DNA from: a virus
Virus record (IMG/VR): IMGVR_UViG_3300042560_001826
Location: 41,122 to 105,121 of that record
Length of the DNA: 64,000 nucleotides
Reading direction: 5' to 3' (one strand)
Of the stretch, positions 1 to 64,000 are shown piece after piece. Position 1 is the first letter of the stretch; the number at the start of each line of letters is the position of its first letter. The translations under genes and the position numbers were made by a program. The notes under the pieces are model-generated. The model had not been told where the DNA came from and did no database searches. It saw nothing but the letters and a program-made list of their open reading frames with translations.

Positions 1-231
1 ATTAGCAATATTGCTCTCAGAAGTGATTCATATGACAGCAGATTTGGTGCTGGAACTCATTCTGTTGTGATTGCAAGCGACGGTGCTGGTTTTACAAATA
101 GATCATTCTTTGCTGCCGTAAATAGATTCCAAGGATTAAGTTCAGCAAATGCTCCAGCATATAGTGTTCCGGCATCTTCTGGAACTAGAGAGTTGCAATT
201 ATATGTTGAGGATATTGGAGGCGTTGTCTGA
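1..231 (+). CDS. Partial CDS (3' end), possibly a minor tail/structural protein
   Basis: Frame 1 is open from the window edge to TGA at 229-231; Gly/Ser/Ala-rich and ends ...LQLYVEDIGGVV. Confidence 0.5.
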   Translation: MSNIALRSDSYDSRFGAGTHSVVIASDGAGFTNRSFFAAVNRFQGLSSANAPAYSVPASSGTRELQLYVEDIGGVV

Positions 232-287
232 GAAGATCAACATTAGCATCTCAGAGAGAAGATGTTAAATGGAATGATCGCGCTCCA

Positions 288-653
288 ATGGGTGAAGGTA
301 GTCCAAATTATCGTGGTGGAAAATATATTGATGATAAAGGCTATGTTCGGGTATTAAAACCAGATCACCCAAAAAATATCCGGGGATACACTTATGAGCA
401 TCGGCTTGTAATGGAAAAATATCTTGGAAGATTTTTACAAGCTTGGGAGACTGTACATCACATCAATGAGGTCAAAATAGATAATCGACTGGATAATCTC
501 TTTTTGTGCTCTCATAAAGAACACAGTGCAATACATCGTGAAGGAACTAAATTATCTGACGATCACCGCAATAAGTTGCGCCAGATGGCATATAATAATA
601 AGCCTCATACTAGAAAAAGAAATTTTGCAAAAAATATTCCAAGAAAAAAGTGA
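288..653 (+). CDS. HNH endonuclease (HNH_3-like)
   Basis: EHRLVME...VHHINEVKIDNRLDNL...H motif typical of phage HNH endonucleases. Confidence 0.85.
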   Translation: MGEGSPNYRGGKYIDDKGYVRVLKPDHPKNIRGYTYEHRLVMEKYLGRFLQAWETVHHINEVKIDNRLDNLFLCSHKEHSAIHREGTKLSDDHRNKLRQMAYNNKPHTRKRNFAKNIPRKK

Positions 654-714
654 AAGTCTGACCGATTTTGCGGAAGTCATATGGTATGATTTCCGTAGGA
701 GTTGATAAATCCTT

Positions 715-1884
715 ATGAAAATATGCGAAGCAGAAGGCTGCAATCAGCAGTTTGAACCAAAAGCCGCCAATCACAAATACGCCGACAAAGACTGTCGGAA
801 GTCAATTGATATTGGTGGTCTATGTAAATTTAGAAGAGAGAAAGGACTATTTGAAGTGCCAGTAAATCCAGTAACAGGTGAAGTCCCAAAGACTGATGCC
901 GAACTAAAAGTTGCTTATTCCAAGCTATTAAGTGAATATAAAAAAGTAAAGGAGAAGAGCGACGATTTTGTAGATGCAATATTCAGAGCAGTAAAGGAAG
1001 ATATTAAATCTTCTAAGAGTGTTAAAATTCCAAAACCAAAAATTGCAAAGGGTAAAGGAACGCCTGAAGTTGCTGTTGCAATCCTTTCGGATTGGCAATT
1101 ATCTAAAATTACACCAGATTACAATTCGCAAGTATGTGAAGAAAGAATCTACAAGTTTGCAGAAAAAGTTGTTCATCTGACCAATATTCAGCGTAAAGAT
1201 CATCCAGTCAATGAATTAAGAATATGGGCGCTTGGAGATATTATTGAGGGAGAGCTTATATTCCCTGGGCAATCCTTCCTTGTTGATGGCGGTCTATATC
1301 GCCAAATCACCGTTGATGGTCCTAGGATCATGAAGAATTTTATCAACATTATGTTGGAAAATTTTGAGAAAGTAACATTTGTCGGTGTTATTGGTAATCA
1401 TGGTTCAATCGGTGGAAGAGCCAGAAGAGACCATGACCCAGAGACTAACGGTGATAGAATGCTATACCGCATTACGCAGTTGATGTTTGAAAAAGAACCA
1501 AGAGTGAAGTTTATCATTCCAGATGGAAGAGGTGAGCGTCACTGGTATGCCGTTGATAAGATTGGCAAATATAGGGCTTTGCTATGTCACGGCGATCAAT
1601 TTGGAAGTCTTTCATCTTTCTATGCCTTCCAAAAGAAAGCTTATGGTTGGAAAATTGGTGCGGTTGATGAAGATTTTGATGATATCTATATCGGTCATTT
1701 TCACACCCCAACCAAGATGACATTCAACACTGTTCAGTTAAGAATTTCTGGAAGTCCAGAGTCTGTTAATACCTATGCTGCAGAAACTCTTGCTGCTGTT
1801 GGAAGACCATCACAAACTTTAGTCTTTGTCCATCCAGAAAAAGGATTGGTAACAGCGGAGTATAACTGCTGGCTTGATCAATGA
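715..1884 (+). CDS. Calcineurin-like metallophosphoesterase with Cys-rich N-terminus
   Basis: SDWQ, GDIIEG, GNHG, HGD and GHFH motifs in canonical order; TGGTATGAT extended -10 upstream. Confidence 0.8.
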   Translation: MKICEAEGCNQQFEPKAANHKYADKDCRKSIDIGGLCKFRREKGLFEVPVNPVTGEVPKTDAELKVAYSKLLSEYKKVKEKSDDFVDAIFRAVKEDIKSSKSVKIPKPKIAKGKGTPEVAVAILSDWQLSKITPDYNSQVCEERIYKFAEKVVHLTNIQRKDHPVNELRIWALGDIIEGELIFPGQSFLVDGGLYRQITVDGPRIMKNFINIMLENFEKVTFVGVIGNHGSIGGRARRDHDPETNGDRMLYRITQLMFEKEPRVKFIIPDGRGERHWYAVDKIGKYRALLCHGDQFGSLSSFYAFQKKAYGWKIGAVDEDFDDIYIGHFHTPTKMTFNTVQLRISGSPESVNTYAAETLAAVGRPSQTLVFVHPEKGLVTAEYNCWLDQ

Positions 1885-2120
1885 AAAAGATTAATATTCC
1901 GGAGTTAAAAGCGTATTATCTTCAACACGATATTCGTTGCTCGCATTGCAATAATAAAATGTTGGCAGGTGTTCAATATTATGCCCTTAAAACAATGTGG
2001 GTTGAATTCTCATGCGTTGGTTGTGCAAGAGGTGGAGATATTGAATTAAAGAAACTTAACGGTATCCTTAGAGAGTTTAACTTTCTACCTGTTAGGGAAC
2101 GCTATGTTGTTTCAGAATAA
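1881..2120 (+). CDS. Small Zn-ribbon protein
   Basis: CSHC...CVGC; overlaps the upstream stop codon. Confidence 0.6.
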   Translation: MKKINIPELKAYYLQHDIRCSHCNNKMLAGVQYYALKTMWVEFSCVGCARGGDIELKKLNGILREFNFLPVRERYVVSE

Positions 2121-2541
2121 AGTTATCACCAATAAATTTTATATCTATGCCAATCATTTTGTTAAGGTAAAGAGAATCAATAAAAGCACAGCAAAGATTA
2201 CACTTGTCAATCTTCTTGACAACTCAATCATTGATATTCCATCAGAATCTTCAGATTTGTTGCTTAGAAGGATCTATACCGTAGGAGAAGTTGCTAAGAT
2301 AGTTGGCAGACAACCAAATACGCTTCGTAAATACGAGCGAAAAAATCTTATTACCTCACCAAAAAAATTTGGTGAAGCATATAAGGGCTATAAAAACTGG
2401 AGATATTATCAGGAATCTGATGTCTATGATATTGTTGAGTTTTTTAACAATAGAGTGCAAGGCAGACCTGTTAATAAATCGCGTGGCTTTGTAGCAACAA
2501 CTATAAAAACATTAAACCAAAAAGTCAAACTACACAAATAG
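2104..2541 (+). CDS. MerR-type HTH DNA-binding protein
   Basis: YTVGEVAKIVGRQPNTLRKYERKNLI...WRYY matches the MerR HTH pattern. Confidence 0.75.
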   Translation: MLFQNKVITNKFYIYANHFVKVKRINKSTAKITLVNLLDNSIIDIPSESSDLLLRRIYTVGEVAKIVGRQPNTLRKYERKNLITSPKKFGEAYKGYKNWRYYQESDVYDIVEFFNNRVQGRPVNKSRGFVATTIKTLNQKVKLHK

Positions 2542-2549
2542 GAGACAAC

Positions 2550-2756
2550 ATGAAAGAAAATAACGGCACAGAAATCTGGGCATCAATTGGCATTACCAAG
2601 AATCTTGGTAACTATGAATCTCTCCGCCTTGATGCCGGTGCAAGAACATCAGCAAAATCTCTTGATGATGCAGAAGCTTGGTCAAAGCTCTGGGAGTCTA
2701 TTGATTCTCAGATTGAAGCTAAACTGCAAGAACTTGATAATGAAAAACAGTCATAA
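2550..2756 (+). CDS. Conserved phage hypothetical protein
   Basis: RBS AGGAG; TKNLGNYESLRLD motif. Confidence 0.65.
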   Translation: MKENNGTEIWASIGITKNLGNYESLRLDAGARTSAKSLDDAEAWSKLWESIDSQIEAKLQELDNEKQS

Positions 2757-3045
2757 TCAAATATGGCAAAGATCTGCTGTTTGTCTCAGAGATAAAAATT
2801 CTTCGTATTGGTTATCATACAACATTGAGCATATAAAATATGCAAAAGAGGGTTGCAAGTCGTGTAGTGTAAAAACGGCATGTCTTGCGAACGCTCTTAG
2901 TCAAGAGTTTTTTATTGGAGTAAACGCTGGCATCTCGGAATGGGATTATTTAAATAAAACATGGAAAGAGGTGAAAAGTGTCAGAAAAACCAACTGGTCA
3001 AGAAGTGATGCAACACTTCGTAAGCTGTTGCAAGAAGCGAAGTAA
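2740..3045 (+). CDS. whiB: WhiB-family transcription factor (start reassigned to ATG 2740)
   Basis: W..A.C ... AK..C..C.V...C ... GVNAG, the four-Cys WhiB pattern. Confidence 0.75.
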   Translation: MKNSHNQIWQRSAVCLRDKNSSYWLSYNIEHIKYAKEGCKSCSVKTACLANALSQEFFIGVNAGISEWDYLNKTWKEVKSVRKTNWSRSDATLRKLLQEAK

Positions 3046-3289
3046 GTTATTCGTTCCAGATAGTCCTCGTCAAGAGCAGGTGTGTGATGCACTTGCTGGC
3101 TTCTATAATAGAGAAATATTGTTTGATGCAATTGATGAGTTTACAAAGGTAAATCCGGGACCGTTTATTATCTTTGATTTTGCAGTTCAATCAAAAAAAT
3201 ATATTGACCATGTTACATTAGAAAAGAAATCTAGGAATAACTTCCTTAATATCGTACAAGAAACCAAAAAGAGAATGGAGCAGGAGTGA
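2978..3289 (+). CDS. Hypothetical protein upstream of the helicase
   Basis: RBS GAGG; coupled to the helicase start. Confidence 0.6.
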   Translation: MSEKPTGQEVMQHFVSCCKKRSKLFVPDSPRQEQVCDALAGFYNREILFDAIDEFTKVNPGPFIIFDFAVQSKKYIDHVTLEKKSRNNFLNIVQETKKRMEQE

Positions 3290-4503
3290 ACTACGAAGTT
3301 AGGTTACTTAATGCAATTGTTGATAGCGGAAACTACATTGAGGCGATAAGTGAAGGCGCTGAAAATGTATTTCTAGAATACAGAGACATTTGGAGCTTTG
3401 TTGTAAAGCATCATGATGAGCATGGTAAAACCCCGTCAAAAGATACTATAAAGCACCACTTCCCAGAATTTGATTTTGTTTCAACTCCGGAGCCTTTAAA
3501 GTACTATCTTGATGAAGCAAAGCGTGAATCTCTTGCATATCAAACAAGAGTAATTGTTTCTAAGTCCAATAACATTTTAAATGAACTTGGTGCAAAAGAT
3601 GCGCTGTCTTTCTTGATGGAGCAAACATCAAAGCTCTATAAGTTCTCTAGCAGTCTTAAAGATAGCGATTTGGCTGGTGAGTGGCAAGATCGTGTAAAAG
3701 ACTTGCGTGAGCGTTCTGAACGCGATCAAAGTGATTTTATTGGCATCCCAAGTGGTATCAGTGTAATTGATAAAACATTTGGAGGTTGGCAACCGGGTGA
3801 CTTTATCGTGTTGCTTGGATGGACAGGGGTTGGTAAATCATTTATTGCAAGATTATTTGCAGTGAATGCATGGAGGGCCGGATATAGACCTTTGATTATC
3901 TCTCTTGAGATGAATAAACAACAAGAAGGTCAACGACTTGATACATTGCTAACTAATGGAGATACCTCATTTAACAATACCGACTTGGTTCGTGCAAATC
4001 CAGCAATTGTTGAAGCCTACGAAGAATGGGCTCAAAAAACATTTGAGGGCAAGCACCCAATTCATCTTGTTACATCAGAGGGGCTTGAGGCAGCAGATCA
4101 AATGATGGTGCAAGCCAAGATTGATCAATATCATCCTGATATTGTTATTCTTGACTATCATGGTTTGTTTGATGATGCATCAGGTGCCAAGACGGAAACT
4201 GAGAAAGCAAAGAATCTTTCTAAGGCATTTAAACGATTGGCTGTAAAAAATGCAGTGCCAATCATTGATGTTGCTGCAGTAACAATGTCTGAAGGTCACT
4301 CAGAAAGACCGCCAGAGCTTGAAGAGGTCGCTTGGAGTAAACAGTTGGCTTATGATGCTGACTTGGTGTTGGCTATCCATAGAGAGCCATCATCTGATTT
4401 ATTTCAAGTGGTATCAAGAAAAGTAAGAAGAGCAACGCATTTTGCATTCTATCTTAGATGGAATCTAGAGACCGGTAAATGGTCAGAGGAGTGGGATTTC
4501 TAA
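3286..4503 (+). CDS. dnaB: DnaB-like replicative helicase
   Basis: GWTGVGKS Walker A, ISLEM, ILDY, YDADLVL motifs. Confidence 0.9.
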   Translation: MNYEVRLLNAIVDSGNYIEAISEGAENVFLEYRDIWSFVVKHHDEHGKTPSKDTIKHHFPEFDFVSTPEPLKYYLDEAKRESLAYQTRVIVSKSNNILNELGAKDALSFLMEQTSKLYKFSSSLKDSDLAGEWQDRVKDLRERSERDQSDFIGIPSGISVIDKTFGGWQPGDFIVLLGWTGVGKSFIARLFAVNAWRAGYRPLIISLEMNKQQEGQRLDTLLTNGDTSFNNTDLVRANPAIVEAYEEWAQKTFEGKHPIHLVTSEGLEAADQMMVQAKIDQYHPDIVILDYHGLFDDASGAKTETEKAKNLSKAFKRLAVKNAVPIIDVAAVTMSEGHSERPPELEEVAWSKQLAYDADLVLAIHREPSSDLFQVVSRKVRRATHFAFYLRWNLETGKWSEEWDF

Positions 4504-4688
4504 TGGATAATATCGTTACAGGAGTAGCAGTTGATATTGAAACAATAGCAAGGTTAAGACCTTGGCTAGAAGATGAAGCAAAAAGAAAAAACGGATTCAA
4601 AGGGCCGACAAAACTATTTACAGATTATGATAAAGACAAGAACCTATTCAAATTTAAAATCGTATTCGCAGATGAATCTAAGGGATGA
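4503..4688 (+). CDS. Small hypothetical protein
   Basis: TAATG overlap with the helicase stop; fills the gap before the primase. Confidence 0.55.
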   Translation: MDNIVTGVAVDIETIARLRPWLEDEAKRKNGFKGPTKLFTDYDKDKNLFKFKIVFADESKG

Positions 4689-5568
4689 TATTGAGAGCTT
4701 TCTTGAGGAATATCATTTAGATATTCATTCCTCAAGCGGTTCTGAATATGTGATCTTTTGTCCATTCCATAAGAATGTAAATACGCCATCATTCTATATC
4801 AATTCAGGCACAGGATTGTGGCAATGCTTTAATCCATCGTGTGGTAAAAAAGGCAACTTTAGACAGCTGTATCGCCATGTTACAGGTCGCTCTTTTGAAT
4901 CTAAAGTCAAGCTTGATCCAGTAGAATTACAGAGTGTTATTGATGCCGGATTTATTGTTCAAAAGGAAAAAGATATTGATATCTCTGCAATAGGGGTTGA
5001 CTATAATAGTTTAGATGGCATTAAGAAAGTTCAACAGTTTATTGATAGAGGACTTAGCCCTAAGACCCTTCAGTATTTTGAGATTGGCTTTTCTGAAATC
5101 AAAAATAGAATTGTAATTCCTGTAAGAAATCATCAGTATAAGATTGTTGGCCTTATTGGTCGGGCTATATCTAAAGAGCAGGAGCCTCGCTATCTCTATA
5201 ACAAAGGTTTTAAAAGAGCAGATGTATTGTTTAATATTCAAAATGCAAAACATTACACAGATGTAATTGTTGTTGAAGGCAGTGTTGATGCAATGAAGGT
5301 TTATGAGGCTGGATTCCCAAATGTTGTTGCTACACTTGGTGCTCAAGTTTCAAACTATCAAGGCTCTCTGCTACGAAAATATTTTGACAGCATCACTATT
5401 TTTTCTGACGCAGATGACGCTGGCAACGCTATGCGAGATGCTATAATGGGTTTGTGCAGGGGGAAAAAAATCTACTCTGCACAAATATCAGCAGGATGTA
5501 AAGATCCTGGTGATATGAATATAACAGAAATAACAAACAGTATAAACAGCAAAAATAACATCATATAG
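4672..5568 (+). CDS. dnaG: DNA primase (CHC2 Zn finger + TOPRIM)
   Basis: CPFH...PSF...WQCF..SC; VVEGSVDA; FSDADDAG; KDPGD. Confidence 0.9.
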   Translation: MNLRDDIESFLEEYHLDIHSSSGSEYVIFCPFHKNVNTPSFYINSGTGLWQCFNPSCGKKGNFRQLYRHVTGRSFESKVKLDPVELQSVIDAGFIVQKEKDIDISAIGVDYNSLDGIKKVQQFIDRGLSPKTLQYFEIGFSEIKNRIVIPVRNHQYKIVGLIGRAISKEQEPRYLYNKGFKRADVLFNIQNAKHYTDVIVVEGSVDAMKVYEAGFPNVVATLGAQVSNYQGSLLRKYFDSITIFSDADDAGNAMRDAIMGLCRGKKIYSAQISAGCKDPGDMNITEITNSINSKNNII

Positions 5569-5576
5569 GAGAAAAC

Positions 5577-6221
5577 ATGACATTCACATCAGTTAAAACA
5601 CTAAAAGACTTGGAGAAGCAAGTCGCCCCTACACAGGGTAAAAGCGGAGCGAAGAAGTTCTTTTCTCTGCAATCAGGAGATTCCTTCAAGATTAGATTCT
5701 TGCAGGAGCTTACTGAAGATAGCACAAACTACAACGATAAGGCTGGAACTGGAATTACGGTCCCGGTTATTGTTTCGCCAGTAAACTGGAAATGGAAGGT
5801 TGCTTCCACATCCTCTCTGGAGAAGTTCAATTATCGTTGCTGGGGTAGCGAGCAAGCTGTCCATGATAAAGCTTGGAGAGCAAAGCCGCACTTGCTTATC
5901 AATGTTGCCGTTGAGGTTGAGCCAAACAAATGGGAAGCCAGAGTTTTGGATACGACATTCAATCAGCGCCACATTGGTTTGACTCTTTTGGAATACGCAA
6001 AGGAGTTCGGAACAATCACCGACCGTTACTATAAGTATTCCAGAACAGGTTCTGGTGCTTCAGACACTAATTACAGTCTTATTCCGCTGGCAGTTGGTGA
6101 ACCTAACGATCAAATCAAGGAATTGACCTTGCATGATCTTGGCAATGTTTATATGACACTGCCTTACGAAAAGCAACAGGTGTACCTGACAACTGGTGAA
6201 TTGGCTAAGGATAGCTGGTAA
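5577..6221 (+). CDS. Putative single-stranded DNA-binding protein
   Basis: FFSLQSGDSFKIRFL and SRTGSGASDTNYSLIP motifs; sits between primase and polymerase. Confidence 0.65.
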   Translation: MTFTSVKTLKDLEKQVAPTQGKSGAKKFFSLQSGDSFKIRFLQELTEDSTNYNDKAGTGITVPVIVSPVNWKWKVASTSSLEKFNYRCWGSEQAVHDKAWRAKPHLLINVAVEVEPNKWEARVLDTTFNQRHIGLTLLEYAKEFGTITDRYYKYSRTGSGASDTNYSLIPLAVGEPNDQIKELTLHDLGNVYMTLPYEKQQVYLTTGELAKDSW

Positions 6222-6228
6222 TAGAGCA

Positions 6229-6302
6229 GGGGGCATAGCTCAATTGGCTAGAGCATCTGCTTTGCAAGCAGAAGGTTAAGGGTTCAATTCCCTTTGCCTC
6301 CA
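6229..6302 (+). tRNA. tRNA-Ala(TGC)
   Basis: Acceptor GGGGGCA/TGCCTCC with G3-U70; anticodon arm TCTGC-TTTGCAA-GCAGA; T loop TTCAATT. Confidence 0.95.
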
Positions 6303-6315
6303 CGAAAGGAATAAA

Positions 6316-6858
6316 ATGCAACTTGTAAATAAGGCGATTGCGCTTGATCTTGATGGCGTGATTGCTGATATCGCTACGACCATGCTATCTGTTATGGATA
6401 GCCGTGGTATGCCAGCAGAGGAAATAGATCTTGAATCTTGGCTCATCTCAGATACAAAAGATGAAGAGATTCTCAAGATATTTAATGAACCACTATTTTG
6501 GAAAAATATGAAGCCGTACCAAGATGCATGGCATCAAGTTAATTATTGGTTTGCACTTGGTTACGATATTCATATTGTTACAGCAAGAAGGCAACCTAAT
6601 GCCGTATTGCAAACAGAGCCTTGGCTAAACGATTGGAATATAAACACGAGAGCACCGATTTTTTCCAAAATGGGTGATAAGATTTCTCATATTAAAAAAA
6701 TAGATCCGCTTTTCGTGGTGGAAGATAACCCCAAGGAAATTAGAATTTTACAAGAAGCGGGGGTGAAATGTTATTTAAGAGCGCAAAGCTATAACCAGAA
6801 ATACTGGAATGAATTTGACACTATTGAATCACTATACGACATTGATTTGGAGAAATAA
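6316..6858 (+). CDS. HAD-family 5'(3')-deoxyribonucleotidase
   Basis: DLDGVIAD, IVTAR, VEDNP motifs. Confidence 0.8.
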   Translation: MQLVNKAIALDLDGVIADIATTMLSVMDSRGMPAEEIDLESWLISDTKDEEILKIFNEPLFWKNMKPYQDAWHQVNYWFALGYDIHIVTARRQPNAVLQTEPWLNDWNINTRAPIFSKMGDKISHIKKIDPLFVVEDNPKEIRILQEAGVKCYLRAQSYNQKYWNEFDTIESLYDIDLEK

Positions 6859-9800
6859 TGAGCAACTTTGTTCACCTGCATTGCCATTCTGAATACTCAC
6901 TGCTTGATGGGATGTCAACGCCAGAAGAGATTGCTAAAATTACAAGCATTAATGGTCAATATGCTGCCGCAATTACAGACCATGGTTCAATGGCTGGCGT
7001 ACTTCGTTTTCAAGAGGCATGTGTTTCTAATAATGTAAAACCTCTCTTTGGTGTTGAAGCATATTTTGTTCCTTCAATTAGTCGTGATGATGATGGCAAA
7101 CATGAAAGACATCACCTAATTTTGCTTGCTAAGACAAATACCGGTCTTGAAAAACTTTTTAAGATGTCTAAGATTGGTTGGACAGACAATTTTTATTATA
7201 AGCCAAGAATTGATTTTGCTCTCTTGGAAGATTTGGTTGATGATGACATTATTGCATTATCTGGGTGCATGGCTAGTTCCATATGTAGAGCTATTGAGGC
7301 AGATAACTTCTCTAGGGCAGAAGAATTGTCGGAACGGTTCATAAAGATTTTTAAAGATGACTTCTACTATGAAGTCCAAGCTTGGAACAGTAAGAAGATT
7401 AACGATGGCATCATGCAATTGGCAAGCACCTATAATAAAAAACTGGTTGCAACTGCTGACTGCCACTTCCCCAGCGCACACGATAAAGGTTGTGAAGAAG
7501 TCCTGCTGTGCGTATCCCAATATCCTGGGTTCTCTCCAGCGGTATTAAGACATGCTGAGCAAGAGGCTGCAAAGTTTGATAAAGCCGAAACGGATATCGT
7601 AAAGAAGATTAATAAGATGTACCCAGATCGCCAATTACGATTTGATGAGATTAATCCTTATGTTGCCAAAGCAGAAGAGATTGCAGGATGGTTTAAGGAT
7701 GCCGGGTATGACCGTTCAGATATCTTAGACAATACTCTTGAGGTGGCCGAGAAATGTACTGCAAGCGTACAAAAGCGTCGTAACCTTTTGCCAAAGTATA
7801 TGAAGTCGTTGAACTCTGATGACTATCTCAAGGAGATGGCTGAATTCCGACTCAAGGAGCTGGGTCTGGGGGATGAGTATAAGACTCGACTCTATGAAGA
7901 ACTGGGGATTATCAAACAGCTTGGCTTTGCTGATTACTTCTTGATCGTCTGGGACTTGGTGAAATGGGCAGACAATAACGGTATCGGTAGGGGTACAGGC
8001 AGAGGTTCGGTTGGCGGTAGTGTGCTGGCGTATTTGCTGGAGATTACCAAGGTTGATCCTGTGAAATACAATCTGCTGTTTGCACGATTTATCAATGCAG
8101 AGCGCAACGACTATCCCGATATTGACTTGGACTTTGAAGATAAGAGGCGAACAGAGGTGCGGTCTTATCTTGTTGAGCGCTGGGGTAAAGATAATGTTGC
8201 GGCAATCACCACCTACGGCACATATAAGCCCAAGAGTGCGGTCAAAGATGTCGCTCGCGTTCTACAAGTTCCGTACAAGGAAACCAATAACATCACGCCG
8301 TATTTTGAGACCATTGAAGAATTGCAGACCACGCAAAAGGGCAAATTGTTTTGTTCAAAGTATCCCGATGTGCCAAAGTTTGCCAAACGGCTGGAAGGGC
8401 GTATCCGTAACGCAGGCGTACACGCTGCCGGTATGGTCGTATCGTCAATTCCACTTACACAAGTCTGCCCAATTGAGACACGCAAGGATACCGATGGTGA
8501 GGGCAGGGCGGTTGTCACAGCTTTTGACATGACCGATGCAGAAGCAGTCGGGCTTATTAAAATAGATATCTTGGGTCTTCGCACCGTATCTGTCATTAAA
8601 GACGCTCTAGCGATGATTAGGAAGCGCTATGGCACTGATGTAGAAGCACTTTCGTTGGGGTTAGATGATCCCGAAGTATACCGAAACTTTAATGATGGCA
8701 ATACCGTTGGCGTATTCCAGACCGATGCTGCTGCCTATCGTAATCTTATTGAGCGTATGGGTATTGACAACTTCAACGACCTTGTAGTGTCAAACGCTCT
8801 AGTTAGACCCGGCGCTTTGCTCTCACAGGGTGAGCGCTATATTAACTGCAAGAGGGGAGTCGATCCTGCCTATTATCCAGATGAGTCAGTTAGGGCAATT
8901 CTGGAAGAGACATACGGTACGGTTATTTTCCAAGAGCAGTTGATGCAAATGTGTGTGAAGCTGTCTGGTTTTTCATGGTCGGATGCTGATAAATTGCGTA
9001 AGATTATCGGTAAGAAGCGTGATGCCGCTGAGTTTGAGCAATACAAGGATAAGTTTATTAACAACTCAATCTTGCCTAAATCAGAGGCAAAGCAGATGTG
9101 GTCAGAGTTTGAGCTTTCTGCTTTGTATATGTTCAATAAATCTCACGCTGTTGCTTATTCAATGTTGTCTTATCAAACGATGTGGCTAAAGGTCAACTAT
9201 CCGTCTGAATATCTTTGGGCTTTATTGTTCAATGAAGATGTCGGTGAAAAGATCACTGCCTATCTCATGGAAGCACAGCGTTTGAATATCCCAATTTTGC
9301 CACCGGATGTTAATCTATCTGATGAATTCTTCTCAATTGATTACACAGGAGAAAAGCCAGCCATTCGTTTTGGTCTATCCAATGTGTTGTCATGCGGTCG
9401 GGCAGCAATTGCAGAAATCCTTGCTAAGCGACCATTTAATTGTTATGAGGAGTTTGATGCAAAATGCTCAAAGAGTGCGGTTAAAAAGCCGTTGAGGGAA
9501 AACTTTGACAAGGTTGGGGCTTTCGCTTCCCTTGGATATGTCTCTCAGTTTGACCATAAACGATATTATTTGCCGATACTTGGTTTCTCAATTGAAGACA
9601 CTGAGAAGAATGAGATTGACAATGTTGTTGATAAACTAGTTGACTTCCATGAGACAAACTCGCCACTGATGCTAGTGAAGGCAATTGTTAGATCGACTAA
9701 AAAGACACCGCAATATCTCCGTGTTGAGTTGGAAGATTTGTCCGGCTCGGCAACAATATTTGCTGAACGCAATACTGAGCTCTCAACAAGAGATCATATC

Positions 9801-10280
9801 TATGCATTAATTGGGGATAGAACATTGCATCACTTCTGCGATGCATACAATTATATTGATACACCACTGTATGAATTTATTAAACTTAAAATGCAAGGTA
9901 TTAATCATAAATATGCATGGCTGTATAATCATGGTCTCGGAGATGTAGACAACGATAAAACTTTGCTCTATATCTTTAATCTCAGACTGTTCAAAACAGC
10001 ACGAGGTTTTGACATGGGCAATATTTATTGCTGGGACGGTAAGAGAATGTTCAAGATTGTAGTGTTTGCATCAGTGCTCAAGAAGGTAAAGGGGATTCTT
10101 AAGCAGAACGAATGGTATGCTGCAAAGATTGATAAAATTGATGAGAAAAACCCACTTGTGCAGATAGATTCGTATAAACTATCATCAGGTGATGCATTGA
10201 TCACGGTAAAAGATTTTATTAAAAGAAAAAACTTGCAGGAGCTACAAAATGAAGTTAACTATATACATTCCGACATATAG
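6858..10280 (+). CDS. dnaE: DNA polymerase III alpha subunit
   Basis: PHP domain (HLHCHSEYS, ITDHG), GRGSVGGS, PDIDLDF, HAAG, KIDILGL, FNKSHA. Confidence 0.97.
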   Translation: MSNFVHLHCHSEYSLLDGMSTPEEIAKITSINGQYAAAITDHGSMAGVLRFQEACVSNNVKPLFGVEAYFVPSISRDDDGKHERHHLILLAKTNTGLEKLFKMSKIGWTDNFYYKPRIDFALLEDLVDDDIIALSGCMASSICRAIEADNFSRAEELSERFIKIFKDDFYYEVQAWNSKKINDGIMQLASTYNKKLVATADCHFPSAHDKGCEEVLLCVSQYPGFSPAVLRHAEQEAAKFDKAETDIVKKINKMYPDRQLRFDEINPYVAKAEEIAGWFKDAGYDRSDILDNTLEVAEKCTASVQKRRNLLPKYMKSLNSDDYLKEMAEFRLKELGLGDEYKTRLYEELGIIKQLGFADYFLIVWDLVKWADNNGIGRGTGRGSVGGSVLAYLLEITKVDPVKYNLLFARFINAERNDYPDIDLDFEDKRRTEVRSYLVERWGKDNVAAITTYGTYKPKSAVKDVARVLQVPYKETNNITPYFETIEELQTTQKGKLFCSKYPDVPKFAKRLEGRIRNAGVHAAGMVVSSIPLTQVCPIETRKDTDGEGRAVVTAFDMTDAEAVGLIKIDILGLRTVSVIKDALAMIRKRYGTDVEALSLGLDDPEVYRNFNDGNTVGVFQTDAAAYRNLIERMGIDNFNDLVVSNALVRPGALLSQGERYINCKRGVDPAYYPDESVRAILEETYGTVIFQEQLMQMCVKLSGFSWSDADKLRKIIGKKRDAAEFEQYKDKFINNSILPKSEAKQMWSEFELSALYMFNKSHAVAYSMLSYQTMWLKVNYPSEYLWALLFNEDVGEKITAYLMEAQRLNIPILPPDVNLSDEFFSIDYTGEKPAIRFGLSNVLSCGRAAIAEILAKRPFNCYEEFDAKCSKSAVKKPLRENFDKVGAFASLGYVSQFDHKRYYLPILGFSIEDTEKNEIDNVVDKLVDFHETNSPLMLVKAIVRSTKKTPQYLRVELEDLSGSATIFAERNTELSTRDHIYALIGDRTLHHFCDAYNYIDTPLYEFIKLKMQGINHKYAWLYNHGLGDVDNDKTLLYIFNLRLFKTARGFDMGNIYCWDGKRMFKIVVFASVLKKVKGILKQNEWYAAKIDKIDEKNPLVQIDSYKLSSGDALITVKDFIKRKNLQELQNEVNYIHSDI

Positions 10281-10971
10281 AAGAGAATCACTTGATGCTT
10301 GCTTAAACAGCATTACATCACAATATAATGACCATGTTGAGATTATTGTTTCTGACAATGATCAAGACGGATTTGCAAAAAATATAGTTTATAAATATAA
10401 AAAATATATATCTGAATATTCAATTAGAAAGCAAAATATTGGCTGCGATGGGAATTGTTTATATGGAATCACAGCCGGTGATGGAGAATATGTATGGGTT
10501 ATTGGAGATGATGATGTTATCCTACCTGGGGCTTTGGATACTATTTTATCAATGCTTGATGGAACAGATCGTATAATGCAATTTGCACCATATTCTGGTG
10601 AAGTAATACCTGCATTTTCTGGCGCAATGTCTGAGTTAATAACTAAACTTAATGACAAATCATTTTTAATTGCTGCAACATTAGCAAGTATGAATGTGTG
10701 GAGAAGGGATGTTATGGACTTTAGAACAGGAGTAAAACACTTGGATTCTAGGAATGTGTTAGCTTGGGCTGGTCTTAATTGCAAGACAGTTAGTATTCCA
10801 ATTTCCCCAACAGTTTTAGTCAATGACACTAATTTGTTTGAATTTAAGGATTTTGATGGGGTTATGTTTGAATATTCAGATGCATTAGCTGATGCTAACG
10901 GTGTTGAGAGATTTACTTTTTACAACGCTAATAAATGGAATTTTGTTAGCGCCTCGTTGGAGGCAAAATGA
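10249..10971 (+). CDS. Glycosyltransferase family 2
   Basis: IYIPTYRR, IIVSDN, NIG, YVWVIGDDD. Confidence 0.85.
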   Translation: MKLTIYIPTYRRESLDACLNSITSQYNDHVEIIVSDNDQDGFAKNIVYKYKKYISEYSIRKQNIGCDGNCLYGITAGDGEYVWVIGDDDVILPGALDTILSMLDGTDRIMQFAPYSGEVIPAFSGAMSELITKLNDKSFLIAATLASMNVWRRDVMDFRTGVKHLDSRNVLAWAGLNCKTVSIPISPTVLVNDTNLFEFKDFDGVMFEYSDALADANGVERFTFYNANKWNFVSASLEAK

Positions 10972-11015
10972 TTGTCTCTACAGGTGGCACATTTGATCTA
11001 TTTCATTCCGGTCAT

Positions 11016-11045
11016 TTCACTGGAGATAAGTTCACTGGAGATAAG
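11016..11045 (+). repeat. 2 x 15 bp tandem repeat TTCACTGGAGATAAG
   Basis: Exact copies at 11016-11030 and 11031-11045, carrying the RBS. Confidence 0.9.
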
Positions 11046-11480
11046 ATGGTTGTGTATACAGGTGGTACATTTGATTTATTTCATTTTGGTCATTCAAGAT
11101 TGTTGGAGAGATGCAAAAAAGCAGTTGGCGATAATGGCTATTTAGTCGTTTCGGTTAATACAGATGAATTCTGCTCTCAATACAAAGAACCTCCAATTTG
11201 CAGTCTAGCTGAAAGAATGGAAGTTGTTTCTTCTTGTAAATGGGTGGATAAAGTAATTGTAAATTCGGGCGGTGCTGATTCTCGACCTGCTATTATAGAG
11301 GCGAAAGCTAATCTTATAATTGTTGGTTCCGACTGGCAAACTAAAGATTATTACAAACAAATGGGATTCACTCAAGAATGGCTTGACGAGCATAATATTG
11401 GTGTGATGTTTATCCCGTATACAGATGCTATCTCAACAACAATTATTAAATCAAGAATACTAAACAGATCATTACAATAA
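11046..11480 (+). CDS. Cytidylyltransferase (TagD/RfaE-like); in-frame duplicated N-terminus from 10968
   Basis: GGTFDLFHFGH, ERMEVV..CKWVD, GSDW, ISTTII. Confidence 0.85.
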   Translation: MVVYTGGTFDLFHFGHSRLLERCKKAVGDNGYLVVSVNTDEFCSQYKEPPICSLAERMEVVSSCKWVDKVIVNSGGADSRPAIIEAKANLIIVGSDWQTKDYYKQMGFTQEWLDEHNIGVMFIPYTDAISTTIIKSRILNRSLQ

Positions 11481-11489
11481 AGGAGAAAT

Positions 11490-12410
11490 ATGTTAATAGT
11501 AGATAAAAGAAAAGGAGATCTGATGCCGGTGCATCAGATTATTCCAACACCTAGCATTGGATTAAACCGGGCGCTTGGTGGGGGATTAAATACAGGAGCA
11601 ACACATCTATTCTGGGGAACTCCGTCTGTCGGTAAAACGACGATGTGCTTTAGAATTATTGCAGAAGCTCAAAAGATGGGTTATCGGCCGGTAATCGTTG
11701 ATTCTGAATCATCTTATAATGACGAGTATGCAAAGAAGTGCGGTATTGACATTGATGATATCGTAGTCATTCAGTCTACTGTCGTGGAAGATATTTTGAA
11801 GAATATCCATCAATATTTAACTCATGAAGAAGAGAAGCACATCTTCCTCTTTGACAGTATTTCCAACATCATCAAAGAAGAGTTTTATGACAAGCCGGAG
11901 GGTGGCAAGGCAATGGGTTTGCAGTCACGCTCACAGGGCTTCTTCTTGCAAAAACTGGTAAATTATTTGCATAAGGAGAAAAATATTATGCTCTTTATTG
12001 CTCATCAAACAGTCGATCTCAGTGGAATGTTTGCTGTGACGAAGGGCAAGATGGGCAATACTGTCCACCACAATATGCATAATATTGTTAAGCTTTTCTT
12101 GTCTATGTCAAAGAGTGAGATGGAGAGGGATGAGAGCAATCTCATCACCAGTCAGAAAGCGACATGGACTATTGAGAAGTCAAAGCAGACTCCTAGTATC
12201 GGTACAAATGGATACTACTATGTTCTTCCTCAAGAAGGCAAGATTGATATTAACCGGGAACTTATTGACATTGCAGTTGAGATGAATGTGATTGAAAGAA
12301 AAGGTGCATGGTATACTTATGAAGATAGTAAATGGAATGGTCTTGGTTCAATTGACTTGACTGATAAGCAAAGAAAGGGAATTGAGAAGGTGATTCTAAA
12401 TGGAGAATGA
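11490..12410 (+). CDS. recA: RecA/UvsX-like recombinase
   Basis: LNRALGGG, GTPSVGKTT, VDSE, FDSIS, KGAWY. Confidence 0.9.
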   Translation: MLIVDKRKGDLMPVHQIIPTPSIGLNRALGGGLNTGATHLFWGTPSVGKTTMCFRIIAEAQKMGYRPVIVDSESSYNDEYAKKCGIDIDDIVVIQSTVVEDILKNIHQYLTHEEEKHIFLFDSISNIIKEEFYDKPEGGKAMGLQSRSQGFFLQKLVNYLHKEKNIMLFIAHQTVDLSGMFAVTKGKMGNTVHHNMHNIVKLFLSMSKSEMERDESNLITSQKATWTIEKSKQTPSIGTNGYYYVLPQEGKIDINRELIDIAVEMNVIERKGAWYTYEDSKWNGLGSIDLTDKQRKGIEKVILNGE

Positions 12411-12744
12411 AATGGATTTTTCTAATTATCAATTTAGGGCGTGTAAAACTGCAAAGTATCCTCAGAACCCCACCACTGGGGTTATTTATACTGCTCTTGG
12501 ATTGGCTTCAGAAGCTGGAGAAGTTGCTGGCAAAATCAAGAAGATGATCCGTGATGATAATATGGAATTAACATTTGATAGAAAGCAGCAGGTGGTAGAT
12601 GAGATTGGTGATGTCTTATGGTATTGCGCCATGCTCGCTACCGAACTAAACATTTCATTTAATGAAGTTGCAATCAGAAATCTTCAGAAACTTGAAGATC
12701 GCAATAATAGAAATGCAATTCATGGAGATGGCGATAATCGTTAA
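12400..12744 (+). CDS. mazG: MazG-like nucleotide pyrophosphohydrolase
   Basis: LGLASEAGEV...DEIGDVLWY...GDGDNR. Confidence 0.88.
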   Translation: MENEMDFSNYQFRACKTAKYPQNPTTGVIYTALGLASEAGEVAGKIKKMIRDDNMELTFDRKQQVVDEIGDVLWYCAMLATELNISFNEVAIRNLQKLEDRNNRNAIHGDGDNR

Positions 12745-13991
12745 TGCTGTTTTCAATTCATACTGATCAGCACATTATTGATGCCAACGGTATATTTGGG
12801 TATTCATATGGATACCATAAAACGATTGAAAACTTTAATAAGTTTAAGTATCGCAACGAAAAAATGAATGTCGTTAAAAACGACAAGGCTTCTCCAATTC
12901 AAATGTTCTACATGGAGCCTGAGTGGTATAACTTGAAAACGATGACAAGTTTTCGTTCCCCTGAATTCCAAAAGTTCCATGATCACCAGTATAAAATCTA
13001 TGGAACATACCTTGAGACAACCCGCGTTTGGTCTCATTGGATTGAGGCGATGAAGCAAGTTGATGAAATTTGGGTCGGTAATAAATTTTCTGTAGATGCA
13101 ATTAAGAATTCCGGCATTGAAACACCTGTGTATATTTTTGAATTGGGTTTAGATAAGATTTGGCAACCATACAAAAGAAAAGATACAGGCGTTGTCAGAT
13201 TTCTTCATGTTGATTCAGGCAGTCCAAGAAAACGAGCTGACCTTGTAGAAAAAGCTTTTACTACTATTTTTGGAGACAGAAATGATGTTCAATTAACATT
13301 AAAATATCATTCTCATGAAGGCGATTCTGGTTACAGTGTGATGAATCTATTTTCTGGAAAATCTAACGTTGTAAAACTGTATAAAACATTAAGCACTGAG
13401 GAGATGGTAAAACTTTATCAAGATCACGATGTTCTTTTGTACCCAAGTGAGGGCGAAGGATTTGGTCTAATACCACTTCAGGCAATGGCTACAGGTATGC
13501 CTGTAATATCAACAGGAGTTTGGTGTGATTATGAAAGATTTTTTAACTCAAATATTATTGATTCAACCATGGGTAAAACTCAACATACCGGGTATTTTGA
13601 AGGCGAAGTTGTGCTCCCAGACTTTGATTCGCTTGTTTCGCTTATTAAAAAAGTATACGACGATATTGATGCGCAAAAAAAGTTTTTTTATGATCAAGCT
13701 CCTCTTGTCATTGAAGAGTATGATTGGAAAAATAAAACAGATAAGGTTCTTAATGCTCTCATAAAAAGAGTCGGCATAAAAAAATTTAATCCCATCAAGG
13801 AGTATGTTGTTGTAAAAGACTTCATCTACTTTAAAGGCAACAACCGCTACATAGCCCCAGATGGATCTATGTTTGATTCAGAAAATAGAATTAGAGAAGT
13901 TGATAAGAAAGTCGCTGACAGCTTGGTATATAATAAGTCTTTTAGAAAAGCAACAGACGATGAGATAAGGGCGTTTAATGAAAAGAACTGA
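12744..13991 (+). CDS. GT-B (family 4-like) glycosyltransferase, paralog 1
   Basis: YPSEGEGFGLIPLQAMATGMPVI; ETT...DEIW. Confidence 0.85.
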   Translation: MLFSIHTDQHIIDANGIFGYSYGYHKTIENFNKFKYRNEKMNVVKNDKASPIQMFYMEPEWYNLKTMTSFRSPEFQKFHDHQYKIYGTYLETTRVWSHWIEAMKQVDEIWVGNKFSVDAIKNSGIETPVYIFELGLDKIWQPYKRKDTGVVRFLHVDSGSPRKRADLVEKAFTTIFGDRNDVQLTLKYHSHEGDSGYSVMNLFSGKSNVVKLYKTLSTEEMVKLYQDHDVLLYPSEGEGFGLIPLQAMATGMPVISTGVWCDYERFFNSNIIDSTMGKTQHTGYFEGEVVLPDFDSLVSLIKKVYDDIDAQKKFFYDQAPLVIEEYDWKNKTDKVLNALIKRVGIKKFNPIKEYVVVKDFIYFKGNNRYIAPDGSMFDSENRIREVDKKVADSLVYNKSFRKATDDEIRAFNEKN

Positions 13992-14277
13992 GAAGGAAGA
14001 GATTAAAAAAGACAAGGCTAAGGGTGTTAAAAATTCTGGGCGTGGCGTGAAGAAGGGAGATGCAACTCTTAATAAATTTCTTGTTGATTACAAGCACAAT
14101 GGCAAGTCATTTACTCTTACGCATGAAAACTGGCTTGAGCACCGGAAAAATTCTTGGAAATCAAATTACCGTTATCCTTGTATTTCTGTCGTATTTGGGG
14201 AAGATTCCGAAACAAAGGTTGCTATAGTGGAGTGGGAAGTGTTCAAAGAACTCATAGAAGGCTCAGAATATGAATAA
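13978..14277 (+). CDS. Putative PD-(D/E)xK Holliday-junction-resolvase-like nuclease
   Basis: NSG...KGD...VDYK...SFTL pattern. Confidence 0.6.
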   Translation: MKRTEKEEIKKDKAKGVKNSGRGVKKGDATLNKFLVDYKHNGKSFTLTHENWLEHRKNSWKSNYRYPCISVVFGEDSETKVAIVEWEVFKELIEGSEYE

Positions 14278-15640
14278 AAAAACTTTTGGATCGCTATTTG
14301 CAGGTGTTGGCGGGTTTGACATTGGCATGGAAAATGCTGGCTGGGATTGTAGCTGGCAAGTTGAATGGGATAAACATTGTCAGTCAGTACTGCAAAAGCA
14401 TTGGCCTAATGTGCCAAAGTATTGGGATATTCAAGATGTAAATGGTGCAGAATTAACGCCAGTAGATTGCATCGTTTTTGGTTCTCCTTGCCAAGACCTA
14501 TCGGTTGCTGGCAAGGGTGGAGGGCTTGAGGGATCACGCTCAGGCTTATTTTATGAAGCAATTAGAGTTATAAAGGAGATGAGAAATGCAACTGGAAATC
14601 AATTTCCAAAATGGTCAATCTGGGAGAATGTCCCAGGAGCCCTCACAAGCAATAAAGGAAACGACTTCGCAAAGGTCCTTGACGAAATGGCAAACATCGG
14701 GGCATTGGTCCTTGAATGGCACATCTTGGATGCACAATGGTTCGGAGTCGCCCAGCGCAGAAGAAGAGTCTTCTTGCTTGCTTGTTACGATTCTGGAACC
14801 GCTTCAAGATGTTCCGAAAAAATATTACCTGTCCCCCAAGACAGCGAGGGGAATATTAAAAAGGGCAGAAAAGAAAGGAAACATTCTGCCAGAGCCTCTA
14901 AGACAAACGCTGATCAACCTATCCTCTATGGACAGTCAGGATTTGCAAAGTGGACAGAAGGCGGAGTAACGCTGGCAGCAACTGATTACAAACGACCAGA
15001 AAGAAATGTTGTTTGTGAGCCTATATCGTTTCATTTAAAGCAAGATCCAGTGCATTCATATAATGTTTCGCAATGTTTATATGGGCAAAATGGTGTTGGC
15101 GTAGCAATTGAAAGACCTTTTATTCTTGATGGTACAAGAGTTGGTGATGCGAGAATATATGAAGATCAAATTGTTCCAACGCTAAAGCACAGGATGGGAA
15201 CAGGTGGCGGTCAAGTTCCACTTGTTGGCGTAGATGCAGATGTTCTTGCTTATGATGGCTATAATAACGCTGTTAGCGAGAATATTTATCGCACATTAAG
15301 AATTGGAATTGATTCTGCTGACCATATTGCAATCCCAATTCAAGGCACAATTATTGGTCGTTCAGACAAGGCCGGACCGCAAGGGAAAGGCTTTGGTGAC
15401 GAAAATGATCCATCGTATACTCTTGATACAATTTCACAGCATGGAGTTATGACACCTGATCTTCTACTTAGAAGATTGACTCCTCTTGAATGTGAAAGGC
15501 TTATGGGGTTCCCTGATGAACATACGAAATATTATCACGATGGGAAGATTGTTGCAGATACCAACAGGTACAAGATGTGCGGTAATGCTGTGGCAAGTCC
15601 AGTTGCCGAATGGATTGGGAGGAAAATCTATGAAATTTAG
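14270..15640 (+). CDS. DNA cytosine-C5 methyltransferase
   Basis: SLFAGVGG, GSPCQDLS, WENVPG, QRRRRVF, RRLTPLECERLMGFP, GNAV. Confidence 0.95.
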   Translation: MNKKTFGSLFAGVGGFDIGMENAGWDCSWQVEWDKHCQSVLQKHWPNVPKYWDIQDVNGAELTPVDCIVFGSPCQDLSVAGKGGGLEGSRSGLFYEAIRVIKEMRNATGNQFPKWSIWENVPGALTSNKGNDFAKVLDEMANIGALVLEWHILDAQWFGVAQRRRRVFLLACYDSGTASRCSEKILPVPQDSEGNIKKGRKERKHSARASKTNADQPILYGQSGFAKWTEGGVTLAATDYKRPERNVVCEPISFHLKQDPVHSYNVSQCLYGQNGVGVAIERPFILDGTRVGDARIYEDQIVPTLKHRMGTGGGQVPLVGVDADVLAYDGYNNAVSENIYRTLRIGIDSADHIAIPIQGTIIGRSDKAGPQGKGFGDENDPSYTLDTISQHGVMTPDLLLRRLTPLECERLMGFPDEHTKYYHDGKIVADTNRYKMCGNAVASPVAEWIGRKIYEI

Positions 15641-15845
15641 ATTTTTTTGTGATAGATTAATGGGCTGGATGGCATTTGGCATCACAATTAACTGGGATGA
15701 TGGTGTATACTTTGGAGTGTACATTGCGAAATGGCTCATCGGGTTACAGTCTTATAAAGAAAAGAAAGCAGTAGTAATGGCGGAAGATCTTATTAAATAT
15801 AACTACGGTAGAAAGGGATCAAATGCCAGACATTCTGATCAATAA
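15630..15845 (+). CDS. Small hypothetical protein (aromatic-rich)
   Basis: ATG 15630 after RBS GGAGG. Confidence 0.5.
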   Translation: MKFRFFCDRLMGWMAFGITINWDDGVYFGVYIAKWLIGLQSYKEKKAVVMAEDLIKYNYGRKGSNARHSDQ

Positions 15846-16146
15846 AGAAATTCTTGCATCCCATATGGGAGACAAGGCAGATGAATTTATTGAGTGCCTT
15901 CGGATAGTAGAGGATATTATTTCTAATCCGGACCATTATGTTGGTCTGCAAGCTATTAAATATGCAAATATTTTGGCGGCTTATCGCACAGTAATGATTG
16001 TTAAATCTCAGATGTTTAAGAGAAAATCAACAATGATGTCTGAACAAGATAAGTTTGTTAACGATATATGGAAAACCATGTATGAAGCCCTGTCTGAAAA
16101 TATTAATGCCCTCAAATTAGCTGCTAAAGGAGGCTATAACCAATGA
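15823..16146 (+). CDS. Hypothetical protein
   Basis: Coupled ORF within the operon. Confidence 0.65.
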   Translation: MPDILINKEILASHMGDKADEFIECLRIVEDIISNPDHYVGLQAIKYANILAAYRTVMIVKSQMFKRKSTMMSEQDKFVNDIWKTMYEALSENINALKLAAKGGYNQ

Positions 16147-16886
16147 AATCATTAAAGAAATTAAAGGAAAAGAAAGAACCATTGGCAAAAGATGTCAAGG
16201 TTGAAATAAGAAAAACTATTACTGAGGGGATTGATGAGTTCCTTTCTAAAAGGAATACCCCTGTTTATAAACAAGTAAGTGGTTTTCACCCAAGTTATAC
16301 AAACCAATGTGCAAGATATTGGTATTATCTGTTTAATGGAGTTGAAGTAACATCATCCTTTAACCCTCAGACATACAGAATTTTTGATAATGGACATGCA
16401 GTTCACAATAGATTGTACAGTTATTTTAGAGATATGGGGATCTTGGTTGAGGAAGAAATTCCAGTAACCCATGATTCTCCGCCAATTGAAGGCACTGCAG
16501 ATGGTATCATTGATTGGTATGGACATAAGCTTATTGAATTAAAATCAATTAGTTCAGAAGGCTTCCATTACAGAAAACTTTATAACAAACCAAAAGACGA
16601 GCACTACAGGCAAGCGCAGATCTATATGCGCTGCTTAAATCTTGATTCTGGATATGTTATTTACGAAAACAAAAACAATCAAGAGATACTACCAATTTAT
16701 ATTGAAAAAGACGATAAATTCATAAACAAACTATTTGACAAGTATACTAAGATTTATAATAATTATCTGAATAATCAGATACCCGAGCGACCTTATAAGA
16801 GAACTTCAGAGCATTGCAGTTCTTGTGATTTGGCTGCTTTATGTTGGTCGGAGAATGTACGAGAAGGAAAAGAAGAAATGTTCTAA
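16143..16886 (+). CDS. Cas4-like PD-(D/E)xK exonuclease
   Basis: CAR..Y, G.A.H, GTADG, IELKS, QAQIYM, C-terminal CSSC.....C. Confidence 0.85.
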   Translation: MKSLKKLKEKKEPLAKDVKVEIRKTITEGIDEFLSKRNTPVYKQVSGFHPSYTNQCARYWYYLFNGVEVTSSFNPQTYRIFDNGHAVHNRLYSYFRDMGILVEEEIPVTHDSPPIEGTADGIIDWYGHKLIELKSISSEGFHYRKLYNKPKDEHYRQAQIYMRCLNLDSGYVIYENKNNQEILPIYIEKDDKFINKLFDKYTKIYNNYLNNQIPERPYKRTSEHCSSCDLAALCWSENVREGKEEMF

Positions 16887-17166
16887 CCCTGAATGTAGTA
16901 AGGTATTTTTAGCTAAAGTCTATAATGCTATCTATTGCTCAGCAGAGTGCAGAAGAATAGTCACAAATAAAAATTTACTTGCGAATTATTACGAGAAAAA
17001 AAGTAATAAAAATAAAAAGAGGATTTGTAAAACTGAGGGGTGCGCAACAGTCTTATCTAAATATAACAAGGAAAAGATTTGTGAAAGTTGTAAACGCGAA
17101 AGATTTGTTAAGCGTCTCATGTCTTGGGGCTGGTCTGAAAAACAAGCCAGAGGAGACATGTGGTGA
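16855..17166 (+). CDS. Cys-rich Zn-binding protein
   Basis: C...EC, YCSAEC, C...GC, CESC. Confidence 0.6.
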   Translation: MYEKEKKKCSNPECSKVFLAKVYNAIYCSAECRRIVTNKNLLANYYEKKSNKNKKRICKTEGCATVLSKYNKEKICESCKRERFVKRLMSWGWSEKQARGDMW

Positions 17167-17768
17167 CAATATCAAAACTGATATCGTCAGTTAAGAATAC
17201 TAGAGTGATTGCAATAGATCCGGCATCTCATTCTCTTGCTTGGGTCATTTATGATATTGAATCATCAAAAATTAAAATTAGTGCATGCGGTAAAATAAAC
17301 TATAAAGAACACAAAGGGGCATCAGCAAAATTTTCTGTTATTGATATTGAGTTGAAAAAAGTCTACAAAGAATACAACCCAAAACTGGCTATAATTGAAC
17401 AATCAATCTATATTCAAAATTTTGAAACAAGTAGAATAATTTCTTACATTATAGGATATTCTTGGGGCGTACTAAACAACTTCGGTTGCTCCGTTTCAGA
17501 TGTAAATCCTCTTGTTTGGAAATCCGGGATTGGGTATAAAAATCTAAATAAAAAAGAACAACAAATTATTGCAGAAAATGGAGAAAAGGGTTCTCTCGCT
17601 GTTAAGCTAAAGAAAGAGAGGAAGCGCCGCGTTCAAGAAATTGTTGCAAAATACTTCAAGGAGCTACCAGAATATTTAAACGATGATGATATTATAGATG
17701 CAGCGGGTATTGGTTTATGGTATTGTAATCAAATAGTAGAGGGTTCAAATGGCAAACGAAATATATAA
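17160..17768 (+). CDS. ruvC: RuvC-like Holliday junction resolvase
   Basis: VIAIDPA, IIEQ, P..WK, DDIIDAAGIG. Confidence 0.8.
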   Translation: MVTISKLISSVKNTRVIAIDPASHSLAWVIYDIESSKIKISACGKINYKEHKGASAKFSVIDIELKKVYKEYNPKLAIIEQSIYIQNFETSRIISYIIGYSWGVLNNFGCSVSDVNPLVWKSGIGYKNLNKKEQQIIAENGEKGSLAVKLKKERKRRVQEIVAKYFKELPEYLNDDDIIDAAGIGLWYCNQIVEGSNGKRNI

Positions 17769-18048
17769 AGACAAAGCTTTTTTGTACGATATGTATGTTA
17801 AACGCAGGATGAATCTTACTGATATTTGTAAGCATCTTGAGCAGGCTTACAACATTAAAGTCACCCCACAGGCCGTTTATAACTGGGTTAAAAAATACGA
17901 TCTTCTTAAGTTTAGAGGCAAGGGAAGAAGGCTCGCCAACACAAGTATGCGCAGACCAAAATCCCCAGCTCAGGAAGAGGCTAACAGGCGTAAAAGAGAA
18001 TTGCAAAAAAGAACAAAACAAAAAAGAAAGGATATTAGAGGAAGATGA
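17749..18048 (+). CDS. Small basic HTH protein
   Basis: LTDICKHL...VTPQAVYNWVKKY. Confidence 0.65.
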   Translation: MANEIYKDKAFLYDMYVKRRMNLTDICKHLEQAYNIKVTPQAVYNWVKKYDLLKFRGKGRRLANTSMRRPKSPAQEEANRRKRELQKRTKQKRKDIRGR

Positions 18049-18800
18049 GAAGAAGTGTAAGTGTAAAGGACATATCAAGCTTTGCAAAGCTTAATATGAT
18101 TTACAATCAAGTAAGAGTTATTGAGGCAAAGCAGAATGCTACTCAGTACAAGTGTTTAGGTTCTGGCAACTGCTGCAGAATAGGATTGAATATTCATATG
18201 GCGGAATGTGCAAGTATTGCATTCAATATCCGTCAGCAATATTATCTATATTTAGAAGATAAGGGTTTAGAGTATGCTGACAATTGGGTTGATGGAATTG
18301 TAAAAGATCTAAAAGAAGCAATGTTTGACGAGGATTGGCAAATTGGTGGAGAGACAAAACGGCACTGCGCCTTCTACAAGGGTGGCTGTAGCATCTATGG
18401 TTACAGACCGATGGTGTGTAGAACATTTGGCACAGTGACATATGTTGATGATTATTGTCCAAGAATTAGAAATGCTACCGGCAACATTGACTACTTTAGT
18501 GGTGATGGTGTGAGAAAAGTAATCATGGCATTTCAAGATTTCTTAAAGGAATATACAAGTGATAAAGAAGAGGGCTACGATATGGTTGTGTATATGCCTC
18601 TCGGTGTCCTCAGCTTCTTGCTTACAACTGATGAATTGATTGAGCTTGAAAAGGCAACCGATAAGAAGTTCTGGAAGGCTGTTCAGGGCTGGTTCAATTA
18701 CAGAGTCGGATATACAAAGCTTCACGGCTATGATTACGACAAGTTGAATTCGGAAGCAAAAGCTGTTGGAGTTGAATTGAGATTTCCCAAAGAGCAATGA
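18045..18800 (+). CDS. YkgJ/CxxCxxCC-like Fe-S or Zn cluster protein
   Basis: CLGSGNCC...CAFY..GCSIYGYRPMVCRTFG. Confidence 0.8.
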   Translation: MRRSVSVKDISSFAKLNMIYNQVRVIEAKQNATQYKCLGSGNCCRIGLNIHMAECASIAFNIRQQYYLYLEDKGLEYADNWVDGIVKDLKEAMFDEDWQIGGETKRHCAFYKGGCSIYGYRPMVCRTFGTVTYVDDYCPRIRNATGNIDYFSGDGVRKVIMAFQDFLKEYTSDKEEGYDMVVYMPLGVLSFLLTTDELIELEKATDKKFWKAVQGWFNYRVGYTKLHGYDYDKLNSEAKAVGVELRFPKEQ

Positions 18801-19855
18801 TTTTTTGGAATGAAAATCCAGTTTCTTCTTACGCAGAAGGCTATAGCTACGCAGCAAAATCAATAGTTAATAGCTTAACCAAGCACGGCGTTGATGTCCA
18901 CAGATCAAAATCTTCTGGTAATGCAGATGTTAATGGTTTAGTCAATCTTGGTATTTCCTACATAGATAAAAGCGATTCTGGCGAGGCAATTAAAATAACT
19001 CATGCTCTGCCAGAACTATACTCAAGAGGCGCAAAGCATTCAATAGGGTTTTCCTACTGGGAGACTAATAAACTTCCGGGATCTTGGATTCCCGAAATGA
19101 ATCAAATGGATGAAATATGGACAGCATCCGAATGGGCTAGAAATGTTTTTATTGAATCAGGAGTCAAGATACCTGTGCACGGTTTCAAGCTTGGCATAGA
19201 TGATTCATTGTATTTCCCGCCGGACAAACCAAGAAAAGTGCAGGGGAATAAATTTAAATTTCTTAGCATAGGCTCCCCATCGACTCGTAAGAACTCTCAG
19301 ATGGCTGTAGATGCATTTTTAAAGCTGTTTAGCAACAATGACGAGCATGTGCTCATATTTAAATCAATGGGGCCTCCAGACGCGAGGATATCCAGAGGCA
19401 CTGGTCATCAGAAATCTCTCTATGATACTAAGAATATTAATGTTATAGATTATGAATTAAGCCATCAAGATTTAGCAAACTTGTACGATAGCGTTGATTG
19501 CGTTTTGTACCCAACAAGCGGAGAAGGGTGGGGGATTTTGCCAATGAAAGGAATTGCAAAAGGGATCCCAACAATCTGCACTAATGCAACAGCTTGTACA
19601 GAGTATGCCGAGTTATCAATACCATTAGACTATCAATGGGGGACAGATAATATGGGTGGCATATATAGTGGTTGCGGGACATGGGCAATACCAAATCTTG
19701 ATGATTTATGTGATAAAATGTTATATGTCGTTAATCACTATGATAAGGCTTCCGAGAAGACTTTTTCAGGTGCTCAATGGGTAAATGAAAATCTTACTTG
19801 GGATAAAGTAACGAAACCAATGGCGGATAGATTATGTCAGATATTGAACCAGTAG
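18797..19855 (+). CDS. GT-B (family 4-like) glycosyltransferase, paralog 2
   Basis: WETNKLP..W...DEIW, RKN, YPTSGEGWGILP..GIAKGIPTI. Confidence 0.85.
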   Translation: MIFWNENPVSSYAEGYSYAAKSIVNSLTKHGVDVHRSKSSGNADVNGLVNLGISYIDKSDSGEAIKITHALPELYSRGAKHSIGFSYWETNKLPGSWIPEMNQMDEIWTASEWARNVFIESGVKIPVHGFKLGIDDSLYFPPDKPRKVQGNKFKFLSIGSPSTRKNSQMAVDAFLKLFSNNDEHVLIFKSMGPPDARISRGTGHQKSLYDTKNINVIDYELSHQDLANLYDSVDCVLYPTSGEGWGILPMKGIAKGIPTICTNATACTEYAELSIPLDYQWGTDNMGGIYSGCGTWAIPNLDDLCDKMLYVVNHYDKASEKTFSGAQWVNENLTWDKVTKPMADRLCQILNQ

Positions 19856-20406
19856 TAGGAACCGAAATTGAGCCAGCATCCAGAACAATTTTGGATGATC
19901 TAGCAGACATAGAGCAGGCCGGTCTCCTGCATGTAAAGGGGTATTCTAATCACGAAATTAGCTCCTTGATGAGTGTCTCTGCGGATAAAGCAAAAGGCAT
20001 GATTACTGAATACAAGAAGATACTTAATCGTCAAGCTGAATCGGATCCGTATTTCTTAGAGAAAATCCAATTTAATACAATCAAGGCTCTGCAAGAATTT
20101 GATCAATTGAGCAAAGAAGCTTGGGAGACTATTAATATTGCTACAGATCACGGCATGGTCCCGGCAAGAATTCAAGCTATTAAATTAGCGGCAGAAGTTG
20201 CTACTAAGAAAGCGCAATTGCATAAGCTTATGGGTGGCAATCAAACAGACGGGCAATATATTGCTAGAATGCAGAAAGCAGAGAATGTTAATCAAATTCT
20301 TTCTAAAGTTTTAAGGGATGTTATTTCCAAGCATCCTCAGATTGCCGAAGAGGTCAGGAGAGAATTGGAAATTGCATTTGAAATCATGAATGATGGTGTT
20401 GAATAA
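19834..20406 (+). CDS. Putative terminase small subunit
   Basis: N-terminal HTH (GYSNHEISSLM), helical body, directly upstream of the large terminase. Confidence 0.55.
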   Translation: MSDIEPVVGTEIEPASRTILDDLADIEQAGLLHVKGYSNHEISSLMSVSADKAKGMITEYKKILNRQAESDPYFLEKIQFNTIKALQEFDQLSKEAWETINIATDHGMVPARIQAIKLAAEVATKKAQLHKLMGGNQTDGQYIARMQKAENVNQILSKVLRDVISKHPQIAEEVRRELEIAFEIMNDGVE

Positions 20407-20470
20407 AGAGACGGAAAAATTATCACATAAAGGTTTATGTAAAGAGACGGAAAAACTCTCACATAAAGGT
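20404..20470 (+). repeat. Two direct repeats TAAAGAGACGGAAAAA-(5 nt)-ACATAAAGGT, period 36 bp
   Basis: Copies at 20404-20434 and 20440-20470. Confidence 0.9.
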
Positions 20471-20609
20471 GTAAACTCACTTGTCTATGAGGTGATCCTG
20501 CTCTAAGCTTACAGCGGTGTAAGAATCCATATGTGTAAGATTACTCATTCGTAATCTTGTCGCCGCGTAAGTTTTCATATTTCATAGTGTATACTATTAA
20601 GGGTGGCAA

Positions 20610-22340
20610 ATGTCTGACTTTATTGGACTAAATTTAGAATTTAATGACTTTGATCGCTTGCTTAGGCAAGACGATTTGGTTGAAACTCCTGTTCCGATTC
20701 AAGTGTTCGTTCAGGATAAGAAATACTTAGGCTTACCGCCATTGTCTCCAATTCAAGAAGAGATAGTCAAGCACAGTACACAAATTCTTAAAGAACGCAC
20801 TTTGATATCTTTACATGGTGAAGAAGCAGGGCGTGAATATTATAAGAAATATACTGACAATGAGGTTATATGCATGTTGGGCAAAGGATCTGGTAAAGAT
20901 CATTGTTCAAGAATCTCAATCGCTTATACAGCATACTTACTACATTGTTTGAGGGATCCGCTTAGTTATTTCGGTAAAGCTCACGGTGTGTATATTGACT
21001 TGCTTAATCTTGCTGTTAACGCACAACAAGCCCAAAGAGTTTTCTTTGAGCCATTAAAAAACCTATTGTTAAGCTCACCGTACTTTAATGAAGTTGGATT
21101 TGAGCCTAGGGTTTCAGAAATATTTTTCTTTTCAAGACCGGTAAGATGTTTCTCGGGTCACTCTGAAAGTGAAGGTTGGGAAGGTTATGAAGTTTTGACT
21201 GTGGTTTTGGATGAAATTGCAGCTTTTAAAACTGATGCAGAATTGAAAGGCGAAACAAGATCTAAAGGATCGGCATCTGCAATTTATAACATGAGTAAGC
21301 TATCTGTTATGTCGCGCTTCCCAGAAGTTGGTAAAGTTATTCTTCTCTCATTCCCCCGGTATAAGGGAGACTTTATTGAACAAAGATTTTATGGGGCTAA
21401 AGAAAAGAAAGAGCCTAAGACTTGGTTCATAAAAGCTGCTACTTGGGAAGTAAATCCTACGATTAAGAGAGAGCAATTGGAATCTGAATACATTAGAAAT
21501 CCTATTGAGGCAGCTGCAAGATTTGAGTGCAATCCTCCAAATATGGAAGATGCTTATTTTAGAGATCCTGATCTTGTTAGGAAAGCTTTTACATATGGCG
21601 AAGATCCAATCAATGAAGATGGCACATTTAAAAAATGGTTTAATAATACAGATCAGCATGTTCGTTTTATCCATGTTGACTTAGCGCTTAAAAGAGACAG
21701 GGCAGCGTTAAGCTTAGTGCATTCTCCTGGATTAAGAGAAGTGAAAACGCTAAACGGTATTGAAAAGCTTCCGGTAATCAATGTTGATCTTGTTTATTCT
21801 TGGGAGGCCGGTATCAATGAAGAAATTAATTTCTCAAGCATTAGGCAAATGATAATTGATCTATGCAGAAAGTTTGATGTAGCCAAGGTTACATTTGACA
21901 GATGGCAATCAATTGAAATGATTCAAAGCTTAAGATCGTTAACAATTAATGCAGATTTTCACAGCGTAAAGAAAACAGACTATGATACATTAACATCTGC
22001 AATATATGATGGCCGTTTGCGTGGATATTGGAATGAATTATTAGTTGAAGAAGAACTTCTCAAATTACGTTTGTTTTCAAATAATAAAATTGATCACCCA
22101 TCATCTGGATCAAAAGATTTGGCAGATGCTATTGCCGGGGCTGTATTTAACTGTATAGAAAATATTTCAGTAAGCAGTGAGATCGAGATTGAGTTATTGC
22201 AGCCGGATAAATGGCATGAAATAAACGAAGAAATGCCTGATTTTGGTACTGTATCTGTGTATAATGGTGGAAGTGGAAGGTTTGAACAAGGCTTTTCTCA
22301 ACAGAAATCAGAGGCAAATAAATGGTTGGAAACGCTATAA
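20610..22340 (+). CDS. terL: Terminase large subunit
   Basis: GKGSGKD Walker A, VVLDEI Walker B, HVDLA nuclease motif, FDRWQS, KIDHP...KDLADA. Confidence 0.9.
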   Translation: MSDFIGLNLEFNDFDRLLRQDDLVETPVPIQVFVQDKKYLGLPPLSPIQEEIVKHSTQILKERTLISLHGEEAGREYYKKYTDNEVICMLGKGSGKDHCSRISIAYTAYLLHCLRDPLSYFGKAHGVYIDLLNLAVNAQQAQRVFFEPLKNLLLSSPYFNEVGFEPRVSEIFFFSRPVRCFSGHSESEGWEGYEVLTVVLDEIAAFKTDAELKGETRSKGSASAIYNMSKLSVMSRFPEVGKVILLSFPRYKGDFIEQRFYGAKEKKEPKTWFIKAATWEVNPTIKREQLESEYIRNPIEAAARFECNPPNMEDAYFRDPDLVRKAFTYGEDPINEDGTFKKWFNNTDQHVRFIHVDLALKRDRAALSLVHSPGLREVKTLNGIEKLPVINVDLVYSWEAGINEEINFSSIRQMIIDLCRKFDVAKVTFDRWQSIEMIQSLRSLTINADFHSVKKTDYDTLTSAIYDGRLRGYWNELLVEEELLKLRLFSNNKIDHPSSGSKDLADAIAGAVFNCIENISVSSEIEIELLQPDKWHEINEEMPDFGTVSVYNGGSGRFEQGFSQQKSEANKWLETL

Positions 22341-22489
22341 ATGATGTCGTAGTTACGAGCGAAGAAATCGCATCGTCATTGTCTTCGGAATTGCAGAGGA
22401 TGATTCTTCAAGTCGTTACGCTAAGAATTGAGAACGCTAAGTTGAGGGAAAAGCTGAACAGCCTTGTAAAGCAATCTAGCGACAATTAG
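22322..22489 (+). CDS. Small coiled-coil protein (55 aa, not in the ORF track)
   Basis: Manual translation MVGNAIND...LRIENAKLREKLNSLVKQSSDN; RBS GAGG. Confidence 0.55.
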   Translation: MVGNAINDVVVTSEEIASSLSSELQRMILQVVTLRIENAKLREKLNSLVKQSSDN

Positions 22490-22641
22490 ATTAATTTTTA
22501 AATTCTTAGCAAAAAAAAATAGTTTCTCGCACATAGCCTATTTCTCTGTGCTAGTGTTCCTTCTGCTGGCGATTCCTTATGTAATTCGCATAGAGAATCG
22601 CCAGCACCAAGTAAAAACCTACAAAGAATACGGAGAAAAAT

Positions 22642-22977
22642 ATGACACTCAAAATGAATAAAGTAGATAATTTCCCAGAAATCACTAGGGCTGGCAGACA
22701 GTCTGAAGATTTGCAGGCGATTATTAATGCTCTTCACGAATCGGTTAATACTGGACAAAAGTTTAGCCTTTTTGTTGAGCCTGGTAATCCATATAACTCA
22801 ATGCAACAGCGTATTCGTGCGCAGGCAAAGAAGTTTGGATATAAGATTATCATTCGTTATGACTCAGCCAAGAAGGAACTTTTCTTTAAGGCAAATCGTG
22901 GCGGTAATGCTTCGGTTTCTGCTAACGAAGTCGGCTCGGTTAAGAATAAGGCTACGACTACCGTAAAGTCCAAGTAA
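22642..22977 (+). CDS. Small basic protein, distant relative of island family A
   Basis: RAGRQS...G.KF...RIRAQAKKFGYKIIIRY aligns by eye with 46226-46510; own promoter, leader hairpin and terminator. Confidence 0.7.
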   Translation: MTLKMNKVDNFPEITRAGRQSEDLQAIINALHESVNTGQKFSLFVEPGNPYNSMQQRIRAQAKKFGYKIIIRYDSAKKELFFKANRGGNASVSANEVGSVKNKATTTVKSK

Positions 22978-23009
22978 TAAATCAATAAAAAAATAAAAAA
23001 GTTTTTTTG

Positions 23010-23037
23010 AGTGGGGCGAAAGCCCCACTTTTTTTTT
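23010..23037 (+). terminator. Rho-independent terminator
   Basis: AGTGGGGC-GAAA-GCCCCACT followed by a T-tract. Confidence 0.9.
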
Positions 23038-23051
23038 GCTATACTGTAAAC

Positions 23052-23864
23052 ATGTTAACTACTGAAAAACAAAATATTGAGATATCACCTGAGCAAATTG
23101 CTAAATGGGCTCCAATGATTGCGCTCCCTTGTTATGACCGGCAATTGACTGAACCATTCACTATGTCTCTTGTTCAAGCTTGTATGTATTTTAAACAAAT
23201 CGGATTGCGTTTTGGAATTGGTACAATTAGCGACTCCCTAATTTCCAGGGCTAGGAATAGTATTGTTGCTAAGTTTATGGCGGCCGAACAATTTACACAT
23301 TTGTTATTTATTGATGTTGATTTGAAGTTTAACCATAATGATATTTTAAAGATGCTCTGGCACGATAAAGATGTTATGACGGGATCTTATCCCATTAAAG
23401 ATATCAATTGGGAAAAAGTTCAGAAGCTTGTTCAGGCAGGTGTTGAGCCAAATAAAATAGCGGCAAAAGCTACAAGATTTGTTGTCAATCCAGTTAGCGC
23501 CGGACAAAATAAAATTGAAACAGATAATGGTGCTATTGCTGTTCACGACGCAGGTACCGGATTTATGTTAATTAAAAGAGAAGTCTTTACCAAGATGTTT
23601 GAGGCGTATCCAGAATTGAAATTTCAAGACGATACAGGAAGTCTAAAAGGTGATGAATTGAAACACACCTATGCCCTCTTTAATTCTTATGTAGATGAAA
23701 ATAAACGCTTCCTGAGTGAAGATTACGGATTCTGTCGATATTGGCAAAAGATTGGTGGAAAGATTTGGGTTGATCCCGCCATTGAGCTTAGTCATTTTGG
23801 TCGCTTTGTATATGAGGGTAACATGATAGATTACCTTATGGAAATTTCTAAAACTAATTCCTAA
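23052..23864 (+). CDS. GT-A-fold glycosyltransferase-like protein
   Basis: SLISRARN, THLLFIDVD, GTGFMLIKR, LSEDYGFC, H.G. Confidence 0.75.
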   Translation: MLTTEKQNIEISPEQIAKWAPMIALPCYDRQLTEPFTMSLVQACMYFKQIGLRFGIGTISDSLISRARNSIVAKFMAAEQFTHLLFIDVDLKFNHNDILKMLWHDKDVMTGSYPIKDINWEKVQKLVQAGVEPNKIAAKATRFVVNPVSAGQNKIETDNGAIAVHDAGTGFMLIKREVFTKMFEAYPELKFQDDTGSLKGDELKHTYALFNSYVDENKRFLSEDYGFCRYWQKIGGKIWVDPAIELSHFGRFVYEGNMIDYLMEISKTNS

Positions 23865-24281
23865 ATTAGGTTTTTTATAAAGCCCCTGTAGTGCTTTATA
23901 AAATATACTAAAATTTGCTAAAAAATTGGCTAAACGCCAGCGGTAACATTACATGGTCGTAATATTACTTGAGACCTTCGTTGTTTTTAGCTAATTCATT
24001 ATATCGACTGGATCGACAAGCCGATCGTCAATTTTTAGCTAATCCTGGCGGTTATGCCTGGATCTTAACTAATAGATAAATTGACCCATTGTTCGCACCT
24101 ATTGCCGGATCCAAAAGAAATCTCAGAAATCTATATTTTGAGGTTTTTTCTTACCGATTCCCCTGATAGTGTGGTGGCACAAATGACGACACATTATCTT
24201 ACCAATAGATTGCCTATTGTGTACGGTATTGTGTCGTTATTTGTGTTGTATAAAAAATCAGATACGGGAAAGGATTAGGCT

Positions 24282-24719
24282 ATGGATTTGTCTATTTTTG
24301 ACGCTCTTATTGGGCTATCTATCAAAGATAATAAAACTGACTATGGCAAAGTAATGAAATTTGTCACGGTTAGCAAAGATGATAAGACAGTAGTTTATGC
24401 TGTTCTTACATCTATTAGTGAAAGTGGTAAAAACAAAGCCATTACGCTCAAGTTTTTATCTGAGTTATTGGCTTCGCAAAAGATTTTCCTTCGTCGCAAA
24501 GATGACGGTAGGTTTTTTGTTGTTGCTTATCCAGAAGGTCACAAATACGCTAAGCGTGTGTTTTCTGGTAGGCGAGCGCATAAGTATTCTATTTGTGGTA
24601 TTGGTAGTATCAACAATAACGCAATGATTGGAGATGAGCGTATTGACATTACAAAACACGTCGCATCTAATGAAAGTACAAAAGTAAGTGTCAAAAATAT
24701 CAAAGAAAGGGCAAACTAA
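24282..24719 (+). CDS. Hypothetical protein, first gene of the early-type array
   Basis: RBS GAAAGGA; follows a 400 bp regulatory spacer. Confidence 0.65.
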   Translation: MDLSIFDALIGLSIKDNKTDYGKVMKFVTVSKDDKTVVYAVLTSISESGKNKAITLKFLSELLASQKIFLRRKDDGRFFVVAYPEGHKYAKRVFSGRRAHKYSICGIGSINNNAMIGDERIDITKHVASNESTKVSVKNIKERAN

Positions 24720-25060
24720 TGACTAACGACACAAATCAAGTAATTGATTTTGCTGTAAAAGTATTTCGTTTTGATCATACATATTATTATTCAGATGATT
24801 ATGATGTATGGCGAAATGGAGAATCGGTAAAGAAAAGCCTTTGTGAAGAAGCTAAATCTATGAATTTGTCAGTTGGTGACAAAATGCTTATGATTGAAGT
24901 ATTCAAAACACTTTGGAATGACAATAGACATCGTGAAGATAGTGATAAATGGGAATTGATTGATGCTAATCATATTCAATGGCCTTATAAAGCAAGTATG
25001 TATAACATTATTGGAATAACTGAACAAGATTATTTGTTTATTCCGGCCAGTAATCAATAG
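24719..25060 (+). CDS. Hypothetical protein
   Basis: TAATG coupling; D..YYYSDD..VWR.G motif. Confidence 0.65.
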   Translation: MTNDTNQVIDFAVKVFRFDHTYYYSDDYDVWRNGESVKKSLCEEAKSMNLSVGDKMLMIEVFKTLWNDNRHREDSDKWELIDANHIQWPYKASMYNIIGITEQDYLFIPASNQ

Positions 25061-25080
25061 TTACGAGAAAGGTAACAACA

Positions 25081-25485
25081 ATGGAAAATAATGAAATGCG
25101 CGATAGCGTTTTACAAAATGATGTCTCATCAGCAGATGATTTAGATATGATCATTGTTGATGAAAGCGAACTAGATTTCCCACGTCAAAAGAAAAAGAAA
25201 ATCAAACCGTATTTTGATGGTGGTACATTTTTGACAAATCATCCACATCACCGTGATGGTTGGACAAAAGTTGATTGGGATTTTTATGCTGCACTTGTGC
25301 GTATAAAAGTACTTAGAGTAAATAGAAAAGGTCTGGTAGCAGTATTGGATGACATCAAAGAATTTCGTATGCTTCCAACTAAGGAAGCAAATGTTCTTTG
25401 CCAATGGCTATTTGACAATGATTTTATCTTTGTTGTTTATGAAGGTGACGAAATCAGAAAGAAGGAAAATGGACAATCTAACTAA
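25081..25485 (+). CDS. Hypothetical protein carrying the family-A N-terminal motif
   Basis: IIVDESELDFPR resembles EIVNESDLSFAKR of the island proteins. Confidence 0.65.
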   Translation: MENNEMRDSVLQNDVSSADDLDMIIVDESELDFPRQKKKKIKPYFDGGTFLTNHPHHRDGWTKVDWDFYAALVRIKVLRVNRKGLVAVLDDIKEFRMLPTKEANVLCQWLFDNDFIFVVYEGDEIRKKENGQSN

Positions 25486-25663
25486 AAATCAACTATTGAA
25501 TGAGTTAGAAAATCTAACTCGTCAAATGGATGTGCCAATTCATCGGCAAAAAGATCCAGGTTGGCTAATTAGAAATATTGGGATAAATAATCCCGGTCAC
25601 AAAAATATTGAGAAAATTACAAAAATCTGTAAATTACTTGAGAAGGAAAATAATGATGTTTGA
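25469..25663 (+). CDS. Hypothetical protein
   Basis: ATG after RBS AAGGA. Confidence 0.55.
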   Translation: MDNLTKNQLLNELENLTRQMDVPIHRQKDPGWLIRNIGINNPGHKNIEKITKICKLLEKENNDV

Positions 25664-25859
25664 CAAAGGTGATTTGGTTAGATGGTATCCAGATTATGAT
25701 AATGATATAGATTATGAACTAGCATACTTTGATAGTTATGCTAGGGAAGATCCAACAAGTTGTTATATTTATACTCTTGATAATTTACTTATTGGAATCT
25801 ATACAGATGTTAGTCGAGTTAGTGAATCTAAAGAAAGTGATGCTCAAAAATCCTATTAG
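25653..25859 (+). CDS. Hypothetical protein
   Basis: RBS AAGGA; FDKGDLVRW start. Confidence 0.55.
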   Translation: MMFDKGDLVRWYPDYDNDIDYELAYFDSYAREDPTSCYIYTLDNLLIGIYTDVSRVSESKESDAQKSY

Positions 25860-25872
25860 CAAAGGAGTAGTA

Positions 25873-26109
25873 ATGGCTATTTGTGTTTATTGTGAAAAAG
25901 AATACATTGATGAGAGAAAAGAAGCCGGATTTGATTATTGTTTGACTGATGCTTGCTATAAGCAAGGGATTGATAAATCTGAAAGGGAATTTCGTAAGAT
26001 TTATACCCCAGCATTGCTACACAAATCAAATTACTTCTGGGTTAAGAAAACTGAATTAGTTACTCTAAATACACGAAGTGACCTATTAGTCGAAAGAGAG
26101 AATCTGTAA
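25873..26109 (+). CDS. Small Zn-finger-like protein
   Basis: RBS AAGGAG; CVYC...YCL..AC, LHKSNY. Confidence 0.6.
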   Translation: MAICVYCEKEYIDERKEAGFDYCLTDACYKQGIDKSEREFRKIYTPALLHKSNYFWVKKTELVTLNTRSDLLVERENL

Positions 26110-26348
26110 TGACTAGACCACCACTTATTCCTTGCCTTATTTGTGAAAAAGCAGTTATTTACTTATGGCCGGATTTAGAAAAGCCAACAAATTTAAATTC
26201 AGCTTCTCATATTTATATTGAAGGTGATTACGGAAGTAACTTTGATATGCTCAAATATGAAGCAATTATTTGTGATGAATGTCTTGATAAGGCAATCCAA
26301 TCAAAAAGAGTTCGCTTTACTGGCGAATTACAATGGAAATCAGAATAA
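26109..26348 (+). CDS. Small Zn-finger-like protein
   Basis: CLIC...ICDEC. Confidence 0.6.
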   Translation: MTRPPLIPCLICEKAVIYLWPDLEKPTNLNSASHIYIEGDYGSNFDMLKYEAIICDECLDKAIQSKRVRFTGELQWKSE

Positions 26349-26374
26349 CAACATCAAAAAAGAGAGGGAAAATA

Positions 26375-26521
26375 ATGGGTAACCACAGAAGAAATTGGCA
26401 ATACGCAATTACAAAAGAAGTATTAGCTATTCATGAAGTAATTGATCCATACGATTGGGAATTAGATATTGATATGAATGAAGATCTTCAAGAATGGGAA
26501 AAGGAGCTAAGCAAAAAATGA
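26375..26521 (+). CDS. Small hypothetical protein
   Basis: ATG after GAGGG; coupled to the next gene. Confidence 0.45.
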   Translation: MGNHRRNWQYAITKEVLAIHEVIDPYDWELDIDMNEDLQEWEKELSKK

Positions 26522-26850
26522 AAGATCATTTTGAAATTGGGCCTTCACCTTATGGTGAAAACTGCGCTCAGGTTGGAAGTGAAGATTTTCGCCAAAGAGC
26601 AACTCAAGAAATGGATGCCTACATTGATCAACTTAACCGTATGTTTGGTGAATTGATTAAAAATGATCGATCCATTTATTTTAGTAAGAAATGGTTTCCT
26701 CATGATTTTGGAACTTATGGGGAAGTTGTAATCAATTTTGATGATGAAAAAGATTATGATGTAATTTATGAAATTGAAAGGAATCTCCCAGAGTATTGGG
26801 ATGATGAAGCAAAAAAACAACTAGATCTATTGCCAAAAGGCATAGAATAA
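26518..26850 (+). CDS. Conserved phage hypothetical protein
   Basis: IGPSPYGENCAQVG...PHDFGTYGEV...LPEYWD. Confidence 0.65.
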   Translation: MKDHFEIGPSPYGENCAQVGSEDFRQRATQEMDAYIDQLNRMFGELIKNDRSIYFSKKWFPHDFGTYGEVVINFDDEKDYDVIYEIERNLPEYWDDEAKKQLDLLPKGIE

Positions 26851-26863
26851 CAAAGGAAAAAAC

Positions 26864-27343
26864 ATGAAAAAGGAAACAATTGAAGAGTCAAAATTCAAAG
26901 ATATTTCTTTGGAAGTCTTTGATAAAAGCACACCACTACGTGGCAATAATAAGAAAGCACAAATCGTTGGAATTAAAGTCAACGAAAATGGTAATGTCAC
27001 TTGTGAAGTAATTGAAGAATCTCCAGATGTTTATAACCTCTTTGATTATGTAAAAGAAGACAGTGAAATCATGTCAAAAATTGGAGAATACGATATGATT
27101 AGCATTCTGACTGCTGGTTGGGCTGCACCTGTAAATGAAGATGGTAATGATAATTTGGCTCCATCTCAACATCCAGAAAGAAAGCGCGTTTTGATTTCAA
27201 TTATGGGATATACATTGAATCAAATTTCTAGCGTTATGGCATTTGAAGGTGAAGATGTAGATCATCATTATGATTACAATAAGGGCCAAGGCGCACTTCG
27301 TGATGCCTTTGATGAATTGCTTATTCAATTGAATTGGAGATAA
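26864..27343 (+). CDS. Hypothetical protein
   Basis: RBS AAGGA; GWAAP...APSQHPERKRV. Confidence 0.65.
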   Translation: MKKETIEESKFKDISLEVFDKSTPLRGNNKKAQIVGIKVNENGNVTCEVIEESPDVYNLFDYVKEDSEIMSKIGEYDMISILTAGWAAPVNEDGNDNLAPSQHPERKRVLISIMGYTLNQISSVMAFEGEDVDHHYDYNKGQGALRDAFDELLIQLNWR

Positions 27344-28048
27344 ATGTTTAACTATTCTGAAAACCTCCTAAAATGCGCAAAGGATGGTTTAGAAAAACCA
27401 TCTGACTTTGGGTATTGGGGGCCTAAGGATATGTTTGAGACTTGGGGTTTTTGTGGGATTGATAAAAGTCAGGCTTCTAATCTTATAGAAGAGAGTAACT
27501 TTGAAACAATCTCACAAAAACTCATCTCTGAATTCCCTGATGATTTCAGAATTGAAACATATCGACATTGGGCTGTTGGTCAAGTATCAAGATTAGTTTG
27601 CCGTATCCTTTACCGTAAAGGTGAAATTGAAGATAAAAATATAACTGAGGCTTTCAAAAAGGCTATGGAATGGCAAGACCAATTAGCAAACTATCCTGTT
27701 GCTGATGAAGAAGATTATTCCGATAGATTGTATCAGCAAAATATTGTCGATATTCCTCAATTAGAAGTAGCAAAATTTGCTGATCAAGCAGTTGATGATT
27801 GGGCTACAAAAATTGTCAACAAAATTCACGATAACGGTCATTATTGGGATGAAGATAATTATCCAGATGATGATGCTGTTATGGAAGCAATTTATGATTT
27901 GCAAATATGGAATAAAGAATATCCAACGGAATGGTTTGAATTTGCCGATAAACACGGCTTAGAAAGACCACCATTTGATTTGGAATCAATTTCAAGATGG
28001 AATAAAAATCAATTATCACTATTTGGAGGTGAAAATGACCAGGGTTAG
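27344..28048 (+). CDS. Hypothetical protein
   Basis: ESNF, HWAVG, YPVADEEDYS motifs. Confidence 0.65.
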   Translation: MFNYSENLLKCAKDGLEKPSDFGYWGPKDMFETWGFCGIDKSQASNLIEESNFETISQKLISEFPDDFRIETYRHWAVGQVSRLVCRILYRKGEIEDKNITEAFKKAMEWQDQLANYPVADEEDYSDRLYQQNIVDIPQLEVAKFADQAVDDWATKIVNKIHDNGHYWDEDNYPDDDAVMEAIYDLQIWNKEYPTEWFEFADKHGLERPPFDLESISRWNKNQLSLFGGENDQG

Positions 28049-28403
28049 AATCAATAAAAAAGTAAATGATCCAGTGATTGAAAAAGTGAAATTTGACTAT
28101 AATGACAAAAATGTTATAGGTAGTCTAGAAATTCATTTTAGATCAGGGATTGTTTATAAATATAAAGATGTTGCTAAGAAGGCAGTCGATCATCTTCTTC
28201 AAGATAATGTATTTGTAGCTCATCAGTTTAATAAGTGTATTAATCCTCTATATCAGGTTAGTGAGCGAATTAAGACAGATAAGTATAAAAAGATTATTGA
28301 AGCTGAAAGAAAAAAGCAATATCTGGCAAAGAATAATGCAGCAAGAAGAGCAAGAAAACAAAAGGCAAGAGAAGCAAAGCAAAAGGAGCTAGCAAATGCC
28401 TAA
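28035..28403 (+). CDS. KTSC-domain protein
   Basis: LEIHFRSGIVYKYKDV...FNKCI. Confidence 0.7.
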   Translation: MTRVRINKKVNDPVIEKVKFDYNDKNVIGSLEIHFRSGIVYKYKDVAKKAVDHLLQDNVFVAHQFNKCINPLYQVSERIKTDKYKKIIEAERKKQYLAKNNAARRARKQKAREAKQKELANA

Positions 28404-29001
28404 TCATTGTGGAAATCAATTCACTGTGCGTGGTAGCAAGAACGATGTAATTAATTTCATTGTATCTTGCGTTAATCCAAAACAAGGTGAAGAACCATTG
28501 AGTGAAAATCAAATTAAGCAAGCAATTATTCAAGGAGCATTCAATGATGATTCAAAGTATGTCTTTGAAAACTTCTGCTTGTTTAGAAAATTAAAGCCAA
28601 TGCCTAAAGCAATGCGTGAAGATGAGCATGCCGGCTCTGAAAAGAATCAAGCATTGATTGATGAATATGGTGCTGATAATTGGTATGACTGGGCCAATGA
28701 TAATTGGGGAACTAAATGGGGTTGCTATGATGTTTCATTTGATCCTATCTATAAAACAGATGATGGTCAATATGAAATGCAAATTAATTACAGTACTGCT
28801 TGGTCTCCGGGTGATGATTTCCTTATGGAATATCTAGCAGTTGAAGATTATAAAAATCTTACATTTCACCTTTACTATCAAGAACCTGGAATGGGTTTTC
28901 ATGGTTTTTTCTTTATCAAAGATGGTTCATTAGCAGGAAAGGGTTGTGAAAATTACCAAGAATTTCCAACATCAATGAGTGACGCATGGGATAGGTATTA
29001 A
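28396..29001 (+). CDS. DUF1281/YubB-like protein
   Basis: MPNHC.N, NWYDW...NWGTKW, TAWSP, EPGMGF. Confidence 0.7.
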   Translation: MPNHCGNQFTVRGSKNDVINFIVSCVNPKQGEEPLSENQIKQAIIQGAFNDDSKYVFENFCLFRKLKPMPKAMREDEHAGSEKNQALIDEYGADNWYDWANDNWGTKWGCYDVSFDPIYKTDDGQYEMQINYSTAWSPGDDFLMEYLAVEDYKNLTFHLYYQEPGMGFHGFFFIKDGSLAGKGCENYQEFPTSMSDAWDRY

Positions 29002-29002
29002 T

Positions 29003-29500
29003 ATGGGCTTAGATAACATTCCAAATGTTTATCCTTGTAAAAAGGAAAATACTGCCATTCTGAGTGATGATGGGAGAATTGATTGTGATGCAACAATGGA
29101 AGCCGATAAATGTCCTTGGAAAAGAGAATCTGAGAATTCTCATTTGCTAAAGATATCAGGTGCTACTCCGACTTACGGTATGCTTGGAACTAGCTGTTGG
29201 TATCGCGGAAAATACGGCAATATGCTTTTGTCATTGCTTGAAAATGGCGATATGGATGCCTATGTAAATACAGTTTACTCATTTTATGGAGAAGGGGGTG
29301 ATGACGAAAAAGAAGGCTTATCTGTACAATACTGTAAAGATATGTCTCAGTATATGAAAAATCACACCGAAGAGTTTTCTAATAGAGCTTATGTAAACAA
29401 TCCAAATGAAGCAAAAGATCTAATTAAAGATTGGATTTATGCTACTTGGTGGTTACAGTTTGTAGCAGAAAACTCAGAAGGTTCAGCCGTTTGGTACTAA
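29003..29500 (+). CDS. Hypothetical protein
   Basis: MGLD start; WYRGKYG. Confidence 0.6.
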   Translation: MGLDNIPNVYPCKKENTAILSDDGRIDCDATMEADKCPWKRESENSHLLKISGATPTYGMLGTSCWYRGKYGNMLLSLLENGDMDAYVNTVYSFYGEGGDDEKEGLSVQYCKDMSQYMKNHTEEFSNRAYVNNPNEAKDLIKDWIYATWWLQFVAENSEGSAVWY

Positions 29501-29516
29501 CAGGAAAAAGGAAAAA

Positions 29517-29918
29517 ATGTTCAACAAAGATGACTTTGATAATTTAGATGATATTAATGAAGATACAGTACCTGATGGTGTTGTTGATGCTAGTAATTAT
29601 GCATTGATATTGAAACAAACAACTGAGTATCTAAAAGATACTGATTACGAATCTGCTGAAAGCAGAATGGTAGCAATGATGAATATCGTAAATCTAATGC
29701 ATGAAAATGAAGATACTCTAAGTGATGATAGTGTTTATGGCGTTGTTATTGCTCTTATGTATCATATTCAAACTGTACTTTCGGGTATGGTCAATGAGGA
29801 TAGAGAAGAGTATTTCAACCATTTAGAAACAGAAGTATTGCCAATTTTTAGTATGGAAGCGTCAATGCTTCCGTATTACGATAACCCAGAAGAAACGGGA
29901 GATGAAAGCAGTGACTGA
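29517..29918 (+). CDS. Acidic hypothetical protein
   Basis: RBS AAGGA. Confidence 0.6.
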   Translation: MFNKDDFDNLDDINEDTVPDGVVDASNYALILKQTTEYLKDTDYESAESRMVAMMNIVNLMHENEDTLSDDSVYGVVIALMYHIQTVLSGMVNEDREEYFNHLETEVLPIFSMEASMLPYYDNPEETGDESSD

Positions 29919-30231
29919 TTATCAACAATTACTAATCAACATGAATGAATCATGGAGAAAAGATACTGTTTGCAGTAAAACAAAAACGATTGATTGGTTT
30001 TCTGATGAAAAAGATCAAATCAAAATGGCAAAAGAGGCTTGTAGAAAATGCCCTGTTGCCGATAAATGTTTAGAGTTTGCTGTGCGGAATAAGGAAAGAT
30101 TTGGTGTCTGGGGCGGGTTTACGCCAAGAGAAAGAAATAAAATTACTAGACATCTTGTTTCATTAACAAAGGAGGAAGCCAAAGATTTGGTGATCAAATA
30201 TGGAAACCAAGTATTGTCTCAGACTAGTTAA
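29902..30231 (+). CDS. whiB: WhiB-family transcription factor
   Basis: W....C...AKEACRKCPVADKCLEFA...FGVWGGFTPRER. Confidence 0.92.
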   Translation: MKAVTDYQQLLINMNESWRKDTVCSKTKTIDWFSDEKDQIKMAKEACRKCPVADKCLEFAVRNKERFGVWGGFTPRERNKITRHLVSLTKEEAKDLVIKYGNQVLSQTS

Positions 30232-30370
30232 AGAGACATATATTGATGCTGAAAGTCTTGATGAAGCAAATCAAATTGCTGAAATGATGGCTTTGAGAGA
30301 AAATAATCAAAAAATGTTTGGAAATCTAGTTACTGTTTATACCGAAGTAGAGCAACTATCAAAAGGATAG
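30200..30370 (+). CDS. Small hypothetical protein (56 aa, not in the ORF track)
   Basis: Manual translation METKYCL...IDAESLDEANQIA... Confidence 0.55.
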   Translation: METKYCLRLVKETYIDAESLDEANQIAEMMALRENNQKMFGNLVTVYTEVEQLSKG

Positions 30371-30373
30371 GAG

Positions 30374-30580
30374 ATGGCAGCAAAAAAAACATTTAGTGTT
30401 CCCTTCACTAGAAGATATTATTTTGCTCGTGGTTATCACGACAGAATAACAAAAGTGGATAATCCACCTTCTAGTGAAGTGAACGACTATTATATGCAAG
30501 AATTAAATATCAATGTAATAGAAGAATATAATAAGGGTAGAGAAATAGCAGAGAGAGATTTAGTAAACGGCTTAGTTTAG
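30374..30580 (+). CDS. Hypothetical protein
   Basis: Tightly packed ORF with RBS. Confidence 0.55.
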   Translation: MAAKKTFSVPFTRRYYFARGYHDRITKVDNPPSSEVNDYYMQELNINVIEEYNKGREIAERDLVNGLV

Positions 30581-30589
30581 GAGAGCAAT

Positions 30590-31054
30590 ATGTCAGAAAA
30601 AACATGTAGAGAGCGTATTAAAGAAGAATACGATAATAGGAATGAATCAGTTGCCAAAATGATTAAATATCATAACGGAACTGCTGAATATGAACTTGAT
30701 GAATTGACCGAACAATTTGTCGAGGAATTCACAAAAACTGAGAATAGAGAACCGACAGAAGATGAAGTTGATAAATTCCGGGAGAATGCTTCTGATAATG
30801 AATACAATGAAGATAGCCTTATGGAGTTCCCCTTGGGATTTAGCATTCATAAGGTTATCAAAATTGAATTGAGTACGGGCGGCCCTGCTGATTATCTTGA
30901 GGTGTTTATTGACACAGATGATAATAATTCTATTATGAGAATTGTATATCATTTTGCTGATTGGTTTGATCATGCACAAATGGATGTATCTAGTAATGAT
31001 TCGCTTTGGGAATTTGCTGAGATTTATTGTCAAGGATTGCTAGATTTGATCTAA
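30590..31054 (+). CDS. Hypothetical protein
   Basis: RBS AGGAG; LSTGGPAD...YHFADWFD. Confidence 0.65.
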   Translation: MSEKTCRERIKEEYDNRNESVAKMIKYHNGTAEYELDELTEQFVEEFTKTENREPTEDEVDKFRENASDNEYNEDSLMEFPLGFSIHKVIKIELSTGGPADYLEVFIDTDDNNSIMRIVYHFADWFDHAQMDVSSNDSLWEFAEIYCQGLLDLI

Positions 31055-31062
31055 GGAGAAAT

Positions 31063-31869
31063 ATGGAATATCTAGAAAGAACAGAAATAGCCGGAAATAC
31101 AATCAATACTAAACAGGAGAATAATATGGAAACACAGCAAGGCAATGAAGTATCAATTAAAATCCCAGTGAATCAGCTTATTGATTCCTTAGCACAAAGC
31201 AATATCATCACTAATCTAATTAGCAATGCTGTCGCTGTAAGCACTGAGAGTAGTGTTGAAGAATACTTCTCAGAAAAAGGCAGTGATTTGCTTGATAGAT
31301 ATGACATTATGACCAGTGATAATCTTGATGAGCATATTGGTTCTTATCTTAGTGACAATATTGATGAATACATTGATCAATCAGACATTGTTGATGATGT
31401 CATCAGTAGGATTGAAGATAGAGATTTGATTAATGAAGCAATTAATGACGGTCTAGATCAATATAGTCCAACAAGTACTTGTGGAACTGCTAAGAAAGCG
31501 TATGAGGCAATTATTGATTCAATTCGCTATGATTTGATGTGTCATGGTATTAAGGAAAGTACTCGTGAATCTCATTATGTTCACGGAGAAGGTCTGACAA
31601 TTTTTAATCAATTGAAGCGTATCATTGAAGAAATTGTTGATGATAGGATTCACAAAAACGAACTAGTCAATACAGCAAATAAAGCTATGAGTGTTGAAAT
31701 TATTGATGATCTAGTTCCAAGTACGGCTTTCCCTTGTACTCATTTTAAAGTTACTACATATAATCCTGAACAGGCTGAGAGATTAAAGAATTTCTTGTTC
31801 TCTGATAAGGATATGCAGCAAGCTAGAATTGGGATTGCCAAGGGAAATAACGATAAGAATCCATTTTAA
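31063..31869 (+). CDS. Acidic hypothetical protein
   Basis: RBS AAGGAG; D/E-rich central region. Confidence 0.6.
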   Translation: MEYLERTEIAGNTINTKQENNMETQQGNEVSIKIPVNQLIDSLAQSNIITNLISNAVAVSTESSVEEYFSEKGSDLLDRYDIMTSDNLDEHIGSYLSDNIDEYIDQSDIVDDVISRIEDRDLINEAINDGLDQYSPTSTCGTAKKAYEAIIDSIRYDLMCHGIKESTRESHYVHGEGLTIFNQLKRIIEEIVDDRIHKNELVNTANKAMSVEIIDDLVPSTAFPCTHFKVTTYNPEQAERLKNFLFSDKDMQQARIGIAKGNNDKNPF

Positions 31870-31892
31870 ATAACAACACAAAAGGGGTGATT

Positions 31893-33512
31893 ATGAAATA
31901 CATTAAGATATCCAACACAGCAATAGGTGGAGTCAATAGGCTTCGTTTAGAAAAGCTGGGGCTTTCAACAAAAAGAAATGATCCTGATACGATTGGTCAA
32001 TTTGGTTCTGGTATCAAATATGCTCCAATTTCAGCAATTAGAATGGGTCTTGATTTTGTATTCGTTGGCTCTGATGATAAGGGTGAATATCAGCTTCGCT
32101 ACAAAGTAGTAGATGAAGAAGGTATCAACTCAATTGTTTATGATTATGGTGACTATCAAAAGCCATCTTCATTTACAGTTGATGCTGGCTCTTTGAGTTG
32201 GGATAGTGAATGGCAAATCTACCGGGAAATAGTTTCTAATGCTATGGATGAAGGTGATTGGACAAGAGAAATTGTTGATAATGTTGAAAACGATAAAAAC
32301 TCGTTTGCAATTTATATCTCGGCATCTCCAAAAATGATAGATGTTTATAATGACCATGATAAATACTTCTGTACGAATAGAGAAGTTTTTTATTATTGTG
32401 ATAGAACAGATGTCAAGTTCTTACAAAAGCATGATAGTTCAGAAAGGCTTTATAACAAAGGTGTTCTTTGCCATACAGAAGAGATACAGTTTCCTTCTTT
32501 GTTTGATTATAACTTTCTAAATGGTGATCTAAACGAAGACAGGTCTTTCAAATATGTTTCTACTGAGCGCCTTAAAATTGCTAAAGCAATTGCCTGGACT
32601 AAGAATAAAGAGCTAATTAAGGAAATACTAGAAGAAGCTTTTGAGACAGACATCTGGGAATTTAATTTCATTAGTGATCTACATTGGAATTATGTCACCC
32701 CATCTAGTAGTTGGAAATTACAGTTTCACAAGATGTATGGAGAAAATGCGATAATTGTTTCTCCAGAGCAATCGCTAATTCAAGGCCTCTCATCTTTGAT
32801 TAAAGCAAAAGGTATGAAAGCTAAGTATTGTACTTCTAATGCAATGTTTAGTTTTCTTAAAGAGTGTGAGATTGCCACTTGTGAAGATTTGATTGACGAG
32901 AAATACGAATACATTACTGATGATGATCTAACAAAATACCCAAAGCTTATTGAGGCAATAAAAATCGCCTCTCACTTTGAGCCAGGATTATTGAATATGC
33001 CAAAACCAGTAATTGTATTTGATACACAAGAAGATGAAGTTATGCTTGGTCTTACTGTCAATGTTTCTAAAGAAATTCAACAGAGGCAAATAATGATTGC
33101 TAAACATCACGCAGAAGGTTCTAGTGTGCGTGAATTAGTCGGAACAATAATTCATGAATATGACCATTATTCAAGTGGTCTGGGTGATAGTATGTACCGT
33201 GAATTCCGTTCACTTGCTGATAGTAGAATTTCTAAGCTAATGCTTTCTATGTATAAAGAGACACCTGCTTACATCCATAATGGTATAATTAAAATTAAAT
33301 TAAAAGATTTGCCTATGTTTTCATCTGTGGATTTCATCATTCAGCCAGTTGAAAAAACAAGTTGGCATTTGGCTCGCATTGGAAAGTTGACCTTTAAACT
33401 TAACATTGGAGACGAAAAAATCTCACTAAGTGGTGTAGCAATGCCAGACAAAACTGGTGAGGAATTAGAAATCAATATTGGTCATAACGGCACAATTAGT
33501 AGATTGGATTAA
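31893..33512 (+). CDS. GHKL-type ATPase-like domain (permuted motif order) fused to an HExxH domain
   Basis: IGQFGSGIK precedes REIVSNAMD; C-terminal IIHEYDH. Confidence 0.65.
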   Translation: MKYIKISNTAIGGVNRLRLEKLGLSTKRNDPDTIGQFGSGIKYAPISAIRMGLDFVFVGSDDKGEYQLRYKVVDEEGINSIVYDYGDYQKPSSFTVDAGSLSWDSEWQIYREIVSNAMDEGDWTREIVDNVENDKNSFAIYISASPKMIDVYNDHDKYFCTNREVFYYCDRTDVKFLQKHDSSERLYNKGVLCHTEEIQFPSLFDYNFLNGDLNEDRSFKYVSTERLKIAKAIAWTKNKELIKEILEEAFETDIWEFNFISDLHWNYVTPSSSWKLQFHKMYGENAIIVSPEQSLIQGLSSLIKAKGMKAKYCTSNAMFSFLKECEIATCEDLIDEKYEYITDDDLTKYPKLIEAIKIASHFEPGLLNMPKPVIVFDTQEDEVMLGLTVNVSKEIQQRQIMIAKHHAEGSSVRELVGTIIHEYDHYSSGLGDSMYREFRSLADSRISKLMLSMYKETPAYIHNGIIKIKLKDLPMFSSVDFIIQPVEKTSWHLARIGKLTFKLNIGDEKISLSGVAMPDKTGEELEINIGHNGTISRLD

Positions 33513-33513
33513 C

Positions 33514-33651
33514 ATGACAAAATTCGGATTTTTTATGTGGTGTATTTGGGGCTGCGTATTGCTTTCAGTTGGATCAATTATATTAATTCCAATTGCAATG
33601 ATTGTATTGCCATTAGCATTAATAGCTGTTCTAGCCTACATTATTTATTGA
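33514..33651 (+). CDS. Small membrane protein (45 aa, not in the ORF track)
   Basis: Nearly all hydrophobic; fills the gap between neighbours. Confidence 0.5.
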   Translation: MTKFGFFMWCIWGCVLLSVGSIILIPIAMIVLPLALIAVLAYIIY

Positions 33652-33654
33652 GCC

Positions 33655-34008
33655 ATGCCAAAATTTGATCAATACTATATTGTAGAATTTAGATTGCCAG
33701 TTAAAGTTGATTCAGTATCAACTGTACAAGAGGCATTGAGTCGAGCAAAACAAATTTGCGAGAATCAGTTTAACTTTAGACCAGAAAATTGGAATGCTCG
33801 TATATTTGAATATAATACCGGGATTAATGAAGTTGGTCATGTAAAAGAATACTTTTATAATCCAAATTCATCTGCTTTTAGAGAGATACAGAAAAACATT
33901 GCGTATTTCAATGATCTAGTAGAAAAAGGCATGAGTATAGATGATATTGAAAAAGGAATTATTAGAGGTGATATTGGAAATGGAAAACAAGGGATTGGAG
34001 ATATATAG
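33655..34008 (+). CDS. Hypothetical protein
   Basis: ORF track; tight packing. Confidence 0.55.
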   Translation: MPKFDQYYIVEFRLPVKVDSVSTVQEALSRAKQICENQFNFRPENWNARIFEYNTGINEVGHVKEYFYNPNSSAFREIQKNIAYFNDLVEKGMSIDDIEKGIIRGDIGNGKQGIGDI

Positions 34009-34144
34009 TTACAAAACCGTGAGACAGTATTTAATTGGACTTAACAGATTTGATTTGGTAGAATGGATAGATAACCATCGTTCTGAATATACCAAATCCA
34101 TACTCAACAGGGAACAACATTACATAGGATTTTATTATGACTGA
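33980..34144 (+). CDS. Small hypothetical protein
   Basis: RBS GAGG. Confidence 0.45.
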   Translation: MENKGLEIYSYKTVRQYLIGLNRFDLVEWIDNHRSEYTKSILNREQHYIGFYYD

Positions 34145-34505
34145 AGATATTTTTAGCGACGAAGATTTATCAGAGAACAATACTTTGTATACAGATATGG
34201 TTCTTGAAATTATGTCATCTTGGGTAACAGGCAGTACAAACATTATTGAAACAGTTGTTGAATCAATTGCTTCTGAGGTTGGTGATAACGATACCGTTAT
34301 GACTGGTCTATTGTTTGGTGCTTTGTTGCATATTGGTGTTTTAGTTTCAAAACTAGCAACTACTATGGGTGAGGATATGGATAAGGTATGGTCAGAATAT
34401 TTGTTGGAATATAGTTCCGACATCAGAAAGAATATGACAAGAATTCCAGTACTTCATCCAGAAATAGCTTTGAAGATTGCTAATTCAATGGATAAAGAAA
34501 ACTAA
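34137..34505 (+). CDS. Hypothetical protein, possible paralog of 29517-29918
   Basis: GLLFGALLHI..LVS resembles GVVIALMYHI..VLS. Confidence 0.55.
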   Translation: MTEDIFSDEDLSENNTLYTDMVLEIMSSWVTGSTNIIETVVESIASEVGDNDTVMTGLLFGALLHIGVLVSKLATTMGEDMDKVWSEYLLEYSSDIRKNMTRIPVLHPEIALKIANSMDKEN

Positions 34506-34630
34506 AGGAGTGTGATTTCTATAGCCTTAAACTAAGAAAGCAAAAGTGAAGTTGTTGATTTGCTTTTGGTTTTCTTCTAAATGCCAATGCTAATGCGTAT
34601 AAACGCAAAACCTAAACTTTTGGAGGAAAT

Positions 34631-35161
34631 ATGAAATTAAAATCATCACCAATACTTGGCACTATTGGTTTATTATATGGAATATTTACAGGTGCAATTA
34701 TTTCTCATACAATTACAAGAGATCACTATGAAGCTAAAGAAACATCAGTGACTATTGTTGAAAAACAAGATATTAAGCCAGAGGTAATAATTGTACCTTT
34801 GGTTCAAGATCCGGTAATTGTTGAAGAAGCAATTCCTCTTAGTGTTGAGAAGAAAATTCCCAACGATTTAACTAAGAGATGTCCTGAATGGGAAAATAAA
34901 TTGAGAGAGCATGGATTGCCTGTCAAGTTATTTTCTTATATTATGTGGAGAGAAAGTCGGTGTATTCCTGACGCTCACAACAAGACATTGAATAGGGATA
35001 AGTCTCAAGATAGAGGTCTGCTTCAGATTAATTCAACTTGGAAGACAGTAACTAAGAATATATGTGGCACAGACCTTGATGGTTTGTTTGACCCTACTTG
35101 TAATCTAAAGGTTGCAAAATATCTTTATGATAATGGTGGGGCCGGTCACTGGTCAATGTAA
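34631..35161 (+). CDS. Membrane-anchored lytic transglycosylase (SLT/lysozyme-like)
   Basis: N-terminal TM segment; IMWRESRC, DRGLLQIN, NLKVAKYLY...W. Confidence 0.8.
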   Translation: MKLKSSPILGTIGLLYGIFTGAIISHTITRDHYEAKETSVTIVEKQDIKPEVIIVPLVQDPVIVEEAIPLSVEKKIPNDLTKRCPEWENKLREHGLPVKLFSYIMWRESRCIPDAHNKTLNRDKSQDRGLLQINSTWKTVTKNICGTDLDGLFDPTCNLKVAKYLYDNGGAGHWSM

Positions 35162-35190
35162 ATATAAACAACTAGTAGAAAGTAGATAAT

Positions 35191-35679
35191 ATGGGCTACT
35201 ATGTCCAAGTAACTAATGCTGATGTGTTTATGTCAAAAGATAATTTTGATAAAGCATACAAGGCTGCCATTGCTTTGAATCAACAAGATGATTTGAAATC
35301 AGGTGGTGGCTGGACTGACGAATTGAAATCAAGTGATCCAAGACCTGAAGGTTTTGATTATCACCCATCTAGATGGTTTAGTTGGGTTGATGCTGATTAT
35401 CATATTACATGTAAAACACTGGATGATGTATTAAAAGAGTTTCGCTTTGAAACTATGTATGATAATGATGGCAATCTAATTAATCTTCATTTTGATTGCA
35501 AAGTTGGAGATGAAGTATTTTTACTTACTGCTATTGCGCCATATTTTAAAGACGGTTCGTCTTTGGAATGGCGTGGTGAAGAAGGTGAAACTTGGAAATA
35601 CATCTTTGAAAACGGTAAAATCCGGGAACAGCAGGGTGTTATTGTTTGGGAAGATATTAATGAAGTAGCAATCAGATAG
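35191..35679 (+). CDS. Conserved phage hypothetical protein
   Basis: K.GDE...IAPYFKDGS.LEWRGEEGETW. Confidence 0.65.
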   Translation: MGYYVQVTNADVFMSKDNFDKAYKAAIALNQQDDLKSGGGWTDELKSSDPRPEGFDYHPSRWFSWVDADYHITCKTLDDVLKEFRFETMYDNDGNLINLHFDCKVGDEVFLLTAIAPYFKDGSSLEWRGEEGETWKYIFENGKIREQQGVIVWEDINEVAIR

Positions 35680-35788
35680 TCAAATAATTTAGGGTATAGG
35701 GTAATAATAATTAATCCCCTAATAATCCCCGATACCGTACAGAATAATAAAGTGCTGAGACACTTTGTTCTGTACGGTATTTTATTAG

Positions 35789-35862
35789 GTTTCCGTAGCT
35801 CAATTGGATAGAGCAAAACACTTCTAATGTTTAGGTTATAGGTTCAAGTCCTATCGGAAACG
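35789..35862 (+). tRNA. tRNA-Arg(TCT)
   Basis: GTTTCCG/CGGAAAC acceptor; AAACA-CTTCTAA-TGTTT anticodon arm; ATAGG-TTCAAGT-CCTAT T arm. Confidence 0.93.
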
Positions 35863-35877
35863 CGCAATAAGGTTAAA

Positions 35878-36112
35878 AATTACACAGGCAGAAAAATATC
35901 TAAATGCTGTAAAGAAGTGAGTTCCTAGGGCAAAAACTTCGTTCCTGTGTAATTAAAAATGTTAGAGATGAGCTAAGGCATACCTTTCAGCTTAAGAAAG
36001 TTGTGCATAATTTATGTTGTGGTTAGCCCCTTCTACCACAAAACGGGTATGGTCATAAATTATGTTAATCGCAGTCCATTGTTTGCGAAAACGACTTTTG
36101 CTCATCTCTAAC
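35878..36112 (+). ncRNA. Candidate structured ncRNA(s) downstream of tRNA-Arg
   Basis: Perfect 11 bp (35878-88/35944-54) and 13 bp (35961-73/36100-12) closing stems with nested helices; no ORF. Confidence 0.5.
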
Positions 36113-36141
36113 TTATTTTTTTATATACGATTGGAGGAATC

Positions 36142-36297
36142 GTGGAATACAATGAATATGAAGAATCACATTGTGAACAATGTTCAGAATTGAATCCGCC
36201 TATGGTGGTATTTGGCAATTTAATTCATTATAATTGCCGAGACTGTGGATGGTGGTGGAAAGAAAAGAAAAAGAAAGAAGGTAGACAAAATGCTTGA
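36142..36297 (+). CDS. Small Zn-ribbon protein (not in the ORF track)
   Basis: GTG after GGAGG; CEQC...CRDCGWWW. Confidence 0.55.
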   Translation: MEYNEYEESHCEQCSELNPPMVVFGNLIHYNCRDCGWWWKEKKKKEGRQNA

Positions 36298-36369
36298 ATC
36301 TTTTCTTGGGTTGACAATACTAGTAATTGTTTCATTGCTAGTATCTACAACAATAAAAAGGAAAATGAA

Positions 36370-36534
36370 ATGACTGATAAATACAAAGATGCTATTGAGA
36401 AGATTGTTGATACTATAACAATTCCAGGAGAACAGATTACAGATGGTGAATGTATAGATGCTATTTGGTTTGTATTAGAAACACTTGGATACGATTTATC
36501 AGAAATACAACAACAAAAAGGAGAGAGGAAATAA
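36370..36534 (+). CDS. Small hypothetical protein (not in the ORF track)
   Basis: Manual translation MTDKYKDAIEKI...TDGECIDAIW. Confidence 0.5.
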   Translation: MTDKYKDAIEKIVDTITIPGEQITDGECIDAIWFVLETLGYDLSEIQQQKGERK

Positions 36535-36535
36535 C

Positions 36536-37015
36536 ATGCCATTGTCATGGAATATTGGTAATATTGAAATGTATAAAGATGATACAGACAAAGCTTATAT
36601 TGAAAGAGAAGAGTTTGGTCAAAAAGTATATGATTTAGTTCCAATGACTAAAGCATTTATTTTTTGGAGTGGTGCTACTGGTTATGGGAGCATTACTAAA
36701 TCAAATGCAGCAGAGTATTATGCCCGGTCTAAAGTTGTAGAAAAGATTTGCAATATCTCTTTTATGCAAGGTTGGGGAAAAGATGAGAATGGCGAGTCCT
36801 ATGTAAAAGATATTTACATTGAAATGCAAAATGTAAAAGATCACATTGGATTGGCAACAAATCACAATACATTTAGCACAACTCAATGGCTTGATATTTT
36901 CATGAGGAATAACAAGTCTGTTGCTCCTGATAGAAAAGTAGTAAAGGCAATGGTAACACTTTATAAGCATGAATATGAGCAATGGGAGAAGCAAAATGAA
37001 CAAGTCCTTGTCTGA
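36536..37015 (+). CDS. Hypothetical protein
   Basis: RBS GAGG; MPLSWN start. Confidence 0.6.
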   Translation: MPLSWNIGNIEMYKDDTDKAYIEREEFGQKVYDLVPMTKAFIFWSGATGYGSITKSNAAEYYARSKVVEKICNISFMQGWGKDENGESYVKDIYIEMQNVKDHIGLATNHNTFSTTQWLDIFMRNNKSVAPDRKVVKAMVTLYKHEYEQWEKQNEQVLV

Positions 37016-37418
37016 ACTAGAAACTGATTTTGAGGTATATCAATACATCAAAAATTATCTTCTATTTCAAGGTGTAAAATCAGAAATTGCAGCTGGTTTT
37101 GGAGAGGATTGCCAAATAGATCAAGGCTGCGCTTACAGAGGTGATGATAATAAAAAATGCGCAGTTGGTTCTATTATCGCTGATGAATTTTATGATCATT
37201 CATTAGAGGGAAAAGCTTGTCATCACAAAGAAGTATTGGATGCAGTTGAAAAATCTGTACCAAGATGGATTATTAATTCATCTATGTTACAAGAAATGCA
37301 AATTATTCATGATGAAAAAGAGCCCGATGAATGGTATTTGATGTTGGAAGATATGATTAGATATTTTCCAAACAGAACTATGTTTGTACAATATCCAGAA
37401 GAAACGGAGATAGAGTAA
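36996..37418 (+). CDS. Hypothetical protein, paralog of 39931-40689
   Basis: CAYRG...KCAVG...MQIIHD. Confidence 0.65.
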   Translation: MNKSLSELETDFEVYQYIKNYLLFQGVKSEIAAGFGEDCQIDQGCAYRGDDNKKCAVGSIIADEFYDHSLEGKACHHKEVLDAVEKSVPRWIINSSMLQEMQIIHDEKEPDEWYLMLEDMIRYFPNRTMFVQYPEETEIE

Positions 37419-37753
37419 TGGAAACAAAAGAATTGCAATTTCGCAATTTTCAAAATACAGCCTCAAAGGATTCAGGTTGTATTCCGCTACATAGTTGGGA
37501 AAAAGTATATGATTTTCAACAAACAGATATTGGTCTTTCGTATTCTGATACTAAAACGGCAACCATCAATGTTTGGGGATGTCATGGATATTATACTCAA
37601 TCAAATAAAACATATGATGGCATGTATGCATATGCTGAAGTTACATGTGAAAAAACTAAAAAGGTTTGGCACAAATCTTTCTTTGGAGAATCATCTGAAG
37701 ACGATGGTTTGCGTTGGGCTACAGATAAGGCCGGTGAAATAGTTTATGGATGA
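37418..37753 (+). CDS. Hypothetical protein
   Basis: TAATG coupling. Confidence 0.6.
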   Translation: METKELQFRNFQNTASKDSGCIPLHSWEKVYDFQQTDIGLSYSDTKTATINVWGCHGYYTQSNKTYDGMYAYAEVTCEKTKKVWHKSFFGESSEDDGLRWATDKAGEIVYG

Positions 37754-38309
37754 AGCACTTCTTAGAGAAATGAAACAGAAAGCTCTTTATAGAGCGTGTA
37801 TGTTCTTTGTTTCAGACTTTGATGAAAAGTTTACTGCTGATCAAATTATTGAAGCAATTTGGAATGAATCAAGCTCTGTAACTCTTTGGGAAGCAGTTGA
37901 GCATATGCATTCAGAAGAGATTGTTGAAATGATTGATGGTCTTGCTAATGATTTTGTTCAGTTTGCCTTGGAATATATCAAAAAAATGAGTCCAGGAGAG
38001 GTTGTCCATAAAGTGGAAAATGAAAATAAAAAAATAGAACAGCATTCAGGATCTTCTAAGGGAAATGTTGACGAATCATATCACGCTTCTCGTTACTCAA
38101 AAGCTGTAACAGACTTTACAAGATCTGCTGTGGAATTAGTTAATGTATGGGAGAGCATACCGTCACACTTAGAGCCAAAAATAACTCATAATCAGACTTA
38201 CCCTTTTGGCATGTCATTTGATGAAATGGTTTATGAGATTGTATGCTGGAATTCAGATGTACAAGAAACAATAGAAAAATGGAGGAAAGATAATGGCAGA
38301 GAGACATGA
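37746..38309 (+). CDS. Hypothetical protein
   Basis: Overlap-coupled ORF; YPFGMSFDE motif. Confidence 0.6.
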   Translation: MDEALLREMKQKALYRACMFFVSDFDEKFTADQIIEAIWNESSSVTLWEAVEHMHSEEIVEMIDGLANDFVQFALEYIKKMSPGEVVHKVENENKKIEQHSGSSKGNVDESYHASRYSKAVTDFTRSAVELVNVWESIPSHLEPKITHNQTYPFGMSFDEMVYEIVCWNSDVQETIEKWRKDNGRET

Positions 38310-38592
38310 GTTAATTGATAGAAAAGAATATTATTATGTCATCAAGGCATTTAGAGATAATGATGACCCGAATAAGATTCACTATCTATTTGATCACGAT
38401 ACCTGTTTGGCTAGATTTCCAGAAGGCATTATCTGGAACAATAAGACAGGGATATGGGAAAATATGGATGGGGAAGATACCTTTGATAATGCTGTTTGTG
38501 ATGATGTTTGGGAAAAGTTAAACATGCTAGAAACAGCACAGAAATATATTCATGAAATCCAAGAAGCGATGGAAAAACTGGAGGATAAGTAA
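38293..38592 (+). CDS. Hypothetical protein
   Basis: RBS GGAGG. Confidence 0.6.
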   Translation: MAERHELIDRKEYYYVIKAFRDNDDPNKIHYLFDHDTCLARFPEGIIWNNKTGIWENMDGEDTFDNAVCDDVWEKLNMLETAQKYIHEIQEAMEKLEDK

Positions 38593-38927
38593 TGCCATTA
38601 AAGCAACCAAAGAAAGCTGAGCAAAAGAAAGATTCTAAGAGTGAATTTGATTTGATGATTCAGTCAACAATTAACTCTAACTATCCTATCCTAATTCCGG
38701 TCAAAGATGAGAGTGTAATTCTCATCAAAGATCCGATTAGCAAGATGCTCAAGAAATTCAAAGTAGATTCGCAAGAGTTTATTGAATATCTTGGCGGTCT
38801 TATTGATCATGGTTTGTTAGTCAAATTAGATAAGGATTTTGACTGGGTGCAGCAATTCTCAAATAGTTATAAATCTAAATGGGATGAATACAAAAAGCAA
38901 CTAGTAACAACAGATGGAGATAAGTAA
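38592..38927 (+). CDS. Hypothetical protein
   Basis: RBS GGAGG; TAATG coupling. Confidence 0.6.
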   Translation: MPLKQPKKAEQKKDSKSEFDLMIQSTINSNYPILIPVKDESVILIKDPISKMLKKFKVDSQEFIEYLGGLIDHGLLVKLDKDFDWVQQFSNSYKSKWDEYKKQLVTTDGDK

Positions 38928-38928
38928 T

Positions 38929-39684
38929 ATGGAAACACTACAAAAGCCAACAATCAAGCAATTGCTTGATGCAATTAAATTAGTTCAAGACAATCCTGAT
39001 AATTTTAATTATCGTGAAGATCTGCGTGATTTGTTTGACCTAAATACAGCCGCTATTGATTCAAATTGGCAAAATGGCTCTCATGATAAAGAAGCATTTG
39101 AAAAATTAATTCAAGCCATTGAATTCAATGGGGCATTACATTTCAATATGTCAGTGTTTATGGGTTCGTTACCAGATCATTGGTGGGATAGTTATAATTC
39201 AGCACATCAGGTTGTACCCTTTTATAACAACAAAGAATCTGATGACAAAAAATATCTGGATTCTACAACATCAACATTTAATTGTGATACTGTTGGTTGT
39301 GTTGCTGGCTTTGCTACTGCTGTAGCAATGAATTGGACTTCAGAAGATTGGTTGAAGAATTTTTCACATTTTGAAAAGAATGAAACATTTGCAAATATCG
39401 CTTGTAATTTTCTAAATATTCCGCTGCCTCTTGCAGAAAGAATATTCTATGGAGAAAATGGTAGCATTTGGGCATTTGTACGGAGAGGCTCCGAATCCTT
39501 TTCTGATATTGAATTTATAAATGAAGAAGACCAAGATGAATATGACTGGGATGAATTAGAAGTTAATCTCAATTCTATCGGGCATAAACACGCAGTAGAG
39601 GTTCTCCGAATGATTAATATTGGAGAAATTCAATTTGAAACCAAATACGGATATCAACCATATTTTACTAAAGGAGAAAAATAA
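38929..39684 (+). CDS. Hypothetical protein, paralog of 42240-43247
   Basis: HFNMSVF, CDTVGCVAGFA, FLNIPL..AERIFY. Confidence 0.7.
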   Translation: METLQKPTIKQLLDAIKLVQDNPDNFNYREDLRDLFDLNTAAIDSNWQNGSHDKEAFEKLIQAIEFNGALHFNMSVFMGSLPDHWWDSYNSAHQVVPFYNNKESDDKKYLDSTTSTFNCDTVGCVAGFATAVAMNWTSEDWLKNFSHFEKNETFANIACNFLNIPLPLAERIFYGENGSIWAFVRRGSESFSDIEFINEEDQDEYDWDELEVNLNSIGHKHAVEVLRMINIGEIQFETKYGYQPYFTKGEK

Positions 39685-39929
39685 TGAATACGACAGCTGA
39701 TTTCATTGGCGCAAAAATCGTCAAAGTCAGGTTAATGACTAAAGCAGAAGCTGAGTTAGAGGGTTGGGATATTGATCATGATACCCCACCAGTAATTGTT
39801 CTAGATACAGGTGCAATTATTTATCCATCTTCTGATCCAGAAGGTAATGGACCGGGAATGCTTTTTGCTAATAATAAGGCCGGCGAACAATTCTATCTAT
39901 ATCCAAGTAAAAACAACAAGGAGAAGTAA
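39684..39929 (+). CDS. Conserved phage hypothetical protein
   Basis: IYPSSDPEGNGPG. Confidence 0.65.
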   Translation: MNTTADFIGAKIVKVRLMTKAEAELEGWDIDHDTPPVIVLDTGAIIYPSSDPEGNGPGMLFANNKAGEQFYLYPSKNNKEK

Positions 39930-39930
39930 A

Positions 39931-40689
39931 ATGATTAAGACAGCCATTACGATTGGCACAGAATCAGCCAAGATTACAGATAGAGATGTATTTGAGTATG
40001 TGCGAGAAAAAATGCTTGCGCAAAACCAAAAATCAGTCAATACATATATTGATGATGAAACAGGTGAGACAATTGATGGTGATGACTGTCAATACTTTTC
40101 ATACAATATGGAGAATGAAATTAGTCTTAGATGCGCTCTTGGCTTTGTAATGAATCAAAATATTTTTGAAAAACTTGGTCAAGAAGATACTGATGCCACT
40201 GATGAACAAACAATTAGCGTCATTGCTCTATCAAATAAAAATTGGGAGATTACATCTGAGTCTTGGCAAATGCTTGCGCTTTTGCAAAGAATTCACGACA
40301 TGACAAATCTTTCGCATTGGAGGAGAGTGATGGACAGAATGTCTTATCTATTTGATTCCAATGGTAAATTTAAATATGACAATATTGACACTGAGAAGCA
40401 CCCAATTAGTTTTGATTCAGATAATGAAGTAAGTATTGATTTTGAAGATCTTGGAATTAAACTCAATATTACAGTTCCTAAAATGAGTGCTGCTCGAGAA
40501 ATTGCAAACCTCTTAGAAAGTAATATTGATGAGGAGCAATTTGTAAAAAATCTCAACAAGGATGTTGTCAATATTCTTAATGTTGAGACAAAAGAACAGC
40601 AAGCTATCGGGTCTGGAATTTTCTTGGACTTGGTTGATATTGTCAATAAAGATATCCGCAAATCAAATGATCAGAAAGTGAAGGCATAA
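39931..40689 (+). CDS. Hypothetical protein, paralog of 36996-37418
   Basis: RBS AAGGAG; CQY...RCALG...LQRIHD. Confidence 0.65.
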   Translation: MIKTAITIGTESAKITDRDVFEYVREKMLAQNQKSVNTYIDDETGETIDGDDCQYFSYNMENEISLRCALGFVMNQNIFEKLGQEDTDATDEQTISVIALSNKNWEITSESWQMLALLQRIHDMTNLSHWRRVMDRMSYLFDSNGKFKYDNIDTEKHPISFDSDNEVSIDFEDLGIKLNITVPKMSAAREIANLLESNIDEEQFVKNLNKDVVNILNVETKEQQAIGSGIFLDLVDIVNKDIRKSNDQKVKA

Positions 40690-40933
40690 TGGCAGTATCA
40701 ATTGCTGAAACCATTAGCAAGAAATACCTTGCTATTTCAGTTGTAATATTCGTATTCTATCTAGCATTGAGGAAGTATGGAAGAAAAGACTAAATTGACT
40801 TGGATAAATATCGGCGGAGTAAAAGCATTACATAACAAAGAAACTGACGAAATTTATGTCAAGAAATGTGTAGAATGTAGCAAACTATTGACTGCTGATG
40901 AAGCATCATATGGACACGATTGTGAGGTATGAA

Positions 40934-41101
40934 ATGAATAATTTAAATGGTGAGGAGTTCAATCAATTCATCCTATCTAAACTTGAAGAAATGAGAGATT
41001 TAGACAAGGAAAATCACAAGACTACTTTGAGAGCATTTGAGCATCTACTTGATGTTGTTAAAATGCTTGATAAGAGAATTGCAAAACTAGAAGGGAATTA
41101 G
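40934..41101 (+). CDS. Small coiled-coil protein
   Basis: RBS GAGG; ends LDKRIAKLEGN. Confidence 0.5.
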   Translation: MNNLNGEEFNQFILSKLEEMRDLDKENHKTTLRAFEHLLDVVKMLDKRIAKLEGN

Positions 41102-41103
41102 CT

Positions 41104-41574
41104 GTGAAAAGAATCAAGATAATGTCGCCAGAACAAGAAGAAATTGTATTCCCAAAAAATGTACCTTCTGGGTATGAATGGGATCATGGTTTGCTTGAAG
41201 CTGGTAAAACAAATCCTGAGTTTTATTGTGAAGGATATGGGCATACAGAAGTAGCAATGATTAAAGACCTGTTGAATGGTAATGAAATTCATTTCTACTG
41301 TGACGGTGAAATGAGGATTAATTATCTTGATACAAATGCTAGGGATTGCAGCAGGTTATCAGATATTGGAATTGAGAATGATTCCGATCTGCAAAGAGTA
41401 CAGCTTAACCAAGATTATGACTTTGTAAATAATCCTTGGTTTGATTGCTATTTGACTAAACCGGGAGATAGTGAATCAGAATGGCTAGATATCGTTCATT
41501 TTGACATCATTAGAGAAGGGATACCGGCAGCAGTATTTGTACTTGAAGAGCTCAGAAATAAAAGCAAGGACTAA
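41104..41574 (+). CDS. Hypothetical protein
   Basis: DGEMRI, NNPWFD. Confidence 0.6.
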   Translation: MKRIKIMSPEQEEIVFPKNVPSGYEWDHGLLEAGKTNPEFYCEGYGHTEVAMIKDLLNGNEIHFYCDGEMRINYLDTNARDCSRLSDIGIENDSDLQRVQLNQDYDFVNNPWFDCYLTKPGDSESEWLDIVHFDIIREGIPAAVFVLEELRNKSKD

Positions 41575-41575
41575 A

Positions 41576-41758
41576 ATGAATATTCCAAATAAAATAGCAA
41601 AGATTGATGCTGAACTAAAAAAGACAAGAAAGCTAAAAGAACTAGCAGAAGCTGAAGGTAATAGAAATATTCCTTACTGGGTCGGATATGAAGAAGGCTT
41701 AATGTATGCAAGACAAGTGTTTATAACTTTAATAAATAGAAAGGGAATGAAATCGTGA
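41576..41758 (+). CDS. Small hypothetical protein
   Basis: RBS AAGGA; YWVGYEEGL. Confidence 0.5.
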   Translation: MNIPNKIAKIDAELKKTRKLKELAEAEGNRNIPYWVGYEEGLMYARQVFITLINRKGMKS

Positions 41759-42042
41759 TTACACTTTTATCTGCTGAAGAATGGATTGAAAAATACCGAC
41801 CAGAAATGGCAAATGGTGCAATTAAAATGTACGAAACTTTTGGCGAAGACTTTAATTTCATAAAAACAGTTGAACCGAGAAGAGTATGGACTTTAATTGT
41901 TGAAGAGAATGATGCGTTTATTGAAAGCGGTTATAGGTGGGTAAATAGGCTTTCATATTTTATTACGGAAGTGCCTTGGGAAGAAGGTCGATATTGGGAT
42001 AATGCAATTATTGTAAATTGGGGGTCGTTTGAAGATGACTGA
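41755..42042 (+). CDS. Conserved phage hypothetical protein
   Basis: YETFGED...VWT...GYRWVNRLSYFITEVPW. Confidence 0.65.
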   Translation: MITLLSAEEWIEKYRPEMANGAIKMYETFGEDFNFIKTVEPRRVWTLIVEENDAFIESGYRWVNRLSYFITEVPWEEGRYWDNAIIVNWGSFEDD

Positions 42043-42247
42043 TTGGAACACACAAGAAAATCAAAACTGGCTAAATTCAATTAGGAATAATATGGATTTA
42101 GAAGAAAAGGGATATCATCTATTGGCTCAACTAGAACAGTTGGAAACAGATGGTGTAGAGCTTCCATTTGGAAGTTACGAAGTAGCAAAACAACATCTCA
42201 AGCAATTAATATCACTAATCACACAGAAAGAAGAACAAAATGACTAA
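42035..42247 (+). CDS. Small hypothetical protein
   Basis: Coupled ORF. Confidence 0.5.
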   Translation: MTDWNTQENQNWLNSIRNNMDLEEKGYHLLAQLEQLETDGVELPFGSYEVAKQHLKQLISLITQKEEQND

Positions 42248-43247
42248 CTATACAAAACCGTCTTTTGACGAACTAGTGTTCGCATTTGATGAAATTGCAA
42301 AATATCGTGATGAGCAAATACTTGCAGATAATAATGATCTTGTGCGTTTGCCAAGCTGTTACATTATCTCTGGCTTTGATGTTAATAATGAATATGTAAT
42401 CAAAGAAAAGAAGCGCAATATTGAGCAAGATCTGCCAGAGGATATCCACGAGCATTTTGCTACGGTAAATAACAATGTTCTTGCTCTCAAAGATGTGAAG
42501 GCAAAAGATTATAATAAGGCTAACTTTGATAGTGTTATTTCATCTCTAGAAAGAGACGGGAAAGAGCATTTCAGAATGTCCGTATTTTTCGCTAACATCA
42601 CTAGAAAAAGTTATGAACATGATTCTTTTGAACTTACTCCTGTAAGTGGAGAAAACGATTTTAGCGCTATATTTAACAATGCAACATCAGAATTCAATTG
42701 CAATTCTGTTGCCTGTATTGCTGGTTTTGCTATTGCTGAAGCATCAGACTGGAGAATTAAAAGTCTGTACAAAAATATTGATCTTGCAGAAAACTATGTG
42801 GTTTTGAATCTTGCTGCAAATTATCTAAATATTCCACTATCTGTTGCTGAAAGCATATTCTATGCTAATGAGCATACAGTTTGGTCTTGGCTTAAAGCTC
42901 AACAATACTATGACTTTAGACATGGGGAATTAACTAAGCAATCAGAACAGGTTGATAGTCGCCTTAATAAGTTTAAAGATATTGAGAGCTATCTTGATAA
43001 GTTTGGAGATGTTGATTTTGATCAAGATTACTTCTACTCTTGTGAAGAATATGGTTATGAACAAGATACTTTCTGGGAAAATTGTGGCATTGATATGGTT
43101 ACGATTACTTGGAAAGAAGCAGTAGCACTTATGACTCTCATTAGAGATGAGATTATTGTGCTAGATAGAAAGTTTCCTGGTAAGCTTTTGGGTTCAGTTC
43201 CATCTTGGAATTCAGAAAAAATTAGCGAATTACAGGCTAGTAAATAA
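42240..43247 (+). CDS. Hypothetical protein, paralog of 38929-39684
   Basis: HFRMSVF, CNSVACIAGFA, YLNIPL..AESIFY. Confidence 0.7.
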   Translation: MTNYTKPSFDELVFAFDEIAKYRDEQILADNNDLVRLPSCYIISGFDVNNEYVIKEKKRNIEQDLPEDIHEHFATVNNNVLALKDVKAKDYNKANFDSVISSLERDGKEHFRMSVFFANITRKSYEHDSFELTPVSGENDFSAIFNNATSEFNCNSVACIAGFAIAEASDWRIKSLYKNIDLAENYVVLNLAANYLNIPLSVAESIFYANEHTVWSWLKAQQYYDFRHGELTKQSEQVDSRLNKFKDIESYLDKFGDVDFDQDYFYSCEEYGYEQDTFWENCGIDMVTITWKEAVALMTLIRDEIIVLDRKFPGKLLGSVPSWNSEKISELQASK

Positions 43248-43292
43248 TCCTAATATTAGGGTAGTATAATCATAGGGAATAATATCAATAAA

Positions 43293-43306
43293 CGAACACA
43301 TGTTTG
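43293..43306. promoter_or_regulatory. LexA-type SOS box CGAAC-ACAT-GTTTG
   Basis: One mismatch to the Gram-positive/actinobacterial CGAAC-N4-GTTCG; lies between TATAAT (43265-70) and RBS GGAGG. Confidence 0.6.
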
Positions 43307-43314
43307 GAGGAAAA

Positions 43315-43521
43315 ATGATTGACGAAACACACTGGGAAAATGCTCCGGCTAGGGTACAAGATCACTTCATTGAATCAGCTTTCAATGAATTAGTGGAGAG
43401 AGGATTTATCCCACTAATGGATGAACCAATGGAGGAAACGCCGGGTTTTGATAATGCCTACGAAATGGCAATTGAGAAATTCAACGAAAAGTATCCAAAC
43501 GGGTTCTTTGAGAATGAGTAA
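43315..43521 (+). CDS. Small acidic protein
   Basis: ATG 43315 after GGAGG; own -10 element. Confidence 0.6.
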   Translation: MIDETHWENAPARVQDHFIESAFNELVERGFIPLMDEPMEETPGFDNAYEMAIEKFNEKYPNGFFENE

Positions 43522-44465
43522 CCAAAGTGGCCAGAAAACGCACTACGGAAGCGTACAAGGCTTTTTAAGTGCCAATGTGGTCGGGAATTGATTAATATCT
43601 ATTTATAAGAACTGGAGAGAGATAAAGAATAAAAGCGGGTCTTAATTATCTTTCAGTATAGAGATAGAGAATCTATAGAGAGACTAGAGAATGAATAAGG
43701 CTGCGTCTACCTGAAATAAGTAGGATATGTCCCTTAGAAAATGTTGTGTTACGTCCCACAGTAAAGAGGCGAAAAGCGCGCAAATATTACGGTATTTTTA
43801 TTAAATACTATGGTGTTTTATAAAATATAGGGCAAAAAGCCCTTAAAATGCATGAAAAAGCTTCACTTTTGCACAAGCTGGTATAAATATGTATGTATCT
43901 ATCTCTCTATAGGTATAAAGAGACATTTAAACCCCGCCATAAAGGTATCCAGGAGATAAAAGAATGGGTAATAGATAAATTCATTATAAATTAGTTCACT
44001 AATGAACTTATAGAACTTATCATTAAACTTCTCATAGAACTGATCATTGAATTCAGGCGGGAATAAGCCTACTGATTACAGCACTGTAATTTGTAAGGAG
44101 CTAGACTAACCTTTGCCCCGGCAAAAAGAGACGGTAATGGATCCGTCATAAAGGTATTACTTTTTGTAAATCATTACATAATAAAAAAGGTGATTTTTTT
44201 TATGTACTCTAAGTAATATTACGATGGTAATGTTACCAACCGTAATATTACACCTGGCAGATCACCTGACTTCGTTAGGGAATGGATCGACAAAAGGCTA
44301 AAACAAATCCTGGGCGATAAGATCGTCAAATATATCTTTTTTATATTTCTTTCAGGTAAGGTTGGTTTTTTTTAGATCAGCCGATAGCGTGAGTGTATCG
44401 GTTGCGAAACTGATGAAATAAATAAAAAAATAAAAAAATCAACAAAAAAGGAAAAAGGTAAAACA

Positions 44466-44786
44466 ATGGCTACGGAAAAGAATGACGATTTTGAAATCGT
44501 CAATGAAGCGGATTTGGAATTCGCTTCTCGTGGAAGAAAATCAAACATTAGCGATAGCGAAATCGCTAAGGTAAAAGAAACATTGAAGAAAAATCCAAAT
44601 GGTTGGGTTTTGTTCAATGGTAAGGCTATTCCTAATGGAATGACTAACGCTAAGGATATTCGTAACCATAAGGCTGCGAATTCCGCAACGCTTAGGGCAT
44701 TGGCTAAGAAATTGGGAATGAAAGCAGAAATTCGTTGGCATAAGGGAACTGTTCCAGCAGTTCGCTTTTCTAAGGTTTCTGCTTAG
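44466..44786 (+). CDS. Island family A small basic protein (A1), putative DNA-binding
   Basis: FEIVNEADLEFASRGRKS...LRALAKKLGMKAEIRW. Confidence 0.8.
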   Translation: MATEKNDDFEIVNEADLEFASRGRKSNISDSEIAKVKETLKKNPNGWVLFNGKAIPNGMTNAKDIRNHKAANSATLRALAKKLGMKAEIRWHKGTVPAVRFSKVSA

Positions 44787-44817
44787 TAATTAGACAATAG
44801 TTTTCGCAACTGTTAGG

Positions 44818-44853
44818 GAATGGGTGGGGTAAAACCCACCCATTCTTTTTTTT
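44818..44853 (+). terminator. Rho-independent terminator
   Basis: GAATGGGTGGG/CCCACCCATTC stem plus T8. Confidence 0.9.
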
Positions 44854-45314
44854 ATTTGTGTCGATCCCGGAATAAAGATAAAGAATTACGTTACCGTAAT
44901 CTTACAGATCCGCATTAGTGATTACATAAAGGATCTTCCAGGGATAAAGAAATAGATTAGAAAAATGCTTACTAAATTATTTAGGTACGGTGTAATATTA
45001 CCACGGTCGTAATGTTACAAAATTCTAACATTACACCCGCCCCGTAATATTACTTACTAAGTAAGATTACATAAAGGCTTACATAAAGGTAATATTTTAT
45101 ATAAAAGAAATGCTTACTCAAATGCTAAAAGAAGTCATGTAATGTTACCAGCCGTAATATTACCGAACTCCGGTCGAAAAAAAAACCTGGGCTTACGGCT
45201 GTGTAAGCTTTGACTTGGTGAGAGCCAAACTTACACAGCCGTAAGACACCTTCTGTTGCCCCGCCTAGTTAGGGCGGCGATGGTCAATAATCCATCGGGG
45301 ACGATTCACCTAAG

Positions 45315-45617
45315 TTACTTAGACGTAACGAGACGAACGGTAGGAACACCGTCGGTGGTGAAGGCAATGCGCACCTTCACGCCGACAGACTTCGCGCATG
45401 CCCTGAGCATCGCGCTCACGGCAGCCTTGCGAGTCTTCGCGTTCGTACCCTTCGGGTCAACCTTGTACGAAGGCAGAGCCAAAACTTTCCCAGCGGGAAG
45501 TTTAGCGATAGCCTGCGCAAGCTTCGGGTCGGCGTTTGACTTGCGTCCACGCTTAGCGAAACTAAGGTCGCTCTCGTTCACGATCTCGAACTCGGGTGTA
45601 TCGTTGGTCTTAGCCAA
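45315..45617 (-). CDS. Island family A small basic protein (A2)
   Basis: TTG start after AAAGGAG; FEIVNESDLSFAKRGRKS...LRACAKSVGVKVRIAF. Confidence 0.8.
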   Translation of the reverse strand: MAKTNDTPEFEIVNESDLSFAKRGRKSNADPKLAQAIAKLPAGKVLALPSYKVDPKGTNAKTRKAAVSAMLRACAKSVGVKVRIAFTTDGVPTVRLVTSK

Positions 45618-46154
45618 ACGTTACTCCTTTGTAAGAAAAGGTTACGGGTATGGATTAGACAGTAGTACCACTACTGCCCGACGCTGTAAGTTTTGATCTA
45701 GTGTGTTCGTTACCTTACACACGGGTAGGATTCGCTGACTGCCTACCTTCCCAAACTTACCGCCGTGTAACGGTAGTGCGACACCTGAACCTAGCCGAAG
45801 TGATCCCGAAGGATCACCGTTGCTCGCCCCGTAATTTTACGGGACCGCCTACTAGGTGACTCAGGTACGGGTCAACGCACCGATAAGGATTCTAACAGAT
45901 GATCGGCAAAAGCGGGCGGATAGTAAAACGGCTCAAATAAAAGACTACTGAATAGGTCGATAATAGGGTAAAGATAAAGTCCGGCGGCCCTGTAATCTTA
46001 CAATTAGACTTTGATAAAGTTCCAGGACCGTAATCTTACATTGGAAAAATGTATTAAACTAATCTTACATAAGTGTAATGTTACTGCGGGCGTAATCTTA
46101 CGGTGAGTAAGGTTAACGCCCGCGTAATCTTACGCTAGTAATATTACATAGAGA

Positions 46155-46206
46155 AAATAAAAAAAATAAGTCGATAGCGCCGGGGCTCTTGCGAACCCCG
46201 ACGCTA
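46155..46206 (-). terminator. Rho-independent terminator for A3
   Basis: TAGCG.CGGGG stem (46175-46206) followed by a T-tract on the minus strand. Confidence 0.75.
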
Positions 46207-46225
46207 CCTACTTGGCTTGGGGGAG

Positions 46226-46510
46226 TTAGTCTGCCAAGATGACTTGTGGCGTACCGTTGGCACTCCAACGGATCGCAACCTTCTTGCCTGCCTGCTTGCC
46301 TGCCTGACGGATTTGGGCAGATACCTTAGCCTTCTCCGTCTTAGCCTTCGGACTGTTGGGGTTCACGGTCATTCCCGTGAGTTTCAGTCCTTGACCCTTC
46401 TTGAGCTTGGAAATTGCGCCTACGAGGGCAGGGCTCACGGTGGACTTACGCCCACGCTTGGAAAATTCCAAGTCCTGCTCGGAGACAATCTCAAAATTGT
46501 CTGTTGCCAT
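46226..46510 (-). CDS. Island family A small basic protein (A3)
   Basis: FEIVSEQDLEFSKRGRKS...IRQAGKQAGKKVAIRW. Confidence 0.8.
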   Translation of the reverse strand: MATDNFEIVSEQDLEFSKRGRKSTVSPALVGAISKLKKGQGLKLTGMTVNPNSPKAKTEKAKVSAQIRQAGKQAGKKVAIRWSANGTPQVILAD

Positions 46511-46700
46511 TGTTGTGGTATTCCCTTCTGAGCCTTACTTAGATTTGGGGCTCCGTTGTTGTTTAGAACACTATCCAATAGGGGAAAACGACGCAAGTAT
46601 GCGAACAGTCAAAAAACGCTGTATTTATTGGGGTTTTTGAGTGTGTGTCGTGAGTCACACGGTAGAAAAATGGAGATTTCCATAAATTACACGACCCTAC

Positions 46701-46714
46701 CGAACAAGTGTTTG
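46701..46714. promoter_or_regulatory. LexA-type box CGAAC-AAGT-GTTTG
   Basis: One mismatch to consensus; intergenic, upstream of A3. Confidence 0.5.
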
Positions 46715-46923
46715 GTGAGGTATTGTGAGATTAGATCCCATAAACTTTCTTGTGTGTAAAATTACATTTACGAAAGAGTACTAAATTTTTATTACATGTC
46801 AGTAATGTTACAGAGGGTGTAAGTTTTAGTCCCCCCAAAACTTACACCCTTCGTAATATTACCTAGATGAGCTATAAAATTACACGGGCCGGTAAGCCCG
46901 TGTAACTTTACTGCCGTGTAATA

Positions 46924-47280
46924 CTAGGCTGTTGCCAAAACGCTAATGGCTTGGCGTATCGGATACCCATTCTGGATAAATTGGTGGCGTATATCAACAG
47001 GCACCTGTGTAAGTTTACGCATCGCCTCATCTTGGGCATTTACGAGGGTAAGCATTTCCGCCAAATATTCCATAGCGGTATGATTAGAAACTAACGGTAA
47101 ACCGTGTTCGGTCATTTCCGCGAGCTTATCTAACGCGCCTGTAATTTTATCGGAGAGGTCATCACCGATTTCCTCGCGCCCGATTTCCAGAATGATACCG
47201 AGGTCGTGGAATATTAGGGATCGTGTTCTCGTAGCTTTACTAGTGAGAATTACGCCTTCCGCAAATCGTTCTTCGTTCAT
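46924..47280 (-). CDS. Hypothetical protein (island cassette)
   Basis: ATG 47280 after GGAGG; TAATG-coupled to the upstream peptide. Confidence 0.65.
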   Translation of the reverse strand: MNEERFAEGVILTSKATRTRSLIFHDLGIILEIGREEIGDDLSDKITGALDKLAEMTEHGLPLVSNHTAMEYLAEMLTLVNAQDEAMRKLTQVPVDIRHQFIQNGYPIRQAISVLATA

Positions 47281-47399
47281 TATTTTTTCCTCCATAGTTC
47301 TTCGTAAAACGCTCGCCTCTTTTGTTGCCAGCGTGTAATTTTTGGGTGGATAATAAATGCTATTATTACTGACAGTAGGAATATCTTGATATTGGTCAT
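47280..47399 (-). CDS. 39 aa membrane peptide (not in the ORF track)
   Basis: MTNIKIFLLSVIIAFIIHPKITRWQQKRRAFYEELWRKK. Confidence 0.5.
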   Translation of the reverse strand: MTNIKIFLLSVIIAFIIHPKITRWQQKRRAFYEELWRKK

Positions 47400-47596
47400 A
47401 CTTCCATTTTACAAAACTTACACAACCAATACAAGGATCACATTTTCCATAAAGGGTAAGGCCTAGTAATCTTACACACTAAAAGAATGAGGCTTAGTAA
47501 TATTACACCTGCCATACCGGTGCTCCATAAAGATCTAATTATGTAATATTACTGAGCTGTAATAATTGTTGCTAATGGTAAGATTACGCGATCACG

Positions 47597-47610
47597 CGAA
47601 CAAATGTTTG
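47597..47610. promoter_or_regulatory. LexA-type box CGAAC-AAAT-GTTTG
   Basis: Upstream of the B1 promoter. Confidence 0.5.
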
Positions 47611-47701
47611 GTCGGCCGGTGATCGTCGATCGTGCCTATTGTTGCGATCGTGTATGCTTACTATGTCGGCAATTCCGCCGACACTCACGAAAGGCAAGGC
47701 A

Positions 47702-48118
47702 ATGAAGGCAAAGGCAAAAGCGTTCGCAAAGGCGATGAGTGTTCTCATCGGTAATGCGAACAAGGTACGCGCCAAAAAAGGCGTGAAGCGTATCTACGAC
47801 AGCGCGGTACTCAATACCGCTATTGGTACGGCACTACAAAAAGGCGTTTTGCCAAAAGGCGAGAACGCTCGCCTATGGTGCTTCGCAAATGATGCCGTTG
47901 TTGTAGATGTTCGGACTATCGTTCACGAAAACATCGGTGATGAAGCATCGCACGAACGACCCGAAAATACTGTTCGTGCGAGACTCATCACGCTTGCGAA
48001 ACTAAACAAAGACATCACGAAGCTTGCCTATGTTCGTTATCTCACGAACGGTACGCCTAGTGCCGATGATGCGAACAACGACGACGCTTACAAAGTTTTC
48101 ATTTTCCGTAAGCGTTAG
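47702..48118 (+). CDS. Island family B basic protein (B1)
   Basis: RBS GAAAGG; KKGVKRIYD...VDVR..V...RPENTVRARLITL...KVFIFRK. Confidence 0.78.
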   Translation: MKAKAKAFAKAMSVLIGNANKVRAKKGVKRIYDSAVLNTAIGTALQKGVLPKGENARLWCFANDAVVVDVRTIVHENIGDEASHERPENTVRARLITLAKLNKDITKLAYVRYLTNGTPSADDANNDDAYKVFIFRKR

Positions 48119-48130
48119 AAACAAAAAGAG

Positions 48131-48163
48131 TGACGGGGCGGAAACGCCCCGTCATTTTTTTTT
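48131..48163 (+). terminator. Rho-independent terminator
   Basis: TGACGGGGCG-GAAA-CGCCCCGTCA plus T-tract. Confidence 0.9.
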
Positions 48164-48275
48164 GTATCCGTTTAGTCGAGTAGCCCGGACTAATTAGATT
48201 TCGTTCCATAAAAGGTACACGCTTGTAAGATTACAAAATCGTACTGAATTTTTATGCATAATGCTGCATGATTAT

Positions 48276-48355
48276 GCGGGTGCGTCTCTACGCAAAGCTG
48301 TGAGCTCCACCCGCGTAATCTTACACCGTAAAGGGTTAGCTTTGTAATGTTACAC
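48276..48355. repeat. ~80 bp structured repeat, copy 1 (copy 2 at 49578-49660)
   Basis: GCGGGTG...CACCCGC branched stem, GTAANNTTAC, CCGTAAAGGGTTAG, GTAANNTTACAC. Confidence 0.85.
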
Positions 48356-48434
48356 AGCATGACTTGCATCGACTAATAGATCGTGTAGACTATTGGTATC
48401 GGCAATCCTGCCGATCATCACGAAAGGTTACACA

Positions 48435-48641
48435 ATGTCCACATTTGAAACACACGACGAGATAATCCAGAAGGTTCGTACCTTCTATCGGGAGACCTAC
48501 AACATGTCCGAATCAGCCCTGCCATGCCATAACTGCATGTTTGAGCAAGAGCCAGACACCGAATGTGGCTATGTCTGGATAACCTGCGAAGCCGACAACA
48601 TGAATAATGATTCAGACGGTTGCAATTGGGGTAATGTTTAG
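48435..48641 (+). CDS. Small acidic Cys-containing protein (island cassette)
   Basis: RBS GAAAGG; CHNC...C...C...C; promoter TTGCAT-16-TAGACT. Confidence 0.65.
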   Translation: MSTFETHDEIIQKVRTFYRETYNMSESALPCHNCMFEQEPDTECGYVWITCEADNMNNDSDGCNWGNV

Positions 48642-48657
48642 TTACAACTAAGTAAGT

Positions 48658-48695
48658 AAAGCCCGGTCCTAACCCCCTGGGGCCGGGCTTTATTT
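48658..48695 (+). terminator. Rho-independent terminator
   Basis: AAAGCCCGGTCC/GGGCCGGGCTTT stem plus T-rich tail. Confidence 0.75.
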
Positions 48696-48836
48696 ATTAT
48701 TACCTTATAGTAATCTTACCTATAATGATCTCCATAAAGATAATGAATACTAAACTTACTTATTAGTAATGTTACACGCCAACCGTAACATTACCGGGCT
48801 ATCGGTTGCCCCGGTCGATCAAGGGTAGAAAGAGAA

Positions 48837-48872
48837 AGAACCCCACCTACCCTTTCGGGTAAGTGGGGTTCT
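48837..48872 (-). terminator. Terminator hairpin for B2
   Basis: AGAACCCCAC.TACC/GGTA.GTGGGGTTCT stem with a pyrimidine tail on the minus strand. Confidence 0.75.
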
Positions 48873-48885
48873 TGTGTTCTGTTCG

Positions 48886-49404
48886 CTACTTCGTGCGAAC
48901 GATAAACACTTTCTCGCACTCATTAGTCACGCCGTTCTCAAGCCATGACTCTTGAGCCATTCGTGCATCAACGGCCCAGATAACGGTGAGATCGCCCAGA
49001 ATGAGCTTACTCTTCTGCCAACTGATGAGCCTTGCACGAACGGCATTGTCGGCACGGTAGTTCGTAGCCTTACTGCACACTTCGCTACGAAGAACGAACG
49101 GCACTTCGTTCTGGAGACAGAACTTCAGAAGTTGTGCTTTGCTCTTCTTGACGGGTTCGCCGTTCGCATCAACAGTCCATGTCTCAAGAACGGGTTTCGT
49201 TGATGCAATAGAAACTGCTCGCATCAGAAGTTCAGCACCGTCATTCGTTGAGAATGGCTTTACTCTCTTCTTCTTATTCTTCTCATTGCAAGAAGAAAGT
49301 TTCTCAACGGACTTCTGAAAGAGTCCCGACGCTTTCGCGCCGAAAGACTGAACTTCTTTCTTTCTACCTTTCGCTACTTTCGTAGCCTTTCTCTTCTTCG
49401 CCAT
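48886..49404 (-). CDS. Island family B basic protein (B2)
   Basis: KKRVKPF...GAELL...RADNAVRARLISW...KVFIVRTK. Confidence 0.78.
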   Translation of the reverse strand: MAKKRKATKVAKGRKKEVQSFGAKASGLFQKSVEKLSSCNEKNKKKRVKPFSTNDGAELLMRAVSIASTKPVLETWTVDANGEPVKKSKAQLLKFCLQNEVPFVLRSEVCSKATNYRADNAVRARLISWQKSKLILGDLTVIWAVDARMAQESWLENGVTNECEKVFIVRTK

Positions 49405-49577
49405 TGTGCTCTTACCTTTCGTGATAGTGGGCCGAATTGCCCACTAGTAGAAGTGTAACAGAACTAGGTGAGATTACAACGATCCAATTTCTGCATTACA
49501 ATTCACACTCATGCATGATCATGCATAAATGATTAGGAAATCACACTAAATTGTAATCTTACATGCATAATTATTCA

Positions 49578-49660
49578 GCGGGTGCGTCAGAAACGCGAAG
49601 CTGTCTGCTCCACCCGCCGTAACATTACGCCGTAAAGGGTTAGATCTAGTAACATTACAC
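49578..49660. repeat. ~80 bp structured repeat, copy 2
   Basis: Stems identical to 48276-48355; loops differ. Confidence 0.85.
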
Positions 49661-49714
49661 GGAAGTAAGGTAATAAAAACCCCGCCCGGTTTTTAATCGA
49701 GCGGGGTTCTTTTA

Positions 49715-49816
49715 TTACTTGCGATTGCGGAAGTAAGCTAAAACGCTTACGCTGAACACAACAGCAAGAATGAGCGAGTAAGAAACATACTCACTAATGT
49801 TGAGGGTAAGTTGCAT
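49715..49816 (-). CDS. 33 aa membrane peptide (not in the ORF track)
   Basis: RBS GAAAGGAG; MQLTLNISEYVSYSLILAVVFSVSVLAYFRNRK; terminator hairpin at 49678-49708. Confidence 0.6.
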   Translation of the reverse strand: MQLTLNISEYVSYSLILAVVFSVSVLAYFRNRK

Positions 49817-50043
49817 TGTGATCTCCTTTCTTACTATCCAGCCTACAAACATTACACAGATAATACAAGCACCTATTACCTCATAAAGTGTAAGGTATCG
49901 TAATATTACTCATTAAAAATGAGACACTCATAGACTCTAATAGCGTTGGTGGCGTAATGTTACACACACTAAAAATGAGAGAGGGATCTGTGTAAGGTTA
50001 CTTGGTGTGTGCCCCGGTCGATCGGGCCGGGGGTACATAGCAG

Positions 50044-50069
50044 AACCCCCACCCCTTGCGGGGTGGGGG
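50044..50069 (-). terminator. Terminator hairpin for B3
   Basis: CCCCCACCCC-GCAA-GGGGTGGGGG on the minus strand. Confidence 0.7.
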
Positions 50070-50089
50070 CTTGCGGGGGATTGGGGGTG

Positions 50090-50539
50090 CTACTTGGTCT
50101 TGCGGTAGAGCAGAACCTCGTAGGCTTGGGGGTTCTTGGGATCAATCGCAGGGTTCCCCTTGCCATTGACTAGCACCCTCAGATAGCCCACCTTGCCGAC
50201 CTGACTATCTACCTTGGTGAGGCTCAGTAGTCGGGCGTTGATGGTGAGGTCAGGTCGCTTGAATAGGTTCGGGGTGAGGTGGCGCACTACCTGACGGACA
50301 TCCACCCTGACGGTATGCGGGCTAGTGCGTACCTCGTGCTTGGTGATAGCGGGCAGGCTCAGGGCTTGGGCTACTGCGGTGAGCAGATAGTTAGCACCCT
50401 TATCCTCGTAGTGACGCTTGACCCCACGCTTGGCGTTGAGGTCACGCTTGGCGGTGCGCTTGGCGGTAAGGGTGCGCATAGTCTGCGTCACCTTAGCCTT
50501 GCTCACCCCCTTGCGGTTGGTCTTGGTCTTGGTTGCCAT
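50090..50539 (-). CDS. Island family B basic protein (B3)
   Basis: KRGVKRHYEDKGANYLL...VDVRQVV...RPDLTINARLLSL...EVLLYRKTK. Confidence 0.78.
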   Translation of the reverse strand: MATKTKTNRKGVSKAKVTQTMRTLTAKRTAKRDLNAKRGVKRHYEDKGANYLLTAVAQALSLPAITKHEVRTSPHTVRVDVRQVVRHLTPNLFKRPDLTINARLLSLTKVDSQVGKVGYLRVLVNGKGNPAIDPKNPQAYEVLLYRKTK

Positions 50540-50764
50540 TGGTACTGCCTCTCTGTGCTTGGGCTTGGCGGGATGCCTCACCTCGTTGATAACTACCTTA
50601 GCCGATACCTAGCCCTATTCCTACCTCGTAGCCTTACCTCGCAAGATTACCTATCCGACAGAATTACCCTAAAACCCTTATTCTATGCGGGTTCTAGCGT
50701 CGATCCTATGACGAAACTAATCGTTACCTAATCGTAACATAACAGATCACCCTATTGACCCCCC

Positions 50765-50778
50765 CGAACACAGGTTCG
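50765..50778. promoter_or_regulatory. Perfect LexA-type box CGAAC-ACAG-GTTCG
   Basis: Matches CGAAC-N4-GTTCG; TTGACC just upstream. Confidence 0.6.
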
Positions 50779-50852
50779 CCCTAGGGGTTAGATATAGCAT
50801 AACCCTGCATAGAAATATACTAAAATTTTTGATACAATGGCGCGGAATGGCT

Positions 50853-50897
50853 TTCTAATGAAATTGCTTCTAATGAAATTACTTCTAATGAAATTGC
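50853..50897. repeat. 3 x 15 bp tandem repeat TTCTAATGAAATT(G/A)C
   Basis: Units at 50853, 50868 and 50883. Confidence 0.9.
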
Positions 50898-51144
50898 CGG
50901 GAATAATTGCCGGGGTTAACTCTTCTCAGACAAAGGCGGGGTTGGATAGACCTATCTCGCTGGTAGTGGTGGGCGAGATAGGCGCTCACAAAACCGGGAT
51001 CTCCGGATCGGGATCACCGGTTGGAGCAACCCCGTAACAAGGAATCCGGGGTTATCGGGCGTAACTATAACGGTCCCAAGGTATTGGGATGCCCGATGGA
51101 AACTATTTCACATAAATAATTTCCGGGATTTATTCTACCAGATA

Positions 51145-51915
51145 TTACTCCCAATACCAACTATTTTCTTTTTCATTATCTCTCCATCCACCGTAGGGAG
51201 CCGACTGCTCGGTTTGTGGAGCTTGTGGGGCTTTTAGGTCTTGTGGGTTTTGTGGGGCTTGTGTAGATTGTGTAGTACTTTTTTGGCCCACCACTTCATA
51301 ATCATATCTGTCATCATCTGAGGTAAGCCATTTATCCCCGTCTTCTACATCCCATAATGTTTCATTAATTAACCGGTTTATTAGATTCTGCCCCTTCTTT
51401 GTTGTGTATGAGGGATCCCATAATCTAACCCGGTTGTTTGGTTGGATTGCAAAGTTACCGTCTTTTCTTTCAATTACATGACCGCATTTGTGTTGACCCG
51501 GATTTGTGGAATAGTTCGTATTGATTGTATTAATATCAGGACTATGCCAATCAAGGGTAAACATATATTTTCCATCAATTTTATTCTTATGCCGATCGGT
51601 ATATGTCATTGCCATACCCCGCATGTGCTCAAAGACCGTAACGGTGATGTACGACGAAAAGCTGTTCCACATCACCAAGTCTTTTAGATCCACCTCCGGA
51701 GCGTCTGGATGGGCGCAGAATGCATTTATAGGTGCTCTCCACCAAACCCCGCCATCTTCCATTAGAAAATGAAATACGGGCGCTCTGTCGGGGATTGAAG
51801 CTACACCGAAGATTACGCACGGGAACTTGAGGTTGTGACTGTCTTGTTGGTTTCTTAGAAAATTGCCACGCACATAGCATTCAATAGGCGGAATTGAGGC
51901 GTTCAGTTCAGGCAT
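51145..51915 (-). CDS. Conserved phage hypothetical protein
   Basis: LNASIPP...WRAPINAF...YMFTLDW...HKCGH...QPNNR; QAP-repeat tail. Confidence 0.7.
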   Translation of the reverse strand: MPELNASIPPIECYVRGNFLRNQQDSHNLKFPCVIFGVASIPDRAPVFHFLMEDGGVWWRAPINAFCAHPDAPEVDLKDLVMWNSFSSYITVTVFEHMRGMAMTYTDRHKNKIDGKYMFTLDWHSPDINTINTNYSTNPGQHKCGHVIERKDGNFAIQPNNRVRLWDPSYTTKKGQNLINRLINETLWDVEDGDKWLTSDDDRYDYEVVGQKSTTQSTQAPQNPQDLKAPQAPQTEQSAPYGGWRDNEKENSWYWE

Positions 51916-51934
51916 GGTGCAATCTTATCATACA

Positions 51935-52513
51935 TTACGGTTTCTGCCCTCTGCCTTGGCGGAAATCAATATTCATAATTAGCCTGAATGGATTATGAAC
52001 TGGGCTGCTGGATGCGTGGAGTTTGGATCCGTCAAAGATAATTGCACGACCAGCTTCTGGCTCAACGCAGTCCTCAACTTCCAGATCATTATTAAAGAAA
52101 TATGTCGGCCCATCTGATTCATTGATGTAATATAAACAAACCATATGTGGAACTTTAGTACCGTCATCATATTTCATATCTGTATGAGGCACATGTGATT
52201 GATAATTGGAATATGGTGGGTGTGGAGTGAGCATATTGACTTTACATCTAAATAATGTTATTAGACCGCAAGTTAATTCAATTGCTTTTAGTATTGGCAT
52301 TGCCATAGGTAAATGTGGTGATGCTTTTTCTTCACCATACATGTACATCTGATGGGAGAATTGAACTGGGGAATAAAACATCTTTTCTAGATCAGCCTGA
52401 TCGCTGGTAAAGATATGGGATGGATATAAGCGATAGGCAAACTTTCTATCCATGACATAATCATGAATTTCCCGCTGCTGTTTTTCCGGAATAAAATTAT
52501 TAATTATTTTCAT
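51935..52513 (-). CDS. 2OG-Fe(II) oxygenase (start reassigned to 52513)
   Basis: PHTD, LYYINESDGPT, FDG..LHASS, R..MN. Confidence 0.8.
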   Translation of the reverse strand: MKIINNFIPEKQQREIHDYVMDRKFAYRLYPSHIFTSDQADLEKMFYSPVQFSHQMYMYGEEKASPHLPMAMPILKAIELTCGLITLFRCKVNMLTPHPPYSNYQSHVPHTDMKYDDGTKVPHMVCLYYINESDGPTYFFNNDLEVEDCVEPEAGRAIIFDGSKLHASSSPVHNPFRLIMNIDFRQGRGQKP

Positions 52514-52515
52514 AG

Positions 52516-52591
52516 TTCGGGCGGTGGGAATTGAACCCACATGTCACCGTTACGGTTTCTACACCTTATAAGAGTGAGCCGATACGCCCGA
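52516..52591 (-). tRNA. Atypical tRNA-like RNA, anticodon TAT, no D arm, long variable region
   Basis: TCGGGCG/CGCCCGA acceptor; GTGGG-TTCAATT-CCCAC T arm; CTTATAA loop. Confidence 0.6.
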
Positions 52592-52599
52592 CTGTTTTG

Positions 52600-52672
52600 C
52601 TCCCAGAGTAGGGCTCGAACCTACGACCAACGGATTAACAGTCCGACGCTCTGCCAACTGAGCTATCTGGGA
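52600..52672 (-). tRNA. tRNA-Asn(GTT)
   Basis: TCCCAGA/TCTGGGA acceptor; CTGTTAA loop; TTCGAGC T loop. Confidence 0.93.
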
Positions 52673-52680
52673 AAGATTAT

Positions 52681-53436
52681 TTAGGGATTGCTTATTATAT
52701 TAAAATTAATCATGGGCTTGCTTGTATGCTGAGCAATATTATTTTCTCCAACTATAATAATTTTATAACCGAGAGATTCAATATATTGATATAATTCTTT
52801 TCTTCTTGGTTGAAACCATGGCTTATAAGTCCAAGCTTCAAAAATAATTGGTGGATAATTATTTTCTTCTAATGTTTTCAAACTACCTTTAATGACATTC
52901 AATTCAAGTCCTTCAACATCAATCTTGATTAATTTAACATTATTAAACTTATAATCATCTAATACTTCAATTTGCATTTCTTCAACTGCACCAACAGTTG
53001 CGCATTCATAATTATTATTACGGACTTCCATATCTAAACTAAATGCACCGATATTGGTTTCTTTTGCATAATCCGGAACTACTGTTTTAATAGTATCTCT
53101 TTCATCTGATAGACCTTTATTTATTGCATATACATTATCAATGGCATTAATAATAATATTTGAACATAGCTGATAGTAGATAATTCTTTGAGGCTCAAAG
53201 GAATAAAATTTTAGTGCTGGAAATAGTTTTGCAACCGGGATCACATAACTTCCAAGATTTGCACCAATATCTAAAACACATCCATCTTGTGAATCTCCGA
53301 TCAATGCTTTAGAAACTTCTTCTAGATGAGATTCATAACCACCGCCACTTCTTAAGGCGTTTGAAATGATATCTGGTTTATTAAAAATAATAAACTGACA
53401 GTCTTTGTAGTTGATTATTGATGTATCAGGTAACAT
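52681..53436 (-). CDS. FkbM-family methyltransferase
   Basis: LDIGANLG, SFEP, IKIDVEGLE. Confidence 0.88.
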   Translation of the reverse strand: MLPDTSIINYKDCQFIIFNKPDIISNALRSGGGYESHLEEVSKALIGDSQDGCVLDIGANLGSYVIPVAKLFPALKFYSFEPQRIIYYQLCSNIIINAIDNVYAINKGLSDERDTIKTVVPDYAKETNIGAFSLDMEVRNNNYECATVGAVEEMQIEVLDDYKFNNVKLIKIDVEGLELNVIKGSLKTLEENNYPPIIFEAWTYKPWFQPRRKELYQYIESLGYKIIIVGENNIAQHTSKPMINFNIISNP

Positions 53437-53446
53437 ATTTCCTCCG

Positions 53447-53518
53447 AGCCCGATGCAGGAATTGAACCTGCGACCACCCGCTTACAAGGCGGGAGCTCTA
53501 CCTCTGAGCTAATCGGGC
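53447..53518 (-). tRNA. tRNA-Thr(TGT)
   Basis: GCCCGAT/ATCGGGC acceptor; CCCGC-CTTGTAA-GCGGG anticodon arm. Confidence 0.95.
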
Positions 53519-53522
53519 ATTG

Positions 53523-53604
53523 TGCTCTCACTGGGACTTGAACCCAGAGGTCTAAAGACGAGAGATTTTAAGTCTCCTGCGTTTGCCAGTTTCGCCATGA
53601 GAGC
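53523..53604 (-). tRNA. tRNA-Leu(TAA)
   Basis: GCTCTCA/TGAGAGC acceptor; CTTAAAA loop; variable arm; TTCAAGT T loop. Confidence 0.92.
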
Positions 53605-54079
53605 TTGATTTCTTCTTTCTTATCTTTCTACTTACTCTTTTCTTTTTTTCATTTGGTATTTTTGGTAATGGCATTGTTGGTGCAATAATATCAGATAAGC
53701 GATCTATTACTCTTTCTATTTGATACTCAACAGAATTGACTGTGGATTGAATAATCTTTCTTCCGTGAACATCCTCTTCAAATGGCTCAAGAGCCTGCAT
53801 TGCTGCTTCTGTAATTGGTGAGAAGTAGCAGTGTAGCAATTCATGAACAATTGTATTTCTTAGATTTTCCGGTTTTTCTTTTCTATAATCTTTGTGTAGT
53901 GAGATAACAGCGCAGTGCTGACCATAGGTTACATCACACTCGCCAAGCGAATCGTTTGCACAAGGCTTGCGATAGAGAGTAATTTTCCACTCCCCAAGAT
54001 TCATCTTCCTTCTTACAATTTGAACATAGGAATTAATCCAAGGCTCAATGTGAGAAGTGCTTGATTTAGTGCGACTCAT
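53552..54079 (-). CDS. HExxH metallopeptidase-like protein
   Basis: TIVHELLHC; basic tail reads into tRNA-Leu. Confidence 0.65.
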   Translation of the reverse strand: MSRTKSSTSHIEPWINSYVQIVRRKMNLGEWKITLYRKPCANDSLGECDVTYGQHCAVISLHKDYRKEKPENLRNTIVHELLHCYFSPITEAAMQALEPFEEDVHGRKIIQSTVNSVEYQIERVIDRLSDIIAPTMPLPKIPNEKKKRVSRKIRKKKSSSHGETGKRRRLKISRL

Positions 54080-54471
54080 TCAAGAACTTTTCTACCGGCA
54101 TCAATAAGTTTGAAGCCGTGCTCTCTATCGTAAAGGAGATATTCGTAAACTGAAAGATCAAAGAAGTTTTTTACTTCTTCAAGTACAAGGGGTGCATTTA
54201 ATTCTGAGCAGGTATAGAGATCAAATTGAACAAGATATGGCTCAGTTTCATCCCAGACATGAAATGCAATATGTGATGTTTCAATCATCACAGTAGCTGT
54301 CATCCCGCGATTTCCCTCAGCATCAACATATGCAGAGAATGGACCGCGAATAATCTTCATTCCAATTTTTTCAACAAAATCCTTTAGCCAATAATAAACG
54401 ACTTCTTGATCTTTTGGCGGATTCTTACAGTGTCCTCTGATAAGAATATGTTTATGTAATGGTGCTTTCAC
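54076..54471 (-). CDS. speD: S-adenosylmethionine decarboxylase proenzyme
   Basis: GMT...IETSHIAFHVW...FDLYTC. Confidence 0.85.
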   Translation of the reverse strand: MKAPLHKHILIRGHCKNPPKDQEVVYYWLKDFVEKIGMKIIRGPFSAYVDAEGNRGMTATVMIETSHIAFHVWDETEPYLVQFDLYTCSELNAPLVLEEVKNFFDLSVYEYLLYDREHGFKLIDAGRKVLE

Positions 54472-55070
54472 GATTCCTCCAGTTTAAGCATAAAAGTATT
54501 ATCTAACCACATTAGTGCAATAATAGAATAACCTATGATATCAAGAAATGTATCATATAGGCTTTCGCCAGGAACAGCATTTTCCATATTTTGTTTTGTT
54601 AAAAGATTTTCTGCTCTGGCAATCTTGTCATGAATTCTAATAACCAATCCTGTAATTCCAAACATAGCAATATTATGATGACCATAATCTTTTTGTTTAC
54701 GAATTACAGTAAGTACAACATCAAGCATTTTAATTTTTGAATCGGGATAGATTTTGTCTATTGCGTTTATTGCGTTTACAGCCATCGCACACCATAAAAA
54801 TCTATGCTCAATTTTTCTAGGGGTGAAGTCTTCTTTATCAATATTATCAACATTAGATTTAATTTTTTGAAGATACAAATCTGTTTTAATATAGTAATCA
54901 ATAATTTCTCTTAGATTCTGAATCTCTTCTATTGAAGAGTCAAGAAATGGTTTAACAGTAAAGTTTTTATAAGTATTGTGCTTTTCCCAAATTTCAGAGG
55001 CTGATTTAAACGCAGCCTGCTCCCAAGTCATATTTGAATTATTAGAATACGAAGTTTTTAATATTGTCAT
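54468..55070 (-). CDS. DUF1599 / nucleotide-modification-associated domain protein
   Basis: KQKDYG, IRIHDKIAR..NL, ESLYDTFLDIIGYSII. Confidence 0.75.
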   Translation of the reverse strand: MTILKTSYSNNSNMTWEQAAFKSASEIWEKHNTYKNFTVKPFLDSSIEEIQNLREIIDYYIKTDLYLQKIKSNVDNIDKEDFTPRKIEHRFLWCAMAVNAINAIDKIYPDSKIKMLDVVLTVIRKQKDYGHHNIAMFGITGLVIRIHDKIARAENLLTKQNMENAVPGESLYDTFLDIIGYSIIALMWLDNTFMLKLEES

Positions 55071-55098
55071 AACTTAAGAACAGGCTGCGCCGAATCGG

Positions 55099-55587
55099 TT
55101 AAGCCTTTTGTCTCTCCTCTTCTGGGCTAAGAATTTCAAACTTACCTCTTTGTACCTTCTTAAAGAAATGCCTATTGGCATTGTAGAAGTTGTAAAAGGT
55201 TGGAAGTGAAATATTCACATTTTGTGCAACCTCAGCTGGCGTAATTACTTTACCAACATTGGTGCGCAAAAATCCAACAATAATATCTTGCTTTGATCTT
55301 GTTCTAGACACGATTTGTTCACCTCCCTTTTCTGGGAAATTAAATTTCTCCCAGAGAGATTTTGCAACATCTTTCGGTAGAGAGTAATACTTAATTGTCT
55401 TTGCAAGATTCCATCCTTTGTAATATCCAAAGAATACGGAAGATGCAATCCTCTCTACGCCCTGCTCAAGCAAGCCAAGCTTGCTCATTGCCTGATCGTG
55501 TAACTTTTCAACTTCATGAAAAGGAAGCTTCCATTGACTATTTTCTTCTTGATTTTGGTCCTCTTGGACCTCGGGTTTTTCGCTCAT
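55099..55587 (-). CDS. Putative HTH protein
   Basis: ITPAEVAQNVNISLPTFYNF...RGKF. Confidence 0.55.
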   Translation of the reverse strand: MSEKPEVQEDQNQEENSQWKLPFHEVEKLHDQAMSKLGLLEQGVERIASSVFFGYYKGWNLAKTIKYYSLPKDVAKSLWEKFNFPEKGGEQIVSRTRSKQDIIVGFLRTNVGKVITPAEVAQNVNISLPTFYNFYNANRHFFKKVQRGKFEILSPEEERQKA

Positions 55588-55723
55588 GCGACAATCGTAG
55601 CACATATTAGAAAATGAAAATGGGTAATTAGAAAATTATTTTAAAAATAAGTAATGGCGACCAATCCCATACATCCGAAGTAACTTCTCAGAATACTTTG
55701 GACCCAGAACGGTCGCCAAAAAC

Positions 55724-55963
55724 TTATTTCTTTTTAGATTTTGTTTTAACTTTTGTTGTTGTATGATCTAATGAAAGATGCTCGTCAAGTTTATGCTCAA
55801 CATTATCAACCTTTACTTCAACATGGTGAACATCTCTATGAAGGTCAATTAATTTCTCCATAACTTTTCCATGATCTTCTTTATTCTCTTCTCTGCTTTT
55901 CTGAACTAGAACAGCAAGAATACCACCGATGGCTGTAACGACAGCAACCAAAACTGCTTCCAT
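55724..55963 (-). CDS. Membrane protein with coiled coil (holin-like)
   Basis: N-terminal TM segment; EN..DH; KLDEHL. Confidence 0.55.
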   Translation of the reverse strand: MEAVLVAVVTAIGGILAVLVQKSREENKEDHGKVMEKLIDLHRDVHHVEVKVDNVEHKLDEHLSLDHTTTKVKTKSKKK

Positions 55964-55964
55964 A

Positions 55965-56327
55965 TTAGTCACCGATCAAGAAATCAGCAATCAATTCAAC
56001 ATCAACATCAAATTGACCATAGACATCTTGATGCGCCTTTAGTGTTGCAACAAGGTCATTCTTTCTAACCGTCTCCACCGGAGCATCATCTTTTGGATCA
56101 ATCGCTGTTGGTGCCGAAGATGCAGGCTCGCCAGTTGAGCCAGTATCAGAACCGGCAACGCCCTGCGTTGTTTCTGTAAGCATGAAGGTAACATCCTTCA
56201 CCGCCTTAGAAAGAGCATCAACCTGCTCTTGGTGATATGCGGCAGCCTTAAGAGCTTCTTTCAAAAGAAACTTGTGCTGCTCGACCATTTTTTCCGCGTT
56301 ATCAACGGGAATGCTAATGAATTTCAT
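55965..56327 (-). CDS. Hypothetical protein
   Basis: RBS GGAGG; TAATG coupling. Confidence 0.6.
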   Translation of the reverse strand: MKFISIPVDNAEKMVEQHKFLLKEALKAAAYHQEQVDALSKAVKDVTFMLTETTQGVAGSDTGSTGEPASSAPTAIDPKDDAPVETVRKNDLVATLKAHQDVYGQFDVDVELIADFLIGD

Positions 56328-57652
56328 TATTCCTCCTTTTTAAGTAGTGATTCTTCTATAATCCAAAGTTTGCAAATCGCTTCTGGCTCAATTATACCAG
56401 AAACAATTTCGCAACCCTGTCCACCCTCATAAAAAACACAGTTGGCACAAATCATGCCCTGTTCTTTAAATGGGTTTGCAGAAGCCGGGGCATAGTGTGC
56501 TCCATCTGCACCAGCAGTTTGGTTCCACTTGCCGAATTCTTCTGCAACATCTTCCAGCGCTTCATAATGAGCTTGCTGTCTATCATTGAGCCTAGTATCT
56601 GGCTCATCTTCCATTTCTTCTTCTGAACCGTTTTCCATCTCGTCTTCATCTTCCGATTCATCTTCCGATTCATCTTCCATTTCATCATCTGATTCCTGTA
56701 CGACTCCATCAGGGATCATTGCAAATCTGCACTTACCATCATCTTCAACCTGCTGCTGGAGAACTTTACATTTACCATTACCAGCATACAAGACACAATT
56801 AGCACACTTTACGCCAATTTCTTTTTCTTCATTTTCTTCACCAGATTCGTAGTCAACCCAGATACCAGTATCTTCTGCATCAAATGGGCCGTATAGCTGT
56901 GCAATTGCTTCAATTGCTTGAGCAAGCATTGCTTCTTCAAACTGAATATCTTCTGCAATTTTATTCATTGCTGAGGATGATGAAACAGTTCTATACTTTC
57001 CACCTCTACGCTTGTATTCACGAACAAGCCAAGCATTAGCATATGCAGATGGATAAACATCAAATTTTGCTTTTGCTTCTGCTTTAACCCTTGCATACAA
57101 TTCTGGGTTAGTTGGTACATTACGAGATGCTTTTTCAACAGTAGAAACATTTATTGGTTTCTTATCTTCTCTTCTTTCTGTTGATTCAGCCCTTCTTTTT
57201 CTTCTAATAGCTGAAGCAATTTGTTCTGGTGTCATTTGAGCAGCTCTTGATGCTGGAACACATTTTGGATATTTACCTTTGTCTGCATCTGGTCTTCCAC
57301 ATGGCTCAAATCCACCGCCAGCTTTTGGCCTAGACAGATCAACCCACTCTTCTTCAAACCATTCTTCTAAACTTTTGACAACATAATCAATTATTTTTTT
57401 ATTTCCCTTTTTCTTTTTTGGTTGCTTGTATCCCTGCTGTGGATTCTTAATTCCAGAGCCCATTGAAGATGTTGTAACTTCATTTTCTTTCTCCATATAT
57501 CCAGCCATTCGCGCTGCAATACCTTGGGCTTGAGCTTTCTTACGTGCTTCTTTCATTGAAGCTTCATTTCCGGGTGTGTAGATATAGCATTTTCCGCTAT
57601 CTCCCCATTTAAAACCCGGATTTTCACCGCTTGAACAATTTTGGATAGGCAT
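56327..57652 (-). CDS. Multi-module protein with two HiPIP-like Cys clusters and an acidic linker
   Basis: WFEEEWVD..PCGR..YPKCVP; YPSAYANAWLVREYK; CANCVLY...C...C and CANCVFY...C...C. Confidence 0.65.
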   Translation of the reverse strand: MPIQNCSSGENPGFKWGDSGKCYIYTPGNEASMKEARKKAQAQGIAARMAGYMEKENEVTTSSMGSGIKNPQQGYKQPKKKKGNKKIIDYVVKSLEEWFEEEWVDLSRPKAGGGFEPCGRPDADKGKYPKCVPASRAAQMTPEQIASAIRRKRRAESTERREDKKPINVSTVEKASRNVPTNPELYARVKAEAKAKFDVYPSAYANAWLVREYKRRGGKYRTVSSSSAMNKIAEDIQFEEAMLAQAIEAIAQLYGPFDAEDTGIWVDYESGEENEEKEIGVKCANCVLYAGNGKCKVLQQQVEDDGKCRFAMIPDGVVQESDDEMEDESEDESEDEDEMENGSEEEMEDEPDTRLNDRQQAHYEALEDVAEEFGKWNQTAGADGAHYAPASANPFKEQGMICANCVFYEGGQGCEIVSGIIEPEAICKLWIIEESLLKKEE

Positions 57653-57673
57653 ATCTTACAAGTGTAGCATCAA

Positions 57674-57964
57674 TTATTGATAATAGCTAACAAGATTTTC
57701 CTTTTCCCAGCGCTGAACCGGTATTTCTACCCTATGAAAAGCATGAAAAGCGTCTTCAGATGAGTAAACTATCCTTGCATAAGCCTTTCTAGCCCCTTCG
57801 TTATAAACTGGACATGCTCCATTGGGGCAAAAGTAGAGGGCTTTGTATTGAAATTTGTCCTCATACCAATGAATTGCATTTACAACTGAAAGAATTTTAT
57901 TACAATATGGGCAAGTTCTTTCTGGATAAGGAAAGTCTTTAATCTTTCCACCTAAAATACTCAT
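57674..57964 (-). CDS. Zn-ribbon protein
   Basis: CPYC...CPNGAC. Confidence 0.6.
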   Translation of the reverse strand: MSILGGKIKDFPYPERTCPYCNKILSVVNAIHWYEDKFQYKALYFCPNGACPVYNEGARKAYARIVYSSEDAFHAFHRVEIPVQRWEKENLVSYYQ

Positions 57965-58305
57965 TCATTTTCCTCATCATCAATTTCTATTTCATCTAAA
58001 TCTTCAATAACTTGAAACTGCTCGTTAAATTCTTCATTTGTATAATCAAATCTATCTTTGCCATTACTATCAAAGATTTTTGTTTTGAGAATATGTGTTA
58101 TTATTTCATCAACTTTGTTCTTAGCAATCTCAATTCCATCCATTAAAGCATTCAGTTCATCTATTGAAATACCGTACTCCTCTGTAGGAGACATAATTAC
58201 AAATGATGGGATATAACCATCCTCAAAAGGAACTGCTTTAATTACAAGCTGGAGAGAAGGTATTTCTTCAAACTCCATTTCATTGTCAAAGTTAACTATT
58301 CTCAT
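57961..58305 (-). CDS. Acidic hypothetical protein
   Basis: Coupled ORF. Confidence 0.6.
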   Translation of the reverse strand: MRIVNFDNEMEFEEIPSLQLVIKAVPFEDGYIPSFVIMSPTEEYGISIDELNALMDGIEIAKNKVDEIITHILKTKIFDSNGKDRFDYTNEEFNEQFQVIEDLDEIEIDDEENE

Positions 58306-58478
58306 TAGCTTTTACTCTTAGTGTCTCTTTTAAAAAATCCAACAAACCAAATAGTTGTTAAAACTAAGAATGCTGAACTAAGAAAATCAATTGAGTAATC
58401 AAAAGCTAGATAAAGCGAATACTTTACCAATAAAGCTGATACTGCAATCCAAATTAGAGCGATAATAAATTTTTGCAT
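58305..58478 (-). CDS. Small two-TM membrane protein
   Basis: ATG 58478 after GGAGG; two hydrophobic segments. Confidence 0.6.
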   Translation of the reverse strand: MQKFIIALIWIAVSALLVKYSLYLAFDYSIDFLSSAFLVLTTIWFVGFFKRDTKSKS

Positions 58479-58694
58479 GGTGACCTCCAGCTGTGAGCAT
58501 AGCAGAAATTTTTCAAATTTCGCACACGGAAGCAAAAAATCTGGTATGCTTCGCATGCCCGCATGCGAGCAAGCTATTACTCTAATATACTCTAGTATAA
58601 CTAGTATACCTACATATACTTAGCATGCTTAGTATGCTAGAGAAATTTTTTAAGTTTTCTACCAAAATAAAAAAAATGGTGGTAATGTATGTGT

Positions 58695-58937
58695 ATGCAG
58701 ATTGTAGCCGTTGTGGAATCCGACGATTATGGCCCCGCTGTAATCATGGATCCGGAGCATATTAGCATTATGCGGTTTGATGACTTCTTCATCGCGGCTG
58801 CCAGATGTGTTTTTACAAACCAACCAATCAGTTGCGAAATTTCTGTCGGCACAGCGAGTGCCTTAATGCGCAAGGGAGTTAGATGTTTTCAGGTTTCATC
58901 AATTGATGAAGATTACACCACAAAGAAAGAAAAATAA
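58695..58937 (+). CDS. Hypothetical protein
   Basis: First ORF of the rightward block. Confidence 0.55.
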   Translation: MQIVAVVESDDYGPAVIMDPEHISIMRFDDFFIAAARCVFTNQPISCEISVGTASALMRKGVRCFQVSSIDEDYTTKKEK

Positions 58938-58940
58938 CTC

Positions 58941-59954
58941 ATGAAAAAAATTAGTTGGTTTAGTTTGAATCGTGAAGACGCTTCGGGTGAAACTTGGTTT
59001 AGTCCTGGTTATATAAACGCTGCTGTCTCAACAATTAGGGCTCTACAAAACAAGAAGTGTGGTGTGTTTTACAATCGCCCAGATATTGATTATCATGTAA
59101 ACTTCTGCCCAGCAACATACTATCAGTATAACTCTAAATATAATGTTGGTTATACACCGTGGGAGTCAACTAAAATTCCAGATCACTGGATTGATAATAT
59201 GCGTCGTTGTGATGAGATTTGGACAACATCAAACTTTGTTAAAAAAGTTTATGAGTCTCATAATGTAAATGCAAATATTCATGTTATTCCACATGGGATA
59301 TCTGAGGATTTTTCAATAGTCGAAAGAGAGTTAACATCAACATTTAATTTTATTCATGTTGGCGGTGATTCAAGAAGAAAAAATGCTCAAATGGCAGTTG
59401 ATGCCTTCTTGGAACTTTATGAAGGCAATAATGACTTTAGATTAATTCTAAAATATGATAAATTCTGTATGGCAGAAGTTTATGTTAACGGAAGACTGCT
59501 TCCAGCATCAATGCATCCACAAATTGTTGCAATCCCAGAATCACTTAGTGTTGATGATTTGGTATCTTTATATCACAAAGCTCATTGTATGATTTATCCA
59601 ACGATGGGTGAAGGGTTTGGTATGATTCCATTTGAAGCGATTTCAACTGGTCTTCCAACAATTGTGACAAATCTTACTGGGTGTGCAGATTTTGCTCAGT
59701 ATGGAATTCCACTTGATGCTGAATATTCAAAAGCAACATGGAATGATTATTATTTTTCAACAGACACTGGTGAATGGGCAAGTCCAGACTTTGATCAACT
59801 TGTTGACTTGATGGAAGATGTCGTAAATGAATACGATGAAGTTAAAAAATCTTTTGTCAAGTCTGCAAAAATTCTTCACTCTGAGTGGTCTTGGGATGCT
59901 ACGGCTGCTAAGATTCTTGAGCGTTTGGATTTCTACGAAAAATCTTTTGCGTAG
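58941..59954 (+). CDS. GT-B (family 4-like) glycosyltransferase, paralog 3
   Basis: WESTKIP..W...DEIW, RKN, YPTMGEGFGMIPFEAISTGLPTI. Confidence 0.85.
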   Translation: MKKISWFSLNREDASGETWFSPGYINAAVSTIRALQNKKCGVFYNRPDIDYHVNFCPATYYQYNSKYNVGYTPWESTKIPDHWIDNMRRCDEIWTTSNFVKKVYESHNVNANIHVIPHGISEDFSIVERELTSTFNFIHVGGDSRRKNAQMAVDAFLELYEGNNDFRLILKYDKFCMAEVYVNGRLLPASMHPQIVAIPESLSVDDLVSLYHKAHCMIYPTMGEGFGMIPFEAISTGLPTIVTNLTGCADFAQYGIPLDAEYSKATWNDYYFSTDTGEWASPDFDQLVDLMEDVVNEYDEVKKSFVKSAKILHSEWSWDATAAKILERLDFYEKSFA

Positions 59955-60029
59955 TCCTTAGTAATCTTTTTTGACTCTGGGCGTTTCATCCAATACAATT
60001 GGTTTCCCTATTTTTTTCAAGGAGGTAGT

Positions 60030-61958
60030 ATGTCACTTTTGACAAATGATTTTATTAATGGTTATAACACGAAGACCCCACCATGGGGCTTCGGAGGTCT
60101 TGGCGAAATTGTTTATTTAAGAACATATAGTAGAAAAATTGAATCCCTTAATCGTAATGAGACTTGGGTTGAAACTGTTAAAAGAATTGTTGATGGCGCT
60201 GTTGAAATCGGCGTTCCATTTAGCCAAGAAGAAGCAGAAAAACTTTTTGATCACATGTACAATCTTCGTTGTACTGTTGCAGGCCGTGCATTATGGCAGC
60301 TTGGAACACCACTTGTTTCTAAATTTTCGGGAACTTCTTTAAATAACTGCTTCTTTACGAATATTGAAAAGATTGAAGATTTTGAGCTTCTTTTTGATTA
60401 CCTCATGCTTGGTGGTGGAGTTGGTTTTTCTGTTGAGAGATCAAAGATTCATGACTTGCCAAAGGTAAAAGAAGTTAAGTTTGTTAAAGCAGAAAGAAGT
60501 AGCGATGCTGACTTCATCGTTCCAGACTCTAGACAGGGCTGGAGAGAGCTTCTTCACAAAGTTCTTGAATCTTATTTTGTTACTGGTAAGAGTTTTACAT
60601 ATTCAACTGTTTTAATCCGAGAGTTTGGTGCTCCGCTTAAGACATTTGGTGGAACCGCATCTGGTCCTGGCGCGCTCGTTGATGGTATTGCAGATATTTG
60701 CAAAGTTTTGGATAATAGAGTTGGTAAGAAATTGCGTTCTGTTGATGTGTTAGATATTTGTAACATTATTGGAAGAATTGTTGTTTCTGGGTCGTCTCGT
60801 CGCTCAGCACAAATTGCAATTGGAGATCCAGATGATGTTCTTTTCTTGAGAGCGAAGAACTGGTCATCTGGCTCAATTCCTGCTTGGAGGGCAAATAGTA
60901 ATAATTCCATCTATGCAGATTCATATGATCAAATTGTTGCAGAGTTGTGGAAAGGTTATGATGGCTCTGGTGAGCCGTATGGTCTTGTAAATAGAAAGCT
61001 TGCAAGAACTGTAGGTAGACTTGGTGAGCATGCACAGGATAATTCAGTTGAAGGATTTAATCCATGTGCAGAAATTGCCCTTGCTGATGGTGAATCTTGC
61101 AATCTTTCAACGATCTTCTTGCCAAATATTGAATCGCTTGAGCAGTTCAAAGAAATTTCAATTCTGCTATATAAGATTCAAAAACAAGTTACTAGACTTT
61201 CATACCCTTATGAAAAGACAAGTAAGATTGTTCAAAAAAATGCAAGATTGGGTCAGTCTATTACTGGCATCCTACAGTGCAAAGAAGAAAAGATTAATTG
61301 GCTATCTGATGTTTATGAAAACCTTAAGAAATTTGATAAGCAATACAGTAAAGAGCATGGATGGAATCCATCGGTTAGACTTACAACGGTTCAGCCTTCC
61401 GGAACATTGTCGCTATTGCCGGGTGTAACACCTGGAATACATCCAGCATTTGCAAAATACTATATCCGCCGTGTTCGTTTCGGTTCAGCAGATCCATTGG
61501 TTGAGGCATGCCGTAAGAGAGGTTATAAGGTTGTCTGGGATGTTGGTCTTGATGGCAGAGAAGATCATACAAGGTATGTCATTGAGTTCCCATGCAAGTC
61601 CCCAGAGGGATCTGTGCTTGCTAGTGAGATGACAGCAATTCAGCAGCTTGAATGGGTTAAGAAAATGCAAACTGTTTGGGCAGATAATGCTGTTTCAGTA
61701 ACTGTTTATTATCGGAAAGAAGAGTTGGTGGAAATTAAAAAGTGGCTGCAGGAGAATTATGATGATTCAGTGAAGTCTGTATCGTTCCTTCTTCATGTTG
61801 ATCACAACTTCCCGCTTCCTCCATATGAAGAAATTAGCGAAGAGGAATATAATAAGATTCTTTCTACGGTTGACTTCTCTATTCCCCTGCAAGATGGCGT
61901 TAATCAAGGAGAAATTGAGCTTGATAACTGCGCAACAGGCGCTTGTCCTATCAAATAG
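60030..61958 (+). CDS. nrdJ: Class II (adenosylcobalamin) ribonucleotide reductase
   Basis: RTYSR, NNC, GGGVG, RRSA, NPCAE, QPSGT, C-terminal CATGACPIK; no beta subunit in the window. Confidence 0.9.
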   Translation: MSLLTNDFINGYNTKTPPWGFGGLGEIVYLRTYSRKIESLNRNETWVETVKRIVDGAVEIGVPFSQEEAEKLFDHMYNLRCTVAGRALWQLGTPLVSKFSGTSLNNCFFTNIEKIEDFELLFDYLMLGGGVGFSVERSKIHDLPKVKEVKFVKAERSSDADFIVPDSRQGWRELLHKVLESYFVTGKSFTYSTVLIREFGAPLKTFGGTASGPGALVDGIADICKVLDNRVGKKLRSVDVLDICNIIGRIVVSGSSRRSAQIAIGDPDDVLFLRAKNWSSGSIPAWRANSNNSIYADSYDQIVAELWKGYDGSGEPYGLVNRKLARTVGRLGEHAQDNSVEGFNPCAEIALADGESCNLSTIFLPNIESLEQFKEISILLYKIQKQVTRLSYPYEKTSKIVQKNARLGQSITGILQCKEEKINWLSDVYENLKKFDKQYSKEHGWNPSVRLTTVQPSGTLSLLPGVTPGIHPAFAKYYIRRVRFGSADPLVEACRKRGYKVVWDVGLDGREDHTRYVIEFPCKSPEGSVLASEMTAIQQLEWVKKMQTVWADNAVSVTVYYRKEELVEIKKWLQENYDDSVKSVSFLLHVDHNFPLPPYEEISEEEYNKILSTVDFSIPLQDGVNQGEIELDNCATGACPIK

Positions 61959-62057
61959 CATTTCAATATGTTCAGTTTTAATATAAATTGGGAAAAGCTG
62001 TACTTGCATTCATCATTTTTGTTCTTTTTATAACAAAAATGGTGTACAATATGTTAG

Positions 62058-62378
62058 ATGACAAGCGATATCGTCAAAAATAAGAAACTTTGGGTTCCCC
62101 CGAGGACATATGGTGTATGTATCTGGATTATGCCAGATGGAAAACCATTATCTGATGGCGACGGTGTGCTGTCAGCTGAAGGTTTTGTTGATGATAAAAA
62201 TATTGAAAAGCGAGTTGCTGAGGCTGCCAAGTATTGGACTGGTAGTAGTGAAGGTCGAATCGCTTGGGTTCATGGTGCAAGAAAAATTTCAGCTAGTGAA
62301 AGGGATGATCAAGTAGAGAGACTTCATAACGGCTTAGTTGCTGATCCGTATGAAGATTTTTTTGACAATCTGAGGTAA
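62058..62378 (+). CDS. Hypothetical protein upstream of the portal
   Basis: Extended -10 TGTACAAT upstream. Confidence 0.6.
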   Translation: MTSDIVKNKKLWVPPRTYGVCIWIMPDGKPLSDGDGVLSAEGFVDDKNIEKRVAEAAKYWTGSSEGRIAWVHGARKISASERDDQVERLHNGLVADPYEDFFDNLR

Positions 62379-62379
62379 T

Positions 62380-63984
62380 ATGAACAAGAAAATGACTCAT
62401 GTAGAAGACGATATTGCTTCTCAAGAAATTGATGATATTGAATATCTTGCTTTAGAATCTAAAACAGTTATTGATGATCCTTTTGCAAAAATTGCATACT
62501 CTACTCTTTCTCCAAAGATGAAAAGAAGAGCCGCAAAACTTTCAAAGAAGTTTGAAGGGGTAGACGGAACATCTACAAAATATATTGATCCGGAAACTCT
62601 TGATGGATATTCTTTATACGATATCGTCAATCCGCCATATGATCTAGATACATTGGCCGGTCTATTTGACTCTAGCTCTATTCACAATGCATCTGTCATG
62701 GCAAGAGTAATGAACACGGTTGGTGTTGGTTTTGAATTTGAAGAGACTACAAAAGCAAAAAGAAAAATTGAAAAATCAATGGGTGACCCAGAAAAGGTCT
62801 CTCGTGTTAGAAAATCCCTTCAAGATGAAAAAGCTAGACTTGACGAAATTTTTGAAAATGTCAATGTTGAGGAAACATTTATTGAAACAATGATTAAGGT
62901 TTGGCAAGATGTTTTAACTGTTGGAAATGGCTATCTTGAGATTGGAAGAAATAATTCTGGTCAAATTGGATATATTGGTCATATTCCCGGAACCTTAGTT
63001 CGTGTAAGGAGAAAGAGAGATGGCTTTGTCCAAATCGCAAGAAGCAATAAAATTTCAGCAGTCTTCTTTAGAAACTATGGAGATCAAGAAACAGAGGATC
63101 CAATTAATAACGATCCAAGACCTAATGAGGTTATTCATTTTAAAATCTACTCTCCTAAGAATACATATTATGGTATTCCTTCTTCAGTTTCAGCTGCTGC
63201 TGCAATTGTTGGTGATAAATTTGCAAAAGAATATAACATTGATTATTTTGAGAATAAAGCAATTCCTCGCTATGCTGTAATTGTTAAAGGTGCAAAACTT
63301 AGTAATCAGTCAAAGCAAGAATTAATTAATTATTTTAGAAAAGAAGTTAAAGGAAGAAATCATGGAACTCTTGTTATTCCTATCCCTGCCTCTATTGGAG
63401 CAGATAGTGATATTAGATTTGAAAAGCTTGAAGCCGGTGTTCAGGATGCATCATTTGATAAGTATCGTAAAGCAAACAGGGATGAAATCCTTGTAGCCAA
63501 TAGAGTGCCAGCACCAAAAGTTGGTGTCTATGACAATGCAAACCTTGCAGTGTCTAGGGATTCTGATAAGACATTTAAAATGCAGGTCGTTGGTCCAGAT
63601 CAATCAGTGATTGAAAAGAGAATTAATCGTGTTCTTGCTGAGTTTACAGATTTATTTATTATGAGATTTAAGAAGATTGACTTGATTGATGAAGATATTC
63701 AGTCTAGAATTAATGATAGATATTTGAGGACAGAAGTTATTGCCCCGAATGAAGTTCGGTCATCACTTGGCTTGCCTGAGAGGGCTGATGGTGATGAAGT
63801 TCTTCCGTTCCCAACAAAGATTAAAAAAGAATCTGGTGCGGGAGCCCCAGTTGGTAATTCAAACAATCAGGCCTCCCAGCCAAGAAATGCAAGGTCGGAT
63901 ACGCCAGAAGGCGCATCTGATCCAAGAGTATCTGGCGATCAAGCAGAGCGCGGAGAGAACCAAGATAATTCAGGAGGACAATAA
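62380..63984 (+). CDS. Portal protein
   Basis: GNGYLEI, EVIHF, YYGIP, YFENKAIP, VP...G, PNEVR..LGLP. Confidence 0.88.
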   Translation: MNKKMTHVEDDIASQEIDDIEYLALESKTVIDDPFAKIAYSTLSPKMKRRAAKLSKKFEGVDGTSTKYIDPETLDGYSLYDIVNPPYDLDTLAGLFDSSSIHNASVMARVMNTVGVGFEFEETTKAKRKIEKSMGDPEKVSRVRKSLQDEKARLDEIFENVNVEETFIETMIKVWQDVLTVGNGYLEIGRNNSGQIGYIGHIPGTLVRVRRKRDGFVQIARSNKISAVFFRNYGDQETEDPINNDPRPNEVIHFKIYSPKNTYYGIPSSVSAAAAIVGDKFAKEYNIDYFENKAIPRYAVIVKGAKLSNQSKQELINYFRKEVKGRNHGTLVIPIPASIGADSDIRFEKLEAGVQDASFDKYRKANRDEILVANRVPAPKVGVYDNANLAVSRDSDKTFKMQVVGPDQSVIEKRINRVLAEFTDLFIMRFKKIDLIDEDIQSRINDRYLRTEVIAPNEVRSSLGLPERADGDEVLPFPTKIKKESGAGAPVGNSNNQASQPRNARSDTPEGASDPRVSGDQAERGENQDNSGGQ

Positions 63985-64000
63985 TGGGTTACGAAATGGG

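Follow-up and report, generated by a model that had tools for sequence, protein, structure and literature searches.

A bipartite motif common to the terL leader and one flank of a remote gene island: a candidate packaging or terminus signal in an uncultured freshwater phage

A bipartite DNA motif, A(A/T)GAGAC-N13/14-CATAAAGGT, is present in four copies in the 105,121-bp genome of an uncultured freshwater phage, all of them on the + strand and against an expectation of 0. Two copies stand in tandem between the gene for a helix-turn-helix (HTH) protein and terL, and two lie at the left edge of a distant island of small genes. We are confident that these units constitute a functional protein-recognition site and are neither a chance occurrence nor an RNA structure; judged from sequence, the motif is most likely a docking site for a protein of DNA packaging or for a dedicated regulator. 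The reading that we prefer, with a probability of roughly 0.4, is that the sites are recognised by the small-terminase-like HTH protein and mark both the terL leader and the terminal region of the genome. The motif is then a concrete candidate for the packaging or terminus signal of a group of ~105-kb freshwater phages that are abundant in metagenomes and have no cultured member.

The bipartite units and their neighbours

The window analysed here covers the closing 64,000 nucleotides of a 105,121-bp IMG/VR contig, which encodes a DnaE-type polymerase, TerL, portal, ribonucleotide reductase (RNR), glycosyltransferases, five tRNAs and a 1,911-aa tape measure protein. Approximately 90 kb of the genome is a one-strand gene array, and the genes between terL and the island are mostly without family match. 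A 541-aa protein (31887-33512) likewise has no Pfam match, its nearest Atlas clusters carrying GHKL-type ATPase families (MPN635_N, HATPase_c_3). The IMG/VR record is listed as linear, and the contig ends share an 815-bp repeat with 799/815 positions identical (16 mismatches, 98%; window 63186-64000 versus genome 1-815). This repeat sits within the portal gene (62380-63984) and is therefore the wrap-around of a circular assembly of mixed strains and no physical end. Contigs of relatives close via overlaps of 123 bp and ~331 bp at differing map positions, and contig terminal repeats were rejected as real ends throughout. The features discussed below are as follows.

19834..20406, + strand: gene for a 190-aa HTH protein, a putative small terminase judging from its position and architecture, with no family match
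20405..20434, + strand: bipartite unit 1, AAAGAGAC-N13-CATAAAGGT (matrix score 34-38 bits)
20441..20470, + strand: bipartite unit 2, a tandem copy with 36-bp period (pattern and matrix scan)
20471..20576, unstranded: degenerate GTAANNTTAC-type array with sites at 20471, 20503, 20519, 20535, 20551 and 20567, perfect only at 20535
20588..20595, + strand: extended -10 promoter-like element TGTATACT, as read from the sequence, 14 nt before the terL start codon
20610..22340, + strand: terL, the large terminase subunit (phrog_17415, phrog_9; 42% identity to Coruscant TerL)
43917..43946, + strand: island-left bipartite site 1 (N13; pattern and matrix scan)
43996..44043, + strand: iteron-like 24-bp tandem repeat between sites 1 and 2; relatives carry other short tandem repeats in or beside this gap
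44125..44155, + strand: island-left bipartite site 2 (N14), with three GTAANNTTAC copies to its right at 44213-44251
44213..50001, unstranded: island of small stand-alone genes with 38 GTAANNTTAC and 7 further + strand CATAAAG copies, proposed as a terminal-repeat-like early region

The initial annotation had described a tandem pattern in the spacer before terL that recurs at the island edge, and all of its coordinates hold: AAAGAGAC-N13/14-CATAAAGG is found at 20405, 20441, 43917 (N13) and 44125 (N14), with a match in 0 of 100 shuffles. The genome-wide motif scan that it had proposed places the full motif at these two loci only. In a matrix scan of the genome the four bipartite sites scored 14-40 bits, the next matches were exclusively island half-sites, and no other intergenic region carried the motif, which makes it a two-locus element and rules out a general promoter class. 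The CATAAAG half-sites that had been listed for the island are likewise all present on the + strand (44925, 45070, 45082, 47448, 47526, 48733 and 49882), those at 47448 and 49882 each lying 16 nt upstream of a minus-strand -10-like hexamer.

The longer core CATAAAGG has 8 genome copies confined to the terL spacer and the island (43.9-47.5k). Its + to - strand counts are 8:0 here and 11:1, 8:0, 9:2 and 5:2 in relatives, co-oriented with terL. This bias ignores local gene direction, island genes being found on both strands, and suits a polar DNA process. The core of island-left site 2, CCCATAAAGGTATT, is kept in four relatives. The spacer of this site (44130-44147) contains a GACGG...CCGTC stem that was scanned as a minus-strand terminator-like hairpin; the other copies are without the stem.

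Neither RNA structure nor a consensus promoter accounts for the units. A hairpin reading (GAGAC...GTCTC) was rejected, as a stem forms in some units and 25 of 73 unique units form none. The fold of the whole spacer (z = -2.96) is caused by its decamer palindromes and was also set aside, with no Rfam family matched in the terL spacer. A consensus promoter scan placed no promoter on the bipartite units: CATAAAGGT is without a TAnnnT hexamer, and the host-type promoters of this genome have the form TG(n)TA..CT, to which the motif is dissimilar. A literature search for the motif string returned primer matches only.

Which protein might bind these sites? The gene directly upstream of terL encodes a 190-aa protein with an N-terminal HTH followed by long helices, an arrangement common to the Streptomyces phages Coruscant and LukeCage. 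Residues 15-58 show weak similarity to sigma-4/LuxR-type HTH domains, and profile searches of the PDB matched only LuxR/sigma-4 HTH at E ~0.1. The protein has a Coruscant homologue in gp191 (24% identity, E 5e-8), whose gene likewise stands immediately before terL and whose annotation reads 'putative RNA polymerase sigma factor'. The terS label given to the gene is putative, agreeing with its position and with the HTH/long-helix architecture but not backed by a family match: the protein has no Pfam family, its sole PHROG match is phrog_9507 (unknown function), and it matched no curated small-terminase family or solved structure. Identification by fold was abandoned, the AlphaFold2 model being all-helical and, at pLDDT 55, too poor for a fold search. 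When the HTH recognition helix was compared with the upstream half over 39 variants, near-identical helices were found with different halves (for example, the L025 versus the L032 type).

Conservation across relatives and a second, separable element

IMG/VR holds 249 relatives for TerL and 583 (uncharacterised) for the HTH protein. From the TerL relatives 80 loci were fetched, and the counts that follow are over 81 related terL loci. The half-site (C/T)ATAAAG lies within 260 bp upstream of terL in 74/81 loci, in 1-3 copies between the HTH gene and terL. Exactly two copies are present in 62/81 and the tandem is retained in 64/81, such that repeated co-oriented sites beside the terminase genes, as in pac and cosB regions, are a feature of nearly all 81 loci. 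An extra gene of 293-297 aa is inserted between the HTH gene and the tandem units in some relatives (loci L052, L053, L055, L058, where it lies ~1.0 kb before terL, L073 and L081), and the tandem units of these loci still adjoin terL.

Across the terL loci the unit has the consensus aaA(a/t)GAG.C..aaaaa..ctc.CATAAAGGTtta, in which the downstream half is invariant. The upstream half differs by clade (AAAGAGACGG, AATGAGACC, AATGAGTCC, CTTAGACTC or AAAATGTTTAT), two variants being mixed in some spacers. The most distant clade (77-78% TerL identity) has 3-4 terL units of TTTGAGAAC-N11-CCTTTATG, and the CCTTTATG-side half is the exact reverse complement of CATAAAGG. Sites homologous to island-left site 1 are found in the same place in five other genomes (G001 to G005). 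In five genomes the terL spacer and the island-left site carry the same upstream half, which differs from one genome to another.

This window (G000) and G005: upstream half at both loci AAAGAGAC
G003: upstream half at both loci ATGAGACC
G001: upstream half at both loci AAAATGT(T/A)T
G002: upstream half at both loci CTTAGAC

The island-edge downstream half in G003 and G002 is TATAAAGG. In the distant G004 the island-left site is TTGAGACC-N15-TATAGGGG and has only its upstream half in common with the terL units of that genome. Taken as sequence, the bipartite motif at terL is ancestral in these phages and recurs at the non-coding left edge of the island, with an upstream half that co-varies between the two loci.

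The spacer holds a second element, downstream of the tandem units. The initial annotation had reported GTAAGATTAC at 20535 followed by a near-copy, and the near-copy GTAATCTTGT was found at 20551. The decamer GTAANNTTAC has 43 genome copies, 38 of which lie within 44213-49992. A decamer matrix built from the island GTAANNTTAC sites was scanned over the spacer and the rest of the genome; three spacer sites (20471, 20503 and 20535) score at least 6 within 0.2 kb, compared with 0.345/kb outside the island. Together with 20567 (score 5.1) these sites are exactly 32 bp apart, and the weaker sites at 20519 and 20551 reduce the phasing to 16 bp. The TG(n)TA..CT form seen in TGTATACT also precedes island genes (47650, 48385) and occurs at 58540, and the terL extended -10 in close relatives is TGTATAAT.

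GTAANNTTAC before terL is confined to the clade with at least 90% TerL identity, which has up to 4 perfect copies at 16-bp spacing; 6 nt separate the last of them from the TGTATAAT or TGTATACT that follows. In the 82% clade the decamer is found in the islands and not before terL, while the terL spacer retains the bipartite units. One motif can thus occur without the other, and from their different clade distributions the two have different histories. The earlier claim that the spacer carries the signatures of the island consequently stands in that the link is real and conserved, but what it joins are two independent elements of different clade distribution. The spacer as a recent copy of an island cassette was rejected, as the matches are only decamer-sized. 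One island-type unit lies outside the island at 23865-23970, where a palindrome TTTATAAAGC...GCTTTATAAA is followed by TACTAAA and then GTAACATTAC-N6-GTAATATTAC; ~300 nt of non-coding DNA separate it from the next gene.

The island and the ends of cultured relatives

The left edge of the island is a ~1.2 kb A/T-rich non-coding stretch (43.25-44.47k) that includes both bipartite sites. Inside the island, the paralogues A1, A2 and A3 (44466-46510) have FEIV.E.DL.F..RGRKS in common and differ strongly in G+C and strand. The protein family is conserved with an invariant GR within the RGRKS-type motif, and the model of A1 (pLDDT 71) had no significant structural match. The product of a stand-alone gene at 22642-22977 aligns with family A (28% identity to A1); this gene (region 22490-23030) is preceded by a long hairpin of its own in the leader, GCTGGCGATTC...GAATCGCCAGC, and is followed by a strong terminator at 23009-23030. 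A module of ~110 nt is duplicated in the island (48250-48360 and 49500-49660) and consists of a GCGGGTG...CACCCGC hairpin, a decamer, CCGTAAAGGGTTAG and a second decamer; a small RNA and a regulatory module are both conceivable. In the island of G004 (L092 8800-10500) the minus-strand paralogues are G+C-rich and carry a KRGRDAF motif, the spacer repeats are entirely different, and GTAANNTTAC is absent.

The closest TerL (42%) and portal (45%) are those of Streptomyces BE-cluster phages (Stanwilliamsviridae). In Muntaha the order from the left end is a 540-bp leader, five small genes, a minus-strand block holding methylase, ThyX and tRNAs, then glycosyltransferase, RNR and portal. Coruscant and LukeCage have a ~0.9-kb leader and ~12 kb of small, individually spaced genes before the minus-strand block. 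The window has this same order as Coruscant, LukeCage and Muntaha: non-coding DNA at 43.25-44.47k, the island to ~51k, a minus-strand tRNA block at 51.1-58.3k, glycosyltransferase, RNR and portal. In the cultured phages the leader plus small-gene block is the direct terminal repeat, which spans 12,244 bp in Coruscant and 1,874 bp in Muntaha; the ends of Coruscant were mapped by read-start bias and a twofold coverage step (PMC7650747). The Coruscant repeat (L094 1-12244) contains ~15 copies of a G+C-rich palindrome, GGCGCCGGGCGCC, which parallels the GTAANNTTAC array here, and the terminal repeats of Coruscant and LukeCage (L221) are both palindrome-studded and encode Lsr2-like and ParB-N proteins.

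The proposal that the island is a packaging or terminal region gains comparative support from this gene order, and by synteny a physical end is presumed to lie within 43.25-44.47k, the region of sites 1 and 2. On the other side of the balance, the terL spacer of Coruscant and its ends have no word of 11 or more bases in common, and the bipartite motif is absent from the terL spacers of the cultured relatives (56-61 bp). Contig ends of relatives do not pile up at the terL spacer; at the island left edge the same search had little to work with, as the flanking protein is without relatives in the collection, A1 was found in one locus and the 14-mer gave mostly chance matches. The leaders of the cultured phages do contain C(A/G)TAAAG(G):

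Muntaha, + strand: 131 from the left end (CATAAAGG)
Coruscant, + strand: 254, 432, 711 and 768 from the left end (CGTAAAG)
LukeCage, + strand: 234 and 673 from the left end

These copies have the orientation seen here and lie at distances of 130-775 bp from the physical end, and the 11-mer CTTTCGTAAAG occurs in Coruscant in the leader only. In Coruscant and LukeCage there is no annotated gene downstream on that strand, so the leader copies cannot be gene promoters there. The resemblance was found post hoc, and because CGTAAAGG is frequent in coding DNA of the GC-richer cultured phages it is only suggestive across families.

Competing readings and known systems

On the preferred reading, the 36-bp tandem units would be a lineage-specific site whose upstream half is variable (A[A/T]GAGAC in most clades) and is followed after ~13 bp by the invariant CATAAAGGT. 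The binder would be the HTH protein encoded directly upstream, a putative small terminase, and the sites would mark the terL leader and the ~1.2-kb island left edge for the packaging machinery. By gene order that edge would correspond to the physical end and direct-terminal-repeat start of the cultured relatives. The island-left pair would then be a pac/cosB-like signal and the terL-proximal array a loading, nucleation or autoregulatory copy held beside the terminase genes. GTAAGATTAC, its 16-bp-phased degenerate neighbours and the extended -10 TGTATACT may form an island-type operator/promoter cassette that gives terL its own regulated host-type promoter, acquired in the closest clade only. 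The arguments for recognition by the terminase are the adjacency to terminase genes, the tandem arrays, the restriction to two loci, the syntenic second locus, a strand polarity independent of genes and the missing promoter features. Counting against it are the near-identical recognition helices paired with different upstream halves, the most distant clade, in which the terL and island-left sites agree in the upstream half only, and the terL spacers of the cultured relatives, from which the motif is missing.

It is possible, though rather unlikely, that the motif instead serves as a middle or late promoter that depends on a factor, or as an activator site with its start region, comparable to T4 MotA-box middle promoters or SPO1 gp28 promoters. 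A phage activator or sigma-like protein would read the variable half, the invariant CATAAAGGT would be the melting or start region, and the tandem copies would drive terL while the island-left pair drives rightward island transcripts. The layout agrees with this, the variable half lying ~20 bp centre to centre from a constant half that continues into GGT and A/T-rich sequence, as does the sigma-4-like HTH protein of the adjacent gene with its sigma-factor annotation in Coruscant. A transcription element is further argued for by the 82% clade, which has no other promoter-like element before terL and in which 46-58 nt (23 nt in L020) separate the last copy from the start codon, and by the island spacers, where seven additional half-sites are interspersed with promoter-like and operator elements, two of them placed 16 nt upstream of minus-strand -10-like hexamers. 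For these seven half-sites a transcription factor fits better than packaging. However, the full motif is missing from the other intergenic regions of the ~90-kb one-strand array and has no sigma-70-like -10 (TAnnnT). The search for a phage RNA polymerase or sigma factor found none: sigma-70 region 2 or 4 was not detected in the phage proteins, a PF00940 (RNA polymerase) search matched neither the phage nor its own controls, and ORFs of at least 450 aa are all otherwise assigned save one of 966 aa and unknown function in the structural gene region. The + strand copies in the island face the 3' ends of minus-strand genes, likewise in the Coruscant and LukeCage leaders, and a -10-type element would not tolerate the exact reverse complement that forms the downstream half in the most distant clade.

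Quite unlikely, in our judgement, is that both motifs are operators for small basic proteins of the island (families A and B) that time or repress terL and the island genes, the tandem units simply being a second operator type. The 16-bp-phased GTAANNTTAC arrays do abut the extended -10 before terL in the closest clade and fill every island spacer, a further GTAANNTTAC pair lies at 23943/23959 behind the TACTAAA element, and the island proteins are a conserved family with the invariant GR. Their DNA binding is only putative, however, with no significant structural match for A1, and the two elements do not travel together: the 82% clade keeps bipartite units without GTAANNTTAC before terL, and the most distant clade has island paralogues and no GTAANNTTAC. 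An HTH protein with a dual role, small terminase at the terminus and transcription factor at the terL leader and the -35-positioned island half-sites, is an improbable combination; it would couple packaging competence to terL expression and to shut-off of the terminal-repeat early genes, possibly by joining the two loci. Least probable is a role of the island-left sites in replication, as part of an origin that would combine iterons and A/T-rich DNA with a recognition site at its flank; the terL copies would then be a second origin or fossil duplication. Every genome examined has iteron-like short tandem repeats, of differing sequence, between the two island-left sites or next to them, within ~1.2 kb of A/T-rich non-coding DNA, but nothing ties the terS-terL spacer to replication, its tandem copies are strongly conserved in more than 70 loci, and no initiator gene was identified.

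The proposed recognition by the HTH protein in packaging has parallels among well-known phages. In the lambda cosB region (the R3-R2-R1 gpNu1 sites) and the SPP1 pacL/pacR boxes, as here, short repeated co-oriented sites lie beside the small-terminase gene and have a binder with an N-terminal HTH, which for the present phage is a proposal. Here, unlike in these systems, the candidate sites are between terL and the putative small-terminase gene, a second pair is 23.5 kb away at the presumed terminal region, and the units are bipartite with a lineage-variable half. In T4, pac-related sequences for gp16 are found in genes 16 and 19, and the two homologous small-terminase sites have been proposed to synapse. 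The likeness is in the two separated loci carrying the same, here putatively, terminase-related sequence. The T4 sites are inside coding DNA and ~3 kb apart, and T4 packages by headful; those described here are intergenic, tandem and tied to a terminal-repeat-like region. T4 MotA middle promoters (a MotA box at -30 with a sigma-70 -10) are similarly bipartite, with ~12-13 bp between the box and the A/T-rich element, but the downstream half here is not TAnnnT, there are only two loci and no MotA/AsiA-like genes were recognised.

To our knowledge, the packaging signals of the Streptomyces BE-cluster phages are not known. Their direct terminal repeats nevertheless offer the closest comparison, with homologous TerL, portal and HTH protein, the same gene order, a high-copy palindrome and C(A/G)TAAAG(G) copies in the leader. 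They differ in their 56-61-bp terL spacers without the motif and in their G+C-rich palindromes, and the terminal repeat of the freshwater phage is a candidate. Gene order thus ties the freshwater phages to BE-cluster phages with mapped long terminal repeats, and if the CATAAAGG/CGTAAAG core is a shared terminus signal, genome ends would become predictable in the metagenomic assemblies of the group.

Follow-up and report, generated by a model that had tools for sequence, protein, structure and literature searches.

The 64,000-nucleotide window analysed here contains, at 85.3-91.1 kb of the 105-kb viral record from which it was taken, a block of about 6 kb that lies between two converging gene blocks and consists of single-gene units (Table 1, in window coordinates). 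Spacers make up about half of this island, whereas the genome is otherwise tightly packed. The units follow the order A1 (+), A2 (-), A3 (-), a 123/39-aa pair (-), B1 (+), a 68-aa Cys-rich ORF (+), B2 (-), a 45-aa membrane peptide (-) and B3 (-), in the mixed orientations that an earlier, sequence-only reading had described. We counted 20 terminator-like hairpins in the island against 7.4 expected; sigma-70 consensus promoters were not enriched in it (11 against 13.4 expected). The same reading had likened the island, as a pre-early or terminal module, to the first-expressed terminal regions in which T5 and SPO1 place host-takeover genes. We did not recover that placement, since the island is internal in a record rated 100% complete and no end repeats were found.

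Two proteins of the genome match WhiB with scores that pass the Pfam cut-off (71.2 and 39.6 bits), and its DnaE-type polymerase is closest to those of Streptomyces phages (38% identity). To our knowledge, WhiB-family genes are restricted to Actinobacteria and their phages. The two encoded WhiB proteins suggest an actinophage, probably of an uncultured lineage with an actinobacterial host. A DNA search of a phage collection did not return relatives.

Table 1. Genes, palindrome clusters, inferred promoters and co-element of the island, with the two outlying site pairs (window coordinates)
Feature	Position	Strand	Remarks
Outlying pair	20535-20560		Exact copy and near-copy 16 bp on; about 50-75 bp before a terminase-like gene
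Outlying pair	23943-23968		Two exact copies at 16-bp spacing; intergenic, after a gene ending at 23864
Co-element [CG]ATAAAG	43938-49888	+	Polar; 14 copies in 43600-50100, all on the + strand
Cluster 1	44213-44251		3 copies at 14-15 bp spacing, upstream of A1
A1 (family A)	44466-44786	+	106 aa, pI 10.0; low-GC paralog (GC 0.40)
Cluster 2	44896-45163		7 exact copies; spacer flanked by the A1 and A2 terminators, which converge
A2 (family A)	45315-45617	-	100 aa, pI 10.2, GC 0.56
Lone copy	45831		In the spacer between A2 and cluster 3
Cluster 3	45992-46147		6 copies; A3 terminator on one side, A2 start on the other
A3 (family A)	46226-46510	-	94 aa, pI 10.3, GC 0.54
Cluster 4	46756-46911		4 copies, upstream of A3
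123/39-aa pair	46924-47399	-	Acidic 123-aa ORF (46924-47295) preceded by 39-aa hydrophobic/basic ORF (47280-47399); no family found
Cluster 5	47466-47587		4 copies; spacer from which the 39-aa ORF and B1 diverge
B1 promoter and leader	47653-47683	+	Inferred; -10 TATGCT (47653-47658), 5'-leader hairpin (47664-47683)
B1 (family B)	47702-48118	+	138 aa, pI 10.0
Cluster 6	48225-48353		3 copies, upstream of the F18 ORF
F18 promoter and leader	48386-48415	+	Inferred; -10 TAGACT (48386-48391), leader hairpin (48398-48415)
F18 ORF	48435-48641	+	68 aa, acidic, Cys-rich; conserved in relatives L005, L006 and L080
Cluster 7	48710-48794		3 copies between the convergent F18 and B2 terminators
B2 (family B)	48886-49404	-	172 aa, pI 10.0
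B2 promoter and leader	49426-49457	-	Inferred; -10 TACACT (49457-49452), leader hairpin (49445-49426)
Cluster 8	49553-49658		3 copies, upstream of B2
Membrane-peptide ORF	49715-49852	-	45 aa; in L006 an extra F9 gene lies directly upstream
Cluster 9	49900-50001		3 copies; flanked by the B3 terminator and the peptide gene
B3 (family B)	50090-50539	-	149 aa, pI 11.0, GC 0.59; no palindrome upstream

Two families of small basic proteins

The paralogy proposed for the small basic proteins was confirmed: A1-A3 share 38-47% identity and B1-B3 33-35%, all with a pI of 10-11. Family A is a protein of roughly 95 aa; its best-conserved segment, an invariant RGRK(S/P) arm, precedes a small alpha/beta domain. 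AlphaFold models of A and B reached pLDDT values of 80 and 91; Foldseek and VIA searches with both models gave nothing above background (best Z for family A, 5.8), profile searches of the PDB gave zero matches for either family, and named relatives were not found in the ESM Atlas. Pfam and PHROG scans of all island proteins returned nothing above noise, and an Rfam scan of the island returned sub-threshold chance matches only. In these searches neither A nor B matched anything in Pfam, PHROG, the PDB or by fold, and we regard family A as new. Family A is reminiscent of the Lsr2/H-NS silencers, which use an RGR minor-groove hook, only in its short RGR-like arm; we found no Lsr2 domain (PF11774) in the genome and nothing by Pfam in family A. 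A homodimer prediction for family A scored 0.00, which weighs neither way.

A family A profile match of 1,753 aa (P0280) was a false lead, being a fungal NACHT-HEAT repeat protein, and seemingly distant matches to B turned out to be a third paralog type of the same lineage. B is unrelated to a distant C family. Neither a sigma factor nor an HTH regulator was detected among the 40 larger window ORFs scanned (30 of middle size with Pfam, 10 with PHROGs), and the island proteins likewise yielded no HTH regulator.

A palindromic site concentrated in the spacers

We counted 41 copies of the motif GTAANNTTAC in the window, where shuffled sequence gave 0.90 +/- 0.88. In the 105,121-bp genome as a whole there are 43, and 38 of these (88%) fall between 44213 and 50001. 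The sequence-only reading had counted about 37 island copies and judged them far above chance, and both statements agree with our counts; it had also treated the motif as a feature of the island, and the genome-wide count did not show an equal density elsewhere. The reading had suggested a protective nucleoprotein coat, control of injection or a decoy for a host regulator; a coat spanning the genome is unlikely with 88% of the sites in one 6-kb block. Two of its details needed correction. Instead of none, one of the 38 island copies, at 47009 inside the 123-aa ORF, is coding; the other 37 are non-coding, although 49% of the island is coding sequence (P = 3e-10), and the same exclusion was observed in five islands (P = 3e-10 to 4e-5). 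Clusters of 3-7 copies occupy nine of the ten spacers rather than every one, the region upstream of B3 (50540-51144) being without an exact copy.

The core widens to a 12-bp palindrome, TGTAA-NN-TTACA, in which the central NN is free and the outer T/A is a preference, and the spacing between copies peaks at 16-17 bp. Cluster 2 contains a five-site run phased at 17-18 bp (44992, 45009, 45026 with one mismatch, 45044 and 45061), and its core is conserved in three relatives (L005, L007 and L012). When the window was compared with relative L006, 128 of 128 core positions were identical, against 78% at NN, 84% in other spacer DNA and 87% in coding DNA (Fisher P = 1.3e-9). Judged by this comparison, the core is under strong purifying selection. 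We rejected an RNA or single-strand hairpin between neighbouring palindromes, given that the central NN pairs are non-complementary and drift without compensation; such free and uncompensated variation favours protein-DNA recognition instead. The most likely reading is that the palindrome serves as a double-stranded DNA site for a symmetric protein, whose identity we infer below.

We then compared the arrays with the inferred B-type promoters. Ten of 11 B-type leaders carry (G)TG-TANNNT 5-7 nt before the 5' hairpin, and the palindromes at B-type genes lie 45-210 bp upstream of these promoters with no overlap; cluster 5, for example, is centred at about -82 to -194 relative to the start inferred for the B1 transcript. 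Palindromes so clear of the promoters fit a simple repressor poorly. Each palindrome half (TG-TAANNT) resembles the -10 context of the inferred promoters.

A second element, [CG]ATAAAG, often lies 16-19 bp before a palindrome (CATAAAG at 43938, 44147, 44925, 45070, 45082, 47448, 47526, 48733 and 49882). A tally of 93 forward and 10 reverse copies revealed a strand bias regardless of gene direction. At the first outlying pair (20535-20560), the sites are preceded by two AAAGAGAC-N13-CATAAAGG composites (20405-20470).

Family A as candidate binder and the alternatives

To see which protein accompanies the site, we turned to the relatives. All contigs found via A or B proteins carry 16-38 motif copies, and a DNA-signature scan independent of the proteins returned the same loci. 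The idea that the basic paralogs and the motif lattice form one conserved system is upheld by these contigs, every one of which keeps both genes and lattice, and by the invariance of the core between relatives. The palindrome has stayed constant across three phage lineages whose GC and cassette contents are not alike, and family A is the sole family common to all of them. Two of the lineages, more distant from the window, retain family A together with the lattice but are without B and have different cassettes. The highest count is that of L080, with 62 copies alongside three A and two B genes, the density reaching 62 sites in 8 kb. In L164, 30 copies accompany two A-like genes; B is missing there, and WhiB-like cassettes are among those present. 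In L163 all 12 copies lie within 2 kb around two A-like genes, the other 18 kb has none, and family B went undetected throughout the bin. Among the relatives of the window, genes mostly keep their order, and the paralogs are old orthologous sets. The one indel compared is a 223-bp segment with the F9 gene that L006 carries and the window lacks; its ends fall in ribosome-binding regions.

When viral contigs were scanned for the pair signature, most matches were isolated pairs attributable to chance, and L074 and L037, with motif spacings in multiples of 3, were read as coding repeats. The triple-site scan, which covered 185,579 species genomes, yielded mostly plain tandem repeats, with the L140 array inside a coding repeat; apart from a single phage contig there were only repeats of the tandem or coding kind, and nothing resembling a regulon in cells.

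We propose family A as the candidate binder: it is the only family in all lattice-bearing lineages, it is basic, it carries the conserved RGRK(S/P) arm, and the 40 scanned ORFs offered no sigma factor or HTH regulator. The island would then be a conserved module for regulation, whose single-gene cassettes each end in a strong intrinsic terminator and in which family A, probably as a symmetric oligomer, reads (T)GTAA-NN-TTAC(A). The 16-17 bp phasing would allow several dimers to bind side by side and cooperatively. Sitting upstream of cassette promoters and between convergent terminators, such arrays could exert co-ordinated, probably switch-like control over the A genes themselves and over the remaining cassettes, which include family B in this genome and, in distant relatives, WhiB-like factors among others; they may also insulate neighbouring units. 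We infer family A as the binder, its dimeric binding and any choice between repression and activation alike. A dimeric reader is plausible because a dimer of the cellular regulator GlyR2 reads the same palindrome (PMC8457756), and the outlying pairs in two other intergenic regions are as expected of a regulator with a small regulon.

Several observations count against this assignment. The family A model lacks a recognisable DNA-binding fold (best Z 5.8), and co-occurrence with the lattice would also be expected if A were conserved island cargo rather than a regulator. The two clusters between convergent terminators have no gene start nearby, the palindrome halves resemble the -10 context, and the strand-polar [CG]ATAAAG falls outside what binding by family A explains. 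Overall, we consider the case for family A as binder and regulator evenly balanced. A bolder version, to which we give perhaps half that credence and which we regard as speculative, is that family A represents an unknown class of sequence-specific binder, with an RGRK arm and a small alpha/beta domain, that polymerises over phased palindromes into a lattice serving as a conserved expression platform for different cassettes in different lineages; [CG]ATAAAG would orient this lattice, for instance by stopping polymerases or forks that arrive on one flank.

Less probable is that the palindromes are promoter-type elements, that is, bidirectional RNA-polymerase sites forming strong promoter clusters or a polymerase sink. 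The actinobacterial -10 consensus hexamer is TANNNT, which each half (TG-TAANNT) matches; the host is probably actinobacterial, given two WhiB proteins; 10 of 11 B-type leaders share the palindrome-half context; and the lack of sigma-70 enrichment agrees with this reading. Yet sites 16-17 bp apart cannot all hold polymerase, and conservation extends to the outer G and C and to the T/A preference beyond them, none of which a -10 hexamer requires. Moreover, nearly all other promoter regions of the genome are without a site, the inferred B-type promoters are separate from the palindromes, and clusters occur where no gene lies downstream. We consider this reading unlikely.

Hardly better placed is a host transcription factor that would couple the island to host physiology, or be titrated by the array. 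GlyR2, a LacI-type protein of Clostridium thermocellum, binds GTAAnnTTAC (PMC8457756), so cellular dimers can read the site, and neither A nor B has a known DNA-binding fold. Set against this, the site stays the same in three phage lineages with different GC and cassettes, it always accompanies family A, and the species-genome scan found no regulon-like arrays in cells; we rate a host factor marginally below the promoter reading.

A mainly structural lattice, in which the basic proteins build a centromere-, origin-, packaging- or injection-control-type complex, appears improbable. In its favour are runs of as many as five phased sites that lie between convergent terminators and remote from gene starts, an island that is half non-coding, and a co-element whose polarity does not follow the genes, which a directional DNA process would lead one to expect. 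The island is, however, not at an end of the record, which is rated complete and shows no end repeats; no adjacent partition ATPase, replication initiator or terminase gene was found, the sites are spread over nine separate spacers rather than one cis-acting locus, and the outlying pairs lie in ordinary intergenic regions, one just before a gene start.

Least likely, and in our view a poor prospect, is that the repeated spacers are mainly recombination scaffolds for cassette swapping like the PeSLs of T4-like phages, composite terminator/promoter elements that mediate exchange in hyperplastic regions (PMC4122927): cassettes do vary between lineages while lattice and family A stay, and every unit has its own terminator, but gene order is largely conserved and the paralogs are old orthologous sets, the single F9 indel has its breakpoints elsewhere than at palindromes, and recombination alone would not keep 128 of 128 core positions while NN drifts.

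If family A binds the palindrome, it would represent a new DNA-binding fold with a defined and very simple 12-bp site, found only in abundant uncultured phages, probably on aquatic Actinobacteria, and could provide compact, orthogonal regulatory parts for actinobacteria.

Comparison with known systems

One close parallel is with the stoperators of Cluster A mycobacteriophages, bound by the L5-type immunity repressor, of which more than 20 copies lie at promoters and in short intergenic spaces and are proposed to control both initiation and elongation (PMC9283540). Stoperators are asymmetric 13-mers, distributed genome-wide and oriented with transcription, and are read by a monomeric HTH repressor (PMC9283540). 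Both systems combine an actinophage protein (a candidate in our case) with more than 20 copies of one short site at promoters and intergenic positions. Here, in contrast, the site is a 10-12-bp palindrome and so without orientation, and 38 of 43 copies are packed into one 6-kb island, where spacers hold 3-7 of them set 16-17 bp apart. The polar co-element keeps its strand whatever the direction of the genes around it, and the proposed binder is a small protein with no relation to the HTH repressor, which has about 180 aa. Among the window ORFs scanned, neither an integrase nor an immunity repressor was detected.

PeSLs of T4-like phages place one early promoter and one stem-loop at each junction (PMC2839356, PMC4122927). 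The island resembles them in its stand-alone small accessory genes, in regulatory boundaries that include a stem-loop terminator, and in forming a variable region between core blocks. It differs in that its junctions hold several strongly selected palindromes, that sigma-70 promoters are not enriched, and that the only indel examined does not fall at the repeats.

KorA/KorB of IncP plasmids and C1 of phage P1 exemplify an arrangement like the one proposed here, in which a protein encoded by the element acts at many palindromic or repeated sites and co-ordinates units that are transcribed separately, its own gene included. In contrast to the island, these systems have one or two sites per promoter across the replicon and use binders of the known HTH or ParB families.

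GlyR2 shares the core GTAAnnTTAC, and as a sugar-responsive LacI-type dimer it binds single sites upstream of 16 operons (PMC8457756). Its regulon lacks the phased arrays seen here, and no LacI-type protein was present among the window ORFs scanned. The density of sites in the island is far beyond that of known operator systems and points to a cooperative, chromatin-like control of a few regulatory genes.

Palindromes in the island spacers

We found 41 copies of the palindrome GTAANNTTAC in the window against 0.90 expected. The window spans bases 41122-105121 of an IMG/VR virus record; the whole 105,121-bp genome holds 43, of which 38 lie inside window positions 44213-50001, in an island of single-gene cassettes that encodes two families of small basic paralogs, A (A1-A3) and B (B1-B3). 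Coding sequence makes up 49% of this island and contains 1 of the 38 palindromes (P = 3e-10), an exclusion repeated in four relatives. When 144 copies from five islands were pooled, the motif with its GTAA core extended to TGTAA-NN-TTACA, with T at -1 in 90/144 and A at +11 in 101/144; start-to-start spacing peaked at 16-17 bp, with secondary values of ~14-15 and 30-35 bp. The biggest cluster sits between the convergent A1/A2 terminators, where five successive sites follow one another at 17-18 bp, and this five-site core can be aligned in four diverged phages.

We also compared the window with a close relative, L006, and observed that the palindrome core was identical at 128/128 positions, while identity was 78% at the central NN, 84% in other spacer DNA and 87% in coding DNA (Fisher P = 1.3e-9). 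The central NN changes between neighbouring palindromes without compensation, which favours a symmetric protein reading duplex DNA and disfavours an RNA or single-strand hairpin. Overall, the palindrome is predicted from its sequence behaviour to be a selected protein-binding site. Palindrome pairs also lie outside the island, in two further intergenic regions, and one of the pairs directly precedes a terminase-like gene; they point to a small regulon that reaches beyond the island.

Cassettes and their putative control elements

The ORF map confirmed the units and orientations described in the sequence-only reading. That reading had also likened the island to the terminal pre-early regions of T5 and SPO1. 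This likeness is not supported: the island is internal in the record, at the meeting of a rightward replication block and a leftward block. No end repeats were found in the 105,121-bp record, which is rated 100% complete. Pairwise identity is 38-47% within family A and 33-35% within family B, and all six proteins have a pI of 10-11. Stretches with no ORF of at least 40 aa lie on both flanks (~940 and ~560 bp). The spacer upstream of B3 is the only one in the island without palindromes; in its 560 bp of non-coding DNA the 15-bp unit TTCTAATGAAATTRC is repeated in tandem.

GC content differs by up to 0.2 between paralogs of this one island (A1 0.40, A2 0.56, B3 0.59; 44466-50539). The same offsets were seen in every relative (A1-type 0.35-0.40, A2/A3-type 0.44-0.59, the B gene farthest from the A genes 0.49-0.63), at the same positions even where protein identity is only ~30%. 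Because they recur at matching positions, we read the offsets as kept by selection and not as marks of recent acquisition.

The island has more terminator-like hairpins than expected (20 against 7.4) but no excess of sigma-70 consensus promoters (11, with 13.4 expected). Elsewhere in the genome there are genes for two proteins of the WhiB family, each scoring above the Pfam cut-off, and the nearest relatives of its DnaE-type polymerase are in Streptomyces phages (38% identity). WhiB proteins are not known outside Actinobacteria and the phages that infect them, which makes this a probable actinophage; an actinobacterial host would explain the missing sigma-70 consensus promoters.

A 5' leader with a 5-7-bp hairpin right before the ribosome-binding site is common to B1, B2, the 68-aa Cys-rich ORF and the orthologs of all three; the A genes lack it. 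The layout is (G)TG-TANNNT, 5-7 nt, the hairpin, then ACGAAAGG and the start codon. Compensatory changes were found in 5 of 6 hairpin pairs, with a covariation score matched by 0/500 shuffles. The TANNNT hexamer stands 5-7 nt before the hairpin in 10 of 11 B-type leaders, usually preceded by GTG. We infer that these hexamers are -10-only promoters with transcription beginning at the hairpin base, which would put the palindromes ~45-210 bp upstream of the B-type promoters and not over them. The hairpin itself may stabilise the transcript start or serve as a translational operator.

A co-element, [CG]ATAAAG, is enriched about ten-fold in the island, with 14 forward and 0 reverse copies (43600-50100). 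With the A1-type gene as the guide to orientation, six islands (the window, L005, L007, L009, L012 and L080) together gave 93 forward and 10 reverse copies. This polarity is independent of neighbouring gene direction: the co-element lies upstream of + strand genes, and for A2, B2 and B3 it lies past the 3' end, directed back toward the gene. Its distance to the following palindrome is very often 16-19 bp. Two tandem copies of the composite AAAGAGAC-N13/15-CATAAAGG precede the terminase-like gene, and two more lie at the island's left edge.

Features of the island, the genome and related loci (window positions unless a locus is named)
Feature	Position	Remarks
Gene order		A1 +, A2 -, A3 -, 123/39-aa pair -, B1 +, 68-aa Cys-rich ORF +, B2 -, 45-aa membrane peptide -, B3 -
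Five-site palindrome array	44992-45070	between convergent A1 and A2 terminators
ORF-free flanks	43522-44465; 50582-51144	
TTCTAATGAAATTRC	50853-50897	x3
Leader element	47653-47683; 48386-48415; 49426-49457 (- strand)	orthologs in L005-L012
Composite	20405-20470	tandem x2
Composite	43917-43946; 44125-44154	x2
WhiB-family genes	2764-2940; 29953-30141	39.6 and 71.2 bits
F9-family insertion	49852 / L006 2443-2703	
Acidic small protein	L007 3074-3388; L009 4985-5248; L012 4229-4474	
Paralog pair	L164 1160-1690; 3279-3758	no family assigned
Long WhiB-like pair	L164 4254-5060; 5452-6150	

Families A and B across lattice-bearing phages

Searching with A or B proteins led to eight viral contigs, every one with 16-38 palindromes around the genes. 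They carry 2-3 paralogs of each family, in a largely conserved order and adjoining the same phrog_3704 and 2OG-oxygenase genes, and the paralogs fall into orthologous sets. A protein-independent scan for paired palindromes returned the same loci, among them L080 with 62 palindromes, three A genes and two B genes. In three relatives a small, very acidic protein (pI 4.1, tail rich in Asp/Glu) is encoded amid the A/B genes and might act as partner to, or chaperone for, the basic proteins.

Scanning species genomes for triple palindromes yielded a phage contig that had been placed in an archaeal bin, in which 12/12 palindromes lie in 2 kb around two distant A-like genes that retain GRGRKPS, and 0 in the other 18 kb; family B was not detected anywhere in the bin. 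In another distant lineage (L164/L165, on a 90-kb contig) we counted 30 palindromes across 9 kb, together with two A-like genes and no B; the cassettes there encode an F9-like protein, a paralogous family C and two WhiB-like proteins. B and C are unrelated by comparison. Paralog pairs within the L164 lattice point to such pairs as a general feature of these islands. The only family common to every lattice-bearing lineage is A, and the distant A-like proteins align with it over their full length.

Neither family matched Pfam or PHROGs. Clustered at 90% identity, family A makes up at least 200 clusters, and at 50% it makes up 136 among 1.84 billion proteins; its members are nearly all stand-alone and 87-150 aa long. 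Family B has 48 members. In the AlphaFold model of A (pLDDT 80), 28 disordered N-terminal residues precede a small alpha/beta domain, and this disordered N-terminus is the best-conserved stretch of the protein (FEIV-x-E-x-DLEF-xx-RGRKS). The B model is confident (pLDDT 91, pTM 0.86). Structure and profile searches with the A and B models gave nothing significant (best Z 5.8 and 4.4).

Candidate binder and known systems

Family A is most likely the binder, on the sequence evidence, and the earlier proposal that paralogs and palindrome clusters form one system is supported. The lattice of clusters most plausibly serves cooperative, co-ordinated control and insulation of single-gene cassettes: family A would occupy it cooperatively and jointly control the cassettes, its own genes included, and the arrays would insulate adjoining ones. 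A cellular dimeric LacI-type regulator reads the same core (PMC8457756), so the site suits a dimer, and a host factor is a possible binder. Alternatively, the palindromes could be promoter-like -10 elements. A structural complex on the lattice is a further rival. That the spacers are recombination scaffolds is disfavoured by a single indel between close relatives, a 223-bp insertion that gives L006 an F9-family gene immediately 5' of the gene for the 45-aa peptide; its breakpoints are two similar ribosome-binding regions, not palindromes.

We class the island, with family A as candidate binder, as a multi-operator phage regulon that is new in its protein family and unusual in density and layout. 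Its stand-alone cassette layout is shared with PeSL cassettes (PMC4122927). The nearest known system is the stoperators of Cluster A mycobacteriophages (PMC9283540), where one site likewise recurs many times, both at promoters and in the gaps separating genes; they differ from the island in the symmetry and distribution of the site, in its dependence on orientation and in the binder.
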